This document shows, one piece after another, positions 1 to 64,000 of a stretch of DNA of 64,000 bases. A model generated the notes under the pieces. The model searched no databases, had not been told where the DNA came from, and worked only from the letters and a program-made list of their open reading frames with translations. The DNA comes from a virus. Position 1 is the stretch's first letter. Every line of letters starts with the position of its first letter. Both the position numbers and the translations under genes were made by a program. The DNA lies in the IMG/VR virus record IMGVR_UViG_3300030119_000590, positions 1 through 64,000 of that record; one strand, written 5' to 3'.

Positions 1-49
1 CATTATTAAGTACCAGAGTATTTATAGATGGATAGAAAGGTTACAAACA

Positions 50-484
50 ATGAAAAAAAATGAGTTAATAGAAATAATTAGGGTTGCCATTAGAGCAGAA
101 CTAAAGGATTATTTACCTAAATTGGTTACAGAAAGTGTAAATAAGTGTCTTAAGTCTGCGAAGACTCGGGTAGCTGACCCTGTGGAACTAACTAAAAAAG
201 TTTTAGAGGATACACCCAAGAAAATGGTAAGAACACCAAAGAAAACACCAACGGTTCATTTTACACGAAATGCAGCTTTGAACGAAGCACTAAACGCAAC
301 AGTAGGTGGAGTACCACAGGAAGGTTCTATGGTAAGTGGTGTGGAGCAAGTAACAGAACAGATCACAGACTTCCAAGGTCAGGCCGTAGATGTAGATGAT
401 TTACCAGATCATGTTTCCAATGCATTAACAAGAGATTATTCTGAGTTGCTTAATTTGGTGGACAAGAAAAAAGGAGGTAATTAA
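50..484 (+). CDS. hypothetical phage protein with N-terminal 'MKKxELxEII' helix
   Basis: 144-aa ORF preceded by TATTTATA (19-26) and AAAGG. Its N-terminus resembles those of several head-region proteins in this window. Confidence 0.75.
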   Translation: MKKNELIEIIRVAIRAELKDYLPKLVTESVNKCLKSAKTRVADPVELTKKVLEDTPKKMVRTPKKTPTVHFTRNAALNEALNATVGGVPQEGSMVSGVEQVTEQITDFQGQAVDVDDLPDHVSNALTRDYSELLNLVDKKKGGN

Positions 485-486
485 TT

Positions 487-882
487 TTGGCAAATGAAGT
501 TCCAGTAGGTATTACAATACCATATTCAAGAGGAGAAGGAGATGGGTTTTTTGCCCAAACTTACTCCATGCTGGAACGTGCAAGAACAAATCTTGCTTTT
601 TTACTTATGACTGCAAAGGGTGAAAGACCAATGATGCCAACATATGGAAGTGACTTACGTGCTTTGTTGTTTAATCCCAACACTCCTGATTATGTAGACG
701 AATTATTTGAAGATGCGGTAAAAGATGCAGCCGAAACATGGATGCCAGAAGTAGTTATAGTTTCGGTTGTAACGACACGTGATTTGGAAAACGATCCGTA
801 TGTGGCAACATTAAATATTATATTTAGTGTAAGTAATATACCAGATTCGGAACAAGAACTTGAAATAAAGATAGAGGTATAA
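487..882 (+). CDS. gp25: baseplate wedge subunit, gp25/GPW-like
   Basis: Motif NLAFLLMTAKGERPMMPTYGSDLRALLF, typical of gp25/GPW. TTG start with GGAGG upstream; precedes a gp6-like gene. Confidence 0.88.
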   Translation: MANEVPVGITIPYSRGEGDGFFAQTYSMLERARTNLAFLLMTAKGERPMMPTYGSDLRALLFNPNTPDYVDELFEDAVKDAAETWMPEVVIVSVVTTRDLENDPYVATLNIIFSVSNIPDSEQELEIKIEV

Positions 883-884
883 TA

Positions 885-2843
885 ATGGACAACTACTCAG
901 AAATAACTTCAGGAAAAGATATAAACTATTTGAGCAAAGACTTTAATAGTTTTAAGCAAAACTTAGTCGAGTATGTTAAGTCTTATTATCCTGGTACATA
1001 CAAAGATTTTAGTGAAAATTCAACAGGTATGATGTTCATTGAACTTGCAAGTTATGTCGGTGATGTATTGTCTTATTATATTGATTATCAATTCAAGGAG
1101 GGTTTCATGCAGTATGCTTCCGAGAGAAACAATGTCGTTACGCTTGCGAACTATCTAGGTTACAAACCAAAACCATCAACTGCAGCTGCGACTGATCTAG
1201 ACATCATGCAACTTGTACCTTCAAAAATTGAAGACGATGGAAGAAATGTTCCTGACATGAAGTTTGCTTTAAATATTAGACCTGGTATGGAAGTTTTACC
1301 AGACGGAGCAGGAGGCACATTTAGAACACTTGATAGTGTGAATTTTGCAGAAGAAGATCCAACAAGACCAACTGAAATACAAGTATTTCAACGTGATGGA
1401 AATGGCCAACCAACTTTCTATTTATTAAAAAAGGTAATAAGAGCTTCAGCAGGTTCGGTAAAAGAAATGACCATATCCGTGGGTGAAGCAGAGGAGTTTT
1501 TTGAAGTAGAAATACCAGATACCAATGTTTTAGAAATTGAATCCGTGACTGACGCAAGTGGAAACAAGTGGTATGAAGTTCCTTATTTATCACAAGACAC
1601 AATTTTAGTTGATGAACCAAATTCCGATAAATATAGTCCACACACAAGTCAATATGCTAATTTAGTTCCGTATGTTCTTCGTTACTTGAAAACATCAAAA
1701 CGATTCACTACTATTGTAAATTCAGATAACACCACTACACTTGAATTTGGCCAAGGAAGAGACAGGTTGGACGAGGAATTAATAACACCATCAATTGATA
1801 ATGTTGGAAGAGCAGTTGGTTCTAATAAGAATTTTGATATTCCATATGACCCATCTAATTTTCTGAAAACAGATTCTTACGGCGAATCACCATCAAACAC
1901 TACTCTAACAATTAAATATTACGCAGGAGGTGGACTGGACTCTAATGTGAAATCGAATACTTTAAATAGGATTAGTATAATAGAATTTAATGATACAGAT
2001 CAGTATTTATCACCGACTGAACAAAATATTTTGACCACGATAAAAAGCAGTGTTACGGTAAACAATCCAAATCCTGCACTCGGTGGAAGAGATGCAGAAA
2101 GTATTGATGAAATACGAATAAAAGGTCTTGCCAGTTTTTCATCGCAAAATAGAGCAGTAACAAGAGATGATTATGTTATACGTGCATATTCTATGCCAAC
2201 TAAATATGGAAGCATTGCAAAGGCATTTGTAACGAAAGATGGAATTCTTGACACAAAATCTCAACTTGATATTTTAAAATCCACGGGTGAACTTGATTCA
2301 GACATAATTCCAAGTGGCATGAATACAGTATATGGTGAAATAAACAATCCGTTTGCGGTAAATTTATATGTGCTTAGTTTTGATGATCAGAAAAAATTGA
2401 TAAACCCCAACAACTTAGTATTGGAGAATCTTAGTACATATCTATCTCAATACAGACTTGTAACAGATGGTCTAAATATTACAAGTGCGTTCGTAATTAA
2501 CATCGGAGTAGAATTTGAAATATCAGTTTTCCACAACTATAATAAAAAGGAAGTTTTGTATTCTGCAATAGATGTAGTAAGAGAGTTTTTTGATATAGAT
2601 AAGTGGCAAATTTCACAACCAATTGAAATGGGAAGTCTTGAACTTGCAGTATCAAGGGTATCTGGAGTTAAGTCAATATCCAAACTTGAAATTAAGAATA
2701 TGACCGTTAAGGATGGTAACTATTCTGAAAATGAGTATGACATCAAAGGTGCTACTGTAAATAAAATTTTATATCCTTCTATGGACCCATCAATATTTGA
2801 ATTGAAGTTTCCTGGAAGAGACATTGTTGGGAGGGTCGTATAG
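885..2843 (+). CDS. gp6: baseplate wedge subunit, T4 gp6 / baseplate J-like
   Basis: KDFNSFKQNL...DFSENSTGMMFIELASYVGDVLSYYID...LGYKP and GGRDAESIDEIR...QNRAVTRDDY are gp6 hallmarks. Confidence 0.9.
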   Translation: MDNYSEITSGKDINYLSKDFNSFKQNLVEYVKSYYPGTYKDFSENSTGMMFIELASYVGDVLSYYIDYQFKEGFMQYASERNNVVTLANYLGYKPKPSTAAATDLDIMQLVPSKIEDDGRNVPDMKFALNIRPGMEVLPDGAGGTFRTLDSVNFAEEDPTRPTEIQVFQRDGNGQPTFYLLKKVIRASAGSVKEMTISVGEAEEFFEVEIPDTNVLEIESVTDASGNKWYEVPYLSQDTILVDEPNSDKYSPHTSQYANLVPYVLRYLKTSKRFTTIVNSDNTTTLEFGQGRDRLDEELITPSIDNVGRAVGSNKNFDIPYDPSNFLKTDSYGESPSNTTLTIKYYAGGGLDSNVKSNTLNRISIIEFNDTDQYLSPTEQNILTTIKSSVTVNNPNPALGGRDAESIDEIRIKGLASFSSQNRAVTRDDYVIRAYSMPTKYGSIAKAFVTKDGILDTKSQLDILKSTGELDSDIIPSGMNTVYGEINNPFAVNLYVLSFDDQKKLINPNNLVLENLSTYLSQYRLVTDGLNITSAFVINIGVEFEISVFHNYNKKEVLYSAIDVVREFFDIDKWQISQPIEMGSLELAVSRVSGVKSISKLEIKNMTVKDGNYSENEYDIKGATVNKILYPSMDPSIFELKFPGRDIVGRVV

Positions 2844-4336
2844 TGAACTTTTTTATTTATCCATCTAAAGACACAACATTGTATAAGCAGAAAAAACTTC
2901 GCAAGTTAAATGCAGGTTCTGATGAGGTTATTGAACTAAAGAGTATACATGATGAAGCACTCGGGCATGATGTAGCAAGAATATTAATTGAGTTTGATTT
3001 AACAGGAATCAACGATGTAAAATCAGAATTGGTTGATGTAAAATACATTCTTAATTTAAAACTTATGCAATCAGATGAATTGCTTCCGTTGGATGTAATT
3101 GAAGTCTTCCCACTTAGAAAACCTTGGAAAGAAGGTAATGGTAGGTTTATACCATCATCTGACGCAAAGAAATTTAGTCCAGGAGCAAATTGGAAATATG
3201 CAGACGGTGAAAGTGATAAGTGGGTAGAGGGAAGTAATACCGACTCAACTGGTGGTGGCTTGTGGTATGACAAACAAATGTGCCTTGATTTATCTACGAC
3301 TCCATCTGAAATAGATTGTAAATTTAAGTTTACCAAAAACTTTTCAGACGTAAAAATTGATATTACCAGAATCGTAAAGTACTGGTTAGATGGAAGCATT
3401 GACAACAATGGGTTAATAATAAAATACAAAGACGAAGAACAAGATAACGCAGGAAATATAAAGTTTTATTCAAGTGATACGAATACAATTTATTATCCGT
3501 TTATACAAGTTTCATACAATGATTACTTTTTCAATCCATGTCAAAAAAGAAAAGTAAACAAATTAGTATGTCCAACTGCCGTTCAAGAAACAATAGCAGA
3601 GGTTTTTCCTACACCAACACCTACTCATCATATGTGTCCACCGTCAGGTTCAATAGAATCAGGAAGTTTGCATTCAGGAACTCTTGAATCTGGTAGTTTA
3701 TTCTCTGGTAGTCTACTTTCTGGTGTTATGGAATCAGGAAGTGCGTTTTCAGATGTAATTGTATATGGCTCTTTGGAGTCTGCCAATGTTACAACAAGTA
3801 ATATTTCTTCTGGTTCAATAGGGTCAGGAAGTTTAGAGTCAGGAACGATTGATTCCGTTGATTTGGCTGGTGTGGTTGTAACAAGTTGCATAAAAACAGA
3901 ACCATCCTCCGATACATCTAAATATTCATTTGACTTGATTGATGTAGACCCAACACTTCAACAAGTAATGGACGCAGATATAATACCACATATAAAAAGA
4001 ATTAAAAAAGAATACAGAACCTTATCAAGAGAAAGAATTTCGGTAGGCATTCGTTCAAAATACCCAACCAAAACATTTTCTTCAAAATCTAAATACGATT
4101 TAGACAATTATACACTTGAACCTATGAAGTATTCGGTGAGAGATGCAGAAACTGATGAAATCATAATTGACTTTAGTCATTACTCTAAAATAAGTTGCGA
4201 TGCGAGGGGTCATTATTTCAATTTTGATTTCACGTGTCTTGCAGTTGGTCGTATTTATAAGTTCTTAATATTGGTTGAATCTGAAGTTGGCCATGAGGTT
4301 CATGAGGATAAAAGAAGGTTTATTGTGAGGTCATAA
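2843..4336 (+). CDS. putative virion (baseplate-associated) protein with a Ser/Gly repeat insertion
   Basis: 497 aa with a GTG start overlapping the gp6 stop. N-terminal KDTTLY...RILIEFDL...DITRIVKYW..GSIDNNGLII resembles DNRLRE-type beta-sandwiches. Confidence 0.65.
   Translation: MNFFIYPSKDTTLYKQKKLRKLNAGSDEVIELKSIHDEALGHDVARILIEFDLTGINDVKSELVDVKYILNLKLMQSDELLPLDVIEVFPLRKPWKEGNGRFIPSSDAKKFSPGANWKYADGESDKWVEGSNTDSTGGGLWYDKQMCLDLSTTPSEIDCKFKFTKNFSDVKIDITRIVKYWLDGSIDNNGLIIKYKDEEQDNAGNIKFYSSDTNTIYYPFIQVSYNDYFFNPCQKRKVNKLVCPTAVQETIAEVFPTPTPTHHMCPPSGSIESGSLHSGTLESGSLFSGSLLSGVMESGSAFSDVIVYGSLESANVTTSNISSGSIGSGSLESGTIDSVDLAGVVVTSCIKTEPSSDTSKYSFDLIDVDPTLQQVMDADIIPHIKRIKKEYRTLSRERISVGIRSKYPTKTFSSKSKYDLDNYTLEPMKYSVRDAETDEIIIDFSHYSKISCDARGHYFNFDFTCLAVGRIYKFLILVESEVGHEVHEDKRRFIVRS
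3640..3860 (+). repeat. imperfect pentapeptide repeat (SGS[L/I]E-like) inside the CDS
   Basis: SGSIESGSLHSGTLESGSLFSGSLLSGVMESGSAFS...SSGSIGSGSLESGTIDS. Confidence 0.75.
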
Positions 4337-4339
4337 ATC

Positions 4340-4924
4340 ATGTACGAATTTCCAGATTACATTTCAAAAGAAAGTTTCAATCAAGCTGAGTTGGATGTAG
4401 CTATCAAAACTGGTGCATTTGAAAATACAAGAGATTCTTACAACAATCTTGTTGTTAAGATTGATGAAGTAACCCAAGACTCCAAGGTAGGAGACTATTT
4501 AATTGCAATTCCAACCGAAAAAAGAAAACAAATTCCAGAGCAAGTAGAGACATTTTATGACACCACTGTCGGTGAGTTTTCTGATGTGGAACAGAATGAG
4601 GTTGACGAAGTGGTTGCCACGGAATTAAACTCGGTAGTAGATGATGTGGAGGATGATATAACTGAACAAAAACTCTTACAAAGTCAAATAGATGAACTTA
4701 GTGAAAAACTAGATGAAGAAATTGACAAAGCAGTAAGATTCAAAGAAGAAGCATCGCAAACATTTTCTGCATCTAGAGACTTGATAGTCTCTCAAAGAAT
4801 TTCTGCGGGAGAAGGATCTTCGCCTAATGATTTTTCAGACACATTCCCATTTTTACCACTGACGGAATCAGAAAAACTAAATGACAATCTACCAAGAGAG
4901 CAATTTCCATTCATGGGTACATAG
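4340..4924 (+). CDS. hypothetical acidic coiled-coil protein (baseplate module)
   Basis: 194-aa ORF with upstream GAGG, co-oriented in the operon. Confidence 0.7.
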   Translation: MYEFPDYISKESFNQAELDVAIKTGAFENTRDSYNNLVVKIDEVTQDSKVGDYLIAIPTEKRKQIPEQVETFYDTTVGEFSDVEQNEVDEVVATELNSVVDDVEDDITEQKLLQSQIDELSEKLDEEIDKAVRFKEEASQTFSASRDLIVSQRISAGEGSSPNDFSDTFPFLPLTESEKLNDNLPREQFPFMGT

Positions 4925-4942
4925 AAACAATTAGATTAGGTT

Positions 4943-7900
4943 ATGGCAAATTATTTAAAGTATATTGACACCGAATCAAATACAGGAGACTTTACCAGAG
5001 CATATCCGGTTGAGTCAAGTGCCTTAGACTTGGCGTTCGAAAAAACATCTACCAAAACTACATTTGGTAAGTCATTCAAGGATGTAATAGAGTTTACAGT
5101 ATACGATTCCACAGGAAGAAATTTACTTGCCTGGACAATCATCGAGGGTCTTGAAAACTATACGACTAAAAATTTATATTATACAAATTACAATGATGAT
5201 ACAGTTACCGCATCGGTGCGAGTCCTTGATTCAGTATATCCCTCGGCAAATGGAAATATAATACTATCACCAACAGACCAATTAAAAAAGTTAAATTTCA
5301 CCACAGGTGCATATAGAATAGGATTTTCTTTTAGGAACGATATAATAGGATCTACTGAGTCGGAAAGCAAACTTATAGTCTCTGAAATATCTCCATCAAG
5401 AACCGAGATAAAAATTACACCAGAGTGCCTTAGAAACTCAACAAGACCACAAGATGCAGCTATAAATTTCGAGTATGACAATTTTATTAATAAAAGAATT
5501 GTTGTTTCGCACATATACCACGATGTCAGTTCTTTTTACAGAGACGATGTATCTTTTATACTTGATAATACTGGATTAGATTTTTCGGAGGATTTTAAAT
5601 CAACATTTGATGACTTTGAACAAAGTTACGAAAAAACAATAACTACGTATCTAGGAGTAGATATTAAGTCAATAAACCCAACTCATATTAATCAGTTTAT
5701 AAGTAATATATATTCTAATTACGAGAAGGTAACTAAGTTGTATAATAATGTAATACTAACAAATTATACAAGTTCATTTACTTCATCAGATTTTTACGAT
5801 GAATATCTTAAGTGTGCTGACTATATAATTTCAAAGCATACTAAATTGGCAACACTTTCAACTGACTCCGTTGAAGTAGAATTTTATAAGTCTGCATTTA
5901 TTCATTTTTATGATTTAGATGCGTTGTCGGGTATTTACGCAGATAGATTTGATAACTACTTTTCCAATGTTATAAATTTATCAAACAATCAAAGTTATCC
6001 AATACTAAAGCAAACTTTATCTAGTCAAAACGCAAACGATGCGGTAAAACAACAACCACTTGTGTTGAAATTATCAGAACCACTTCCATTTAGTGTAACG
6101 GTAGGCACTAGATTTCATTTGTCAAATGTGTCTAGTTCTGATGATATTATACAAAATATAATCGTAACCGAAGAGGTGGTTTCAACCACATATAAATTGA
6201 GAGGACCAAATAAAGTATCACTTTTAACTTCATCGTCTGGTACGAAACAATATACAAGTGAAGATCTTACACTTGGAAATGAAATTGAATCTGGAATATC
6301 TAACCATTTCAACAAATTGACATCGGGAACAGAATTATCTGTAGATTATTCTGAATTTTCAAATTATGTAAGATTCTCATCTGCTAAGAAGAAACTAGAT
6401 GCGTTTGTGTATAAGTTAACTCAAGTTTCAAAACTTAATAGAAAAAAAATAGAATTGGAAAATGAGATATACAATTTAAAAAAAAGAATTGCTAATGATA
6501 CCATTGGCAATGAAACTGGTGCAGATTCTTACACAATATTGCGTGAGTTTGACATTAAAAAGACAAATGAAAGTCTTTCGGAGATTATAGACTCATTCAC
6601 AGAATATGAAAAGTTTCTATTTTATACTGAAGATAATTTTGCTTGGCCAAGGTCAGAAAACTTGGTAGTTACGACCAACTCAACTCAAAAGTTTCAAACG
6701 GTTTTATATGAAGGTGTTTATTATGAGGACGGTGTATATAATGAACGACCACTTTATACGCATCAATCTAACGACTGGACTTTATATTGGGACGGAGCGG
6801 AGTATGGTTGGGTATTATCCGATGCAGGAACATCTAAAACGAATCATTGGATTTCAACAAGACCTGTAACAACAACAGACTCTTTTATTACAAGCAATGT
6901 TTTTGGAAATCAAACAATAACAAGAACAACAGATGCATCTATTGAAAAGTTGGCAAGTAGTTCTGAGTTTTCATCAGACGCAACACCAGATTATATGCCA
7001 AACTCGGATAATGTACCAACCGAAAGACCTTGGTTATCGTTTAGTATTTCATACGAACAAGTAATTCGAGGTATAAAAGGAACAGCCCGTTCACCAAGAT
7101 ACATTCCTGCTGATTTAAAAGTGTTTCAAAAAGACAAAGGCTATTTTTGGTATTTGGAACGAGCAAACGAAGCTGAGCAATATGATAAAACAAACGATGA
7201 TAGTCTTGGAAATAATATTCCTGAATTTTTAGTAAGAGACGATAGTAATCAAGATTTTGTTGATTTTCTAAATCTAGTTGGCAATCACTTTGATTTAATT
7301 TATACATACATCGCAAACATGGGTGCTTCACTTAAACCAAGAAACAATCCAAACAAAGGTGTTCCAAACGAATTAGTATGGTTTATTATGAACTCTCTCG
7401 GAGTAAGATTCAGTGGCCAGGATGATGCTGGAGATGATATGACTTCCGATTACCCTACTGGCGGTTTATCAATTAAGGATAGAAGAAATATAATATGGAG
7501 AAGGATTCTTAATAACTTACCCCACATTGTCAATACAATCGGAACTGAGCGTTCAATAAATGCACTACTTCGTTGTTATGGTGTACCAGACTATTTGTTT
7601 AAAGTAAAAGAATACGGAGGAGTTAAATACTCAACATCTGGTGCTTCGGATGAATCTATTTTTAGTTTCGATTCATTTGATTATAAACTGAATTTCACAC
7701 AAGATGACCAGTATATCTCTATTCCTTGGCATGGAGATTCCTATGAGGTCAGAACACTTGAATTTGAAACATCTTTAGACGATTCTCTTCGTGAAGAGAA
7801 TCTAAGTACCGAGTATGGTCTGTTAGAGTATAATATATCACCATCGGCCATTATTAAAGACCAGGAAAATGGAATAACTTCATCTGGATGGATTTATCAA

Positions 7901-10900
7901 GGAATATTATCCATACCACCTGCTACATCAGAAGTGGGTGCTCCCGGATTTGAACAAGACTCATCAGCTCCATATCCAGTTGATGTTATTGGTCCGGACG
8001 GTGATATGTACGGACACCTAACATATACTGGTATACCAACAAATAAAGGCAAACTTTACTATAAACCAGATTCTGGTCCTTATGAAGGAGAGTCTTTATA
8101 CGGTGAAATGCGTTCAAATATCTGTCAATTAAATATAGAAACAACGGATATACCCATTGTAAACTCTGATAGAAGTGTGAATTTAGATGACTCGTCATCA
8201 GATTGGGAACTCGGAATTGAAATAGAACCAGGTAGACAAAGTGACGGATACGGAAGATTTTATTTTGAATTTAATGATGGAATCCGACAATATTGTCCTG
8301 AAAAAAAACACCCACCAATATGTGTACTTGGAGCAGGAGACTATAACGTAATGCTTGTTAAGTCATATAAAGAAGAAGGAAAGTTTTCACAATATTTAAA
8401 AATGTATGTTAAAAGAGCATCGGGTGCAGACATTGTGGTAAGTTATTCAATCTTGATACCTGCAACAAAAGAATCTTTTGAAAAATTTAATTCATATAAC
8501 AAAGTCTTTTTTGGAAATTATATGTCATCGGTGTTCAAAGGAACATTGAATAAGTTAAGAATGTACAATATTGAGATTCCTGAAAACAGATTTGAAAATC
8601 ACATTCTTTTTAACCAAGCATATGATTTAGACGATCCAAGTCAAATGAGAGATTCGTTAATATTCAAAGCAAACTTTGATTATCCATATGATTTATCGTC
8701 TGTAGCAAATCCGTCTGCGTCTACCGATGAATATCCAACAGGAACCATACCAAACAATTCGTTCAGAAAAGATGCACCTAAGAATATAGAGTGTTGGAAT
8801 TTCCGTTCACGTGAGTTTCCATACGACTTCGTTGGAGAAGGAAAACGTCAATTCGCAAAACTACCAGGATTCGGAGCACAAGCATTTAGCAATAATAAAA
8901 TAAGAATTGAAACTCAGAAGGTCATTGCTCCACTAAATCCACGTGCAAGGTCAACTGAGAAGAGTGGAGATAGACTTGCGGTTGACACCAACACACTTGG
9001 AGTATTTTTTAGTCCAACTGATTTAATAAACACAGAGATTATAAGATTCTTTGGAAGTTTTGAACTCGGAGATTATATTGGTGATCCTGCGGATTTATAC
9101 AAAAGTGAATACAGAAGATACGATGAATTCAAAAAGGTATTCTACAGAGAAGGTTTTGGAAAAATTGATTGGTCTATGTATTTGAATATAATGAAAACTT
9201 ATGTGGATGCTTCGTTGTTTGAAAATATTGAAAAAGTAGTACCTGCAAGAACAAGACTAATATCAGGATTGATGGTCGAACCTAGTATATTAGAACGAAA
9301 TAAATTAAAGAGTATAGTGGTAAATCCACAAGTTCAGTCAGATTTTAAAAAACTTTCACCAGAAGAATTGGAAAGTATTAACAATCCACATGACCACGAT
9401 GGTATAACGAACAAAGCATCTAATAATCACAAAATAAATCGTTTGCAAAATATAGAGTTGTCAGGTGTTAGGTCATCTGAAAATATTGCCTCGTTTGCAA
9501 ACCAACAAATAGGACCAAACACCAAAAAAGGAGGCGTCACACTTCACACAGGTGAAACTACATATAAACGAAATTCAAGTGCAAATCAACTAGACTCTAA
9601 CCGAACTTTTAATTTTAATTATACAGGTAACTTTATAGATACATCACTTGACCAATATATGTATGGTATCTCTTCTACATACGGAGTTTATTCAGAAGGT
9701 GGAAGAATGTTTAAAGTAGAAAATACTCCAAGAGAGTTACAATTAAGACTTCCTATTAAATATGCTCTTGGTGGTGATATAGATTATGGAAACTTAACGG
9801 ATGTCATTATAAAAGTACAAGGATTCGATTCTAAGTTAGTGTTTGAGTTTTCATCTGCCAACGGAATTTTTAAATCGGGTGGATTTCTAAACAATAAGTT
9901 ATTTTTCTCAAATAGCTCAAAGACATGGTTTATTTATTGGAGTGTTATTAGATCAAAGTGGGTTCTTGTAAATGAAAACCCTACATACATGAAAGAAGAA
10001 GAAGGATTACTTACACCAAGAAAAGGGTTATTGTGGGTGAGTGATATAGCAGATGCTTGCATAGGAAAAGTTTACACATGGCCATGTCGGTTCAGTGGAA
10101 GTAAAACTGGTGGAACAGCATATTATGAAAATGATTACATAACAATTGTTGATAGTGGAATCTTACCACAGGTAGAGGTATTGAATGACAGAATAATGTC
10201 CGTGAATACATTACTTGCTCCATTTAACAGCGGTAGAATCTTTGGTTATTTAGATTGTGAAATATATGGAAGTTTTACTGGTAGATATAAAATGATGGCA
10301 ACAATAAACGGAGTTGATGTGTGGCAACCGAAAACTGGTTATTTTGAAGTTGAAAATCATTATTTTGAAAAAGACGGAGAGAAAAAGAAAATACTTATTG
10401 ATGGTCAGTTTAGTGGAAAACTTTTACGAGGTAGTCTTGGAAGTATATCACAAGATGTTAAAATCCTTGGTCGTGTGAACGGCCGTGACTATTTTGATTG
10501 CGACTCTCCGTGGGTAAGACCCGCATCAGACGATGGTAGTGTAATAAGTGACATAAATGAAATTGTTAACATTGAATCTGTTGAAGTAACAAACAACTTG
10601 ACAGAGTTCCAAGAATCTAAAGCAATAAATTATATTTCAAAGAAATTTGATTCAGTAAATTTAGTTCCTGTTCCAAATAAGTATAAAAACAAATACTCAA
10701 GTATAATTCGTTATGGTGATACTGAATCACCTTATACAGATTATTTGGTTAGAAACGAGGATATATTTCGTCACGGAGGTTCGTCCAAAATATCAGGAAA
10801 TTATACTTTATCTGTTAACCACGAAACCAAAGATACATTTACTTTTCCTGTTTTATTTGATTACCAAGTTGAGTTATCAGCAACTTTAAAAGGAAATGGA

Positions 10901-13900
10901 TTGCGTAATATTAAAGTTCTTGCGTGGACAGACTTACCTGAACAACAATCTAAATACTATAAGATAAATTTGGATCGTGGTTTAACAATAAACGTAGATG
11001 CGAATTCTCAAACTGATATAGTATTAAACATAGAAAGTGCGGGAGTAGGATACGAGTCTGATTTGTTCTACAGATTTAATAATACAGATGGATTATATAA
11101 ACGTGAGTATTCTCCTTACAACTCTGGTGAAGATTCAATTGATAATTCAAATGTTAAGTCTATTCTTGATAAACTTTATGCAGAAGATTTGGGTGAGGAA
11201 TTTATATACAATAGCATTAATATAAAAGAACATATAAAAAGAATTTTAAATCAATCATCTGAGTCCGTGTGTTATTTTATGGTAAATTTGGGTATCAATA
11301 ATCAGAGTATTTTGTTTGTTGGATATTTGAGTGAAACACATATTCCAAAAAAGTTAGTTGGTAGAAGTGAAGATCATTTACAAGGAGTAGTAACTTCAAA
11401 GGTTGCACCACAACCAAACGATATTGTATCAGGAACAAGAGTATCAACTGACGATGAAGAAATTGCATGGTCAATTTTGCCAAAATATGGATTTGGAAAA
11501 TTATCACCGGGTGGTGTTGTGCAACTTTCATCGTTAACGGCAACAAATCGGGTAGCATATGATTATGGAATTGTTGGTTTAGAACGTTTTGATTTTACTG
11601 ACAGAATTATTTACTCTGAGGAAACCTTATCGAGTCCCATTGATGTCAATATGGAAAATTTTTCATATTCATACGAACTTGAAATACTTCCGATTGATAA
11701 TACAACAACAAGAGTTCAACCAGATTCAATAGGAAACTATTTTGCAGTATTTAACTTAGAAAAATATAACTCAATTGAGATAGAAAACTTTACGGGACAA
11801 ATGGATATGTTGAATGGTTCTTATCTTGAGATTGGGACATACAATGGAAAACCTTTGTATAAAAATGAAAAAGATTTGAATGATGAGTTTCGTGTTAATA
11901 TAATTGACCAAAATTTGTCTAGAATACAACATTTAATTCCAGACGGTTATGTGGGAAGAAAAGTTAATTATATATTTTGGAGTAATATTAACAGACGTTG
12001 GATTTTGTTACATAGTAATAATTTCTTGATTGATTTTGTTAAAGAGCAAGATTTATACATTCCTATAGAATCACCGGTAAGGCATGATATATTATGGATA
12101 TATGGAAACACAGAATCCAATGCACAAAGTTTCAATACAGAAAATGGTGGTGATTTAGGTTATCATCGTTCTTTGGTATACAGAGAAACAGTTTCTGTAA
12201 GTTCAGTTATAGAAGCAGATGAAGCAAACTTTGATGAACTTATTTCTATGGAGGCACTTGGACTAGACTCTGATGAAGCAGGACTTGTATATACCTTCAG
12301 AGACACGGATACTATAAAAGTTTTTGGATTTACAGGTGCTTCGGCAGCGGCAAATGGTTTATATCGAGAACTTGAAGGAACGATGGGAACAAAACCATCG
12401 TACTTTAACGGTCGTGGTTGGCTGTTATACTGGAACGAAGATTCGTTTACATGGATCATTGCGGAATATGTTGGTATCAAAGACGAAATTCAGAAATCAC
12501 TAAGTACAGTTTATCAAAGGTTGAATCTTACTTCATTTTTCAATAAAACCTCTCCAACAAAATGGATAGCAAATTTATCAGCTGAGTTTGATTCTAGAAG
12601 AAATGACGATAATGTATTTTCGTCAGAAATAACATCGGATGTGTTTATTTCAATGGGAGGGCAAACATTACAGAGATTTTTTGACGGAATTGGTCGTTCA
12701 CGACAAACAGGTTTTGCATACTTTCCTTCGTTGAAAAAGAAAACAAAGGTAAAGTATAGTTCGGATGTAGAGTATTTCAGAGACACCATTGAGTCTAATT
12801 TAGATAAACTTGATGTTGTATCATATAACTCAACTGTGGTTGAAGGTAATTCATTTAGAATTGTACCCAATATACGTCATTTTCAAAGATATGAAGACGA
12901 TGCTCATACACAAGTCAAAAGACTTGCTTGGTGTATGACCATACGAAGAAAGAATCCAAAAATGCCTATTCCTGGTGTTTATACACGTAAGGCAGGAGGA
13001 TCATCGGTAATGCTCAGGTGGATGGCAAACGATTATGATACAATTACAGTTGATTATGATCCAGATAGAGAACTTATAGAAAAAGATGCTCTACGAGAAA
13101 CAGTTCCTGTGGGAATTTACAAAAGAGTGAATTCAAGTATCACGGGAGAATCAACAACAACTATAAGATTTAAACACTTATCAAATCAGTTTGAGTTGAA
13201 ACTTGAACCTGCCACCCAACCAAATGAGTCTGATAAATGGACAATTAGTTCACTTTCAAATGCAACTTATTCTGTATATACCCGTGATATGGTCGGACAA
13301 AATATAGAAACCGTCGCAACCAAAATTGGTTATATAAGAACCCGTGGTGAGCTTATAGAACAAAGATCGTTTGGTAAGTATATAACACGTGACGAGTTGA
13401 CATTCCCAACGGGTGATAATGCAAACAATATTTTTTACATAGGAAAGCCACCGGAATCAACAGATCCATTTGATGACAGAATACCAACCACAACAGAAGT
13501 ACCTTTTCAGTCTGGTATCGGTGAAGAAATTGCAACAGAAAATTTATATATTAAATGGGGTCATGTAATACAAGACAACATTGAATCTAACGATTGCAAA
13601 GATTTAAATTCATATCCAGCTGCTTCATATAGTTTAAAAGAAAACACCACTATAAAAGGAGGAAATACATCAAGACACGATTTGCTTGATTTAAGTAGAT
13701 CATATCCAAACGGTATAGGTGCTGAGTTGGTAATCGAAGTTTCTGGAGGCACTGGAGAAGACGAAGCATTTAATGGAATATATTGTAAACGAGAATCTAT
13801 ATCATCTAAAATTTTTGTTAATAGAGATGACACAACCAAGTATATAAAGCAAGGAGAACGTGAAGGTGATCCGGTTTATATATGTTCAATTGATTCTGCG

Positions 13901-16105
13901 TTCGGAGAGTTCGATGTATCTGTTTCTGATTTAAAAGGTGATGGTGCAACTAGAATGCGTTCATTTTATGTATTGGAAAAGTCAATAACAAAACCCACTC
14001 TTGAAAACTCTGATGAAAAAATGAGATGGGATTCAACACAACTTCCAACCATAGGTGAATATAGAAACCGAAACGATTGGAGTTCGGTTGCTCAAACAAG
14101 ACTAATTGATTCGTCTACCATTGAAGTCACTGGATGCGATATTGAAGGTGCGAATGGAGTATACAAAACAACAGGTACATTCGATTTTAGCAACAACGCA
14201 TACACATATTCCAATAAAAATAATTGGATATTTGTTTGCTATACACCACGTGATGCCAATACTGCACCAAAGTGGGTATTTACGGATACATACGAAACTC
14301 CTCTGTCAGGTGTAGTGTTTGAATCCGTAACAAGGTATGTAGGAACATCAAGAACTGATTATGATTCGGTGGATTTCTTGCAAGGTGTGTATTACAAATA
14401 TTCTTTATCTAAACACGACTCGTATTTAAATCAGACACAATTCTCGGAAGACGATTTTATATCTAATACACCTGGTGCAAGAACTTCTGTTAAAAAGTTT
14501 ATTAATATAGATACAACAAAATCGTTGACTGCGAACTATAAACTTATTCTTGGTAAGTTTGAAAACCAAACTAAAACCGAGTTGACTGTAATCGAAAATT
14601 TAAATGAATTGAAAGAAAATCTTGTAGATGATAGTGTGAGAATCGAGGATATGAATTATGATACATTTGAGTATGAAATAAATTATCCTCATTCATATAC
14701 AAACATTGATACAATACCCGTTGTAACAGAACTTGATTTTGTATCTAAAAATAATATTTATAGTCAACACGAAACTGCGATTGAATTTGAGGTGACACCC
14801 ATTTCATCTAAAATCTCAAATACCTATAATGTTGCACTTCCACTTGATATATCATATGCAGAAGAAATATTTTCAAAGGATACCTTGGAAAAAACTGAGG
14901 TCAATTTTTCATTTGATGGTGACTCGTTGGTTAATTGGAACACGAACTTCTTTGGAAAAACTGAGTCTGGAGAGCTACGTATATATGAAACTGAAGTTGC
15001 ATATAGTAAACAAATAACAATATCTAACCAAACCAAAGTGAATTCTTATTCACTTTCTGTTGATGAAGTATCGTTGGAAATGAAACTTACACTTACACCT
15101 AGAAAACGAGAAGACTATGTAGTCACTAAATTACATTCTAGAACATACCTCGATGACTTTGAGTTTGGTTTTAATGCCTTTGTAAACGAAGAAGGAACTA
15201 AGATAGAAGATTCAAAACTTATAGAAGTTTCTAAAATTATTCCATTTGACTACGAAGTAAGTCGACCAACACAACTGAGTGACTTAATAAACCTTGGAAA
15301 TGTAGGTTCTTTATACAATAAAAGAATTTTTCCAATACACCGAAGTAATTTTAGAAGAAATATAATTGGTAGGGGAGTCAACGATGTAACAACAACCATG
15401 GACCTGTCTGGAAATTTAAATTCAACGTCACCCATAATTAGAACTAGGGAGTCGGCTCAACGGATAGGTGATCCGTCAGAGATACAAGATAGTTTCTGGT
15501 TCGTTGACGATGTACCTGCCGTTTCGGTGGTAAGGGTTGAACAGGAAGATACAACACCACCGACTATGTCAGATGAAAAGAAAGAAACACTTGAGTTTTC
15601 ATATTCATTTGAGAATTCAGAAGAATTAACACCCACACCAACTCCAACTCCAACACCAACTCCCACTCTAACTACACCACCCACCCCAACCCCAACCGTT
15701 GGCAATTCCGGCCAGTATATAACCCCAACTCCCACACCAACTCCCACACCAACCCCAACTCCCACACCAACCCCAACTCCCACACCAACCCCAACTCCTA
15801 TACCAGTAGGCAGTTCAGCGGCAGAAACAAACTCCCCACTTTGTATTACAGGAACAACGGCCTTTGATAACGGCACATGGGTGTTGGGTGGAGTATATTA
15901 TAGTCATCCATACTGGACTAGTCCTGACACCAATTATTATCTTTACGCAAAGACGAGAGATGCGAACCCGCAGTGGAGAATTACCAATCGTCCTCCTGGA
16001 ACCTACACATCTTATGTGGTTGACTCTATGGCCGCAGTAATATCACCAGAACTTTCTGGATGGTCAAGTGGAATAATCATAGTGGCAGGTTCGTGTGATG
16101 AGTAA
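4943..16105 (+). CDS. giant (3720 aa) virion protein: baseplate wedge gp7/P2 gpI-like core with many inserted beta-domains and a C-terminal PT linker
   Basis: Uninterrupted ORF. IWRRILNNLP..GTERSINALLRCYG resembles the tail protein I/gp7 motif; also a LamG-like segment (FKGTLNKLRMYN) and repeated modules. Confidence 0.7.
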   Translation: MANYLKYIDTESNTGDFTRAYPVESSALDLAFEKTSTKTTFGKSFKDVIEFTVYDSTGRNLLAWTIIEGLENYTTKNLYYTNYNDDTVTASVRVLDSVYPSANGNIILSPTDQLKKLNFTTGAYRIGFSFRNDIIGSTESESKLIVSEISPSRTEIKITPECLRNSTRPQDAAINFEYDNFINKRIVVSHIYHDVSSFYRDDVSFILDNTGLDFSEDFKSTFDDFEQSYEKTITTYLGVDIKSINPTHINQFISNIYSNYEKVTKLYNNVILTNYTSSFTSSDFYDEYLKCADYIISKHTKLATLSTDSVEVEFYKSAFIHFYDLDALSGIYADRFDNYFSNVINLSNNQSYPILKQTLSSQNANDAVKQQPLVLKLSEPLPFSVTVGTRFHLSNVSSSDDIIQNIIVTEEVVSTTYKLRGPNKVSLLTSSSGTKQYTSEDLTLGNEIESGISNHFNKLTSGTELSVDYSEFSNYVRFSSAKKKLDAFVYKLTQVSKLNRKKIELENEIYNLKKRIANDTIGNETGADSYTILREFDIKKTNESLSEIIDSFTEYEKFLFYTEDNFAWPRSENLVVTTNSTQKFQTVLYEGVYYEDGVYNERPLYTHQSNDWTLYWDGAEYGWVLSDAGTSKTNHWISTRPVTTTDSFITSNVFGNQTITRTTDASIEKLASSSEFSSDATPDYMPNSDNVPTERPWLSFSISYEQVIRGIKGTARSPRYIPADLKVFQKDKGYFWYLERANEAEQYDKTNDDSLGNNIPEFLVRDDSNQDFVDFLNLVGNHFDLIYTYIANMGASLKPRNNPNKGVPNELVWFIMNSLGVRFSGQDDAGDDMTSDYPTGGLSIKDRRNIIWRRILNNLPHIVNTIGTERSINALLRCYGVPDYLFKVKEYGGVKYSTSGASDESIFSFDSFDYKLNFTQDDQYISIPWHGDSYEVRTLEFETSLDDSLREENLSTEYGLLEYNISPSAIIKDQENGITSSGWIYQGILSIPPATSEVGAPGFEQDSSAPYPVDVIGPDGDMYGHLTYTGIPTNKGKLYYKPDSGPYEGESLYGEMRSNICQLNIETTDIPIVNSDRSVNLDDSSSDWELGIEIEPGRQSDGYGRFYFEFNDGIRQYCPEKKHPPICVLGAGDYNVMLVKSYKEEGKFSQYLKMYVKRASGADIVVSYSILIPATKESFEKFNSYNKVFFGNYMSSVFKGTLNKLRMYNIEIPENRFENHILFNQAYDLDDPSQMRDSLIFKANFDYPYDLSSVANPSASTDEYPTGTIPNNSFRKDAPKNIECWNFRSREFPYDFVGEGKRQFAKLPGFGAQAFSNNKIRIETQKVIAPLNPRARSTEKSGDRLAVDTNTLGVFFSPTDLINTEIIRFFGSFELGDYIGDPADLYKSEYRRYDEFKKVFYREGFGKIDWSMYLNIMKTYVDASLFENIEKVVPARTRLISGLMVEPSILERNKLKSIVVNPQVQSDFKKLSPEELESINNPHDHDGITNKASNNHKINRLQNIELSGVRSSENIASFANQQIGPNTKKGGVTLHTGETTYKRNSSANQLDSNRTFNFNYTGNFIDTSLDQYMYGISSTYGVYSEGGRMFKVENTPRELQLRLPIKYALGGDIDYGNLTDVIIKVQGFDSKLVFEFSSANGIFKSGGFLNNKLFFSNSSKTWFIYWSVIRSKWVLVNENPTYMKEEEGLLTPRKGLLWVSDIADACIGKVYTWPCRFSGSKTGGTAYYENDYITIVDSGILPQVEVLNDRIMSVNTLLAPFNSGRIFGYLDCEIYGSFTGRYKMMATINGVDVWQPKTGYFEVENHYFEKDGEKKKILIDGQFSGKLLRGSLGSISQDVKILGRVNGRDYFDCDSPWVRPASDDGSVISDINEIVNIESVEVTNNLTEFQESKAINYISKKFDSVNLVPVPNKYKNKYSSIIRYGDTESPYTDYLVRNEDIFRHGGSSKISGNYTLSVNHETKDTFTFPVLFDYQVELSATLKGNGLRNIKVLAWTDLPEQQSKYYKINLDRGLTINVDANSQTDIVLNIESAGVGYESDLFYRFNNTDGLYKREYSPYNSGEDSIDNSNVKSILDKLYAEDLGEEFIYNSINIKEHIKRILNQSSESVCYFMVNLGINNQSILFVGYLSETHIPKKLVGRSEDHLQGVVTSKVAPQPNDIVSGTRVSTDDEEIAWSILPKYGFGKLSPGGVVQLSSLTATNRVAYDYGIVGLERFDFTDRIIYSEETLSSPIDVNMENFSYSYELEILPIDNTTTRVQPDSIGNYFAVFNLEKYNSIEIENFTGQMDMLNGSYLEIGTYNGKPLYKNEKDLNDEFRVNIIDQNLSRIQHLIPDGYVGRKVNYIFWSNINRRWILLHSNNFLIDFVKEQDLYIPIESPVRHDILWIYGNTESNAQSFNTENGGDLGYHRSLVYRETVSVSSVIEADEANFDELISMEALGLDSDEAGLVYTFRDTDTIKVFGFTGASAAANGLYRELEGTMGTKPSYFNGRGWLLYWNEDSFTWIIAEYVGIKDEIQKSLSTVYQRLNLTSFFNKTSPTKWIANLSAEFDSRRNDDNVFSSEITSDVFISMGGQTLQRFFDGIGRSRQTGFAYFPSLKKKTKVKYSSDVEYFRDTIESNLDKLDVVSYNSTVVEGNSFRIVPNIRHFQRYEDDAHTQVKRLAWCMTIRRKNPKMPIPGVYTRKAGGSSVMLRWMANDYDTITVDYDPDRELIEKDALRETVPVGIYKRVNSSITGESTTTIRFKHLSNQFELKLEPATQPNESDKWTISSLSNATYSVYTRDMVGQNIETVATKIGYIRTRGELIEQRSFGKYITRDELTFPTGDNANNIFYIGKPPESTDPFDDRIPTTTEVPFQSGIGEEIATENLYIKWGHVIQDNIESNDCKDLNSYPAASYSLKENTTIKGGNTSRHDLLDLSRSYPNGIGAELVIEVSGGTGEDEAFNGIYCKRESISSKIFVNRDDTTKYIKQGEREGDPVYICSIDSAFGEFDVSVSDLKGDGATRMRSFYVLEKSITKPTLENSDEKMRWDSTQLPTIGEYRNRNDWSSVAQTRLIDSSTIEVTGCDIEGANGVYKTTGTFDFSNNAYTYSNKNNWIFVCYTPRDANTAPKWVFTDTYETPLSGVVFESVTRYVGTSRTDYDSVDFLQGVYYKYSLSKHDSYLNQTQFSEDDFISNTPGARTSVKKFINIDTTKSLTANYKLILGKFENQTKTELTVIENLNELKENLVDDSVRIEDMNYDTFEYEINYPHSYTNIDTIPVVTELDFVSKNNIYSQHETAIEFEVTPISSKISNTYNVALPLDISYAEEIFSKDTLEKTEVNFSFDGDSLVNWNTNFFGKTESGELRIYETEVAYSKQITISNQTKVNSYSLSVDEVSLEMKLTLTPRKREDYVVTKLHSRTYLDDFEFGFNAFVNEEGTKIEDSKLIEVSKIIPFDYEVSRPTQLSDLINLGNVGSLYNKRIFPIHRSNFRRNIIGRGVNDVTTTMDLSGNLNSTSPIIRTRESAQRIGDPSEIQDSFWFVDDVPAVSVVRVEQEDTTPPTMSDEKKETLEFSYSFENSEELTPTPTPTPTPTPTLTTPPTPTPTVGNSGQYITPTPTPTPTPTPTPTPTPTPTPTPTPIPVGSSAAETNSPLCITGTTAFDNGTWVLGGVYYSHPYWTSPDTNYYLYAKTRDANPQWRITNRPPGTYTSYVVDSMAAVISPELSGWSSGIIIVAGSCDE
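15628..15800 (+). repeat. Pro-Thr (ACNCCN)n coding tandem repeat, two tracts
   Basis: TPTPTPTPTPTPTLTTPPTPTPT and TPTPTP...PIP; C-rich hexamer/18-mer repeats in the DNA. Confidence 0.95.
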
Positions 16106-16125
16106 TTTAAATTAGGAGATTAAAA

Positions 16126-17082
16126 ATGACAACACGACATTCAATAAAAGATAACTCTAATAATTTACGTGATGGAATTTTATACGGAGGTAGTATAGAA
16201 ACCGGAGGGAGTGATAGAAACTATAAGGACGTAGTAAGGTTTCCAAACGATGTGGGTGAAGAATCTGAAAATACCAATTCTTACATAAAAGTTGGTGGTT
16301 CTGCAATAGAAACAAACAAAGCAACAATTTCTTGTTGGATAAATCCAGTAGGAGAGTCACAGGAATCTGCGGGAATATTAACATCAACTACGCAAGATGG
16401 AAAAATTTATGGAATGGTGTTGAAAGCAAACGGCCAACAACAAAATATTGGTTACGTATGGGGAACTACTTCAGCGGAACAGGATATAGACTTTGGTGTT
16501 TCTATTCCAATTGGTGAGTGGAGTCATGTGCTACTAGTGATATACGAATCAGGAGTATCGAGGTTGTTTGTAAATAATGTATATGTCGCGACACACGACA
16601 CAGGTTTTATCAGAAAACACGCAATACTAGACAATATAGAAATCGGTAGATTTTCTGGATTAATTGACAATGTATCTTTTTATTCGGACACACTTGATTA
16701 TGGAAATGTCCAATTAAATAGTTTAGCAACACACGAAGTATCGTATGTGTACGCACAAAACAGAGAGGAGTTTGAACCAAACGATGAAGAATCTGCGATT
16801 AAAACTCAATTGGTGGATAACTTTATAGAGCAAACAAATGGAATTAGATTTTACTATCAACAATCATCAGAATATGCGGAAGCACATACAAACTATATAA
16901 ATAACACTTTAAGTGTTATGAATACAACAGGTGGTTATCTTGAAGATGTGTTAGCAAACCAATCTTCTGAGAAACAAGACGAACAAAAATTTACAGTAAT
17001 CGGTGGACCAAATGCCAACTTAAGAAGATTTGCCGATGGAAAGTTTAGAACAATACCTGGAGAGATTGTCGAACTTCAATGA
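16126..17082 (+). CDS. LamG/concanavalin A-like domain virion protein
   Basis: ATISCWINP...GEWSHVLLV...RLFVNN...IGRFSGLIDNVSFY; AGGAG RBS. Confidence 0.8.
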   Translation: MTTRHSIKDNSNNLRDGILYGGSIETGGSDRNYKDVVRFPNDVGEESENTNSYIKVGGSAIETNKATISCWINPVGESQESAGILTSTTQDGKIYGMVLKANGQQQNIGYVWGTTSAEQDIDFGVSIPIGEWSHVLLVIYESGVSRLFVNNVYVATHDTGFIRKHAILDNIEIGRFSGLIDNVSFYSDTLDYGNVQLNSLATHEVSYVYAQNREEFEPNDEESAIKTQLVDNFIEQTNGIRFYYQQSSEYAEAHTNYINNTLSVMNTTGGYLEDVLANQSSEKQDEQKFTVIGGPNANLRRFADGKFRTIPGEIVELQ

Positions 17083-17157
17083 TTTTGTTAAAAAAAAAGA
17101 TATATAAATATTTATGTATATGAAACAAGGGTTATTTAATATATATATTGAAGTGCT

Positions 17158-17886
17158 ATGGGATATCTAAATAATGAAACTATAACGGTCGAGGCAGTTT
17201 TAACTCGCAGAGGAAGAGAATTGCTTGCGTCCGAGAACGGACTGAATATTACTAGTTTTGCTCTGGCAGACGATGAAATTGATTATACTTTGTATGATCC
17301 AAACCATCCAGATGGGTCGCAATACTACGATGCAGCTCTTCGCAGTATGCCCATATTTGAACCTCTTACAGACGAAACACAATCTTTAAAATATAAATTG
17401 GTTACACTTCCATCTGGTACACAAAAAATTCCTGTTATTGAACTTGGACAACAAGATATTCTGTTGAGTAAAAACTATCAAGGTGTGGTTACAATATCTC
17501 CTACAACTGATCCTGTTTACAATACCACTCTTGGATACACTGCGGTTTTATCAAATAATGCAGTAGGAACACTCGAAGGCCAAGGTGTCAACGCAAGTGC
17601 ATCTGCATCTGCATCGTTATTTCTTGGTGATACATCAAGTGAAAAAGCAATAACAGCTGTTGGTTTGACATTTACATTTCGTCCAAACGCATCAATAACA
17701 AAAGATGAAACTGCACAACTTACTATTATCGGAAATGAAAGTGGTGGTTCACGTACAATTCCTGTGAGAGTATATTTAGGTGAACAACCAGAAGTAGCAG
17801 TAACAAATGCAATTACCAATGTTACCAGTGTTAGCAGCGTTAGCAGTGGTAGTGGAAGTGTTAGTAGTAGTGGAACGGCATATTAA
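17158..17886 (+). CDS. conserved virion/baseplate protein
   Basis: MGYLNNETITVEAVLTRRGRELLA...ITSFALADDEIDY resembles the start of tail-fibre attachment (DUF3751-like) domains; Ser-rich C-terminus. Confidence 0.65.
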   Translation: MGYLNNETITVEAVLTRRGRELLASENGLNITSFALADDEIDYTLYDPNHPDGSQYYDAALRSMPIFEPLTDETQSLKYKLVTLPSGTQKIPVIELGQQDILLSKNYQGVVTISPTTDPVYNTTLGYTAVLSNNAVGTLEGQGVNASASASASLFLGDTSSEKAITAVGLTFTFRPNASITKDETAQLTIIGNESGGSRTIPVRVYLGEQPEVAVTNAITNVTSVSSVSSGSGSVSSSGTAY

Positions 17887-17892
17887 TATAAA

Positions 17893-19398
17893 ATGATATA
17901 TAAAGAAATAGAAGATGCCGATAAGGTGTTTGGTAGAACAATAAAAGTTTCAACAGGAAGTTTTTCTGATGGATTCCATTTGGATCAGTTTCATGTGGAT
18001 GAATCTAGTGGAGGTGAACTTGACACACCTCTATCAAGATATGTAGTTAACTCATCGGCAACAGAGTTAGAAGTTCTTGAAAGTATGTCGGCTGCACAAC
18101 TTGAAGACGGAGAACACGTAATACAAAAAAGTTTAGACCTTGCTTCGTACGATAATTACTATGATGAATCGGCGCAAAATTCAGATAGTACTCTTAATAT
18201 AGTCGCAACCAACAACTACCACGAAGAAAAATGGACAGATGTCTCATACGGAGATTATTATGCGAATGTTTATGATAATCCAGTTTCAGTTGGTGGTGTT
18301 TCAAATGAAAACGCAAGGACTCAAATGACAATTACATATGGCCATGCATTGGGGTATGGTTCTCGTATTGCTGGTAGTGGAGTAAAAGCAGTTAATGTTA
18401 CTAAAGCAATTTACAATCAATATAGAAACATTTTGTTAGGACCTGGTGATTCACGTTTTACTTTTCAAAAAAGTGGAAACTTATCTGGTGTAGATAAAGA
18501 CCACATTTATGTAATTAACTTTTCATCAACTGCAATGCGTGAGAAACTTGACGAAGGTAATTTGGAGTTTACATTAAGTTTGTCGCAAGGAATTAAATCT
18601 AAAAATGGTGGACTTGATGCGAATATTTCAGCAACACTAACTCTTAGAGATGATAGTAGGTTTGAGGCACAAATACTTCAACAAAGTGGTATGACCAAAG
18701 TAGGTAGAGTTTTTAATATAGTAAAGGGAACAATTGCTGATACAGAACTTTCAGATTCACAAAGATATGCCAATAAACAAAACACAGATAATGTTGGTGT
18801 TGGTGAGGGGTTTGGTTTAGTTTATCCTGACCTTGGTATAATCGTATTAAATCCTGATGCTATTTCTAACGAACTTGGGGGCAACCTACAAGAACAAATT
18901 GATGCTTTGTCAGAAGATGAGTATGTAAAAAATGTTAATAATGTGGGAAAAATGTTGTCATGGAGTGGTGTAATAAATCCAAACTCTTTACAAAGTGGAG
19001 ATTTAGTAAACGGAACAGAAAGAAATCACCAAAACTTTTTGAAATTATTTACGGCATTAAAACAAGGTGGAAACTTTAAGTGTAGAAGTTCTGAGTTTAT
19101 TCCATCCAAGCATTATTTTATTAGAGTTAGAAATACCGACTTCAATTATAGTAATAACCCAACATTCGTATATCAAAACCAAGAGGCAATGATTAAAGCA
19201 GCTCAGACTAATACTGATAAAAATTATTGGTTAGGCCGTGTTCGTTTTGATGAATTTGTAAACGACTCAAAGACTTACATCACTACAGTAGGTTTATATA
19301 ATGAGAATAATGAACTAGTAGCAGTGGCAAAACTTAGTGTGCCTGTTTTAAAGAGTTTTGATACAGAGACACTGATTAAGGTAAAACTTGATTTTTAA
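17893..19398 (+). CDS. conserved virion/baseplate protein
   Basis: C-terminal FNYSNNPT...YITTVGLYNENNELVAVAKLSVPVLK, paralogous to the C-terminus of the next gene. Confidence 0.65.
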   Translation: MIYKEIEDADKVFGRTIKVSTGSFSDGFHLDQFHVDESSGGELDTPLSRYVVNSSATELEVLESMSAAQLEDGEHVIQKSLDLASYDNYYDESAQNSDSTLNIVATNNYHEEKWTDVSYGDYYANVYDNPVSVGGVSNENARTQMTITYGHALGYGSRIAGSGVKAVNVTKAIYNQYRNILLGPGDSRFTFQKSGNLSGVDKDHIYVINFSSTAMREKLDEGNLEFTLSLSQGIKSKNGGLDANISATLTLRDDSRFEAQILQQSGMTKVGRVFNIVKGTIADTELSDSQRYANKQNTDNVGVGEGFGLVYPDLGIIVLNPDAISNELGGNLQEQIDALSEDEYVKNVNNVGKMLSWSGVINPNSLQSGDLVNGTERNHQNFLKLFTALKQGGNFKCRSSEFIPSKHYFIRVRNTDFNYSNNPTFVYQNQEAMIKAAQTNTDKNYWLGRVRFDEFVNDSKTYITTVGLYNENNELVAVAKLSVPVLKSFDTETLIKVKLDF

Positions 19399-19418
19399 TA
19401 AATATTTTGGATAAAATA

Positions 19419-19426
19419 TATTTATA
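19419..19426 (+). promoter_or_regulatory. representative of the recurrent (A)TATTTAT(A) putative late-promoter motif
   Basis: Also at about 19, 17108, 25908, 32145, 38469, 40941, 42551, 43203, 43221, 45183, 45195, 50528, 53508, 56998, 59867, 60610, 60660, 61263 and 62904, each just upstream of a gene. Confidence 0.7.
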
Positions 19427-19429
19427 TCC

Positions 19430-22400
19430 ATGATAAAGCCGTTGAAAGTTTCTGACAAATCGGTTAGGAGGTTTAAAACACACAAGTTGTGGTCGTATGA
19501 TAATATTACATCAGTTGATGATATATTACTTGAACAAGAAAACTTGGACGGACCTTTGTCATTATTCTTAGATGAAAGTACGGTGTTATCACCTGAACAA
19601 ACAAGTTCATCCACCAAATTAAAAGTAACACGTGGAAAACGATATGAACCAACAGATACTTTTTATCCCGTTGGGCATAGCTTACACGATCAAACAAAAG
19701 AACTTATAAATGGTGATGGATCGTATCAACGTGTGGTGTACAATTCAATTAAGCATTTGTTTTACAATGAGTATGGTGTTAGTACATCATTAAGTTCCAC
19801 AGGAACTAATGTAAAAAACCCATTGATGGTATTTGGTTCAGAGACAGGTAACTATATGATGAATACCCGTGCGGAAAATACCATATTTAGCACAAATAAT
19901 AACGTAGACTACGAACGACGTTCGTTGCAAGATGATATCATCGTAGTTCAGTTTGATTCATCTCAAATGGGTGAAAAAATAAAACCTGGAGACTTTAGAA
20001 TACGAGATTATAGTTCACCTTATGGAGTTCTTGAAGTTGTCGATGACGGTGCAACAAATTTAGTGATTAGCACATCGTCTTTTAATGAAATTAAGGAAGT
20101 GAGTGGTTCTTCGTTGACCGATGTAAAATCAATTAACTCTGATAGTCCAATATTTAATTTTAATGATCTTACGTTTGGATATAAAATATCTTCCGCAGGA
20201 AAATACTTTATATCGGGTCAACCGGTTATGTCAGATGCTCCAACGGAAGTAAATTCTGGTCGTGCGGTTTTGTATAAATTAAATGAAGAAACTCAGGAAT
20301 TTCAAATACTTCGTGAATTTTTTAATCCGTTTACTCAAAATGGACTTTCAACAGAAATACAAAATGATAATACCGGATTTTTGATGACAGAACTTGAAGG
20401 TATGTTGATAAACGAAGATTATTCTATAAACGATAATTTTGGTGATGCGGTTGAATTAAAGCACAATTGTTGTGTAGTTGGTTCGTCTCAATCTCATATA
20501 AGAGGTGTATGTAGTGAACTTGGAAAAACTGGTCATATATTTGTTTACGATAGAGATAAAGGTGGTGCAGACCATTGGGGTCTTGTTAATATAATTGAAG
20601 GAGAACCTGGAACTGAATTTGGTGCATCGGTATCTATAAAAGGAAAACATATGGTTGTAGGTGCACCTGGATATAACAACTCGGAGGGTGCTATATATCT
20701 TTTTGAGAAATCAGTTAGAACTGAATCACATCCGTGGAAAAGAATTTCAAACTCTTTTGATGATTATGATTGGGATGAAGAGCAAGGTGTATATGTAGGA
20801 AAACCAACTGGTGAAAAACTTGAAAGAAATAATAAATCAGTTTCTAGGTATAACATTAAGAGTTTAGTTCCCAATGCTGATAAGTTAACTCACTTTTATA
20901 TAGATTCAAGTAAGTTTCTCACGAATTTATGCACAGAGGCAAACTTAAACCAATACACAATTTCTGTGGGAAGTTCCACAAACGACCAAACAAATGGAAT
21001 TAGTGCTTCGGGTTGGAAGATGTCAGGTATTTTATCAGCATCTGGTTCAGACTCATCTGAGTCATCACTTCCGTATCCTGTTGATGTTTATGATTCTTCA
21101 GATAATTTAATTGGCAACATTATATATACTGGAAAACCAAAGGTTATGAGTTTGTACTTTTCATTTGGTGAAGATAACTTAAATTGTATAAGTGGAACGA
21201 TTCAAGGAAACTCATGTAGAATGACAGGTGGGTTGTTACAAGAACAATGTTCAGAACCAGGATTTACAGAATATAGAGTATCTTTGTCGGAGAGTGTCAG
21301 TGATCAACTAAATGGAGTAACTTCTTCTACATGGATGAAACCTGGAATATTGTCGGTGTCAGGTTCTGACACATCAACTTCGTCTGAACCATATGCAGTG
21401 GATGTATACGACTCTTCTAATTCCTTGATAGGACATATTACATATACTGGTAAACCAAAATCAATGAACTTGTATTTTAGAACATCTGATATGGATGCTT
21501 CTTGCGTTTATGGTAAGATTGAAGGAAATATCTGTATACTACCAACAGAGTTAGTTATATCCGGAACAACATCTGGTATCTGTACAGAGGACGGATATAC
21601 GGAATATGAGGTTTCACCCCAAGAGGGAATTACAGACCAAGAAGCAGGTATAATTTCATCTACATGGACTCGTCTTGGTATTTTATCATTACCAAGCACA
21701 AAGGACACTTCTCAACCCACACCAAATCCAGTGGATGTGCTTTATCAAGATGAATTATTAGGACACATTACGTTCACAGGTACTCCTGCAAGTGACAGAA
21801 TATATTTCACAGAGGGTGCAATATGTCTGTCTGGTAAAATAATAAAAGGCGAGTGCATATTGTCAGAACACCAACCATTAATAGGAAAGAAAATATCAGG
21901 TGATTTGATTGATTATTCTGTTTCAACCGAACTTGGTGTGAATGACAACATCAATGGAATTATATCTTCTGAGTGGCTATATTCTGGAATATTATCACTA
22001 CCTTACGCAGATTCTACAAATTCAAGCACACCTTATTTCATAGATGTATATGATATAGATGGTTTGTTTGTAGGACATATAACATATACAGGATTACCAG
22101 TTAGTTCTAATATATACTTTACTGACCAAGAAGGTTTTGTATTTGTGGGTACAATCGTAGGTGGTAAATGTGAATTCAAATATTTAAATGAACCACCTGA
22201 ACAACCTACTCTTGAACAACTTGAGTGTACAGAGGATGGCTTTAACACTTACAATGTTTCATCGGAGCAGATAGTAGACGATAGTGAGTGGGGAGTAAAA
22301 ACATCAACATGGGCATATACAGGTACTTTATCAATATCACACGCAGATACAAAATATGGTACTCAGTCTTATACAGTAGATGTTATTGATCAACGAAATA

Positions 22401-25400
22401 TTATGCTTGGTACACTTACCTATTATGGAAACCCAAGCAGTATGAACATTTACTTTAAACGAGATAACTCATTAGGTTGTGAGTCAGGAGTTATCGTTGA
22501 TAATGTATGTAAACTTACACCATACGATATTATTGATAAGACTGAGTTTAAAGAAACTCCATGTGATTCAATCGATGCTATTGAGATAGAAACATTTGAC
22601 GGAGAATATATAGCAACTGAAGGAACTGTTACTGGATTTCCACCACACCAATACGAGGAAGATGACAATGGAAATACATCACCTGAACATTCTATTGGTA
22701 ATATTACATGGGATTTAGTAGAAGTAATAACCGTTCCTGGATCACGAAGGTTGGGAGAGCAACTAAAGTTAACGGGTGACTTAATTTATTCAACATCACC
22801 AAGTTCACGCATTAAATATTGCAATGTGTTAAAGAAGCTACCGAAAACAACAGAGTGTGGTGTGGGTTGGAAACACACACATAATATTACAAAAAACGGA
22901 ATTTACAACTTTGACACAGATCCAATTGGTTTGGGTGACGGGTTTGAAAGAGTAAGTGCCGATGTAAATGACAATGAAGTAGTAATCAAAACTATATTCT
23001 TAAACTCTGACCCAAAATATACTTCTGGATTTGTTTATAGAGTTGATGCACCGTTGAACGAATCCTTTTCATCTTTTAATAATGAACTTATAGTTTCGGG
23101 TGGAACTTATGTTGAGGGTAGTATGATAACTCTCACACTATCAAATGGAATGCACGATGTTTACCTCGGACGAATTGATAAATCAGGCCAACTTGTAGGA
23201 AGACAATCTAGAATTAATTTGGCAATAAATCCAATACCATACAATTTAACATCTAGAAAAGATTTAGTAAAATTTCCATATGATTATGATTTTAATGTAG
23301 ACGGAAGTTTTGGAATATCACTTGATGCTAATGAAAAGTTTTTACTCATAGGTGATGCTTACGACAGAAAGTTTAATGATCCGAATAACCCAAACGCAGA
23401 GTTTGTTGCTGGTGCAGTTTATGCATTTTCTGTTGACGGTGGTAAGATTTCTTTTCTAGAAAAATTATATGCCGATGAATTAGAGGAATTCACTTATTCA
23501 AGTGAATACGGAAGAAGTGTCTCGATACAAGGAACTGATTTTCTGGTAGGAGCACCAAGTAAAGATGCAAGTGAAATATCGGTTTTAGATGGTGGTGAGA
23601 ATATTGGGGTAAAAGACTTTAGAAGAGGAACACGAAGAATTTCAGACCGAACATATGTTTCTGAGCAATTGATTTATACAAATGCAGAATGCTCTTATGT
23701 CGGTGGAGATATGCCAGATGTGGTGGTAAAAATACCAATAGATACATTGGAAGTAAATGAAAGTCTAATTTCTGAATTTATGATTACGGCCGACTTTATA
23801 AAAACTGATAAAAATAGTTTGTACACTCTACGGATACCAACAGACTATACAAAACATATTGTGTCACCTGATAAATCTGTTACTGACAATGTGTCTAAAA
23901 TAACTTCATCAACTTGGATGACAACTGGTGTTCTGTGGTTACCACCGGCAGTTACAAATGAAACTGCAACACCTACTCCGATTGATGTATACGATTCACA
24001 AAAGAACTTTCTTGGTCACATTACTTATACAGGTCAACTATCGGTAAATAAAATTTATTTTGTTGAAAATGGAACACCATATGTTGGTGAGATAGAAAAT
24101 TCTCGATGTATGTTGACAGATTATACAGAAAATCTTGGGTCGGTAACCCGTGGTGTTTATCGAGATTTGACAAAAATTGAAGATGGCAAAGTTTGGTTTT
24201 ATGTTGATGTTGATCCAGATACATTTACGCAAACAGACCGAACGTGGTCACAAGACGGAGTTGAGTTTGTTTATTATGTTGATAGAAATGCAGAAGAAGG
24301 TTCGGTTTTTTATTATAGAATTGGGGAGTCTAGTATTGATAGAAAGGCATTTGTTAAGACAAATAAATACCCATATAAAGTCAGACATCAGTTTGGAACT
24401 GCTGTATCGTTAAGTTCTGATTATATTTATGTTGGTTCTCCTGTTATGGGAGATTTTCCTGCAAATGAACTAGAAGCATTTGAAGGGTCTGACCTTGGTT
24501 TATTTGAACAATGCTCTAAGATCTATTCTTCGTATGGAGATATTGCATGGGGACGTCTATCAAACATGGATAAAGATGTTTCTGGTAAAATTTTGGCATA
24601 CGATGTTGCTTCTTTGCGTGATGACGAAAGAGTTTATGTTGGGAATGTGTTTTACAAAAATGGAATTGCAGTTATTACTAATTCCTCAGACTATTTCAAA
24701 AATATGTTTTCTGGCTCAAATGATACAGGATTTGAAGTTTCGTATCGTGGAACTCATGCAATATATGAAAATGAAATATTATGTTCAGTTGCACCTTCTG
24801 AGTTCAATGTAAGTACAAATCCAACTTCTGTTTCGTATGATGATATTGATTACGATGTAAATGGTGATACTCAATTTGACATAAAAGACTTGGCATATAT
24901 TTACCGATATATGATTGGTTCTTTGGTTGATATACAAATTGATATCGAGGAAAGCTATACTGTCCAAAAAGAAACACTTGAAACCATTTGTAGAGAGTTT
25001 TCAATTCCGTATCCATCATCAATTGACATAGAAAAAAGATTTAAAATACCAGTAGAAGTTTCGTTTGGAATGCTTGATATACGCAGAGTTAATAATGGTG
25101 TAGTGGGAAATAAACTTAGGTATGACGATGCTATTACTGTGGGAGAGTCATTAGTACTTCCATCAGGATATACACACACGGTACGACCAGTTCAGTCAAT
25201 TGAATCTATTGCAAAATTTACAGGTGTAACAGTAGATGCGATATACCAAGCCAACCCAACCGCATCTGCTTCTCCTTTATATCTAGGACAAACATTGATT
25301 ATACCAGCAGGAGGAGATTTTACACCTGGTATAAAATTCGAGGAAGGTAATAACTCTAATTGGCCAAACGATGACTTGGCATTAACTGAAACAGAAGATT

Positions 25401-25894
25401 TGATTCTTATGGATGTTCTTCTTCGTTCCACCGAAAATTCTGTAGGTGAAAACGAGTACAATAAAATACTTACGAAACTCGAGTCGTTAGAGGAACGTGG
25501 ACTACTTGATATTGATGGTGATGGTATGGTTACTGATGTAGATGCCAAATTATTAGTAAGATATTTCGTAGGAAGAACTGGAACAGATTTGACTGATGGA
25601 TTAATAAACACTTTCACAAATGGTGAAATTGCTCAAAGCAGAAATGTTGCATATCAAATATTGGAGTTTTTAGACGAACGGACTGGTAAAAATCGTGGTG
25701 TTGAAATACTTCAAGATTTCGTGGATTATCGTGAAAATGATGCAAAGGATCAACTTGGAAGTTATTTAGCACCATTTGCAACCACAATCGGTATTTATAG
25801 TGGGTTGGAACTTGTTATGGTTGCTAAATTAAGTAGACCCGTGAAGATAGTTCCTAACTATCCAATTAATTTTTTGGTGAAATATGACACTTAA
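19430..25894 (+). CDS. 2154-aa virion protein with FG-GAP repeats, unrecognised ~95-aa repeats, LysM domains and dockerin-like EF-hands
   Basis: FGASVSIKGKHMVVGAPG, FGTAVSLSSDYIYVGSP (FG-GAP); HTVRPVQSIESIAKFTGVTVDAIYQAN...LGQTLIIP (LysM); DVNGDTQFDIKD and DIDGDGMVTDVD (dockerin-like). Confidence 0.8.
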   Translation: MIKPLKVSDKSVRRFKTHKLWSYDNITSVDDILLEQENLDGPLSLFLDESTVLSPEQTSSSTKLKVTRGKRYEPTDTFYPVGHSLHDQTKELINGDGSYQRVVYNSIKHLFYNEYGVSTSLSSTGTNVKNPLMVFGSETGNYMMNTRAENTIFSTNNNVDYERRSLQDDIIVVQFDSSQMGEKIKPGDFRIRDYSSPYGVLEVVDDGATNLVISTSSFNEIKEVSGSSLTDVKSINSDSPIFNFNDLTFGYKISSAGKYFISGQPVMSDAPTEVNSGRAVLYKLNEETQEFQILREFFNPFTQNGLSTEIQNDNTGFLMTELEGMLINEDYSINDNFGDAVELKHNCCVVGSSQSHIRGVCSELGKTGHIFVYDRDKGGADHWGLVNIIEGEPGTEFGASVSIKGKHMVVGAPGYNNSEGAIYLFEKSVRTESHPWKRISNSFDDYDWDEEQGVYVGKPTGEKLERNNKSVSRYNIKSLVPNADKLTHFYIDSSKFLTNLCTEANLNQYTISVGSSTNDQTNGISASGWKMSGILSASGSDSSESSLPYPVDVYDSSDNLIGNIIYTGKPKVMSLYFSFGEDNLNCISGTIQGNSCRMTGGLLQEQCSEPGFTEYRVSLSESVSDQLNGVTSSTWMKPGILSVSGSDTSTSSEPYAVDVYDSSNSLIGHITYTGKPKSMNLYFRTSDMDASCVYGKIEGNICILPTELVISGTTSGICTEDGYTEYEVSPQEGITDQEAGIISSTWTRLGILSLPSTKDTSQPTPNPVDVLYQDELLGHITFTGTPASDRIYFTEGAICLSGKIIKGECILSEHQPLIGKKISGDLIDYSVSTELGVNDNINGIISSEWLYSGILSLPYADSTNSSTPYFIDVYDIDGLFVGHITYTGLPVSSNIYFTDQEGFVFVGTIVGGKCEFKYLNEPPEQPTLEQLECTEDGFNTYNVSSEQIVDDSEWGVKTSTWAYTGTLSISHADTKYGTQSYTVDVIDQRNIMLGTLTYYGNPSSMNIYFKRDNSLGCESGVIVDNVCKLTPYDIIDKTEFKETPCDSIDAIEIETFDGEYIATEGTVTGFPPHQYEEDDNGNTSPEHSIGNITWDLVEVITVPGSRRLGEQLKLTGDLIYSTSPSSRIKYCNVLKKLPKTTECGVGWKHTHNITKNGIYNFDTDPIGLGDGFERVSADVNDNEVVIKTIFLNSDPKYTSGFVYRVDAPLNESFSSFNNELIVSGGTYVEGSMITLTLSNGMHDVYLGRIDKSGQLVGRQSRINLAINPIPYNLTSRKDLVKFPYDYDFNVDGSFGISLDANEKFLLIGDAYDRKFNDPNNPNAEFVAGAVYAFSVDGGKISFLEKLYADELEEFTYSSEYGRSVSIQGTDFLVGAPSKDASEISVLDGGENIGVKDFRRGTRRISDRTYVSEQLIYTNAECSYVGGDMPDVVVKIPIDTLEVNESLISEFMITADFIKTDKNSLYTLRIPTDYTKHIVSPDKSVTDNVSKITSSTWMTTGVLWLPPAVTNETATPTPIDVYDSQKNFLGHITYTGQLSVNKIYFVENGTPYVGEIENSRCMLTDYTENLGSVTRGVYRDLTKIEDGKVWFYVDVDPDTFTQTDRTWSQDGVEFVYYVDRNAEEGSVFYYRIGESSIDRKAFVKTNKYPYKVRHQFGTAVSLSSDYIYVGSPVMGDFPANELEAFEGSDLGLFEQCSKIYSSYGDIAWGRLSNMDKDVSGKILAYDVASLRDDERVYVGNVFYKNGIAVITNSSDYFKNMFSGSNDTGFEVSYRGTHAIYENEILCSVAPSEFNVSTNPTSVSYDDIDYDVNGDTQFDIKDLAYIYRYMIGSLVDIQIDIEESYTVQKETLETICREFSIPYPSSIDIEKRFKIPVEVSFGMLDIRRVNNGVVGNKLRYDDAITVGESLVLPSGYTHTVRPVQSIESIAKFTGVTVDAIYQANPTASASPLYLGQTLIIPAGGDFTPGIKFEEGNNSNWPNDDLALTETEDLILMDVLLRSTENSVGENEYNKILTKLESLEERGLLDIDGDGMVTDVDAKLLVRYFVGRTGTDLTDGLINTFTNGEIAQSRNVAYQILEFLDERTGKNRGVEILQDFVDYRENDAKDQLGSYLAPFATTIGIYSGLELVMVAKLSRPVKIVPNYPINFLVKYDT

Positions 25895-25944
25895 ACAAAA
25901 TTACCTTATATTTATTAATAACAAACCTTTAAGGAGAGAAGATT

Positions 25945-26412
25945 ATGGCACAACCACAACCTAAGACAGTATTTGAAAACGAAACAAGTAGAGCATCACT
26001 CAAAACAAATCTATTAGATAGATTAGAAAAGTACAACTCCGTATATCGTGAGTCTGCACCTTCACCAACTGGAAAAGGTGCACCAGGTATTCCAAACTCA
26101 GGTCTTAAAAACGAGAGAGTTGCAGGTGACTATTTTGGATATGGTGGTCAAGTTCGTAAGTTTAACGAGGGTTCAACCGGTATTATACAAAATAGAGGAT
26201 TTGTGTGCGGAAAGCAGTCAATGGGAAAATCAGACTATGAAGGGACTGAGAATGGTAAGTCAACCGCTGCTGACAAAAGCATTTATCGTAACTATATGAA
26301 AGCAGATAAGTATGGTGATTCATCTGCAATTAGTGGACTTGCCCAAGGGTTGAGAACCAACACATCAGCAGGTGCCGGTATGAGAAGAGGTGGTGGGGGT
26401 GCTTATTCCTAA
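25945..26412 (+). CDS. hypothetical Gly-rich basic protein
   Basis: 155 aa, AGGAGAG RBS, upstream ATATTTAT motif at 25908. Confidence 0.75.
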   Translation: MAQPQPKTVFENETSRASLKTNLLDRLEKYNSVYRESAPSPTGKGAPGIPNSGLKNERVAGDYFGYGGQVRKFNEGSTGIIQNRGFVCGKQSMGKSDYEGTENGKSTAADKSIYRNYMKADKYGDSSAISGLAQGLRTNTSAGAGMRRGGGGAYS

Positions 26413-26426
26413 ACCTTTTTTCTTTC

Positions 26427-26455
26427 TTGCATTTTTTCCGACATTAGCATAACAT
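26427..26455 (+). promoter_or_regulatory. sigma70-like promoter for the DNA metabolism island
   Basis: TTGCAT-17 bp-TAACAT; the ATG at 26464 lies close to the predicted +1. Confidence 0.5.
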
Positions 26456-26463
26456 AATAAGTT

Positions 26464-26985
26464 ATGCAAAATAAATCCTATTGTTTAGGATTGGATATAA
26501 GTTCAACCGTTGTTGGTTATTGTGTATCTAGTTCAAAAAACGAAATTGTTGATGCGGGTTATATTGATATTCATAAATTAACAAGCATTAAAGAAAAAGC
26601 ACATAAAATTGCTCAGTATCTCGACTCAAGATCTATTGATCCTTCAATTATAATAGTTGAGGATTCATTGAGTGGATTTGGTGGAGGGAGAACCAGTCAA
26701 CAAACCATAGTAAAACTTGCAAAGTGTAATGCAGTTATAAGTTATGTTATTGAAGCATTGTATGAGGTTGATATAAATCACATTAACGTATCTACTTTAA
26801 GAAAAGCAGTTTTCGGTAAAAGTCGTGAAAAAGGTGTAGATAGCAAGACGTTTGTACGTGAACAACTTAAAAATAAGATTGATTTATCCAAGTTTATTGT
26901 CTATAATAGTAGAAATAATTATGATAAAAGGAACTACGATATGTTAGACGCAACGGTAGCATCGCTTTATCACTGGTATAAGTAA
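26464..26985 (+). CDS. ruvC: RuvC-like Holliday junction resolvase
   Basis: LGLDISSTVVGY, IIVED and DMLDA acidic catalytic motifs of the RNase H/RuvC fold. Confidence 0.8.
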   Translation: MQNKSYCLGLDISSTVVGYCVSSSKNEIVDAGYIDIHKLTSIKEKAHKIAQYLDSRSIDPSIIIVEDSLSGFGGGRTSQQTIVKLAKCNAVISYVIEALYEVDINHINVSTLRKAVFGKSREKGVDSKTFVREQLKNKIDLSKFIVYNSRNNYDKRNYDMLDATVASLYHWYK

Positions 26986-26987
26986 TT

Positions 26988-27914
26988 GTGGGCATTTCTG
27001 AGCAAAAGTTACTGACCTTACTTCAGAAGGTCTTGGGTGAAGGTAAAATCGTCTCTAAAGACGAAGCAATGTTTATATGCCCATTTTCACACCACCGAAA
27101 ACCAAAATTGGCTGTGAATCTATCTACGCAGAGGTGGCAGAGTTGGATTGATACAAATGCAAAAGGTCGTAGTATCTTTGCGTTATTCAAGAGGTTACAA
27201 GTTCCAAGCAATTACTTTGCCGAGTTATCAAAGATTGTAAAACTTCCGAAAAGCACTAAGTTGGTAGATGCAGAAGAGAAGTATGTGTCATTACCTTATG
27301 AGTTTAAAAGATTGACCGAAACTCACAAAGACTTTTCTTACACACAGGCAATAAACTATTTGAAGAATCGTGGAATTAAATCGTATGATATTGAACGATA
27401 CGACATAGGATATTGCTCTGATGGAGATTATTCAGGTAGAATTATAGTTCCATCATATGATCAAGATAATAAATTAAATTATTTTATTGCAAGAGATTTC
27501 ACAGGAAATGCTTATTTAAAATACAAAAATCCACCGGTCAGTAAAGATGTGGTGGTGTTTGAGAATCAAATAGATTACTCAGAACCTATTGTATTATGCG
27601 AAGGAGTATTCGACGCAATTGCTATACGGCGGAATGCAATTGCTCTTTTAGGTAAAAACATACCAAGTAAATTAAAAATTAAAATGATTGAAAACAAAGT
27701 TTCTGAAGTTTATGTGGTTCTTGACGAAGATGCCATTAAAAATGCAGTAGCAATTACAGAAACATTGTTGAATGAGGACATCAAAGTGCGATTCGTTAAA
27801 ATGGGAAACGAAGATGCCGCCGACGTTGGATTTCGAGGAATGGTGGAAAAACTTCGGAATACACCCATAATGGGTTTTGACGCATTGATGAAACAAAAGT
27901 TATGCATGAGTTAG
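26988..27914 (+). CDS. dnaG: DNA primase (degenerate Zn-binding domain plus TOPRIM)
   Basis: YLKNRGI, GRIIVP, KYKNP, LCEGVFDA and VLDEDA TOPRIM motifs. Confidence 0.88.
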   Translation: MGISEQKLLTLLQKVLGEGKIVSKDEAMFICPFSHHRKPKLAVNLSTQRWQSWIDTNAKGRSIFALFKRLQVPSNYFAELSKIVKLPKSTKLVDAEEKYVSLPYEFKRLTETHKDFSYTQAINYLKNRGIKSYDIERYDIGYCSDGDYSGRIIVPSYDQDNKLNYFIARDFTGNAYLKYKNPPVSKDVVVFENQIDYSEPIVLCEGVFDAIAIRRNAIALLGKNIPSKLKIKMIENKVSEVYVVLDEDAIKNAVAITETLLNEDIKVRFVKMGNEDAADVGFRGMVEKLRNTPIMGFDALMKQKLCMS

Positions 27915-28606
27915 ACACGAAGATAAAAAAGGTTGAAAAAATTTATCATGTATCAGATATTCACCTAAGAAACGTAAAACGTCACAAGGAATACCGAAGT
28001 GTATTTGAAAACTTTTACAAACAGCTAAAAGAAGATGCACTTGAAAACGCAATAATTTTTATTGGTGGGGATGTTGCTCATGCCAAAACAGAAATGAGTC
28101 CTGAACTGGTCGCGGAGATTGCAGATTTCTTTAATAAATGTGCAGAGATACACCCAACACTATTGATAGCAGGAAATCATGATTGTAATTTAAATAATCC
28201 AGATAGATTAGATGTATTGACTCCAATAGTTGATATGCTTGATAATGATAATCTGTTTTATTTAAGGGAAACAGGTGTGTATAAAATTGGTGATGTTGCA
28301 ATTAGTGTGTTTGGTATATTTGAAGACCCAAGTGAATATATTCGTGGAAAAGATATAACCGATAAGTCAATATCAACAAAGATTGCAGTATATCATGGCG
28401 CAATCAAACGAAGCAGAACAGACGTGGGTTACGTTATCGTTGGTGGTGATGTGCCTATGTATATGTTTGACGGATACGATATGGTAATGCTTGGGGATAT
28501 TCACAAGCATCAAATTTTACAAGAATATCATACTGAGGCATTGTTTGTACCTGAATCAAAAACAGATGAATATGTTCTTGATGGGTGGGAGGTCTGCGAT
28601 GACTAA
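27902..28606 (+). CDS. sbcD: SbcD/Mre11 (gp47-like) metallophosphoesterase, N-terminal fragment of a split gene
   Basis: HVSDIH, GGDVAH, AGNHD, YHG and LGDIHK motifs. The following YxGS motif is absent here and sits in the 29524 ORF. Confidence 0.85.
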   Translation: MHELDTKIKKVEKIYHVSDIHLRNVKRHKEYRSVFENFYKQLKEDALENAIIFIGGDVAHAKTEMSPELVAEIADFFNKCAEIHPTLLIAGNHDCNLNNPDRLDVLTPIVDMLDNDNLFYLRETGVYKIGDVAISVFGIFEDPSEYIRGKDITDKSISTKIAVYHGAIKRSRTDVGYVIVGGDVPMYMFDGYDMVMLGDIHKHQILQEYHTEALFVPESKTDEYVLDGWEVCDD

Positions 28607-29534
28607 TATCTTAATAAAGTGCAGAAATATTCACATAGGTGATGTGATTTTTTCAAGTAGTGTCGCAAAGAAACTGAAAGAAAAGAATCCAAATTGCATT
28701 GTTCACTATGACATCAATTATTTGCAACCTATGGAACTTCTTAATAATAACCCATATATTGATGGAGTTTATTACAAAGAATCGGCAAATATAGATTATG
28801 ATGTGGTGTATCAATTGATGAACGATGATGTATCTACATTAAGTCCATATGAATCTGCGGTTGCTCAATTTCAACGAATGTGTGGAATTGAAGATTACGA
28901 TGATACCTTCGAAGTTTTTACAAATCCTCAACTTGATTATTCTATAAAAAGAAGTATGGATGAACTGGTTAGCATAGGTGATTGGGATGATGACTTGGTA
29001 AAAATAGGATACCAAGTTGATTGGGATAGAAAAAGTTTTTTGTTCACGGAAGAAGAATATGAAAGAGCAGAGGATGGTGAAGACGGAACAGGATACGGAA
29101 GTGGAAAACGAAATGTATTTGATATAATCAATTGTATGGAAGTTTCTTCAAAGGTTATGTTGTTCGCACTTGGTCTTGAAGATAAGATTTCAAAGAACTA
29201 TCCGTGTTTAAATTCAACCAGCAAATTTTCGTTTACCGCAAGTTTAATGAAGAATTGTGATTATGTTATTGGGGGTGAAGGGTGTCTTACCAATGTATCA
29301 TCTGCACTGGGAACTAAAACGATAATTACGACTGATTATGTTTATCAAATGTTTGGTCCAAAAGGAATTCGTTGGCAACAAGAGGGTGGTGATTTAAACA
29401 ACTTGGAAACTCGCAGACCATTCCTAGGTCCCAATGCGTACTTTCCAAAAGGAGGCCACATAGAACTAAACCCGTTTTTAACAGACCTCCAAGTTGGAGA
29501 AGAAATTTTAAGAATAGCACTTGATGGAAATTAA
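28599..29534 (+). CDS. GT9 (heptosyltransferase-like) glycosyltransferase
   Basis: HIGDVIF...KLKEKNP...LLNNNPYID and LMKNCDYVIGGEG...SALGTKTI match the GT9 pattern. Start moved to ATG 28599 because of the GGGAGG RBS at 28587-28592. Confidence 0.75.
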   Translation: MTNILIKCRNIHIGDVIFSSSVAKKLKEKNPNCIVHYDINYLQPMELLNNNPYIDGVYYKESANIDYDVVYQLMNDDVSTLSPYESAVAQFQRMCGIEDYDDTFEVFTNPQLDYSIKRSMDELVSIGDWDDDLVKIGYQVDWDRKSFLFTEEEYERAEDGEDGTGYGSGKRNVFDIINCMEVSSKVMLFALGLEDKISKNYPCLNSTSKFSFTASLMKNCDYVIGGEGCLTNVSSALGTKTIITTDYVYQMFGPKGIRWQQEGGDLNNLETRRPFLGPNAYFPKGGHIELNPFLTDLQVGEEILRIALDGN

Positions 29535-32130
29535 AGAAAAATATGTAAAAATAAGAAGACTCAATCCTAGTAAACCTGTGGTAGTTTATTCGGGTAGTAT
29601 GATTCAACAAAATCACGGAGAACTTCCACGTGGTCATGGATATGTATTGTGGGATGTAAAAGAACGTAAACCAAACCATGTTGAAGTTAATAATGATTAT
29701 GGTTATTACACAATAACAGTTCGTGACGGAACGTGTGTAAGTGATTTAACTTTGTTGCCAAAGAAGGCAAGGTTACGAGTAAAGGTTTTTAATACAACTG
29801 CCGCCGAGACCAAAGAGATACTTGCAGATATACGAAAGCATACAAGTATCACAGACTTGAATGTTACACGATGTGATGCAATATCAGAGGCAAAGAAGTT
29901 TGATAGAGACAGTAAGTTTAATTTTGGTGATGTAACTCAAACATCCGTACAGAATGATTTAATAGAAGATTATCTTACTCGTAATTTTGTTGTAGATGAA
30001 GAGCAAATAAAAACTGCTCTTGATATCAATAAAGAGGTCAACGGAAAACTTGCAATCAAAGAAACTCTTCGTAATTGTATTTGGAAACCCAAGACATTTG
30101 AGTTCGGTAATATGTTCAGTTATGGAGACGGAAACATCATTGACTTCTCTAAAATGAAAAGTGTCATGGGATTGTTTGCCTCAAATGCATCCGGTAAAAG
30201 TTCTATTATGAGTGCTTTGAGTTTTTGTTTGTTTGATAAATGTGACAGAGCATTTAAGGCATCTCATGTACTTAATACAACTTGCTCTGATTTCAAATGC
30301 AAACTGAACTTTGAAATTGAGGGAGTTGATTATTTTATTGAACGGGTTGCAACGACTAAAAAGAACGGAGATGTTACGGTATCAGTTGAGTTTTGGAAAG
30401 TAGACGAAAATGGAAATACTCTTTCTTTGAATGGAGAAATGCGTTCAGGAACCAATGCAATTATCCGTGATCATGTAGGTTCGTATGATGACTTTGTTCT
30501 TACTACACTTAGTTTACAGAACAACAATTCCATTTTTATAGATAAAAGTCAAAGTGAACGAAAAGACCTTCTTGCACAATTCATGGGAATTGATATTTTT
30601 GATAGATTGCACTCAACTGCATCTGAAGACATCAAAGAAGTTAACGCATTGCTCAAACGATTCAACCGAGAGGATTTTAGTGAGATTCTCGCAGACAACC
30701 AAAAGAATTTGGACAATAAAGAATCAGAGTATAATGCTCAACAGAAATTAACTGAAGGTTTTGTTACAAAACAACGAACTCTGAATGAGAAACTTGTTAA
30801 GATAAATTCCGAGTATAAAACGTGTTCAACCGAAGAACAAGATTTGGATTTGGATGAACTTGAGTTTGAGCAGAAAAATCTACAGGAACGGTTGAATACT
30901 GCAAAATCTACAAGAGACAACACTTCCAAGGAAAAGCAACAATTAACATCTAAACGAAAAGACCGTAAGAACTTGGTTACCACACATGAAAAGAATGAAG
31001 TAGAGTCTGAACGAGAACGAGTAGAGGAATTGCAGAAGAAACTCGTAGTGGTAGACAAAGACCTTGCTGTTTTAAGAACATCTGTAAACGCAAAACTAGA
31101 TAAGTTAAAGCATTTCAAAGACCATGAATATGATCCTGAGTGTGAGTATTGTGTGAAGAATGCAAAAAATATTATAGAATCAAAAGACGAAACACGTAAA
31201 GCACTAGACAAAGATAAAGGAGAAGCAAACAAGTTGGTGGAACTTAGAAACGAATATACCGAGAAACTAGGTGATGCGGATAAAATAGAAACTCAATATA
31301 GAGAACTTAGGGATGCAAGGAATGACGTTAGACAATTGTCTTCTGAGATAAATGAAAAGGATAGTAAGATACTTGCATTGTCTTCTATGATAGAGTCGTT
31401 GGAAAAGGATATAAAAATAAATGCCGATAAGATTGTTATGTACCACGAATGTCGTGATACCATATTGTTCAATAAAGAACTTAAAAAGTCTGCGTCTTTG
31501 ATCAAAGACGAATTAAAAGTAGTTGATTCTGATGTTGAACGAGAAACTGCTAAGTCTCAAGTTCTGTTTGGTGAAGTAAAGGTGTTTGAAAAAGAACACG
31601 ATGATATTCTGAAATCCATTGAAGAGGCAAAGGGATTTGAACGAAAGAAACGTGGTTATGAATTATACTTGGATGCGGTTAAACGAGATGGTATTCCGTA
31701 TGAACTGATTTCCCAAACAATTCCGAGTATTGAAAGTGAAGTGAATAATATTCTATCACAAATCGTTGATTTTACTATGCAACTTGAAATGGATGGAAAG
31801 CACATTTACTCTAAGATTGTATACGAAGATAGACATTGGCCACTTGAAATGTGTAGTGGAATGGAGCGATTCATTAGCAGTATTGCTATGCGAGTTGCAC
31901 TCATAAACGTATCAAGTCTACCAAGGTCTAATTTCTTGGCGATTGATGAAGGTTGGGGTTCGTTGGATGGAGACAATATTAATAGTGTATTTAATCTATT
32001 TACGTATCTAAAAGGTCAGTTTGAGTTTATTCTTGTAATTAGTCACCTTGACATTATGCGTGATATGGTTGACGAGATTATAGAAATTCAATCTAAAGAT
32101 GGTTGTAGTCGGATAAAATATGGGGTATAA
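29524..32130 (+). CDS. sbcC: C-terminal part of the SbcD nuclease fused to an SbcC/Rad50 (gp46-like) ATPase
   Basis: Starts with VVYSGSMIQQNHGE..HGYVLWD (SbcD C-terminal motifs); then Walker A ASNASGKSS, coiled coil with CEYC hook, CSGMERF signature, LAIDEGWGSLD Walker B and ISH. Confidence 0.88.
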   Translation: MEIKEKYVKIRRLNPSKPVVVYSGSMIQQNHGELPRGHGYVLWDVKERKPNHVEVNNDYGYYTITVRDGTCVSDLTLLPKKARLRVKVFNTTAAETKEILADIRKHTSITDLNVTRCDAISEAKKFDRDSKFNFGDVTQTSVQNDLIEDYLTRNFVVDEEQIKTALDINKEVNGKLAIKETLRNCIWKPKTFEFGNMFSYGDGNIIDFSKMKSVMGLFASNASGKSSIMSALSFCLFDKCDRAFKASHVLNTTCSDFKCKLNFEIEGVDYFIERVATTKKNGDVTVSVEFWKVDENGNTLSLNGEMRSGTNAIIRDHVGSYDDFVLTTLSLQNNNSIFIDKSQSERKDLLAQFMGIDIFDRLHSTASEDIKEVNALLKRFNREDFSEILADNQKNLDNKESEYNAQQKLTEGFVTKQRTLNEKLVKINSEYKTCSTEEQDLDLDELEFEQKNLQERLNTAKSTRDNTSKEKQQLTSKRKDRKNLVTTHEKNEVESERERVEELQKKLVVVDKDLAVLRTSVNAKLDKLKHFKDHEYDPECEYCVKNAKNIIESKDETRKALDKDKGEANKLVELRNEYTEKLGDADKIETQYRELRDARNDVRQLSSEINEKDSKILALSSMIESLEKDIKINADKIVMYHECRDTILFNKELKKSASLIKDELKVVDSDVERETAKSQVLFGEVKVFEKEHDDILKSIEEAKGFERKKRGYELYLDAVKRDGIPYELISQTIPSIESEVNNILSQIVDFTMQLEMDGKHIYSKIVYEDRHWPLEMCSGMERFISSIAMRVALINVSSLPRSNFLAIDEGWGSLDGDNINSVFNLFTYLKGQFEFILVISHLDIMRDMVDEIIEIQSKDGCSRIKYGV

Positions 32131-32163
32131 ACATATTTAGATATATATTTATTGTATCTAAGG

Positions 32164-33219
32164 ATGTTTGTATCTATGGAAAATTCCGACAAAAAACAAG
32201 AACTTGAAGAAACACTAATTCAGGCCGGTCTTCGTAAGGGGTATTTTACTCTTGTTGAAGGTGTATATGATCCTGGTATTTTAAAGGCAGTATTTCTTGC
32301 TGGAGGTCCTGGTTCTGGTAAATCGGCAGTAATAGATACCGTGTTTAATGTTGCTCCTGAATCAAAGTCTTTGTCATCCTCTGGATTAAAAATCGTGAAT
32401 AGTGATAGTTCATTTGAACATTTACTCAAGAAAGCAGGTCATAGTTTGGACTTGGGTTCGTTGGATGACGAGGTGTTTAATCAAATTACAAGCAGTGACC
32501 CAAACTCAATTCGTTCCAAAGCAAAGCAAATAATGTTACAACAATTTTCTCATTACAAAAACGGAAGACTTGGTGTTATTATTGACGGAACGGGTGATGA
32601 TTATGCCAAAATATCCAAGCAAAAGAAAGAGTTAGAAAAACTTGGTTATGATTGCTATATGGTGTTTGTTAATACTTCACTTGAAGTTGCTCAAGAAAGA
32701 AACGCATTTCGTGCAAGAAAACTTCCAAAAAAACTAGTGAAAGCAGTTTGGACTGATGTGCAAAAAAACATGGGTAGATTTCAAAGTTCATTCAAACAAA
32801 ACTTTACCATCATAGATAACTCAGAAGATTTAAGAAGTAAAACGAAACCAGGAAAACTTGATCTTGCTCCTTTTATATTAAAAGCAACCGCAAAGTTTAT
32901 TGCAAAACCAATTCGTAATCCAATTGGAAAAGAGTGGATTAAGTTGATGATGAAGCACGACAATATGTCAAAGAGTGGAGATCTCAAGAGTCGCATGAAC
33001 GAAGACCTTGATATGGAGTTAATGGAAGATGTAGTGCTTCCAATGGACTTGGAACGACATTTAAGTCGTTCTATTTATGTAATCAATAAGTTTAATTTAA
33101 ATGAACGAAGAAATCTTGCAGTCCTTGCTCGTATAGTTGATAGTTTACAATTAAATAAAAACCAACTCAACAAATACTTCCACCAAATTAGAACTTTAAA
33201 ATTCAAAGGAGAGCAATAG
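32164..33219 (+). CDS. P-loop kinase (AAA_33 / zeta-toxin / PNK-like)
   Basis: KAVFLAGGPGSGKS, IVNSD, IIDGTG, VFVNTSLEVAQERN. Exact start uncertain (32152, 32164 or 32176). Confidence 0.8.
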   Translation: MFVSMENSDKKQELEETLIQAGLRKGYFTLVEGVYDPGILKAVFLAGGPGSGKSAVIDTVFNVAPESKSLSSSGLKIVNSDSSFEHLLKKAGHSLDLGSLDDEVFNQITSSDPNSIRSKAKQIMLQQFSHYKNGRLGVIIDGTGDDYAKISKQKKELEKLGYDCYMVFVNTSLEVAQERNAFRARKLPKKLVKAVWTDVQKNMGRFQSSFKQNFTIIDNSEDLRSKTKPGKLDLAPFILKATAKFIAKPIRNPIGKEWIKLMMKHDNMSKSGDLKSRMNEDLDMELMEDVVLPMDLERHLSRSIYVINKFNLNERRNLAVLARIVDSLQLNKNQLNKYFHQIRTLKFKGEQ

Positions 33220-33569
33220 TGTTCGACAAAATTATAGATGAGTTGATTGCGGAAGACAAGTTAGGAGAAACTTGGAAACTTGAAATGGCTCCAAATCATG
33301 CACGATATAGTTTTTCGTCATCGAAATCAGGAAATGAAAATTGGGCAAAAAAGTTGGCAAATAAACTTGTTCAAAAAGAAAAAGAAGATTTTAAATTTAT
33401 AGGAATTTATAGTGAAGGAGAATCAGCAGAGGGACCAATTGTTGATGGATTTATTTTTCATTGCACACAGGAATATCTTGATAAAGCACCACACATGCAC
33501 CGTGATAAAAGAAAGGCCTGTAAACGACATCTTAAAACTGGTAAAGTAGAAGAATATTTGGAGGATTGA
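33219..33569 (+). CDS. hypothetical protein (probable head-associated)
   Basis: 116 aa, GTG start with AGGAG RBS. Confidence 0.7.
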   Translation: MFDKIIDELIAEDKLGETWKLEMAPNHARYSFSSSKSGNENWAKKLANKLVQKEKEDFKFIGIYSEGESAEGPIVDGFIFHCTQEYLDKAPHMHRDKRKACKRHLKTGKVEEYLED

Positions 33570-33574
33570 TTAAA

Positions 33575-34099
33575 ATGAAAGTAACAGAATATAGTAGATA
33601 TAAAGATGACCCTTTTTGGATGAAGTCAAAATATGACGGAGTTTCTGGTGAACAACGATTACCAGTTCAGCGCAGATTGAGAAAGGGTGGTGTTAAGTTT
33701 AAAAAAGGTGATGAAATACTATATTACCCAAAAGGCAAAGTAATATTAGTTGGAAAAGAAGCAGAGAAAGCATGGAGAGATTTCCAAGCAGCTGCACAAG
33801 ACGAAGATTTTTATATGTCTCAATATGAGGAGTCAAAAATGGAAAAAACAAATGAAATAAAAATAACAAGTCAAGAATACAAAAAAGCAATCAATTTTAT
33901 GTCTGATATGCACTCTAGTATCTTGAAAGCAAAAGACAAGGTAATTAGATTCTTACAACGCAAAGGGTTTGATGAAATGGCAGATGAACTACTTGGTATG
34001 TCCAAAGGGGAGTATAATAATTTCATAGCAAGAAGGGTTTACGAACAAAAACTTAGAAATCAAATTCGTTCGATTCTATCTGAATTACTTAAAAAGTAA
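33575..34099 (+). CDS. hypothetical protein (probable head-associated)
   Basis: GGAGG RBS; C-terminal EQKLRNQIRSILSELL helix. Confidence 0.7.
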   Translation: MKVTEYSRYKDDPFWMKSKYDGVSGEQRLPVQRRLRKGGVKFKKGDEILYYPKGKVILVGKEAEKAWRDFQAAAQDEDFYMSQYEESKMEKTNEIKITSQEYKKAINFMSDMHSSILKAKDKVIRFLQRKGFDEMADELLGMSKGEYNNFIARRVYEQKLRNQIRSILSELLKK

Positions 34100-36589
34100 A
34101 TGACACAACTCAACACAGAATCTTACACAGCAGATCTTACACAATATATGCTAGGAGATTTGCTGACAGAAGCACCTAGAATTACAAAGGTGATTGGGAT
34201 ATATCCAGGCAGATTTCAACCTGCTGGTTTGCACCACTATAAAACATATAAGTGGCTGGACAAACAATTTGATGAAGCATGGGTAGCTACAAGCAACAAA
34301 ACAGATGCAACCAAAAGTCCGTTGAACTTTAAAGAAAAGAAAATGATATGGACAAAACACAAAGTAAAAAATGTTGTTCAAGTCAAAAACCCATATGTAT
34401 GCGAGGAGTTGCTTGAAAATTATGATCCAGAGACAACTGCGGTAGTATATATATTCGGTGCGAAAGATGCCGGTCGTCTTAAAACCAAAAAGAAAGATGG
34501 AACACCTGGTTATTATCAATCATACGAAAAGAACAAAAACAATTTAGAACCATATGCCAAACACGGATATTTTATCGTTGCTCCTCACGTGAGCATTAAA
34601 GTTCTTGGAAAGGAAGTAAATGGAACATATATCCGTGAACTTCTTGGTAGTCCAAAATATACAGATGCACAAAGAGTAGAAGCATTTGAGCAATTGTTCG
34701 GTTGGTATGACGAAAAGATTTATGTGTATTTGAAAAAGAAGTTCAGTACTTTGTTTGAGAATGAGGAAATTATTGAGGGGTTTTTACAAGAGTATCCTAA
34801 GTTTGAAGAACTTGTTAATTCGTTTCCACAACTTCTTAACGAAATCAGTACCGTTATGGGAATGGGCAAAGCAATGGTGGATGACGGTCCTGCTGGATAT
34901 TATCCAGGTACTTCATATGAATCTCATACCGCAAGCAGAGCAAAACAACTTGGTTATGATGTTCTTGATTTTATCGTTGGAAAAAACGGAATAGGTAGAA
35001 ACGCAGACTACCGAGAGTGGGGTGAGTACGCAGGTCCTGTACCAGCAGTTTCATTCTTTCAGTCAGGAGACCGTGGTAAGAAAAGTCCCACAAACCAAGT
35101 TGATATAGACAATACTAAACAGGCACATGATGCGTGGGTAAAATTTATAGAAGGTGTTGCGGAAACTGCGGGATACAAAATAATAGATTTCCTTGGAACA
35201 AATAAAGCAATTGATAGAAGAATAGAGAGATATGAAGATAGAATTGAGAAAAATTCACATACTATCAAAGAACCAACTAATAAGACTTTAAACGAAAATA
35301 CTTTGTTAACCGAGGGTGGTGCAGCGGGTCACATGAGTCATCCGTTTGATGATCGTGATTTAACATTTGCTGATTTAAAAGAAATGATTCGTAGATCACT
35401 TGCGGGAGAATTAAACGTTGAGAAAGAAGTTACCGAAAAACTTGATGGTCAAAATTTAATGTTTTCTTGGAAGGGTGGTCAACTAGTGGCAGCTAGAAAC
35501 CAAGGACATTTGAAAAACGCAGGTGCAGCTGCTCCGACTGTATCTGAATTTGAAGACATATTTGCTGATCGTCCTGAGAATATTCGTGACGCATTTGTAA
35601 GTGCGGTTCAAGATTTGGAATCGGCAATTTCAAAGTTAAGTGATGCTCAGAAGAATAAGGTATTTAAGGAAGGAGAACGTTTTATGAACATTGAGGTGAT
35701 GACACCTGCAACTCAGAATGTCATTCCACAGAATGTTGATATGCTCGTATTTCACGGAACTCAAGCATACGACTCTGCCGGCAAACCTGTTTTTGAAGAC
35801 TCCGATGGAAATGATATTAGTGGTGAACTCAATGACTCTGCTCGTATGTTAAGTGGGATGCTTCGTCAAATAAACGCAGATGTACAAAGCCGTTATTCAT
35901 TGAACGCACCGATTGTTGTTAATCTTCCAAAAAGTAAAACTTTTGGTGATTCTTATGAAAAATATTCAAAGATGCTGAATAAACTTAAAAATGAATTCAA
36001 GTTAAAAGACAATGACAAGGTTATGAAGTATCACGATGCATGGTGGAGAAATCTTTTGGACAAACAACAAAGTAAATTAAAAGAGATATTTCCATCAAAT
36101 GTGTATGAAGCACTAATAGGTAGGTGGGCATACAACGATAAATCAAACAAGATTACAACGATACGCATGGACTTGTCTAACCAACCCAAACTACTTGCGT
36201 GGGTAAACAAATTTGAAAAAGAAGATATAGTAAAGCAGTTTGAAGCAAATATGTGGCCATTTCAATTTATCTTTTTGAAACTAGGTGCAGAAGTACTTCA
36301 AAATGTCCGTGGGTTTGTAGCAGCTGGTGGAAGTGACGATATTGCAACTGCGTTAGATGCTCATGTAAAAACTTTAGAAAGCAAAAAGTTAAGTTCAGTA
36401 GAGTCACCTGATAAGTTCAAAAAAGACATGGAAAAACTTAACAAGAATCTGAAAAAATTAAACGACATAGGTGGAACTAAAGCAATTGCTCCGAGTGAAG
36501 GTGTTGTATTTCAATATAAAGGTGGTACATATAAGTTGACGGGAACATTTGCTCCGATTAATCAAATTATGGGAATAATGAGATTCTGA
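34100..36589 (+). CDS. multidomain protein: HIGH-family (cytidylyltransferase-like) nucleotidyltransferase plus ATP-dependent ligase-fold domain
   Basis: N-terminal IYPGRFQP..LHH and SPLNFKEK. C-terminal TEKLDGQN (KxDG), AARN, NIEVM, LVFHG, EGVVF and YKLTG follow the order of ligase motifs I-V. Confidence 0.7.
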   Translation: MTQLNTESYTADLTQYMLGDLLTEAPRITKVIGIYPGRFQPAGLHHYKTYKWLDKQFDEAWVATSNKTDATKSPLNFKEKKMIWTKHKVKNVVQVKNPYVCEELLENYDPETTAVVYIFGAKDAGRLKTKKKDGTPGYYQSYEKNKNNLEPYAKHGYFIVAPHVSIKVLGKEVNGTYIRELLGSPKYTDAQRVEAFEQLFGWYDEKIYVYLKKKFSTLFENEEIIEGFLQEYPKFEELVNSFPQLLNEISTVMGMGKAMVDDGPAGYYPGTSYESHTASRAKQLGYDVLDFIVGKNGIGRNADYREWGEYAGPVPAVSFFQSGDRGKKSPTNQVDIDNTKQAHDAWVKFIEGVAETAGYKIIDFLGTNKAIDRRIERYEDRIEKNSHTIKEPTNKTLNENTLLTEGGAAGHMSHPFDDRDLTFADLKEMIRRSLAGELNVEKEVTEKLDGQNLMFSWKGGQLVAARNQGHLKNAGAAAPTVSEFEDIFADRPENIRDAFVSAVQDLESAISKLSDAQKNKVFKEGERFMNIEVMTPATQNVIPQNVDMLVFHGTQAYDSAGKPVFEDSDGNDISGELNDSARMLSGMLRQINADVQSRYSLNAPIVVNLPKSKTFGDSYEKYSKMLNKLKNEFKLKDNDKVMKYHDAWWRNLLDKQQSKLKEIFPSNVYEALIGRWAYNDKSNKITTIRMDLSNQPKLLAWVNKFEKEDIVKQFEANMWPFQFIFLKLGAEVLQNVRGFVAAGGSDDIATALDAHVKTLESKKLSSVESPDKFKKDMEKLNKNLKKLNDIGGTKAIAPSEGVVFQYKGGTYKLTGTFAPINQIMGIMRF

Positions 36590-38115
36590 TGAAAACTGTT
36601 TCGGAAAAGCAAATTTCTAGAGCAACTAGAAAGAAAATGGCAAGAGTGGCTAAACGCACTCAAAAGAAACGTATGATGGCCAAGAAACGAATGGCCAAGA
36701 GGGTGAAAAATCCAAAACAACTCAGACAACTTGCACAAAAGCAAGCAAAGGCAATTGTTGTTAAAAAAATGACCGGTGGTAAAAGTTATTCTCAATTACC
36801 GATTACTGCAAAAGAAAAGATTGAAAAAAAACTTTCCAAGAAACCTGGTTTGATAAATCGTATTGCGAAAAAGTTGATGCCGAAAGTAAAAGCAAAAGAA
36901 AAGAAAAGACTTGCGAAAGTTCGTGCTCAAAATAAACCAAATCCACTCACAGAGGTTGAGACTTCTTATTCATCAAAAGACGGCAAACATGGGGTGTTGA
37001 CACTTAATGTAAATGGTTCTCAACCAGAAGTATCGGCACGATATGTGAATGGAAATTTAGAACCTTATGTTTTTAAAACAAGAAAAGATGCCAAGAAACA
37101 TACCGACAAGGTTGGTGGAAAACCATTTGAGTCAATGGATACTGGGTTGTTTTATGTGGAGTTTACTAGATTAGATGGTCCGGTGAGTGAGCAAAGTGCA
37201 GATGGCATGAAAGTGAAGAATCCTGAAACTGGTCGGAATATAAAAGTAAGTTCTGCGTTGGCATATGGAACAGACGAACCTGTTTACAAAAAGGCCGTGT
37301 CACTTGTATCTAAGGCAAAGGATGTAGTAAAAAAGAAAATTCCAAAAAAACAAGCAATTAAGAATGGTATTAAAGATTTTTTTAAAAAAGCATCAACTGA
37401 GAAAGATGAAACTGTTCAGTCGATGAAAATTCTTTCAAAGTATGCAACGGGTAAAAAAGTGTCCGATGACGAAAAAAAATATGTAGCAGACCAATTCAAG
37501 GACATAATGAAAATGGCAGGTATGGGAGCAGTTGCAGCTGCTCCTGGAGGGTCAATTGCAGTTCCATTGTTGGTAAAGGCTGCAAAGAAAATGAATGTTG
37601 ATTTGATGCCTTCTGCATTTCAAAAAGAGAATTTTACCACCGAGGGTATTGACTATAAGACTGCAAACGAAATAAAGAAAGATTGGAAGAAGCAATATCC
37701 CAACGATAAATTTACTTTCAAAAAAGTTCGTGCCAAGGGAAATGAATTTCTTATGGTGTTATCTCCAAAAGGTGTTGAACTTGAAAGATATCAATTTGTA
37801 CCAAAAACAGGATGGACTGAAATGAACGAAAATAAAGATAACGAGAAAGATGTAAAAGAATTAAAAGCAATGCTTGATATTGCAAAAATGCTTAGTGATA
37901 AAAGTCCATACTTTAAGGGTCGTGGTAGCAAAAAGGAATACATCAAGATGCTTGTCCACAAAATACAAAAATTGTCGGAAGCAAAAAAGCAAAAGTTGAT
38001 GACAAAAATGGATGCTTACAAAAAAGTGAGGAAACCTATTATGCCTAAAAGCAGACCCATGAAAAATAAAAAGGCATACGATAGAAAAGATTTAAAGAAA
38101 GGCAAATATGATTAA
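36589..38115 (+). CDS. Lys-rich multi-segment hypothetical protein (probable internal head / DNA-binding)
   Basis: 508 aa with very basic termini; segments bounded by LTE/VSE/MNE/LSE; one hydrophobic stretch (MAGMGAVAAAPGGSIAVPLL). Confidence 0.65.
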   Translation: MKTVSEKQISRATRKKMARVAKRTQKKRMMAKKRMAKRVKNPKQLRQLAQKQAKAIVVKKMTGGKSYSQLPITAKEKIEKKLSKKPGLINRIAKKLMPKVKAKEKKRLAKVRAQNKPNPLTEVETSYSSKDGKHGVLTLNVNGSQPEVSARYVNGNLEPYVFKTRKDAKKHTDKVGGKPFESMDTGLFYVEFTRLDGPVSEQSADGMKVKNPETGRNIKVSSALAYGTDEPVYKKAVSLVSKAKDVVKKKIPKKQAIKNGIKDFFKKASTEKDETVQSMKILSKYATGKKVSDDEKKYVADQFKDIMKMAGMGAVAAAPGGSIAVPLLVKAAKKMNVDLMPSAFQKENFTTEGIDYKTANEIKKDWKKQYPNDKFTFKKVRAKGNEFLMVLSPKGVELERYQFVPKTGWTEMNENKDNEKDVKELKAMLDIAKMLSDKSPYFKGRGSKKEYIKMLVHKIQKLSEAKKQKLMTKMDAYKKVRKPIMPKSRPMKNKKAYDRKDLKKGKYD

Positions 38116-38464
38116 ACTCATGGATGCAGTTATTGGGACGGTAAGTGACAAAGTAACAATTTCCGTGCAAATAAACAAAACCAAACACGCAGGTGAACGT
38201 CAGTCAAGACACGATCATATGCAAATATCCGAAAAAGATATTATGAATGTTGCGGATAAAGCAATTCCTGATATATCAAAGGCATTGTTGTTTGACAGAA
38301 TAGATGTTGGTGATTATATTCATGTAAAAGATAAAAAAAGTGCGTTGAATTTAATTGGAATATTACAAGAAAAATCACCGTTTAATCTGATGTTTGTAAT
38401 AATGACTGTTATGATAAAACCTAACTTTATAGCAAAGAAGGGAACTTACACTATAATTGTGTAA
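38108..38464 (+). CDS. hypothetical protein with HAxERxxR motif
   Basis: 118 aa; KTKHAGERQSRH. Confidence 0.65.
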   Translation: MIKLMDAVIGTVSDKVTISVQINKTKHAGERQSRHDHMQISEKDIMNVADKAIPDISKALLFDRIDVGDYIHVKDKKSALNLIGILQEKSPFNLMFVIMTVMIKPNFIAKKGTYTIIV

Positions 38465-38480
38465 TGTAATATTTATAATA

Positions 38481-39833
38481 ATGAATTTTTCTAGAAGAAA
38501 GTTTTTGCGAACCGCAGGAGCAACACTTAGTTTACCATTTTTTCCTTCCTTACTCAGTGGTAAGTCTGATTCTATACTTCCACATAAAAAATTGGTTATG
38601 ATGTATATACCTAACGGAATACTTCGTAGTAACTTTTTTCCTAACGAACTTGAAAAAGAACTTCCAAAGTTTATTGGTGGGTTCAATGCCGATAAAACTA
38701 AAGATAAAGTAAGAATAGCAAATGAACCTGGAGTTTACCCATTGGAATTAACTCCAACAATGAAACCTTTACAGAAGCATATAAAAGATATATCGTTGGT
38801 TACTGGATTAGATAGAACATATAAAAATGGTCAAGATGTTCATGCTCAAGGTGCGTCATGTTATTTAACAAGTGTATCTCCTGAACAGGCTGCCGACAAA
38901 GGAATGAAATATCCAAACGGAAGAAGTCTAGACCAAGTGATAGGAGACAAAGTGGGACACACTACGGCATACAATACTCTTGAAATAAGTTGTAATGGAT
39001 TCACTTCTGGTAAAGAAGATATATTTTTTGATAATATTTCATGGTATGGTCCGGGTAAAATAGCTCCATCAATCAGAAGTCCTCGTAAGTTGTATGATAG
39101 ATTGTTTATGTCAGACTCTTACAGAACCCATATAAATGATGTAACGGATTTAATTTTGGCAGATGCAAATTCAATCAAAGGAAAATTAGGTTCTGCTGAT
39201 AAAAATTCAATGGAAGAGTTTCTTGATATGATAAGAAATATTGAGGTTCGTATAAGCAAACTGGATGAAATAATAAAAAATGCTGACATTAAACAGCCTA
39301 CAAATGAAATTTTACCAAGAGGTCAGTACATAAAACTTCAAGCAGATATGATGTTGTTGGCAATGCAAATGGGAATAACGAATGTCAGCACATTTATGAT
39401 TGGTCCCGAAAGATGGGATGCCACTCTTTTTTATGAAGGTGTGTTTGATAATCCTGTTCAACACCACAACATGACTCATAATCAACAAAGAGAAGAAGAA
39501 GGATTAAAGAAAATTGATTTATTTCACATTGAACAATTTTCATATGTAATTTCAAAAATGAAAGAAATCAAAGAAGCAAACGGAACAAGTTTATTTGATA
39601 ATTCTTTGATTACTTATGGTGCAGGTCTTGGTGATGGAGCAACACATCAATATTTTGATTTGCCGATGATTGTTGCGGGTCTGGGTCAGAATCAAATTAA
39701 ACAAGGAAGGTATATTCAGTGCAAGAGTGGGACATTGAATTCAAATTTATGGTTAACTTTAGCAAATTTAATGGGACTCGAAATCAGCTCTTTTTCAGAT
39801 AGTAACGGAGTCATTTCTGACTTATGGACATAA
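38481..39833 (+). CDS. DUF1552 (HXXSHH-type) protein with Tat signal, bacterial type
   Basis: MNFSRRKFLRTAGATLSLPFFPSL twin-arginine signal; YIPNG, SLDQVI, ISW, LYDRLF, QHHNMTH, LFDNSLITYGAGLGDG..H...LPMIVAG. Confidence 0.85.
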   Translation: MNFSRRKFLRTAGATLSLPFFPSLLSGKSDSILPHKKLVMMYIPNGILRSNFFPNELEKELPKFIGGFNADKTKDKVRIANEPGVYPLELTPTMKPLQKHIKDISLVTGLDRTYKNGQDVHAQGASCYLTSVSPEQAADKGMKYPNGRSLDQVIGDKVGHTTAYNTLEISCNGFTSGKEDIFFDNISWYGPGKIAPSIRSPRKLYDRLFMSDSYRTHINDVTDLILADANSIKGKLGSADKNSMEEFLDMIRNIEVRISKLDEIIKNADIKQPTNEILPRGQYIKLQADMMLLAMQMGITNVSTFMIGPERWDATLFYEGVFDNPVQHHNMTHNQQREEEGLKKIDLFHIEQFSYVISKMKEIKEANGTSLFDNSLITYGAGLGDGATHQYFDLPMIVAGLGQNQIKQGRYIQCKSGTLNSNLWLTLANLMGLEISSFSDSNGVISDLWT

Positions 39834-39836
39834 ACG

Positions 39837-40247
39837 GTGGCGGTAATGAAAAAACTTAATGGTAACATTTATTTAAAGGTTGAAGAAATCGAAAAGTATA
39901 TAGACGAGGTGACAATAAGATTCAAAACATCACATCGTACACCTTTTCCTAGCAGTATTAGATATTTAGATGTTGAGTTCGTAGACCGAATCAAAGAAGA
40001 AGCAAAAAACTTATCTCTATCAATGAACTATCTATATGGATATGGTGAACAATATGCTTCGATTAAATCAATTAAACAAAAAATATTAGAAAGATTTAGA
40101 GAAGAAGATTCATGCGAAGATACTTTACACTTTATGCAATATGACCTTTCACAAACACAGAGAATAAAATATAGAACACTTTATGAAAACTTTTTGATAA
40201 ACGTATTTCTTGAAGAGTGCTTGGTAAAACTTAGAAATGTATCATAG
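39837..40247 (+). CDS. hypothetical protein
   Basis: 136-aa ORF directly after the DUF1552 gene. Confidence 0.6.
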   Translation: MAVMKKLNGNIYLKVEEIEKYIDEVTIRFKTSHRTPFPSSIRYLDVEFVDRIKEEAKNLSLSMNYLYGYGEQYASIKSIKQKILERFREEDSCEDTLHFMQYDLSQTQRIKYRTLYENFLINVFLEECLVKLRNVS

Positions 40248-40250
40248 TAT

Positions 40251-40279
40251 TTGACAAAACATAAAAAGAATGGAATAAT
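40251..40279 (+). promoter_or_regulatory. sigma70-like promoter
   Basis: TTGACA-17 bp-AATAAT with an extended -10 TG; predicted +1 coincides with ATG 40286. Confidence 0.55.
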
Positions 40280-40285
40280 ATTGTT

Positions 40286-40900
40286 ATGGCTAAAATGGAC
40301 AAAGATGATTTAAAAAGTGTGATTAAAAAATCACGCAAATTATTTAAAGGAGAAGAACTTCCCAAAGTACATGGTTACGAAGGAGAAGTTGAAGAACTCG
40401 TTATTCGTCAACCTGGAGAAATATGGACAGACAAAGACGGAAAAGAATGGAAGCAAATCGGTTCTAGTACAAAAGTTAGAACTGAGACTATGATGGACAA
40501 AGTCAGAAAATCACTTCGTCAATGTCCTGCTTGCAATAAGGATATAGATCAAACCTATTTGAATAAACGAATGATGGCAATACGAGGTATGTGCTTTGAT
40601 TGTGTACAGGAGTTTGAAGCAAAACTTAAAAAAGAAGGCAAGTATGAAGATTATGAAAAGAAAACTTTGCTTGAAAATGAAAGAAGTTTTTTGGTAGAAA
40701 CCAGAGTAAAGTTAGTGGAATCAAAAGAACACATTGCATCAAATCCTGAGTTTATGAATGAAGACGGAAGTTTTGAACAGTGGAATTTACCAAATAAAGA
40801 TAAAATTTTAGAAGACCTAAACTCTGACTTAGAGGAGTTAGAAAAACGATTGAGTGAAGTTGAATCAGAGTTAATTCCGTTTGAGGGAATGAAATTTTAG
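40286..40900 (+). CDS. Zn-finger (CxxC...CxxC) coiled-coil protein upstream of terminase
   Basis: CPAC...CFDC; GEIWTDKDGKEW. Confidence 0.75.
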   Translation: MAKMDKDDLKSVIKKSRKLFKGEELPKVHGYEGEVEELVIRQPGEIWTDKDGKEWKQIGSSTKVRTETMMDKVRKSLRQCPACNKDIDQTYLNKRMMAIRGMCFDCVQEFEAKLKKEGKYEDYEKKTLLENERSFLVETRVKLVESKEHIASNPEFMNEDGSFEQWNLPNKDKILEDLNSDLEELEKRLSEVESELIPFEGMKF

Positions 40901-40952
40901 ACGATACCACCGACTTTTTGTAAAAAAAAGTGTATATACGTATTTATAGAGG

Positions 40953-42551
40953 ATGGCAAATAACAATCCTCCACTCCGTGAAATAATCAAGAAAGAGTAT
41001 GCTGAGTGTTTAAAATCACCTGCATACTTTATGAAAAAGTATTGTAAGATTCAGCATCCTACACTTGGTACAATTCCGTTTAATTTATACGACTTTCAAA
41101 CAAAGACTCTTGATAGTTTTCGTGACGAACAATTTAACATTGTTCTGAAAGCACGGCAAATGGGTATTTCTACACTTGTGTCTGGATATGCATTGTGGTT
41201 AATGACATTTTTTACCGATAAGTCAATTTTATGCATTGCAATCAACCAGGAGACCGCAAAAAACATTGTTACAAAGGTAACTCATATGTCTGAGCATTTA
41301 CCAAGTTGGTTACGAAGTGAATGCACTGAAAAAAATAAATTAAGTATGAGGTTTAGAAACGGAAGTAGTATTCGTGCAGCTTCAAGTAGTGTTGATGCTT
41401 CTCGTTCTACATCTTTGAGTTTACTCATCGTAGACGAGTGTGCGTTCATTTCAAATATGGAAGATATTTGGACTGCATCGCAATCTACAATTACAACCGG
41501 TGGTCGTTCTATATTACTTTCAACTCCAAATGGAATAGGTAACTTCTTCCATAAAACATGGGTTGGGTCAATGGACGGTTCTAACGATTTTAATCCAATT
41601 AAACTTCATTGGAATTTACATCCTGACCGAACACAAGAGTGGAGAGACTTACAAACAAAGTTATTGGGTGACAAAGATGCAGCCCAGGAATGTGATTGTG
41701 ACTTCATAAGCAGTGGTCGTTCGGTTATTGATGCAGATATAGTAGAATGGTATAAATCGAATAGTATGAAAGAACCACTTGAGAAACGTGGTATAAACAA
41801 AGAATATTGGTTATGGGAATATCCTGATCATTCGAAAGACTATGTTGTTGCAGCTGATGTTGCCCGAGGAGATGGAAAAGATAAAAGTGCTTTTCATGTG
41901 TTTGATGTTGAGAATTTGGTTCAAGTTGCAGAGTTCCGTGGTGATATGGAAACAAAAGATTACGGAAATCTACTTGTTGCGGTGGCAAACGAATACAATG
42001 GTGCATTGCTCGTTGTGGAAAATGCGAATATTGGTTGGGCAGTTTTGCAACAAATATTAGACAGAGGTTATAGCAATTTATATTATACTCAACGAGATTA
42101 TCAATATGTAGATGAACTTGCTCAACATACCAACAAACTTAATCGCATGGAAAAGAAGCAAGTTCCTGGATTCACAACATCCGTCAAAACTCGACCTCTG
42201 ATCATCAGTAAAATGGAAAGTTATGTCCGTGAAAAAGAAATCGTAATAAATTCAGAAAGAACGATTGAAGAAATGTTTACTTTTATATGGAACGGAATGA
42301 AAGCAGAAGCAATGCCTGGTTACACCGATGACTTGGTTATGAGTTTGTGTATTTCTTTATGGGTAAGAGATACTGCACTTAGATTTAGGTCGGAAAATAT
42401 GAATACTCAAAAATCAATGTTTGATTATATGGGTTCAACCACAAACTTGGATATGGGTGATGCTTATCTTAGGTCTGGACTAAAAAGCAATCCATACGAA
42501 ATGAAAAATCCACACGGAGAAAGTGAAAACTTGGATTGGCTATTAAAATGA
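40953..42551 (+). CDS. terL: terminase large subunit (gp17-like)
   Basis: LKARQMGIST Walker A, LIVDECAF Walker B, STPNG motif C, AADVARG and TDDLVMS nuclease motifs. Confidence 0.96.
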   Translation: MANNNPPLREIIKKEYAECLKSPAYFMKKYCKIQHPTLGTIPFNLYDFQTKTLDSFRDEQFNIVLKARQMGISTLVSGYALWLMTFFTDKSILCIAINQETAKNIVTKVTHMSEHLPSWLRSECTEKNKLSMRFRNGSSIRAASSSVDASRSTSLSLLIVDECAFISNMEDIWTASQSTITTGGRSILLSTPNGIGNFFHKTWVGSMDGSNDFNPIKLHWNLHPDRTQEWRDLQTKLLGDKDAAQECDCDFISSGRSVIDADIVEWYKSNSMKEPLEKRGINKEYWLWEYPDHSKDYVVAADVARGDGKDKSAFHVFDVENLVQVAEFRGDMETKDYGNLLVAVANEYNGALLVVENANIGWAVLQQILDRGYSNLYYTQRDYQYVDELAQHTNKLNRMEKKQVPGFTTSVKTRPLIISKMESYVREKEIVINSERTIEEMFTFIWNGMKAEAMPGYTDDLVMSLCISLWVRDTALRFRSENMNTQKSMFDYMGSTTNLDMGDAYLRSGLKSNPYEMKNPHGESENLDWLLK

Positions 42552-42585
42552 TATTTATGTAAAAACAACTAACAGGAGACAAAAC

Positions 42586-43194
42586 ATGATAAAAACGCCG
42601 AATATACTCATAGCAATGGGATTACTATTTTTTACAGGAGGATGTGCAACACAATCCTTACTTCCGACTCAAGGGGTATATACGGAGTCAACATTTGAAA
42701 CTTATACACAAGTTGAAGGTGTAGTTGATAAAATTGTGGTCGGAAAAACCAAATACTCGGATTTGGTAAATCTAGGTCTTGACTTGGAAAATATTCCAAA
42801 TGTTAAAAGACTTACTTACCTTGATGTGATGAGTAAGTTTAAATTAGATAGTCCGTCACGATTTACGTTGTTTAATAAAATTGAATTGCCAGCTGGTGTT
42901 TTGAAGATGTTGGCCGCAAAAGAGGAAGGTAGAGCATATGAAATAAATTTAGAACGACTTAAAAATCAAAGAGAAGGAAGTGTTTTTCTAGATGTGCTTA
43001 ATTTTAGAAAAACAATACACACAACAGGTTGGCAAATAAGTGTATTGATTCTTATTGTAGATGATACGGTTGAATATGTGCTATATTCTGGTGAAAAAAA
43101 TATAGACAGAACAGAAAAAGAAAGAAACCCACTCGGACCGTTTCAAGGTTTTGACGGAGGGGATATCGTAGGAGCCGCAACTGAATTAAAGTAA
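42586..43194 (+). CDS. lipoprotein
   Basis: Signal peptide with lipobox-like FTGG-C; AGGAG RBS; own ATATTTAT motif at 42551. Confidence 0.8.
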   Translation: MIKTPNILIAMGLLFFTGGCATQSLLPTQGVYTESTFETYTQVEGVVDKIVVGKTKYSDLVNLGLDLENIPNVKRLTYLDVMSKFKLDSPSRFTLFNKIELPAGVLKMLAAKEEGRAYEINLERLKNQREGSVFLDVLNFRKTIHTTGWQISVLILIVDDTVEYVLYSGEKNIDRTEKERNPLGPFQGFDGGDIVGAATELK

Positions 43195-43209
43195 ATACAT
43201 ATATATTTA

Positions 43210-43238
43210 TTGACAATCAGATATTTATTACATACAAT
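43210..43238 (+). promoter_or_regulatory. sigma70-like promoter upstream of portal, overlapping two ATATTTAT motifs
   Basis: TTGACA-17 bp-TACAAT. Confidence 0.65.
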
Positions 43239-43262
43239 AAAAGACTTATAAGGTTATAATTT

Positions 43263-45155
43263 ATGGCAGACGAAACAGGAGTAAAGAGATTATTTAGTGG
43301 ATTAAAGCGTATGTTTTCGTCTGAAGTTATTGTGCGTAATGTCGGAGGAAAGAAACTTAAAATTGCTGACACCGACAAATTGCAGTATAGTTCCAAGTTA
43401 AAAGACAAGTACAATAGAATGCATACATTGTATTCTGATTTTGCAAGTCAATACAATAACATTGGATTTCAAACACATCGTATAGAATTGTTTAGTGACT
43501 ACGATATGATGGAAAGTGATCCGATTATTGCAAGTGCATTGGATATATATTCTGATGAATGTACAACACGAAGTGAGTTTGGTGATGTTCTCAAAATTTC
43601 AAGTTCTGATTCAAACATCAAAGGTATCCTTGAAAATTTATTTTATGACATATTAAATATTGAGTTTAATCTATGGAGTTGGACTCGTAATATGTGTAAA
43701 TATGGAGATTTTTATTTGCACTTGGAAATTGAACCTGAATATGGAATTCACAATGTAAAACCGATTTCCACTTATGAAATGACTCGTATTGAGGATATGG
43801 ACCCAACAAATCCTTCGTATGTTATGTTTAAACAAGAAGGACAGGCTCGTTCTGACTACGAGAATTATGAAATAGCACACTTTAGAATGTTGGGTGATAG
43901 TAACTTTCTTCCGTATGGAAAAAGTGTTATTGAACCTGCTCGTAGAGTTTGGAAGCAACTCCAACTTATGGAAGATGCTATGTTGATTCACCGAGTGATG
44001 CGGGCACCTGAGAAAAGAATGTTCTATATTGACATTGGTAATATCCCACCAAACGAAGTTGATAATTTTATGCAAAAGGTTATCAATAAAATGAAGAAAG
44101 TTCCATTCGTGGACGAAAGAACCGGTGATTACAACCTTAAGTTTAATTTACAGAACATGACCGAAGACTTCTTTATGCCTGTCCGTGGAGGAGATAGTGG
44201 TACTAGAATTGAAAATCTAGGTGCTATGACTTACGATGGAACAGAAGATATTGAGTATGTTAAAAACAAAATGATGGCTGCTCTTAAAATTCCAAAAGCA
44301 TTTCTTGGATATGAAGAGGGAATAACAGGCAAAGCAACATTGGCTGCTGAAGATATTCGTTTTGCACGAACCATTGAACGTGTTCAACGAATTATGGTCA
44401 GTGAACTTACTAAAATTGCCATTGTTCATTTGTATGCCCAAGGATACAAAGACTCAAAACTTGTTGATTTTAATTTAGGTCTTACGAACCCATCTACTAT
44501 TTTTGAAGAAGAACGAGTTCGTATTCTAGGTGAGAAATTGAATACTGCAAGGGACATGATGGATGCCAAAATGTTTTCTAAGACTTGGATATACAATACC
44601 ATATTTGGGTTATCAGAAGATGAAGTTGCAGGTATTCGTGAAAACTTTGTCGATGATGCGAAGGAATATTATCGTTTGGAAACAATTCAAAACGAAGGAA
44701 CTGATCCTGCTGACCCTAACGCACAAGTTGATGATGAAGAAGGGGATGAAAGTTGGGGGTTTGGTGACTTTGAAGGTATGACTGAAGAAGAAAAAGAAAA
44801 AGCAATTGCCCAACGAAAAAAAGAAGAAAAGAAAAGGCAAAACGCACGAAAAGTATATAATCATCCTGACAACAAACCGATGGGAAGAGACCCACTCGGT
44901 TCAGGTGAAAGACGAGTATCGGGTAGAGATTGGGGTGATAGTCCTTTAAAATTAGAAGCAGATTTTAATAAACTTGACGAATTTTTATCGTCAAAAAAGT
45001 CTAAAGTTTCACTTCCAACCGAATCTTCTCTTATAGTTGAGAATACGGAAGAAGTGGTTAAAAACAAGAAAAACGATGATTTTGAGAAAAAAAGTTCGGA
45101 AAAAATTAACAAAGAAGAAGGGTATTTAAGTGAAGATAATTTAATTGATAAATGA
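43263..45155 (+). CDS. gp20: portal protein (T4 gp20-like)
   Basis: LMEDAMLIHRVMRAPEKRMFYIDIGNIP, EDFFMPVRGG, EDIRFARTIER. Confidence 0.95.
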   Translation: MADETGVKRLFSGLKRMFSSEVIVRNVGGKKLKIADTDKLQYSSKLKDKYNRMHTLYSDFASQYNNIGFQTHRIELFSDYDMMESDPIIASALDIYSDECTTRSEFGDVLKISSSDSNIKGILENLFYDILNIEFNLWSWTRNMCKYGDFYLHLEIEPEYGIHNVKPISTYEMTRIEDMDPTNPSYVMFKQEGQARSDYENYEIAHFRMLGDSNFLPYGKSVIEPARRVWKQLQLMEDAMLIHRVMRAPEKRMFYIDIGNIPPNEVDNFMQKVINKMKKVPFVDERTGDYNLKFNLQNMTEDFFMPVRGGDSGTRIENLGAMTYDGTEDIEYVKNKMMAALKIPKAFLGYEEGITGKATLAAEDIRFARTIERVQRIMVSELTKIAIVHLYAQGYKDSKLVDFNLGLTNPSTIFEEERVRILGEKLNTARDMMDAKMFSKTWIYNTIFGLSEDEVAGIRENFVDDAKEYYRLETIQNEGTDPADPNAQVDDEEGDESWGFGDFEGMTEEEKEKAIAQRKKEEKKRQNARKVYNHPDNKPMGRDPLGSGERRVSGRDWGDSPLKLEADFNKLDEFLSSKKSKVSLPTESSLIVENTEEVVKNKKNDDFEKKSSEKINKEEGYLSEDNLIDK

Positions 45156-45228
45156 TTTTTTAAAAATATTCCACAATAATTATATTTATACTCATATTTA
45201 TACTTGTATATATAAGTTTGATTTTCAC

Positions 45229-46092
45229 GTGAAAAAATTAAAACATAGTAAATTTAAGAATACTGGCATTTTGTTTGAACTATTAGTTCGGCAAATTACC
45301 GCTGATATTCTTGATGACAAACAAGACTCTCATGCCAATCGTTTAATGCGTAAGTATTTTTCTGAGGAAGCATCTCTTGGCAAAGAACAAAGATTGTATC
45401 AATTGCTCATGGAAGAGTCGGCACACGACACTATAAATGCTGAACGATTGATTGATGCGGTTGCAAAGTCTCACAAGAAACTTAATACCAAAAAGTTAGC
45501 ACAACAACGATACGAATTAGTTAAAGAAATGAAGGATGCTTATCCTATTGATGATTTTCTTCGTTCAAAAATTCGTAATTATAAAACATATGCCAGTATC
45601 TTTAAGTTGTTTGAAAGTGAAAATGAAGATATTTATTGCGATGCCAAAGAGTTGTACGAGTCAAAGAATACCATAATACAAGGATTGTGTAGTAAGAAAG
45701 CACAAACTAATGAGTCTACGGAAGATTACGAGCAACACAACGAAGACCTTCGTTTGATAACATATAAACTTCTGGTTGACAAATTTAATGAAAAGTATAG
45801 CAGTACCCTTAGTGAAGACCAACAAAAACTTCTTAAAAACTATATAAATAATATTTCAAACACGAATAGTTTGAGAGAGTATGTAGATACACAAATCCCA
45901 TTGGTAAAATCACGAATCAGTGAATTGTCTGATAAAGTCGTGGATGACGAAGTGGTTAAGATAAAACTCGGAGAGGTTATTTCTCAGTTAGATTCTATTA
46001 GTGATGGTAGAGTCGTTAAGGATTCACAAGTTTCCACTTTGCTCATGTCATATGAACTTATAAAGGAACTTGAGAAACATGAAAACAACTGA
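45229..46092 (+). CDS. conserved head-module hypothetical protein
   Basis: KHSKFKNTGILFELLVRQIT; likely GTG start at 45229, after two TATTTATA motifs. Confidence 0.75.
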   Translation: MKKLKHSKFKNTGILFELLVRQITADILDDKQDSHANRLMRKYFSEEASLGKEQRLYQLLMEESAHDTINAERLIDAVAKSHKKLNTKKLAQQRYELVKEMKDAYPIDDFLRSKIRNYKTYASIFKLFESENEDIYCDAKELYESKNTIIQGLCSKKAQTNESTEDYEQHNEDLRLITYKLLVDKFNEKYSSTLSEDQQKLLKNYINNISNTNSLREYVDTQIPLVKSRISELSDKVVDDEVVKIKLGEVISQLDSISDGRVVKDSQVSTLLMSYELIKELEKHENN

Positions 46093-46600
46093 AAAAAATC
46101 TTAGAAAGTTAATCCGTAATTTATTAAACGAACTATTAACCGAAGAGTGTAGTGATTGTAATCATGACGATTGTGAAAAGTGCCCTCCACAGAATGTAAG
46201 TGAATTAACGTCTACTGCAAACATAGATGGTTATCAAACTCCATTCGCATTTGATCCAAAAGATGAAGAAGAACATGAAGAGTCTATAAAAGATACTGCT
46301 GAAGTATTTGATTTTAAAACAACTAAGAACGAAAAGAATAATACGATTTCCGAAGGTAGGAGTTTATATCATCTTTATAGAGACCATCCAGATATGACAC
46401 CAAGACAAAAAATAGGTGTTACTATTCGTGAAATAAATAAAATGCTTGGTGATGTCGAAAAGTTGGTATCAGTAGGCTCTAAGTTTAAGTCTGAAGTTTC
46501 TGTAAGCAACGATTCGTATTGGAAAACAACCACACGATATTTAGATAAATTAGAATCTAGATTGCAAAGAATTTCTGAAAAAGTTCGTGAACTAAGATAA
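46079..46600 (+). CDS. hypothetical head-module protein
   Basis: NLRKLIRNLLNELLTEE N-terminus; GYQTPFAF. Confidence 0.7.
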   Translation: MKTTEKNLRKLIRNLLNELLTEECSDCNHDDCEKCPPQNVSELTSTANIDGYQTPFAFDPKDEEEHEESIKDTAEVFDFKTTKNEKNNTISEGRSLYHLYRDHPDMTPRQKIGVTIREINKMLGDVEKLVSVGSKFKSEVSVSNDSYWKTTTRYLDKLESRLQRISEKVRELR

Positions 46601-46604
46601 CATC

Positions 46605-47012
46605 ATGAAAGATTCACAACGAAAAGATGTAGAAAGTGGTTTCATCATTCGTAACAAACTTAATATTTTAGAAGAACGGGTAAAACCAAAACACATAAAC
46701 AAGTGGACAAATTCAAGTGTGCTGTGTGATGAACTTAGAGGAGACTGGACTGAAAGTTCAACAGGTGCAGAGTTAACATTAAAAAACGATTCTACCTCGG
46801 TAACTGCGTGGATTTCTAAAAATAGAGCAACACATTTATATGAATGTGGATTGCGGATAGATTCGTCACTGGTCGGAAAAGAAACTTCAGCACAAGATTT
46901 ATCCAAGTCACTTGAACTACTTTCTAAAGAATTAATTGCAGCCTCAGATTTATGCTCGCAGATGAATTCTAAAATAAGTCAGTCAGAAATAAATAACGAG
47001 GAGCAGATATGA
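46605..47012 (+). CDS. hypothetical protein
   Basis: 135-aa ORF packed in the operon. Confidence 0.6.
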   Translation: MKDSQRKDVESGFIIRNKLNILEERVKPKHINKWTNSSVLCDELRGDWTESSTGAELTLKNDSTSVTAWISKNRATHLYECGLRIDSSLVGKETSAQDLSKSLELLSKELIAASDLCSQMNSKISQSEINNEEQI

Positions 47013-47872
47013 GTTGTTCATGTAAAACTAATAATATAACCGAAGACGATTCTTCGTTTGAAGAAAAGAAAATGACAGATCCATCTATTCTGGCATACAA
47101 AAAAGCACTCAAAGATTTAACTCCTATAATCCAAACTGCAAAAAATTCATCTGATGGAAAGCAACTATCGGATTCATATTGGGAAAAAGTTTCTAAGTTG
47201 TTGAAAAAGGCAAAACTTGGAATTGCTATGTTTGAGTTAGGTTTAGATGATAAAGATGGTGAAATAGAAGATTCCGACACGGAGATTACTCCAATGGGAG
47301 ATGTCAGAGACGGAGAAGAGCAATTTGACAAAGAAGAAGAGGAAACTGCAAAAGAAAAAGAAGAAACAAAGAAAGAAAAAAATGAAAATATATCTGAAGA
47401 TGCAAAGTCAGCATCTCAGCAAAGATTATTTGGTATGGTGTACGCACTTAAAAAAGGTGATTTACAGAAAGATTCAGTTAGTAAAACCTTGTGGGAAAAA
47501 ATTAAAAGCATAGCAGATGGTATTTCTTTAAAAGACGCAAAAAAATTTGCAGAAACTAAACACAATGATTTACCTGAAAGACTTCCTGCAACTGAATCCA
47601 AAAATAGTTTACTAGATTCTGCACGACATCTTGGTGTTATATTAGAATCAGAGGGTTCAAAAATAAAGTCAATGGTATATTTTAACGGTGGTCTTATAGT
47701 AGAAATAGTAAAAGGTGGCCGAGTGTATTGTGTTTGCATCGGCAAGGAAGTTTCATTGGAAGGGGTTGACTACTCTATCGACCTTGGTGATAAAACAGAC
47801 TTTGGGTTGGTATCTGAAAAATTTAATAAATTTTCCGAAATACCAGAAGAAGAGTTAAAATATGTTTGGTAA
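47009..47872 (+). CDS. hypothetical head-module protein with DUF3008-like segment
   Basis: AKSASQQRLFGMVYALKKG...FAETKHNDLPER; GAGGAG RBS. Confidence 0.65.
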   Translation: MSCSCKTNNITEDDSSFEEKKMTDPSILAYKKALKDLTPIIQTAKNSSDGKQLSDSYWEKVSKLLKKAKLGIAMFELGLDDKDGEIEDSDTEITPMGDVRDGEEQFDKEEEETAKEKEETKKEKNENISEDAKSASQQRLFGMVYALKKGDLQKDSVSKTLWEKIKSIADGISLKDAKKFAETKHNDLPERLPATESKNSLLDSARHLGVILESEGSKIKSMVYFNGGLIVEIVKGGRVYCVCIGKEVSLEGVDYSIDLGDKTDFGLVSEKFNKFSEIPEEELKYVW

Positions 47873-47948
47873 ACATTAGATTTAGTTGTTTTATAAAAAA
47901 AGATTAAATCGTAAATAAATACTTATACGTATATACTTATTATTTGAT

Positions 47949-48575
47949 ATGGCAAAGCAACTTATAGTGTCTACACTCCCTTTTGAGTTCACAAGAGAAC
48001 AAATTGCGGAAAGCATCGAGTCTAATGGAGGAGATTTGGTGGTTCGTGGCATTCTTCAAAAAGCAAAAGAACAAAATCAAAATGGTCGTGTGTATACACG
48101 TGAATTGCTTGAGAGGGAGGCTGGAAAATACCAAGAACTGATTGATGACAAACGAGCACTCGGTGAACTAGACCATCCTGATAGTGCGGTGGTGAATTTA
48201 CAGAACGTTAGTCACAACGTTTCTAAGATGTGGTGGGACGGTGATTCACTTGTGGGTGAGGTTCATGTTCTAAGTACACCAGCCGGAAACATATTGAAAG
48301 AACTATTTAAATCAGGCATTACACTTGGAATTAGTTCACGTGGAATGGGAACTACTAGAGAATCTGAAGGAAAGACACTTGTAAATGATGATTTTGAATT
48401 AGTTGCATTTGACTTCGTGAGTAACCCTTCTACAAGAGGTGCTTTTCTTGAACCAATTAATTTGAACGAATCAGTTGATCCAACTCAAGTTGTAACGGAC
48501 GGCCGAGTTTGTTCAAAGTTTTGTAAAGTTGAAGGAATTATTCACGAAATTTTAGGTGAAGTTGGAGAATCTTAA
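47949..48575 (+). CDS. gp21: prohead core protease (T4 gp21-like)
   Basis: NQNGRVY, ALGELDHP, VSH, LGISSRGMG, DFVSNPS. Confidence 0.95.
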   Translation: MAKQLIVSTLPFEFTREQIAESIESNGGDLVVRGILQKAKEQNQNGRVYTRELLEREAGKYQELIDDKRALGELDHPDSAVVNLQNVSHNVSKMWWDGDSLVGEVHVLSTPAGNILKELFKSGITLGISSRGMGTTRESEGKTLVNDDFELVAFDFVSNPSTRGAFLEPINLNESVDPTQVVTDGRVCSKFCKVEGIIHEILGEVGES

Positions 48576-48576
48576 T

Positions 48577-49038
48577 ATGGAAAAGAACGAGGTTATACGA
48601 CTAATTAAAGAAAGCATTTTGGAAGTTGCCAAGGAGCAACGTGACCAAATCAATGAATTTAATCCCATGACGGGACGATTTGATGACGAAGGAATGTCTT
48701 CTCACCAAAAGAAAATTGCGTCCGAGAAGATTTCAAAGTTTGGTAAGTATCAACGATTTATTGCACTCGAGGCAAAAGATATGGATGTTGCTGAAGATAT
48801 ATGCAATATAGTTGAAAACGCATCAAAGTATATTCTCAACGAAACCGATGATTGGTTTGATGCAATGAGTGTAAAAAGAAATTTAAAAGAAATTAAAACT
48901 CTTGCAAAAGAATTTTACAAGACTGCAAGTGAACGTCAGGTTTACACACAACGTATGCAGAGTTTATATGAAGATATGGGCAACATATTAAATCGTTATT
49001 TTGAAATACAAGAGGAAACCACAAATGAAGAGAAGTGA
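48577..49038 (+). CDS. hypothetical head-module protein
   Basis: MEKNEVIRLIKESILEV; C-terminal LYEDMGNILNRYFEI; GGAG RBS. Confidence 0.75.
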   Translation: MEKNEVIRLIKESILEVAKEQRDQINEFNPMTGRFDDEGMSSHQKKIASEKISKFGKYQRFIALEAKDMDVAEDICNIVENASKYILNETDDWFDAMSVKRNLKEIKTLAKEFYKTASERQVYTQRMQSLYEDMGNILNRYFEIQEETTNEEK

Positions 49039-49750
49039 ATTAAAAGAATATGTTACACAAGTTTTACTTGAGGTTGCTGAATATCCATGCGAAGTAAACG
49101 GAAAATTAGTTAAAAAATCAATGGGATTTTCTGGTTATGTAAGAGAAGTGGTTTCCGAAGGAACAATTTCCGATGCAAACAAATGGGCAACCAACGAAAA
49201 GTTAAACTTTGTAAAGTCTAATGATTCAAGATTCGGAGGATACTATACTGATGAATTGTCAGTATATGAGTTTTGTGCAAATCCGGAATATTATGGTGAT
49301 TTAATGGAATCTGATATGACTGCACAAGATACCCTTGCTCGTTTGGTTGGTGAAAACGATCAAGTTCTTGAGGAATTGGATACAGAGCAAGTATCTTTGT
49401 TTGTTAACGAGTTGATGCAAAATGAGTTGTTTCTAAAAACAAGAGTCACACCAATATTTTCAAATTTGTCCACCAAGATTTTAGAAGGAATGACAGATCC
49501 AAAGCAAATCAATAGATTTCTAGAAACATTAATTTCAGAAGGAATAAAATGTGTATTTGATGAAGACGTGGAATTAACTGAATCAGAAATTAAAATTGCT
49601 ACACAACAACTTCGTTCAGAATTAAACTCACATATAGAATCGATTACCGAAGTATGTGATTCGTGTGTTGATTCTGATAACAAAGGAATTTTATTTAAAA
49701 ACTATCAAAAGATGATAAGTGACCACAGACATTTTTTACCAATTAAGTAA
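49025..49750 (+). CDS. hypothetical head-module protein
   Basis: MKRSELKEYVTQVLLEV N-terminus; GAGG RBS. Confidence 0.7.
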   Translation: MKRSELKEYVTQVLLEVAEYPCEVNGKLVKKSMGFSGYVREVVSEGTISDANKWATNEKLNFVKSNDSRFGGYYTDELSVYEFCANPEYYGDLMESDMTAQDTLARLVGENDQVLEELDTEQVSLFVNELMQNELFLKTRVTPIFSNLSTKILEGMTDPKQINRFLETLISEGIKCVFDEDVELTESEIKIATQQLRSELNSHIESITEVCDSCVDSDNKGILFKNYQKMISDHRHFLPIK

Positions 49751-49764
49751 AGGTATGTATTATT

Positions 49765-50427
49765 ATGAAAATTACAAGAAAAGAATTAAAAGAGATTATT
49801 GAAGAAGTTGCAACTGAACTTGGATTATTTGAAGGGTTAACCGCTGCACAAGAAAAGTTACCAGAACCACTCAAGGCTGCTATACTTAAAAAACAAGAAA
49901 GTGAAGGTGATGCAGATGAAGAAGAAGCAATTGAAGAAGGAAACGCATTCGGTGACGCAGTTCGTAAAGCACGTGAAAACGGTGATGAAGAATTTGAAGT
50001 GGGTGGTAAGACTTATCCATTAAAAGAAAAAGTTATCGAGGAAAGTGAAGACACAGAAGAATTTACTGGTGAAGAAGTAAAAAAAGAATCTCATTGCCAC
50101 TCTGAAGAAGATGATGCGGATGTTGAAGAAGGAAACGCATTCGGTGACGCAGTTCGTAAAGCAAAGGAAGCAGGTGAAGACGAATTTGAAGTTGACGGAA
50201 AAACTTATCCTGTGAAAGAAGAAGAAGATGTTATCGAAGACGAAGAAGAAGTTGAAGAAGGAAACGCATTCGGTGACGCAGTTCGTAAAGCAAAGGAAGC
50301 AGGTGAAGACGAATTTGAAGTTGGTGGAAAAACTTATCAAGTTAAAGAAATCGAAGCAAGAAAATTCAAGAATGCAACGTTATCAGAAACTCTTGCAAGA
50401 ATCCAAGGCAACAAAAAAATATTGTAA
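49765..50427 (+). CDS. acidic repeat-containing prohead/internal protein
   Basis: Three copies of EEGNAFGDAVRKA(K/R)ExGxxEFEVxGKTYx(L/V)KE. Confidence 0.8.
   Translation: MKITRKELKEIIEEVATELGLFEGLTAAQEKLPEPLKAAILKKQESEGDADEEEAIEEGNAFGDAVRKARENGDEEFEVGGKTYPLKEKVIEESEDTEEFTGEEVKKESHCHSEEDDADVEEGNAFGDAVRKAKEAGEDEFEVDGKTYPVKEEEDVIEDEEEVEEGNAFGDAVRKAKEAGEDEFEVGGKTYQVKEIEARKFKNATLSETLARIQGNKKIL
49931..50349 (+). repeat. three ~100-bp direct repeats (about 49931, 50122, 50251)
   Basis: Each contains ttgaagaaggaaacgcattcggtgacgcagttcgtaaagca; copies 2 and 3 are nearly identical. Confidence 0.9.
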
Positions 50428-50455
50428 TATAATTCAATAAAATACATTTATTATT

Positions 50456-50487
50456 AAAAGAGTGGGAATAGTCCCACTCTTTTTTTT
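50456..50487 (+). terminator. rho-independent terminator
   Basis: AAAAGAGTGGGA-ATAG-TCCCACTCTTTTTTTT. Confidence 0.9.
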
Positions 50488-50630
50488 AGTTTTTTTAACT
50501 TTTTTTAATATTTTCGTATTTAGATATATATTTATTTTCAAAATGTTCCACTTTATTGGAAACAAGACCAAAGGTTTTAACCTGATTGAAGTCCTTAATG
50601 ACTTTACAAATTAATCAAGGAAATTATACC

Positions 50631-51959
50631 ATGAGTAAATTATTAAAAGAGGCCATCGCTGATGCTAAAGCTGTTCGTGAGACTGCACTTGCAAATGCAA
50701 GACTTGCTCTTGAGGAAGCATTTGCTCCTCGTTTGCAAAGTATGCTTACGAAGAAGTTGAAGGAAGAAGAGATGGATCTGGAGGATGACGTAGTTGCCCC
50801 TGAGGATGACGAAGTCGAAGTTGCTGAAGAAGAATCAGAAGAAGTTCACGGAGAAGAAGACGAAACTGTTGAATATGACGAAGAATCAATGGAAGAAGGT
50901 TCATACTCCGAGGAAGATTCTGAGGAAGAAGAAGCAGAAGAAGTTGCTGACGAAGAAGCAGAAGAAGTTGCTGACGAAGAAGAAGCAGAAGAAGTTGCTG
51001 ACGAAGAAGAAGCAGAAGAAGTTGCTGACGAAGAAGCAGACGAAGAAGAAGTTGAGGAAGACGATCTTTATGAAGAAGATGAAGAAGAAGATTCTCTTGA
51101 CTTGGAAAGTATCATTAAAGAGCTGGAAGCAGATCTTGAAATTAATGAAGATGAAGAAGAAGCAGTTGAAGAACAATCCGATTCTTCCGAAATTGGAAAG
51201 GCAGATAACCATGTTGATGTAGCAGATCATAGTGATGGTGAAGATCCACAAGGTACAAGTCTTACCGAAGAAGAAGAAGACCAAACGGAAGAAGACGAAT
51301 CAACTGAAGATTTGGAAGAAGAAATCGATATCGAAATCGTTGACGAAGAAAAGTATGACGAGGAGGACGAAACTGATGAATCCGATGAAGAATCAATGGA
51401 AGAAGGTTCATACTCTGAAGAAGATGAAGAAGAAATCGACCTTGAAGAAATTCTCAAGGAACTTGAAGAAGAGTCAACTGACGTAGTGGAAGAAGACGAA
51501 ACTTCAGCTGAAATTGAAGAATTGAGATCAACCAATGAAAAGCTTCAAAAAGAAAACGATGAATACCGCAAGGTTTACAAACTGTTGCGCGGTAAGTTGA
51601 ACGAAGTGAACTTGCTTAACGCAAAACTTCTTTACACGAACAAATTGTTCAAGGAGTTTGCACTTGAGGAAGATCAAAAATTGAAAGTCGTAGAAAGTTT
51701 TGACCTCACGAAGAATGTTCGTGAAGCAAAATTGGTCTATGCAACTCTTGGTGAGTCATTCCGCACTACTGTGGAGTCACGCATTGTTGAAACAGAAAAG
51801 AAAGTTGAAAAATCTGCTCCTGCTCCAACTGCAAAGAAGTCACTTACGGAAGGTTTGGCATCCAAGGCAATCAAGTCAACAAAACCATCAAAGCAAATTC
51901 TTTCGGAAGGCAATGACCTTGCTGACCGTTTCAAGAAACTTGCCGGAATCGTTGAATAA
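50631..51959 (+). CDS. gp22: prohead scaffold/core protein (gp22-like)
   Basis: MSKLLKEAIADAKAVRETALANARLALEEAF, very acidic middle, LNEVNLLNAKLLY; directly upstream of the MCP. Start set at ATG 50631 (AAGGA RBS). Confidence 0.85.
   Translation: MSKLLKEAIADAKAVRETALANARLALEEAFAPRLQSMLTKKLKEEEMDLEDDVVAPEDDEVEVAEEESEEVHGEEDETVEYDEESMEEGSYSEEDSEEEEAEEVADEEAEEVADEEEAEEVADEEEAEEVADEEADEEEVEEDDLYEEDEEEDSLDLESIIKELEADLEINEDEEEAVEEQSDSSEIGKADNHVDVADHSDGEDPQGTSLTEEEEDQTEEDESTEDLEEEIDIEIVDEEKYDEEDETDESDEESMEEGSYSEEDEEEIDLEEILKELEEESTDVVEEDETSAEIEELRSTNEKLQKENDEYRKVYKLLRGKLNEVNLLNAKLLYTNKLFKEFALEEDQKLKVVESFDLTKNVREAKLVYATLGESFRTTVESRIVETEKKVEKSAPAPTAKKSLTEGLASKAIKSTKPSKQILSEGNDLADRFKKLAGIVE
50926..51050 (+). 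repeat. tandem 24/27-bp repeat encoding (E)EEAEEVAD x4
   Basis: gaagaagcagaagaagttgctgac repeated. Confidence 0.9.
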
Positions 51960-51997
51960 ATTAAAACAAAACATTAAATTCAAAAGGAATTAAAAAA

Positions 51998-53425
51998 ATG
52001 AGCGAAATCAGTAAATTATTGAAAGATAGTCAAAATCCTCAACAAAGACTTATGGCAGAAACCCGTGGTCTTGTATCAAAGTGGGAAAAGACAGGTCTTT
52101 TAGAAGGTATCGGTACAGATACAGAAAAGAGCGGCATGGCTGTTCTTCTTGAAAACCAAGCAAAGCAGTTGATTGACGAGGCATCTCGTACAGGAACATC
52201 AGCAAACTCGGAAGAGTGGAGTGGTGTTGCTTTACCTCTCGTACGTCGTGTGTTTGCAGAAATCGCAGCGAAGGAATTCGTTTCGGTTCAACCAATGAAT
52301 CTCCCGTCTGGGTTGATTTTCTACTTAGACTTCAAGTACGGAACAGACCAATCCGCACAACAATCTGGTGGAAGTCTTTTCGGTGGAACAGGTGCAACCA
52401 AGTCAACAGACGCCGCAAGTGGGGGTCTTTATGGTTCAGGTGCACATGGTTATTCATTGAATGACAAAACTGTTGCAGTTAACGAAAATGATGTTATCGG
52501 TACAGCAGTCGCAACAGACGCAGACCTTGATGGTCTTGCAGCGTTTACGGTTGTTGAAGCAGACGGAACTGTTAATGCAGTCACAACTACAGCAGCTCCT
52601 GCTACAGGAACACTTCACTATCACGCAGCTCCAACCGACATCACCCGTGGTGATTTCGAGGCTGCTGAAGATGCTACTGAAGGTGCAGTAACAGGTTCCC
52701 AAGACGTCGGAATTCCGGAAGTTAACTTGGAACTTAAGAGTGAACCAATCGTTGCAAAGACACGTAAGTTGAAAGCAGTTTGGACACCTGAGTTGGCACA
52801 AGACCTCAATGCTTATCATAGTGTTGACGCAGAAGCAGAACTTACATCACTTCTTTCCGAGTATGTTTCAATGGAAATCGACTTGGAAATTCTTGATATG
52901 CTTCTTGCAAACGCAGGTAGTGTTGACACAAATGCGTTTAACGCAACAGCGGGACTCGCAGGTGGTGAGACTCAAGGAACATTGTTCCAGAAGCTCGGCA
53001 CAAAGATTCAAGCAATGAGCAACAAGATTCATCAGTTGACTCTTCGTGGTGGTGCAAACTTCTTGGTTTGTTCTCCACAAGTTGCTACCATTCTTGAAAG
53101 TATCCCAGGATACGCAGCTGACACAGACGGAAATCAGTCGCAGTTTGCAATGGGTGTTACCAAGGTTGGTGCGTTGAACAATCGTTTCCAAGTTTACAAG
53201 AACCCATACATGACAAGTGGTGATGTTCTCGTAGGTTTCAGAGGTGCAAACTTCCTTGAAACAGGTGCGGTTTATGCTCCATATGTACCGTTAATCCAAA
53301 CACCATTGGTATACGATCCGGTCAACTTTACTCCACGTCGTGGTGTAATGACCCGTTATGCCAAGAAGATGGTTCGTCCAGAATTCTACGGAAAACTTTC
53401 CGTTACAAATGCAGACGCATTATAA
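51998..53425 (+). CDS. gp23: major capsid protein (T4 gp23-like)
   Basis: KWEKTGLLEG, VSVQPMNLPSGLIFYL, AKTRKLKAVWTPELAQDLNAYH, YAPYVPL, GVMTRYA. Confidence 0.97.
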   Translation: MSEISKLLKDSQNPQQRLMAETRGLVSKWEKTGLLEGIGTDTEKSGMAVLLENQAKQLIDEASRTGTSANSEEWSGVALPLVRRVFAEIAAKEFVSVQPMNLPSGLIFYLDFKYGTDQSAQQSGGSLFGGTGATKSTDAASGGLYGSGAHGYSLNDKTVAVNENDVIGTAVATDADLDGLAAFTVVEADGTVNAVTTTAAPATGTLHYHAAPTDITRGDFEAAEDATEGAVTGSQDVGIPEVNLELKSEPIVAKTRKLKAVWTPELAQDLNAYHSVDAEAELTSLLSEYVSMEIDLEILDMLLANAGSVDTNAFNATAGLAGGETQGTLFQKLGTKIQAMSNKIHQLTLRGGANFLVCSPQVATILESIPGYAADTDGNQSQFAMGVTKVGALNNRFQVYKNPYMTSGDVLVGFRGANFLETGAVYAPYVPLIQTPLVYDPVNFTPRRGVMTRYAKKMVRPEFYGKLSVTNADAL

Positions 53426-53450
53426 TTCTGTTTGGAATAACACAAAATTT

Positions 53451-53478
53451 AAGAGGGGTTCTTTTGAACCCCTCTTTT
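53451..53478 (+). terminator. rho-independent terminator after the MCP gene
   Basis: AAGAGGGGTTC-TTTT-GAACCCCTCTTTT. Confidence 0.9.
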
Positions 53479-53521
53479 ATTTTATAACGATTACTATGAT
53501 TGGTGTATATTTATAGACAAT

Positions 53522-54916
53522 ATGAGTGAAGAAGAGAACAACACCAACGAGTCAACTGAATCAAAACATGAACTTGAGCGTGTAAGGTGGGAAGGAAAAA
53601 CTACATCTCCTATAGGTCAAACACCATTTGGTTTTTTTGATGGAGATGTACAATTTACTTCGTTTGCACCAAAAGCAGCTGATTGGGCTGCGAAACGTTT
53701 GGGTTATCCGATTGTTGATATAGAAATGATAGATGTTCAGTTTTATGCTTGCTTTGAAGAAGCAGTAACCGAGTATAGTGCTCAAGTTAATCAGTTTTCT
53801 ATCAAGCAGAATTTATATAGTCTTCGTGGAACTACCACAAGTGTTAATTTAACGACATCCGTTTTACAAACTCAACCACTTCCTTTTTATTTAAAGTTGT
53901 CAGAAGCATATGGTGCGGAAGTAGGTGCGGGTGGAAACGTAGATTGGAGAAAGGCATCGTTGGAAGTCAAGAAGGGTGTTCAGACATATGACTTACAAGG
54001 TTTGTTTGACCATTGCTACAAAGACCCAAAGTCGGGTGAAATTAGACAAGAAAAAATAGAAGTAAAACGGATATTTCACCAAGCACCTCCAAGTTTAAAT
54101 AGAATTTACGATCCCCATGCATCTGGTATGACTCATCAAAACATTATGAGTGAGTTTGGTTGGGGAAATATGTCAGTTGCGGGTTCTCAATTTTTACTAA
54201 GACCCCTCAATGAAGACCTAATGCGTCTTCAGGCAATTGAGTTTAATGAAAGTGTCCGAAAAAGTGCTTATAGTTTTGAACTCATAAACAATAAACTTAC
54301 TTTGTTCCCGGTTCCTGAGAAGGATTATACTTTATGGTTTGATTATATATTCAAACGAGAACGAGATATAGCAGCTGTGCAAGGTTATGTGGATGCTGAA
54401 GATTTTAATACTATACCGAAATGTCAAACTGAAGTTGTTGAAGAAACAACTGAGCAGGTGGTAATTGACGATAATACCTGTGCAGACGGTACGACTCCTA
54501 CTCCAAGTCCAAGTTTGTCTGATGATTCGTGTCCAACTCCACCTGATGATTGTGGGTATGGAATAGATAAAGCAGTAACGGATTTTAGTAATGTTCCTTA
54601 TCAATTTCATAACTTTGCAACAATCAATGATGTTGGAAAGAGGTGGATTATGAAATACTATCTTGCATTGTGTAAAGAACTATTGGGTTCTATTCGTGCA
54701 AAATATCAAAGTATTCCTATTCCAGGTGGAGAAACCTCACTTGACGGAGATACGTTAAGAAGTGAAGCAACGGCTGAAAAAGAACAACTTATTACGGAGT
54801 TACGAGAAGACTTAGAGGTGACGAGTCGCAGTACCACAAGTGAATCGTTGAATCAGATTTCAGATAATTTACAAGAGAATTTAAAGAAAGTACCAAATTT
54901 TTTATACATAGGTTAA
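53522..54916 (+). CDS. neck / head-tail adaptor protein (gp13-like)
   Basis: RLGYPIVDIE...CFEEA and WIMKYYLALCKELLGSIRAKY..IPIPGGETSLDG; position after the MCP. Confidence 0.8.
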   Translation: MSEEENNTNESTESKHELERVRWEGKTTSPIGQTPFGFFDGDVQFTSFAPKAADWAAKRLGYPIVDIEMIDVQFYACFEEAVTEYSAQVNQFSIKQNLYSLRGTTTSVNLTTSVLQTQPLPFYLKLSEAYGAEVGAGGNVDWRKASLEVKKGVQTYDLQGLFDHCYKDPKSGEIRQEKIEVKRIFHQAPPSLNRIYDPHASGMTHQNIMSEFGWGNMSVAGSQFLLRPLNEDLMRLQAIEFNESVRKSAYSFELINNKLTLFPVPEKDYTLWFDYIFKRERDIAAVQGYVDAEDFNTIPKCQTEVVEETTEQVVIDDNTCADGTTPTPSPSLSDDSCPTPPDDCGYGIDKAVTDFSNVPYQFHNFATINDVGKRWIMKYYLALCKELLGSIRAKYQSIPIPGGETSLDGDTLRSEATAEKEQLITELREDLEVTSRSTTSESLNQISDNLQENLKKVPNFLYIG

Positions 54917-54917
54917 T

Positions 54918-55385
54918 ATGGAGAGATCAAGAGGCAGATACTTCTCACGCAGAGATGTCAGACTCATGAATAGCATAAATGGTGAATTGATGCTTAATAT
55001 AATTGAGCAGATTGTTGTGCTATTCAAAGTCAACCCTCACAGTACCCAATCAAATGTTTATGGAGAAAGTATAGACAAATATTATTATCCTGGTGTAGAA
55101 ATTTCATGTTTGGTTGAAACTGACCCAAGAAGTACTTTATATGAAGGTTTTGGACCGGATGTGAAAAAAGGAACATTGTTTAGACTTCATCAAAAGTTGT
55201 GTGAAATAAAAGAAATGTATGCAGAAGTTGGTGACATCGTAATGTGGGAAAATGCGTACTTTGAAATTGATAATGTAGTAGAGAATCAATTTTTGGGTGG
55301 ACAACCTGAAAAAAATTATAGTCTGTTATGTAATGCTCATATGTCTAGAATAAGTAGACTGAATATAATGGAGAGAAATGCTTGA
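54918..55385 (+). CDS. head completion / neck protein (gp14-like)
   Basis: NVYGES..KYY, EVGDIVMWENAYFEI; synteny. Confidence 0.7.
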   Translation: MERSRGRYFSRRDVRLMNSINGELMLNIIEQIVVLFKVNPHSTQSNVYGESIDKYYYPGVEISCLVETDPRSTLYEGFGPDVKKGTLFRLHQKLCEIKEMYAEVGDIVMWENAYFEIDNVVENQFLGGQPEKNYSLLCNAHMSRISRLNIMERNA

Positions 55386-56635
55386 TGGACTATGATAAGG
55401 TAACAAATCCATTTATTACTCTTAAAAAGATGTCTGGTGACAAAGAGCAGGACTTTACCGCTCAACTTAATACTGCTCCACCAAATGTGGATAATGATCA
55501 GTATAGGTCTAATTTAAAAGAAAGTAATCACTCGTTGTATTCTGACCGACGTGAAGAAAAGTTGCGTATGGGTGAAAATACCAATACGTTTGAAAATTAT
55601 GCAATTACTTTACTTGATATAGACAACATCATTTATGAATACTTTGTAAATGTTATTCGTCCACAGGTATTGGATACAGCTGGAAGTGTAATTAATGTTC
55701 CAGTTCGTCACGCATCACCTGAAAAGTGGCACGCTATTCAAAATGATGGTGCGTATCGTGATGCAAAAGGGCAAATACAACGTCCGATGATTATTTTTAC
55801 TCGTACTTCGGTTTCACGTGACGATGAGTTTGTTCACTTTAACAAATATTTGTCAGTTCCGTTCGTCAAGAAGTTTGATTCAAAGAATATGTACGATAAG
55901 TTTAGTATTTTAAACGATATGCAACCTGTTTATGAAGTTCATAATGTAACGTTTCCTGACCATGTTATTCTAAATTACGATTTCACAATGAACACAGATT
56001 ATGTTGAACAAATGAATATGTTGGTGGAAAAAATTAATTTTGCAAGTGATGATTATTGGGGAGATCCAAAGAGATTAAAGTTTAGAACAAAGATTGATAG
56101 TTTTTCAAATTCGGTTGAATCGTCTGATTCTGATGATAGAAACGTATCAACTACTTTCAGTTTAACAGTAAATGCTTATTTGTTACCAGAGGTTTTTGAT
56201 GATAGAATGACTGTTAAACGACAGGTTTCAAAACGAAAAGTATTATGGGGAACTGAGGCAGTTGCAAGTGATGACCCAAGACTTTTAGGAAATCAAGATA
56301 CTTTATCATTAACAAACGAAAAGAAAACTTCGTTTGGCACGAAAATAATCATTTTAGACAGAACCTTTAGTGAGTTACACTTAGATGCAAGAAATTCGGT
56401 TTATGATGTTCGTATGAGATTGGACGAAGAGTTTTATACAATAGAAACCGAAGATGATTCTTTTATGATTAGAGTAGATAATACCGATAAACATCCGGTT
56501 TTTATTTGGGACTATGAACGAAACGAAGTTGAAATGCGTCCTGGTGATAAAATCAATATAAATGTTGGAACACAAATGTTCGAACTTGAGATTGATAAGA
56601 AATCAGTAGAGATGTTTACAATAAAAAGAATTTAA
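55385..56635 (+). CDS. tail terminator / sheath stabiliser (gp15-like)
   Basis: VPVRHASPEKW, PMIIFTR, PDHVILNYDF..TDYVEQMN; synteny. Confidence 0.7.
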   Translation: MDYDKVTNPFITLKKMSGDKEQDFTAQLNTAPPNVDNDQYRSNLKESNHSLYSDRREEKLRMGENTNTFENYAITLLDIDNIIYEYFVNVIRPQVLDTAGSVINVPVRHASPEKWHAIQNDGAYRDAKGQIQRPMIIFTRTSVSRDDEFVHFNKYLSVPFVKKFDSKNMYDKFSILNDMQPVYEVHNVTFPDHVILNYDFTMNTDYVEQMNMLVEKINFASDDYWGDPKRLKFRTKIDSFSNSVESSDSDDRNVSTTFSLTVNAYLLPEVFDDRMTVKRQVSKRKVLWGTEAVASDDPRLLGNQDTLSLTNEKKTSFGTKIIILDRTFSELHLDARNSVYDVRMRLDEEFYTIETEDDSFMIRVDNTDKHPVFIWDYERNEVEMRPGDKININVGTQMFELEIDKKSVEMFTIKRI

Positions 56636-56645
56636 TTTTATTTAC

Positions 56646-56674
56646 TTGATTTATTGACAATAAGTTAATATCAT
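56646..56674 (+). promoter_or_regulatory. sigma70-like promoter
   Basis: TTGATT-17 bp-TATCAT; predicted +1 at about ATG 56681. Confidence 0.5.
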
Positions 56675-56680
56675 ATAAGC

Positions 56681-56971
56681 ATGGATAATAACGAAATTAA
56701 ATTAACCACAGATGAACAGGCTGAAATGCTTGAATTAAATCAAGAGTACCAAACTGTATTAATTGATATGGGTCAGTTGCAAATGCAAAGATTGCAATTA
56801 AAAGAGCAACTTGAAGAATTAGATTCTACGGAAACTCATTGCAAATCCGCATATGCCGAAATTGAGAAAAAAGAACTTAATTTTAGAAATAGATTAATCA
56901 AAAAGTATGGAGATGGTGAACTAGACGCACATACAGGTGTGTTTATTGTAGCAGAAAAAAATCGCAATTAA
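56681..56971 (+). CDS. small coiled-coil hypothetical protein
   Basis: 96 aa ending in KYGDGELDAHTGVF. Confidence 0.75.
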   Translation: MDNNEIKLTTDEQAEMLELNQEYQTVLIDMGQLQMQRLQLKEQLEELDSTETHCKSAYAEIEKKELNFRNRLIKKYGDGELDAHTGVFIVAEKNRN

Positions 56972-57070
56972 ATATTGTGTTTGGATTTTTTTGGGCATAT
57001 TTATATGAAAAAGTCATTATAACTTTCCCAAAAAACCAACATTAACCAATATATTAGGAGATTATCGAAG

Positions 57071-59788
57071 ATGGCAGAACGAATTGTAAGTCCAGCAGTA
57101 TTTACCAACGAAATTGATCAAACGTTTCTTACACAAGGTATCCAACAAATAGGTGGAGCAGTTGTAGGTCCTTTCAAACGAGGCCCTGCGTATGCACCAA
57201 CTGTTGTCAGAAACCAAGGAGACTTAGAAGATTTATTTGGTATCCCCGAGGGGGAATATTATCAACCATTCACAGCACGTGAGTATTTGCATCATCAAGG
57301 TGTCGTAACTATCGTTAGAACAGGTTCTCTCGGTGGTTATATTCAAAACAATCCACTCATTATTACTGCAAAAGTGGAAGAAGCAAATTGTGAGTTGATA
57401 CAAGAGAACAGAGTTAAAGCAGGCCTTGAAAGTGGTACTTGTGATATTCAAGTAGGTGATGAAACCGTTATCGGAGTTCTTGCTAATACACTTTATCAAA
57501 CATCATCAAGTGAAGCACCTGTAATAAATAACACAGGATTCCTTGGTTCAGTTATCGATCCAGCAACCAATCTTATGTACTTTACAGAAAGTGAACTTGA
57601 CGATGGAACAACCGTTGTAGATTCAAACTTATCTTCCAAACTACATCTAAGAACAACTCTTGATGAAGACGGAAATCCAGGTACAATTGACGATCAAAGC
57701 ATTGTATCTGTAAAGTATGACATTCATACAGGTGAAAGAATCGTAAGTGATTATGTATTTTCAATTGACCCACGTGATCCAAATAGTTTGCAAAACATTT
57801 TTGGAAGATCACCAAAGAAAAATATCGAACCTGCATATTTTCATGCTTACTTTGAAAATGCTCAAGCAGAAATTTATAGTAACATCGTATTCGGTGCTAA
57901 GTACAGAATTGAGTGTACAACTGAAGTAGGTGGTAAAGTTATTGATCCTGATGAAGACGTAGCAAGTGCATTGCAGTTCCAATCAGCAGAGCGTGATGAA
58001 GACAGAGACGAGTTTCCATTTGGAAATGGACGTGGTATGTTCTCATGTCGTCCTGCCGAAACACCATATGTTCAATCACAAGAAATTAGTGGTCGTAGGT
58101 ATGATTTGTTTAAGGTGTTTACGAGAAATATGGGAACATCTGCAAATCGTGAAATCAAGATTGCTATATCAGATGTAAGAACACCTGGTTCAATCCAAGG
58201 TTCAGATTATGGTACATTTGACTTGACTGTAAGAGGTTTCGGAGATAACGACAAAAACCAAAATATTATTGAGTCATATGACAATGTATCACTTGACCCA
58301 AGTTCACCTCGTTATCTTCCACGTGTAGTTGGTGATCGTTTTACCACAATTGACGCAAGTGGAAAAGTAACAGATCACGGAGATTATGCAAATTCTAGTA
58401 ACTGGATTCGTATTGAAATGAATCCTGATAGTGAAGCACCTTCACAAGCAATGCCTTATGGTCACGGTGCTTACTTCTCAACGGTTGCTGGTGTAAATGT
58501 TCCAAGTGCAGTTTACTGCACAGGTTGTTCTCAGTACGAAAGAAATCCAGGTCGTTACTTTAATGGTGCGGTTTTCAATCAAGATTCACCTGATGGTATC
58601 ATTGAGTACCCACTTGGTGCAAAAGACAATGCTGAGTTATTTGCTCCACTTCCAAAAGGTGCAGATGATACAGGAGAAGGTTACTACATGGACCAACCCG
58701 GTGAGTATGTTGAAGAAATTGACGGAGAACGTCAAACATTCCAAGTTGATCCAATTCCAACAAATCCATCACTTGCACAAGAAACTTTGGTCGCAAAGCA
58801 ACGTAGATTCGTTGTAGGTTTCCAAGGTGGATTTGACGGTCATGCTCCAACTCACCCAATCAACTTAGGTGACCAAATTACTGCAAGCAACGTACAAGGT
58901 ATGGATTGTTCATTAAGAAAGTCAACAGGTACAAAAGCATATCTTCATGCGTTTGGTGCATTGAGCAACCAAGACGAGTTTGATATTAACTTGCTTGTTA
59001 CTCCTGGTTTGAGTCTTGACCTTCATCGTTCGGTTGTAAATCGTGGTGTTGATTTATGTGAAACACGTGAGGATGCTTTTTACATTCTTGATTGTGTTTC
59101 TGCAAAGGACCAACCAGGACGAGTGGACGATGCAGTTTCTGAAGCATCTACCATAGATAGTAACTATGCGGCTACTTACTACCCTTGGATTAAGATTATT
59201 GATCCAGCAACCAACAAGTTGCAACCATTCCCACCGAGTTCACTTATGGCATCGGTTTATGCGGCCAACGATAAGGTTTCCGCAGAATGGTTCGCACCTG
59301 CTGGTTTGAATCGTGGTGGTCTTGAGCAAGCAGTATCTGTTATGGACAGACTTAACTTTGCTGAAAGAGACGAATTGTACGAAGGAAAGGTTAATCCGAT
59401 TGCGGCTTTTCCGGGTCAAGGCATCGTTGCTTTTGGTCAGAAGACTCTTCAAAGACGAGCAAGTGCATTGGACAGAATCAATGTGCGTAGATTGCTCATC
59501 ACCGTTAAGAAGTTCATCGCAAGTTCCGCAAGGTATCTTATCTTTGAACAAAACGTAACTGCAACCCGTCAACGTTTCTTGAGTATCGTTAATCCGTATC
59601 TCGAAAACGTACAACAAAGACATGGTTTACATGCGTTCCGTGTAATCATGGACGAATCCAACAACACACCTGACTTGATTGACAGAAACATTCTGTATGG
59701 TCAAATCTTCTTGCAACCAGCAAGAGCAGTTGAGTTCATCGTTCTTGACTTTACACTTCAGTCAACGGGTGCAAGTTTTGAGGGATAA
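57071..59788 (+). CDS. gp18: tail sheath protein (gp18-like)
   Basis: SPAVFTNEID, AVVGPFKRGP, WFAPAGLNRG, DRINVRRL, FEQN, LQPARAVEFI. Confidence 0.96.
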   Translation: MAERIVSPAVFTNEIDQTFLTQGIQQIGGAVVGPFKRGPAYAPTVVRNQGDLEDLFGIPEGEYYQPFTAREYLHHQGVVTIVRTGSLGGYIQNNPLIITAKVEEANCELIQENRVKAGLESGTCDIQVGDETVIGVLANTLYQTSSSEAPVINNTGFLGSVIDPATNLMYFTESELDDGTTVVDSNLSSKLHLRTTLDEDGNPGTIDDQSIVSVKYDIHTGERIVSDYVFSIDPRDPNSLQNIFGRSPKKNIEPAYFHAYFENAQAEIYSNIVFGAKYRIECTTEVGGKVIDPDEDVASALQFQSAERDEDRDEFPFGNGRGMFSCRPAETPYVQSQEISGRRYDLFKVFTRNMGTSANREIKIAISDVRTPGSIQGSDYGTFDLTVRGFGDNDKNQNIIESYDNVSLDPSSPRYLPRVVGDRFTTIDASGKVTDHGDYANSSNWIRIEMNPDSEAPSQAMPYGHGAYFSTVAGVNVPSAVYCTGCSQYERNPGRYFNGAVFNQDSPDGIIEYPLGAKDNAELFAPLPKGADDTGEGYYMDQPGEYVEEIDGERQTFQVDPIPTNPSLAQETLVAKQRRFVVGFQGGFDGHAPTHPINLGDQITASNVQGMDCSLRKSTGTKAYLHAFGALSNQDEFDINLLVTPGLSLDLHRSVVNRGVDLCETREDAFYILDCVSAKDQPGRVDDAVSEASTIDSNYAATYYPWIKIIDPATNKLQPFPPSSLMASVYAANDKVSAEWFAPAGLNRGGLEQAVSVMDRLNFAERDELYEGKVNPIAAFPGQGIVAFGQKTLQRRASALDRINVRRLLITVKKFIASSARYLIFEQNVTATRQRFLSIVNPYLENVQQRHGLHAFRVIMDESNNTPDLIDRNILYGQIFLQPARAVEFIVLDFTLQSTGASFEG

Positions 59789-59823
59789 TTTGTAAAAGTA
59801 ATATAAACTCTTAATAGAAAGTT

Positions 59824-59856
59824 AAAACCCCTTCACGAAAGTGGAGGGGTTTTTTT
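59824..59856 (+). terminator. rho-independent terminator
   Basis: AAAACCCCTTCAC-GAAA-GTGGAGGGGTTTTTTT. Confidence 0.9.
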
Positions 59857-59883
59857 ATGTCGGTATATATTTATTGATATATT

Positions 59884-60588
59884 ATGTCACAACTAAAATT
59901 GACAGATTTACTAGTAGAAATTCAATATGATGAATTCGTTTTGTTTGTACAAAAACATAAGTTAGACGAAGATTGTTCTATATTGAATGAATTGGGTATA
60001 CCCAAACGACTTAAAAAGATTTGGGGGTTTATAAAAGAATTGGCAGACAAGGTGTCGCTGAAGTTGGTGGACTTGGTTAAATTGTTTCTTGATAAAACTG
60101 TATTCAAATTCTTTGCTAAGATTAAGTTTAGCATGGAATGGTTGTACAAACTTGTTAAAAAAGGATTTAAGGCATACAAGGATGTAATAAACGCAATTGG
60201 TGATTATCTTGCAAGTACTAAGGTAGGTAAGTGGACAGAAGAAAAACTCAAGGATTTGGATGCGTTTTTGGCAAAACACCCAAAAACCAAGAGAATTGCT
60301 GGAATGGCAGTTGCGGGTATTCTAATTTATATTTGGTTGAACATGACTTTCACAGGTAATGCTGACTACGACTTTGATATGGGTGATATGATACGAGCAC
60401 TTGGTGGAGGATTCTCGTTATCAACTTTATTTGCAGGACCTGACGGAATGGCGTTATTAACTTTATTCGCAACGGGTATGCTAGGATTATCATTTCCGTG
60501 GCCGGGACCACAACATTTTCAATTCATTGGAGCAGTATTATATGGTTCTGCAAAACTAGTGGGAAAAAAATTAAGGAAAGATAAATAA
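59884..60588 (+). CDS. predicted membrane protein inserted between sheath and tube genes
   Basis: Hydrophobic segments IAGMAVAGILIYIWL and MALLTLFATGMLGLSF; own ATATTTAT motif. Confidence 0.75.
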   Translation: MSQLKLTDLLVEIQYDEFVLFVQKHKLDEDCSILNELGIPKRLKKIWGFIKELADKVSLKLVDLVKLFLDKTVFKFFAKIKFSMEWLYKLVKKGFKAYKDVINAIGDYLASTKVGKWTEEKLKDLDAFLAKHPKTKRIAGMAVAGILIYIWLNMTFTGNADYDFDMGDMIRALGGGFSLSTLFAGPDGMALLTLFATGMLGLSFPWPGPQHFQFIGAVLYGSAKLVGKKLRKDK

Positions 60589-60703
60589 ATATATTTTTTT
60601 GTTTATGACATATTTATCTTTAATATCATTCATAAATGAGGTTTTACAATTTTTGGATAATATTTATTAAAAGTAATCGTTAACAAACTGGAGAATTTAA
60701 AAA

Positions 60704-61195
60704 ATGGCACAAGTAGTTGAAACTCAAGAAATGTTTTTTACGGCCTTTGAACCAAAAACGGCCAATCGTTTTATCATGTATATGGACGGAGTACCTGCAT
60801 ACCTTATTAAAGGTGTAGGAAGACCTAACATCACAATCGATGTTAATACTCTCGACCACATCAACATTAAACGAAAGGTTCGTGCTGGTAAGGCAGAATG
60901 GAATAATATCACACTTTCTATGTACGACCCAATCGTACCAAGTGCGGCGCAGGCTGCAATGGAATGGGTACGTCTCTCTCACGAATCTGTAACAGGAAGA
61001 AATGGTTATGCTGACTTCTACAAGAAGGATCTTACAATCGTTGTTCTTGGTCCAGTAGGTGATTATGTTGAAGAATGGACAATAAAAGGTGCATTCTGTG
61101 CAGGAACTACGTTCTCTGACCTTTCATGGGAAACAGGTGACGTTGCTACTGTTGAGTTGGACATTGCATACGATTATGCAATCCTCCAATACTAA
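60704..61195 (+). CDS. gp19: tail tube protein (gp19-like)
   Basis: FEPKTANRF, WNNITLSMYDP, YKKDLTIVVLGPVG..VEEWTIKGAF. Confidence 0.9.
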   Translation: MAQVVETQEMFFTAFEPKTANRFIMYMDGVPAYLIKGVGRPNITIDVNTLDHINIKRKVRAGKAEWNNITLSMYDPIVPSAAQAAMEWVRLSHESVTGRNGYADFYKKDLTIVVLGPVGDYVEEWTIKGAFCAGTTFSDLSWETGDVATVELDIAYDYAILQY

Positions 61196-61222
61196 TCTAA
61201 ACGAATTACAATCCAGTTTATT

Positions 61223-61252
61223 AAAAAACTCTCCTGACGGAGAGTTTTTTTT
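61223..61252 (+). terminator. rho-independent terminator
   Basis: AAAAAACTCTCC-TGAC-GGAGAGTTTTTTTT. Confidence 0.9.
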
Positions 61253-61275
61253 GTCTGCGTATATATTTATTAAAC

Positions 61276-61614
61276 ATGAACAAGACACAATTAAAAGAAA
61301 CCATCCTTGAACTTTTTGAAGAAGTTAAATCGGACGCATCAAAAGAAAATGTAAACGAAGGTTTAAGCACTGCAATGAATGGTCTTGTTAAATATTTATT
61401 GGGATTGGTCAAGAAAGGAAAATTTCGTAGACCATACGATATAGATGATCGTTCAGGACGTCTTGTGTTTGTAACTGCGGGTGGAAAAAAACTTGTTTTC
61501 CATGATCAAAATATAGGTGTTACCGTTCATAAGTCTTGGAAAGGAAAAAAAGATAGCAACTTCTTTGGATATAATGAAACTGACCGTATCTTGAAGTTTG
61601 CAATGGAAGGATAA
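61276..61614 (+). CDS. hypothetical protein with 'MNKTQLKETILE' N-terminus
   Basis: 112 aa; ATATTTAT lies 5 nt before the ATG. Confidence 0.75.
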   Translation: MNKTQLKETILELFEEVKSDASKENVNEGLSTAMNGLVKYLLGLVKKGKFRRPYDIDDRSGRLVFVTAGGKKLVFHDQNIGVTVHKSWKGKKDSNFFGYNETDRILKFAMEG

Positions 61615-61714
61615 ATTTCCACATTTTTAATATACTTTTTGCAAAAAAGTCTTGCAATATGTATATATATTTGTAAGAGTATATTTTACAAATTACAAAT
61701 AAAGGTTACAAATT

Positions 61715-62644
61715 ATGGCAAACGAAGACGGAAATATAGATATCCCGCAACAGGTTAAAGAGCAGTTGGAGCGTGATGCACAGGAAGCACAGGCTGCCAA
61801 TCAATCAAAAACAGAACCAACCCCAAAGGTTACTGCACCAAATACACAAGCATCTCAACAAACTGACAAAGTTCAAAAGTTTGAGTATCCAAGTGAGGTA
61901 GTTGATCTTCCGAGTCAAGGTTGGTTTTATGAACCAAGTTCACCACTTGCGAGTGGAAAAATTGATATTAAGTACATGACTGCAAAAGAGGAAGATATTC
62001 TTACAAGTCAAAATCTTATCAAAAAGGGTGTAGTGCTTGATAAGTTGCTAGAACAACTTATTGTTACACCAAATGTCAAGTTAGACGAAATTTTAGTAGG
62101 AGACAAAAATGCAATCTTTATCGCTGCTCGTATTCTTGCTTATGGTAAAGACTATAAAATCAAGTTTAAAGACCCATCAAACAATGAAGATGTGGAAGAT
62201 ACTATTGACTTGGCAAAACTAGACGCAAAAGAATTTGACTTTGAAAAGCATGAAAAGGGTCGCAACTTATTTGAATTTGAATTTCCATTTAGTAAACGCA
62301 AGATTCATTGGAGTTTATTAACTCATGCTGATGAGCAAGCAATTGAAACTGAAATGAAGAGTTTAAAAAAGTTCACCAAAAACAAAAACGAAACTACTGA
62401 AATCACCACACGATTAAAGTATGTTATCAAAGCACTTGATGGAGACGAAGACAAAGCACGAATAAAAAGTTTTGTTGACAAAGAACTTCTTGCAAGAGAT
62501 TCACTTGCATTCAGAGAACACGCAAGAAAAAATACACCAGATTTAGATATGACATTTAATTTTGAATCTGAAGATACCGGCTATACGGAAAGGATGACGA
62601 TCCCACTCGGGATCGACTTTTTTTACCCTTCCGCCGGAGTATAA
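61715..62644 (+). CDS. baseplate hub / tail assembly chaperone (T4 gp26-like)
   Basis: VDLPSQG.FY, MTAKEEDILT, GDKNAIFIAARILAYG, C-terminal IPLGIDFF. Confidence 0.8.
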   Translation: MANEDGNIDIPQQVKEQLERDAQEAQAANQSKTEPTPKVTAPNTQASQQTDKVQKFEYPSEVVDLPSQGWFYEPSSPLASGKIDIKYMTAKEEDILTSQNLIKKGVVLDKLLEQLIVTPNVKLDEILVGDKNAIFIAARILAYGKDYKIKFKDPSNNEDVEDTIDLAKLDAKEFDFEKHEKGRNLFEFEFPFSKRKIHWSLLTHADEQAIETEMKSLKKFTKNKNETTEITTRLKYVIKALDGDEDKARIKSFVDKELLARDSLAFREHARKNTPDLDMTFNFESEDTGYTERMTIPLGIDFFYPSAGV

Positions 62645-62873
62645 GGTTCAACTTCACGAAGAGATTTTTAATCTCTGTTATTATAGTCAAGGTGCGTTTA
62701 CTCAAGACATTGCGTACAATTTGCCGATATATCTCAGAAGGTTTTATGCTCGTAAACTTGTTGAAGTAAAAGACAAAGAAAACGAGCAAGTTAAAAAAGC
62801 ACAAGCAAAAGCAAAATCGAGTTCTAGTTCTCGTCCATCAAAACCACCAACTTCTGCAAGATCATATAGGTAA
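62619..62873 (+). CDS. start-less ORF, probable frameshift extension of the gp26-like chaperone (gp51/GT-like)
   Basis: +1 frame reads FFTLPPEYKVQLHEEIFNLCYYSQGAFTQDIAYNLPIYLRRFYARKLVEVKDKENEQVKKAQAK...SYR*. In-frame TGA at 62595; no ATG/GTG. Confidence 0.7.
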   Translation, partial: FFTLPPEYKVQLHEEIFNLCYYSQGAFTQDIAYNLPIYLRRFYARKLVEVKDKENEQVKKAQAKAKSSSSSRPSKPPTSARSYR

Positions 62874-62953
62874 TTTTATCCATCATAAACTGGTGGTAAC
62901 GTATATTTATACGTATATACTATCAATTCCTTTTGTGGATACGATTATTTTAT

Positions 62954-63223
62954 ATGAAAAAGAAACAACAATTAGACGAGCAAGAGCAACTGAACGAGTT
63001 TTTGGGTGCTTTGGTAAAAGCTGTATTTAAATCCAAGGCAACAAAGTTGGGTACGGCTGCATTTGCAGATCCACGACTTAAAAACGCATTTGAAGATTAT
63101 ATCAAGGATACTAAGGAATTTAAGAAAAAACTTAAACGAATAGGTGTCACCAGTACTGATGATTTAAAAAAGGCAATTAAAAAATCCTCCAATATTGATT
63201 CAAATTTACTTGACTGGGAATAG
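62954..63223 (+). CDS. hypothetical protein
   Basis: MKKKQQLDEQEQLNEFLG...; TATTTATA at 62904. Confidence 0.7.
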   Translation: MKKKQQLDEQEQLNEFLGALVKAVFKSKATKLGTAAFADPRLKNAFEDYIKDTKEFKKKLKRIGVTSTDDLKKAIKKSSNIDSNLLDWE

Positions 63224-63235
63224 GGAATCTGACGG

Positions 63236-64000
63236 ATGGCAGACAATCCCACAGATGAAATAGACGTAACGTCAATTACAAGTCAGATTCAAGGATCACT
63301 TGCAGCCTCGTTGTTACCTGACTTGGAATCGGTTGCAAACTTGACTAAACAAGTCAGTCAGAATTTAGTTGATGCAAATTCTGCGGCTAATCTAGACATT
63401 ACCGGTATCGATAATATTAAGGAGATGCAAAATAGTTTAGTAGGTTCACAAGCTGCACTTGAGCAATCAATGACGTTCGCAAAGAAATTCCGAGTCGAAA
63501 TCAGCCAGGCTACAGATAAAGAGCAAGCTGGCCAGATTATTAAAAATGCGTCCACACGCATGGCGGAAAAGATTGCAGAAAAAGAAGCCTTGAGAAACGA
63601 TCATGTGTCTAACAGAATTCCTTTTCTCGAAGACCAGGTCAAATTTGCTCAATCAACTTTAGATTTGATGACCGCAGGCACACCTGAGTATGAACAACAA
63701 GCACAGGCTCTTGCGGCTGCCCAAGAGGAACTTGAAACCGGACAGGTGGCGTTGTCCGCTGTGAACGGTCAGTTGCTTGCCGCCACCAAATATCAAGATG
63801 AATTCTTGGCAGGTCAAGAGATTATGTTGAAAAACGCAGAGTCTATGTCCCAATATCAATTTGGTGTAAAGCAAGCAGTGGGTGCAACTATACAAGAATC
63901 AAGAAGTTTGTTACAAGTAAATCAACAACTGAAAGATGAACTTGATGATTATGGGAATCAGATGCAAAACTTCATGAAGAATTATGGTCCAGTTGCTGAT
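63236..64000 (+). CDS. probable tape measure protein, 5' part (runs off the window)
   Basis: Open frame from ATG 63236 (MADNPTDEIDVTSITSQIQGSLAASLL...) to the window end; Ala/Gln-rich helical; follows tube and chaperone genes. Missing from the ORF track because it has no stop. Confidence 0.7.
   Translation, partial: MADNPTDEIDVTSITSQIQGSLAASLLPDLESVANLTKQVSQNLVDANSAANLDITGIDNIKEMQNSLVGSQAALEQSMTFAKKFRVEISQATDKEQAGQIIKNASTRMAEKIAEKEALRNDHVSNRIPFLEDQVKFAQSTLDLMTAGTPEYEQQAQALAAAQEELETGQVALSAVNGQLLAATKYQDEFLAGQEIMLKNAESMSQYQFGVKQAVGATIQESRSLLQVNQQLKDELDDYGNQMQNFMKNYGPVAD

Follow-up and report, generated by a model that had tools for sequence, protein, structure and literature searches.

An Mre11/SbcD nuclease gene split mid-domain by a glycosyltransferase-like gene in an uncultured marine phage

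Genes at the split locus

The window analyzed here is a 64,000 nt stretch of uncultured marine phage DNA. The IMG/VR record to which it belongs is 77 kb in length and is estimated to be 39% complete. All features described are on the plus strand. A DnaG-like primase gene (positions 26988–27914, Pfam DNAG_N and Toprim) overlaps the start of an ORF of 234 aa (27902–28606) that represents the N-terminal half (N-half) of an Mre11/SbcD nuclease domain, with phosphoesterase motifs I–V and all metal ligands. The last 25 residues of this ORF, which follow a conserved LQEY, form an acidic C-terminal tail (28529–28603), and the stop codon is at 28604–28606. The remainder of the protein (C-half) is encoded in another frame at 29524–32130, with an alternative TTG start at 29521. 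It begins with a basic N-terminal head of 16 residues (29524–29571), followed by the last phosphoesterase strands (YSGS, QQNHGE, HGY) and the capping domain (29572–30080), which are delimited by alignment with contiguous relatives, and by a Rad50/SbcC ATPase with a coiled coil (30081–32130, phrog_77). The P-loop of the ATPase is at 30184–30201 and its CxxC hook at 31141–31152.

A gene of 311 aa (28599–29534) lies between the two halves and encodes a GT9-like glycosyltransferase of GT-B fold as predicted with AF2 and Foldseek. Its Shine-Dalgarno sequence GGGAGG (28587–28592), read from the sequence, is inside the tail codons, and the ATG at 28599 is 6 nt past it. There is an 8 nt overlap with the end of the N-half, including its stop codon, and an 11 nt overlap with the start of the C-half; the three genes are in three separate reading frames and the DNA is filled by ORFs. 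Downstream is a Zeta-toxin/AAA_33-type P-loop kinase gene (32152–33219, Pfam Zeta_toxin E 6.3e-10), a conserved neighbor that is syntenic in related loci. The upstream primase neighbor is also present in Microcystis phage Mel-JY01, in LR756508 and in all related loci.

The identical gene order is found in 36 related viral loci and in contigs from independent marine runs, and the arrangement is thus not a chance ORF pattern. An assembly artefact is excluded, as both junctions are bridged by independent marine assemblies. The original prediction, made from the sequence alone, described a split SbcD with an intervening gene that overlaps both halves and carries its own ribosome-binding site, and named misassembly as one of the ways in which it could fail. 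The sequence facts all hold.

The motifs of the N-half are DIH (residues 19–21), GD (56–57), GNHD (91–94), YHG (164–166, with H165) and GDIHK (198–202), motif V being GDxH rather than GHxH. These metal-ligand motifs are invariant in 35 of 35 rows of the alignment. The N-half scores 36.3 bits against Pfam Metallophos (cut-off 21.5) and matches phrog_100, "SbcD-like", with an E value of 1.7e-15; a profile of its alignment matched only Mre11/SbcD chains in the PDB. The ORF terminates 32 residues past GDIHK, and the next SbcD elements, YSGS, QQNHGE and HGY in that order, are at residues 22–40 of the C-half, fused to the SbcC ATPase as originally described. The C-half matches phrog_77 over residues 157–867 (E 1.1e-46), with the P-loop at residue 221 and CEYC at residue 540. 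Matches to Pfam SMC_N and SbcC_Walker_B are weak and below the cut-offs, and the set of Rad50/SbcC features is present (P-loop, coiled coil with CxxC zinc hook, signature and Walker B). A model of the split relative L038, read through with an artificial linker, shows an Mre11-type nuclease and capping fold (pLDDT 81), and its top Foldseek matches in the PDB are all Mre11/SbcD (3tho, 7.9e-10; 7dog; 4nzv; 6s6v). The nuclease domain is not on a single polypeptide, which is the anomaly itself and no argument against Mre11/SbcD homology.

The intervening gene has no Pfam family over threshold (DUF354 at E 0.045 only) and no match in PHROG. Its AlphaFold model (pLDDT 85.8, pTM 0.86) shows a GT-B fold with two Rossmann domains, and the top Foldseek matches are GT9 enzymes (3tov, 5.7e-10; 1psw, 2.7e-8; 2gt1, 9.4e-7) with TM values of 0.50–0.58. 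As this is a fold match without a match to a family sequence model, the protein is termed a GT9-like GT-B fold and not a GT9 member; the earlier designation as a GT9 gene is borne out by fold but not as a Pfam call. No nuclease fold was found in this gap gene by the model and Foldseek. Free-standing homologues (at most 41% identity) are located in phage glycan clusters, beside GT7-like transferases, FkbM methyltransferases and KAS III. The dN/dS of the glycosyltransferase is 0.11. Its identities correlate poorly with those of the flanks (r = 0.24), and its tree conflicts with the flank tree: in AU tests each rejects the clades of the other (p 5e-4 and 1e-40). These comparisons suggest that the cargo gene is functional and has been swapped between lineages by recombination.

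Contiguous and split relatives

Most relatives encode one contiguous chain of approximately 1050 aa, the usual form in the clade of large aquatic phages to which the phage of the window belongs. In Mel-JY01 and most of more than 570 viral loci, 15–22 residues separate GDIHK from the YxGS strand and there is no tail or head. The gene is contiguous in relatives and broken at one fixed point. Other phage lineages have the identical break, flanked by an acidic tail and a basic head homologous to those of the window, and differ in the content of the gap. The gap is empty in lineages L038, L277, L278, L281 and L297. It holds a Vsr-like gene in L279 and L286, a zinc ribbon with a Vsr-like part in L318 and L339, a zinc ribbon without the Vsr-like C-terminus in L335, a TnsA-like gene in L002 and L324 and a 67-aa remnant in L336. 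Thus, a homing-endonuclease gene is present in the gap of L002, L279, L286, L318, L324, L335 and L339 and is not present in the window, and homing-endonuclease-like gap genes are found at all stages of decay across the other lineages.

The homologue comparison proposed with the original prediction thus yields all three versions: unsplit, split without cargo and split with other cargo. The accompanying idea of an essential gene as a safe landing site for cargo genes stands in part. The glycosyltransferase is a lineage-specific second tenant, but the gaps of other lineages hold homing-endonuclease genes or nothing, and the break site therefore seems to have served endonuclease cassettes first. 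Loci of the glycosyltransferase clade show no trace of an endonuclease, and it is from the other lineages that we infer that the glycosyltransferase gene took over such a slot.

The tail and head are joined as an unbroken mini-domain of 36–50 residues, exactly at the break position, in 7 of approximately 94 long representatives. One of these, P0166, is the sister of split L002 with 99% support. A possible, though less favored, explanation is that the extensions represent a surface mini-domain long present in some single-chain SbcDC proteins, that the gene broke in the distal loop, and that the patchy distribution arose by repeated loss or recombination, with no mobile cassette. A loop in an existing domain would be a tolerant position for a break. 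However, the unbroken forms are scattered on the tree (6 changes for 7 rows) and could equally be re-fusions after loss of the endonuclease. The contiguous P0139, which has no mini-domain, matches the halves of split L277 at 86% and 89% identity, and this match ends precisely where L277 is broken; the whole unit is present or absent between alleles of this similarity. An AU test also rejects a single clade for the split forms (p 0.0036).

Tail and head extensions and the state of the nuclease

The tail (25 aa) has a net charge of -7 and a pI of 4.1, and the head (16 aa) a net charge of +3 and a pI of 10.0. In all 10 split lineages the tail is acidic (net -2 to -10) and the head basic (+1 to +5), and both are absent from contiguous relatives that lack the unbroken insert. 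Length, charge pattern and about 8 positions are kept where the cores of the lineages are only about 40–45% identical. The tail of the glycosyltransferase clade would be homologous to those of other split lineages on the basis of about 8 shared positions and equal length, with identity elsewhere of about 0–0.2. In the L038 model the tail folds as strand, helix and short strand (pLDDT 80–83) without alignment support. Over 47 pairs, dN/dS is 0.08 for the N-half core, 0.06 for the nuclease part of the C-half and 0.10 for the ATPase, and it is 0.23 for the acidic tail and 0.18 for the basic head. Both halves and both extensions are under purifying selection.

Co-folding of the N-half with residues 1–186 of the C-half gave a score of 0.90, and the best of 3 controls scored 0.00; of 80 solved complexes, 58 attain the mark applied, as do 2 of 110 mismatched pairs. 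The runs share at least 89% of contacts, with a partner pLDDT of at least 73. C-half strands 19–22 and 40–45 are paired with N-half strands 195–197 and 12–16, and the predicted interface includes tail residues 203–234 and head residues 5–18. A domain cut in two that is similar to known Mre11 structures can pass such a prediction through memorization by the predictor. A pass would be expected for any two Mre11-fold halves, and a need for the extensions does not follow.

The original prediction proposed that the extensions act as a "clip" that reassembles the nuclease. This idea is strengthened by extensions that are absent from contiguous relatives, kept in every split lineage, oppositely charged and under purifying selection, by a confident co-fold interface that includes them, and by the joined mini-domain of some single-chain relatives. 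The clip may nevertheless be the wrong picture, because the comparable tails of Aeh1 NrdA are needed only for higher-order assembly and not for fragment binding. It is also conceivable, but improbable, that tail and head are passive by-products, produced by read-through to the first stop and by a start supplied by the insert, with the ordinary Mre11 interior assembling the halves. The lowest-error co-fold contacts are indeed in core strands and not in the extensions, which evolve two to three times faster than the cores. Their dN/dS values are, however, far below 1; length, charge pattern and shared positions are kept across divergent lineages; the tail folds confidently; and comparable tails are essential in Aeh1 NrdA (PMC3045599).

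Joining of the halves into a single chain by RNA splicing, protein splicing or ribosomal bypass is very improbable. No Rfam family matches positions 27500–30500 at E ≤ 1. There are no intein block residues at either junction; the N-junction lacks a Cys/Ser and the C-junction an HN plus nucleophile, and the extensions (about 41 residues in total) therefore cannot splice. Three ORFs in three frames fill the DNA, the intervening protein gene is conserved and has its own ribosome-binding site, and in L278 and L281 each half has its own start, the two being adjacent or overlapping. The exclusion of an intein or intron made originally from the sequence is thereby upheld. A nuclease that is dead and decaying after disruption can be dismissed almost entirely: a mid-domain cut is the usual appearance of a pseudogene, but the dN/dS of 0.06–0.10 in both halves is not the value near 1 named originally as a sign of relaxed selection, the metal-ligand motifs are invariant, and at least 26 distinct loci of one clade, with identities as low as about 66%, retain the split. 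The sequence comparisons thus indicate that the split Mre11-Rad50 is real and functional.

Proposed explanation and comparison with known systems

The locus probably represents a fractured Mre11-Rad50 whose halves are made separately and reassemble non-covalently by means of the extensions, with an endonuclease slot taken over by an exchanged glycosyltransferase. The break lies in the beta-hairpin after phosphoesterase motif V, at its turn. A single transcript, on which stop and start codons overlap, would yield two separate proteins, and the N-half and C-half would then associate. The tail and head may prolong both arms of the native hairpin to form a beta-ribbon of complementary charge with a short helix cap. 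The break and extensions would have arrived as, or with, a homing-endonuclease cassette, and the GT9-like gene would have taken over the slot in the clade of the window. This gene may be exchanged among related phages by homologous recombination, the conserved nuclease halves on either side providing the homology. More tentatively, and somewhat short of an even chance, the unit of acidic tail, stop, optional cargo, start and basic head may be a portable, self-healing gene-splitting cassette that is passed among divergent SbcDC alleles. Both halves of a small clasp domain would travel with the cassette and neutralize the break that it makes, and the unit would here be domesticated as an exchangeable glycosyltransferase expression slot. 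If true, this would add a third route to those of introns and inteins.

The means by which phages cope with selfish genes inserted into essential genes are an open structural question, and a review of T4 mobile elements names as open "how the split polypeptides assemble" (PMC2988022). The relatives form a series of natural states of one enzyme, for which many structures have been solved: contiguous; contiguous with the unbroken mini-domain; split with an empty gap; split with an endonuclease gene, whole or decayed; and split with non-selfish cargo, the last state being supplied by the window. It implies that the slot of a selfish element is reusable by the phage for an ordinary selected gene, shuffled among relatives through recombination in the conserved flanking halves of an essential gene. 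The short clasp peptides could, in addition, be of use in split-protein engineering.

The fracture of an SbcD-like gene and assembly tails were already published in 2009–2011 (PMC2677866, PMC3045599). The original prediction drew the comparison with Aeh1 nrdA but missed both of these reports. What is new is a cargo other than an endonuclease, kept by purifying selection and passed between lineages through recombination. Dassa et al. (2009, Nucleic Acids Res 37:2560, PMC2677866) described an "SbcD-like" gene that has no intein and is interrupted by a Vsr-like putative homing endonuclease; its upstream ORF is longer by 25 residues at the C-terminus and its downstream ORF by 9 at the N-terminus, all of them absent from contiguous proteins. 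That Lake Gatun locus has the same enzyme family, two ORFs, a free-standing gene between them and no intein, and its extension lengths match the L038/L277/L279-type lineages. It differs in cargo, which in the window is the GT9-like glycosyltransferase, and is one locus, whereas the present clade comprises dozens with a 16-residue head, cargo exchange, and contiguous and unbroken-insert relatives. In the split inteins of fractured phage genes (Dassa 2009), an N-part, a free-standing endonuclease gene and a C-part are similarly arranged, with electrostatically complementary end pieces. The extensions in the window, unlike split inteins, total about 41 residues and lack intein blocks and junction nucleophiles.

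Other published split phage genes show the same series, where a gene split with an endonuclease gene is compared with a relative's gene split by an untranslated spacer only, and overlapping stop and start codons suggest translational coupling, as here. They involve different host genes, and none is reported to carry cargo other than an endonuclease. Crona et al. (2011, Nucleic Acids Res 39:1381, PMC3045599) found functional, oppositely charged tails in phage Aeh1 NrdA, which are essential for dimerizing the heterodimers and not for fragment binding. The Aeh1 NrdA-a/mobE/NrdA-b arrangement is likewise an essential DNA-metabolism gene split by a free-standing gene, with new C- and N-terminal tails of opposite charge that are absent from unsplit homologues, and with function proposed to be restored without RNA or protein splicing. 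The window shares with Aeh1 NrdA and the Lake Gatun locus such oppositely charged extensions, absent from contiguous homologues. The charge polarity is reversed in Aeh1, which has a basic C-terminal and an acidic N-terminal tail. It is also a different enzyme with an HNH endonuclease as cargo, and its tails were tested experimentally, whereas those of the window are known from sequence and model.

Layout and authenticity of the split locus

The region 27902–32130 holds three overlapping genes, each in a different frame as read from the ORFs of the window. The N-half (27902–28606, + strand) is the SbcD-like nuclease part of 234 aa. It has phosphoesterase motifs I–V, matches Pfam Metallophos at 36.3 bits (cut-off 21.5) and phrog_100 'SbcD-like' with an E value of 1.7e-15, and stops 32 residues past GDIHK. 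The C-half (29524–32130, + strand) opens with 16 extra residues, followed by the YSGS, QQNHGE and HGY strands, a capping domain and an SbcC/Rad50 ATPase that matches phrog_77 (E 1.1e-46); the P-loop is at 30184 and the CxxC hook at 31141, both on the + strand. The cargo gene (28599–29534, + strand, 311 aa) is situated between the halves. GGGAGG is 6 nt 5' of its ATG, and it overlaps the N-half stop by 8 nt and the C-half start by 11 nt. The original prediction, i.e., a nuclease broken mid-domain with extra peptides at both ends and an intervening gene with its own ribosome binding site that overlaps both halves, is borne out by this arrangement. The source IMG/VR virus contig is 77,352 bases, is rated 39% complete and has one Metallophos gene. 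A scan for promoters and terminators gave a site count not above that of shuffled sequences, and no + strand terminator was seen between the three genes.

A split intein at the break is rejected, as the extensions lack intein blocks and are not long enough. An intron has no room, as was also proposed: the overlapping ORFs occupy the locus, and an Rfam scan of 27500–30500 matched no family. Misassembly, which was named as a possible source of the break, is contradicted by independent contigs. The window stretch is present in marine metagenomes from eight studies, with no RNA run among the public runs listed as holding it, a contig from an independent 2024 run spans 27789–29609 at ~97% identity with no indels, and each junction is bridged by contigs from two further runs. 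The order primase, N-half, cargo, C-half and kinase recurs in 36 related viral loci. Joints at 28197, where each side is 23 letters long and falls on the conserved GNHD motif, are taken as contigs of other organisms.

A decaying nuclease would show relaxed selection, with dN/dS near 1. Pooled Nei-Gojobori estimates from 47 unsaturated pairs of the window's clade are 0.08 for the N-half core, 0.23 for its acidic C-terminal extension (the tail), 0.18 for the basic N-terminal extension of the C-half (the head), 0.06 for the C-half nuclease part and 0.10 for the ATPase. No metal-ligand position varies among 35 sequences. On these values both halves are under purifying selection and 'alive'.

Neighboring genes are also conserved in position. 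A 173-aa ORF (26464–26985, + strand) upstream of the primase keeps the same position in related loci L003–L009. It has no Pfam family; its N-terminus presumably resembles the first motif of RuvC-like resolvases. Directly downstream of the C-half is a zeta-toxin/AAA_33-type kinase (32152–33219, + strand), which is syntenic across the whole clade with 67–86% identity. In one clade member, L112 (IMGVR_UViG_3300028829_005743), the C-half is matched in two pieces (query 1–771 and 774–866) with a shifted frame at 7181–7183, and the ORF stops 752 residues after the YSGS motif vs 845 in relatives. Either a frameshift or an error in sequencing may account for this.

Tail and head as one small domain

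A scan of viral contigs found >570 relatives, and nearly all of the 80 loci kept are contiguous, with 15–22 residues from GDIHK to the YxGS strand. A large sister group has the pattern GDIHK, xQxLQEY, five residues, KPxxVYxGS. From this spacing, the window therefore has ~25 extra residues that end the N-half and 16 that start the C-half. Microcystis phage Mel-JY01 has a contiguous SbcDC, a single 1066-aa gene after the primase; an annotated GIY-YIG gene is found there just 5' of the primase (3247–3759 in L001). Taken together, the homologues include unsplit, split-without-cargo and split-with-other-cargo versions.

The N-half was searched against 1.84 billion representatives. Among ~94 long hits are seven contiguous proteins of 1083–1101 aa that have an in-frame segment of 36–50 residues exactly at the break position. 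The N-half match continues through the tail in four of the seven (P0128, P0166, P0175 and P0179). Several of these unbroken forms show a tail-like part whose last residues are G and an aromatic one, then ~8–12 residues and then a head-like strand. P0166 is the sister of the split locus L002 (99% support) and has a head-like strand very similar to that of L002. Two further representatives, P0132 (551 aa) and P0188 (545 aa), have the N-half, which ends with the tail, at residues ~400–547; they look like primase–N-half fusions or gene calls that run through the primase/N-half overlap.

A single-chain model was made for the split locus L038, whose in-frame spacer was read through with table 6, purely as a modeling device. 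Alignments of mixed partial rows, in which tails or heads are misplaced, were excluded, and the tail is without alignment support in the fold alignment. The model has a pLDDT of 81. Its tail displays a strand (203–210), a helix (211–219) and a short strand, with pLDDT 80–83, and its head is a strand (255–262) that continues into a core strand. The top Foldseek hits are all Mre11/SbcD structures (best 3tho, 7.9e-10). Tail and head thus belong together as portions of a single small domain, in keeping with the small split domain originally proposed: an unbroken counterpart is present at the same place in contiguous proteins, and the tail is folded in the L038 model. The native hairpin after motif V would have been lengthened on both arms and the chain cut at its tip. 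Contiguous SbcDC proteins P0218, P0150 and P0217 have inserts of 36–48 residues at the same hairpin with no obvious likeness to the tail and head unit. Insertions may favor this hairpin tip in general.

Co-folding of the N-half with C-half residues 1–186, using purpose-built alignments, gave a score of 0.90 in three runs; the best of 3 controls scored 0.00. Of the solved complexes 58 of 80 attain this mark, as do 2 of 110 mismatched pairs. The runs share at least 89% of contacts, with a partner pLDDT of at least 73. Pairs with the lowest error join core strands (N 12–16 with C 40–45, and N 195–197 with C 19–22), and the confident interface includes tail residues 203–219, 221, 224–225, 228–232 and 234 and head residues 5–18. 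Structure prediction on the two fragments thus predicts their fit. It shows likeness and compatibility of the halves and not binding; two halves of a fold like that of solved Mre11 structures can pass through memorization by the predictor.

The break in other lineages

Huge phage LR756508 has the same split, with tail and head that appear homologous to those of the window by sequence comparison. Its 305-aa cargo is unrelated to that of the window and consists of zinc-ribbon repeats and a TnsA-like nuclease domain. A tail-derived pattern, EY-x2-E-x3-[VI]-x-E-x5-Y-x3-GW, used on the DNA of viral and metagenome contigs, found further split lineages. No gene lies in the gap of L038, L277 and L297 (69–173 nt), the halves abut in L281 and they overlap in L278. 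The gap holds a Vsr/DUF559-like gene of 103–127 aa in L279 and L286 and a TnsA-like gene in L324. The gene in L318 and L339 joins a zinc ribbon to a Vsr-like part; a related gene in L335 has the zinc ribbon but lacks the Vsr-like C-terminus. In L336 a 67-aa ORF (653–856) shares 87% identity with the last 39 residues of the L279 Vsr-like gene; this ORF is what remains of a decayed endonuclease, and the halves around it are intact. This range of gap contents is the invasion, decay and loss series expected for a homing-endonuclease gene. Ribosomal bypass in L038 is rejected, as an AAAGAGG site and ATG of its own are present.

Each of the 10 lineages tested combines an acidic tail (net charge -2 to -10) with a basic head (+1 to +5). 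Comparison of L038 and L339 shows 77% identity in the tail vs 38% in the core, but the tail figure is inflated by positions fixed by the pattern; at the other tail positions 9 of 14 are identical, which is suggestive only.

One origin for 6 split rows is not rejected (AU p 0.09), a single clade for 10 split rows is rejected (AU p 0.0036), and with 15 rows a single change is all that the starred branches require by themselves. As deep branches are weak, the close pair P0139 and L277 is relied on instead. P0139, a contiguous protein of 1053 aa with a short loop, shares 86% identity with the N-half of split L277 and 89% with its C-half, and the alignment comes to an end right at the break. On either side of the break the L277-group core has ~0.70 identity to contiguous sisters vs 0.41–0.46 to other split lineages, and the upstream primase agrees with these relationships. 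The unit as a whole was therefore either acquired by transfer or precisely deleted. Its source could lie in the unbroken-insert forms, or these forms could have arisen by re-fusion once the endonuclease was lost.

The glycosyltransferase cargo and known split genes

The cargo of the window was originally called a GT9 gene. This stands at the level of fold, where the model (pLDDT 85.8) shows a GT-B fold whose nearest matches are the GT9 enzymes 3tov (5.7e-10), WaaF 1psw and WaaC 2gt1, but not at the level of family, as the protein has no Pfam or PHROG match. A tblastn search against phage records gave no match. A new endonuclease is rejected by the GT-B fold, and no endonuclease remnant is visible in the window's clade.

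Cargo homologues with at least 49% identity are always inside the split gene; those with 41% or less are free-standing in other phages and adjoin GT7-like transferases, FkbM methyltransferases and KAS III. Flanks of free-standing homologues in L118, L135 and L150 are phage glycan-type clusters, with GT7-like transferases, a Methyltransf_24–GT7 fusion, an FkbM methyltransferase, a KAS III-like enzyme and a Polysacc_synt_C/cupin protein.

The cargo is under purifying selection (dN/dS 0.11). Its identities correlate with those of the flanks at only r = 0.24: one pair has flanks 92% identical and cargo 52%, and the window and L086 have cargo 80% and flanks 70%. Cargo and flank data each reject the other's clades in AU tests (p 5e-4 and 1e-40). 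The cargo history differs from that of the flanks and the cargo is thus a cassette that related phages exchange; the simplest route is homologous recombination within the conserved halves of the nuclease.

A similar locus was described by Dassa et al. 2009 (PMC2677866), where a Lake Gatun 'SbcD-like' locus is fractured by a Vsr-like ORF without an intein and has 25 extra C-terminal and 9 extra N-terminal residues. For NrdA of phage Aeh1, Crona et al. 2011 (PMC3045599) showed functional tails of opposite charge; they proposed that such tails arrive together with the endonuclease, a mechanism that could apply more widely. Gene 43 is known both split with an endonuclease and split with a spacer only. 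A literature word search found no paper on non-endonuclease cargo in such a slot. The split nuclease of the window is real, appears functional and is of a published kind; what is new here is that the tenant is a glycosyltransferase, that phages exchange it and that the comparative series is so broad.
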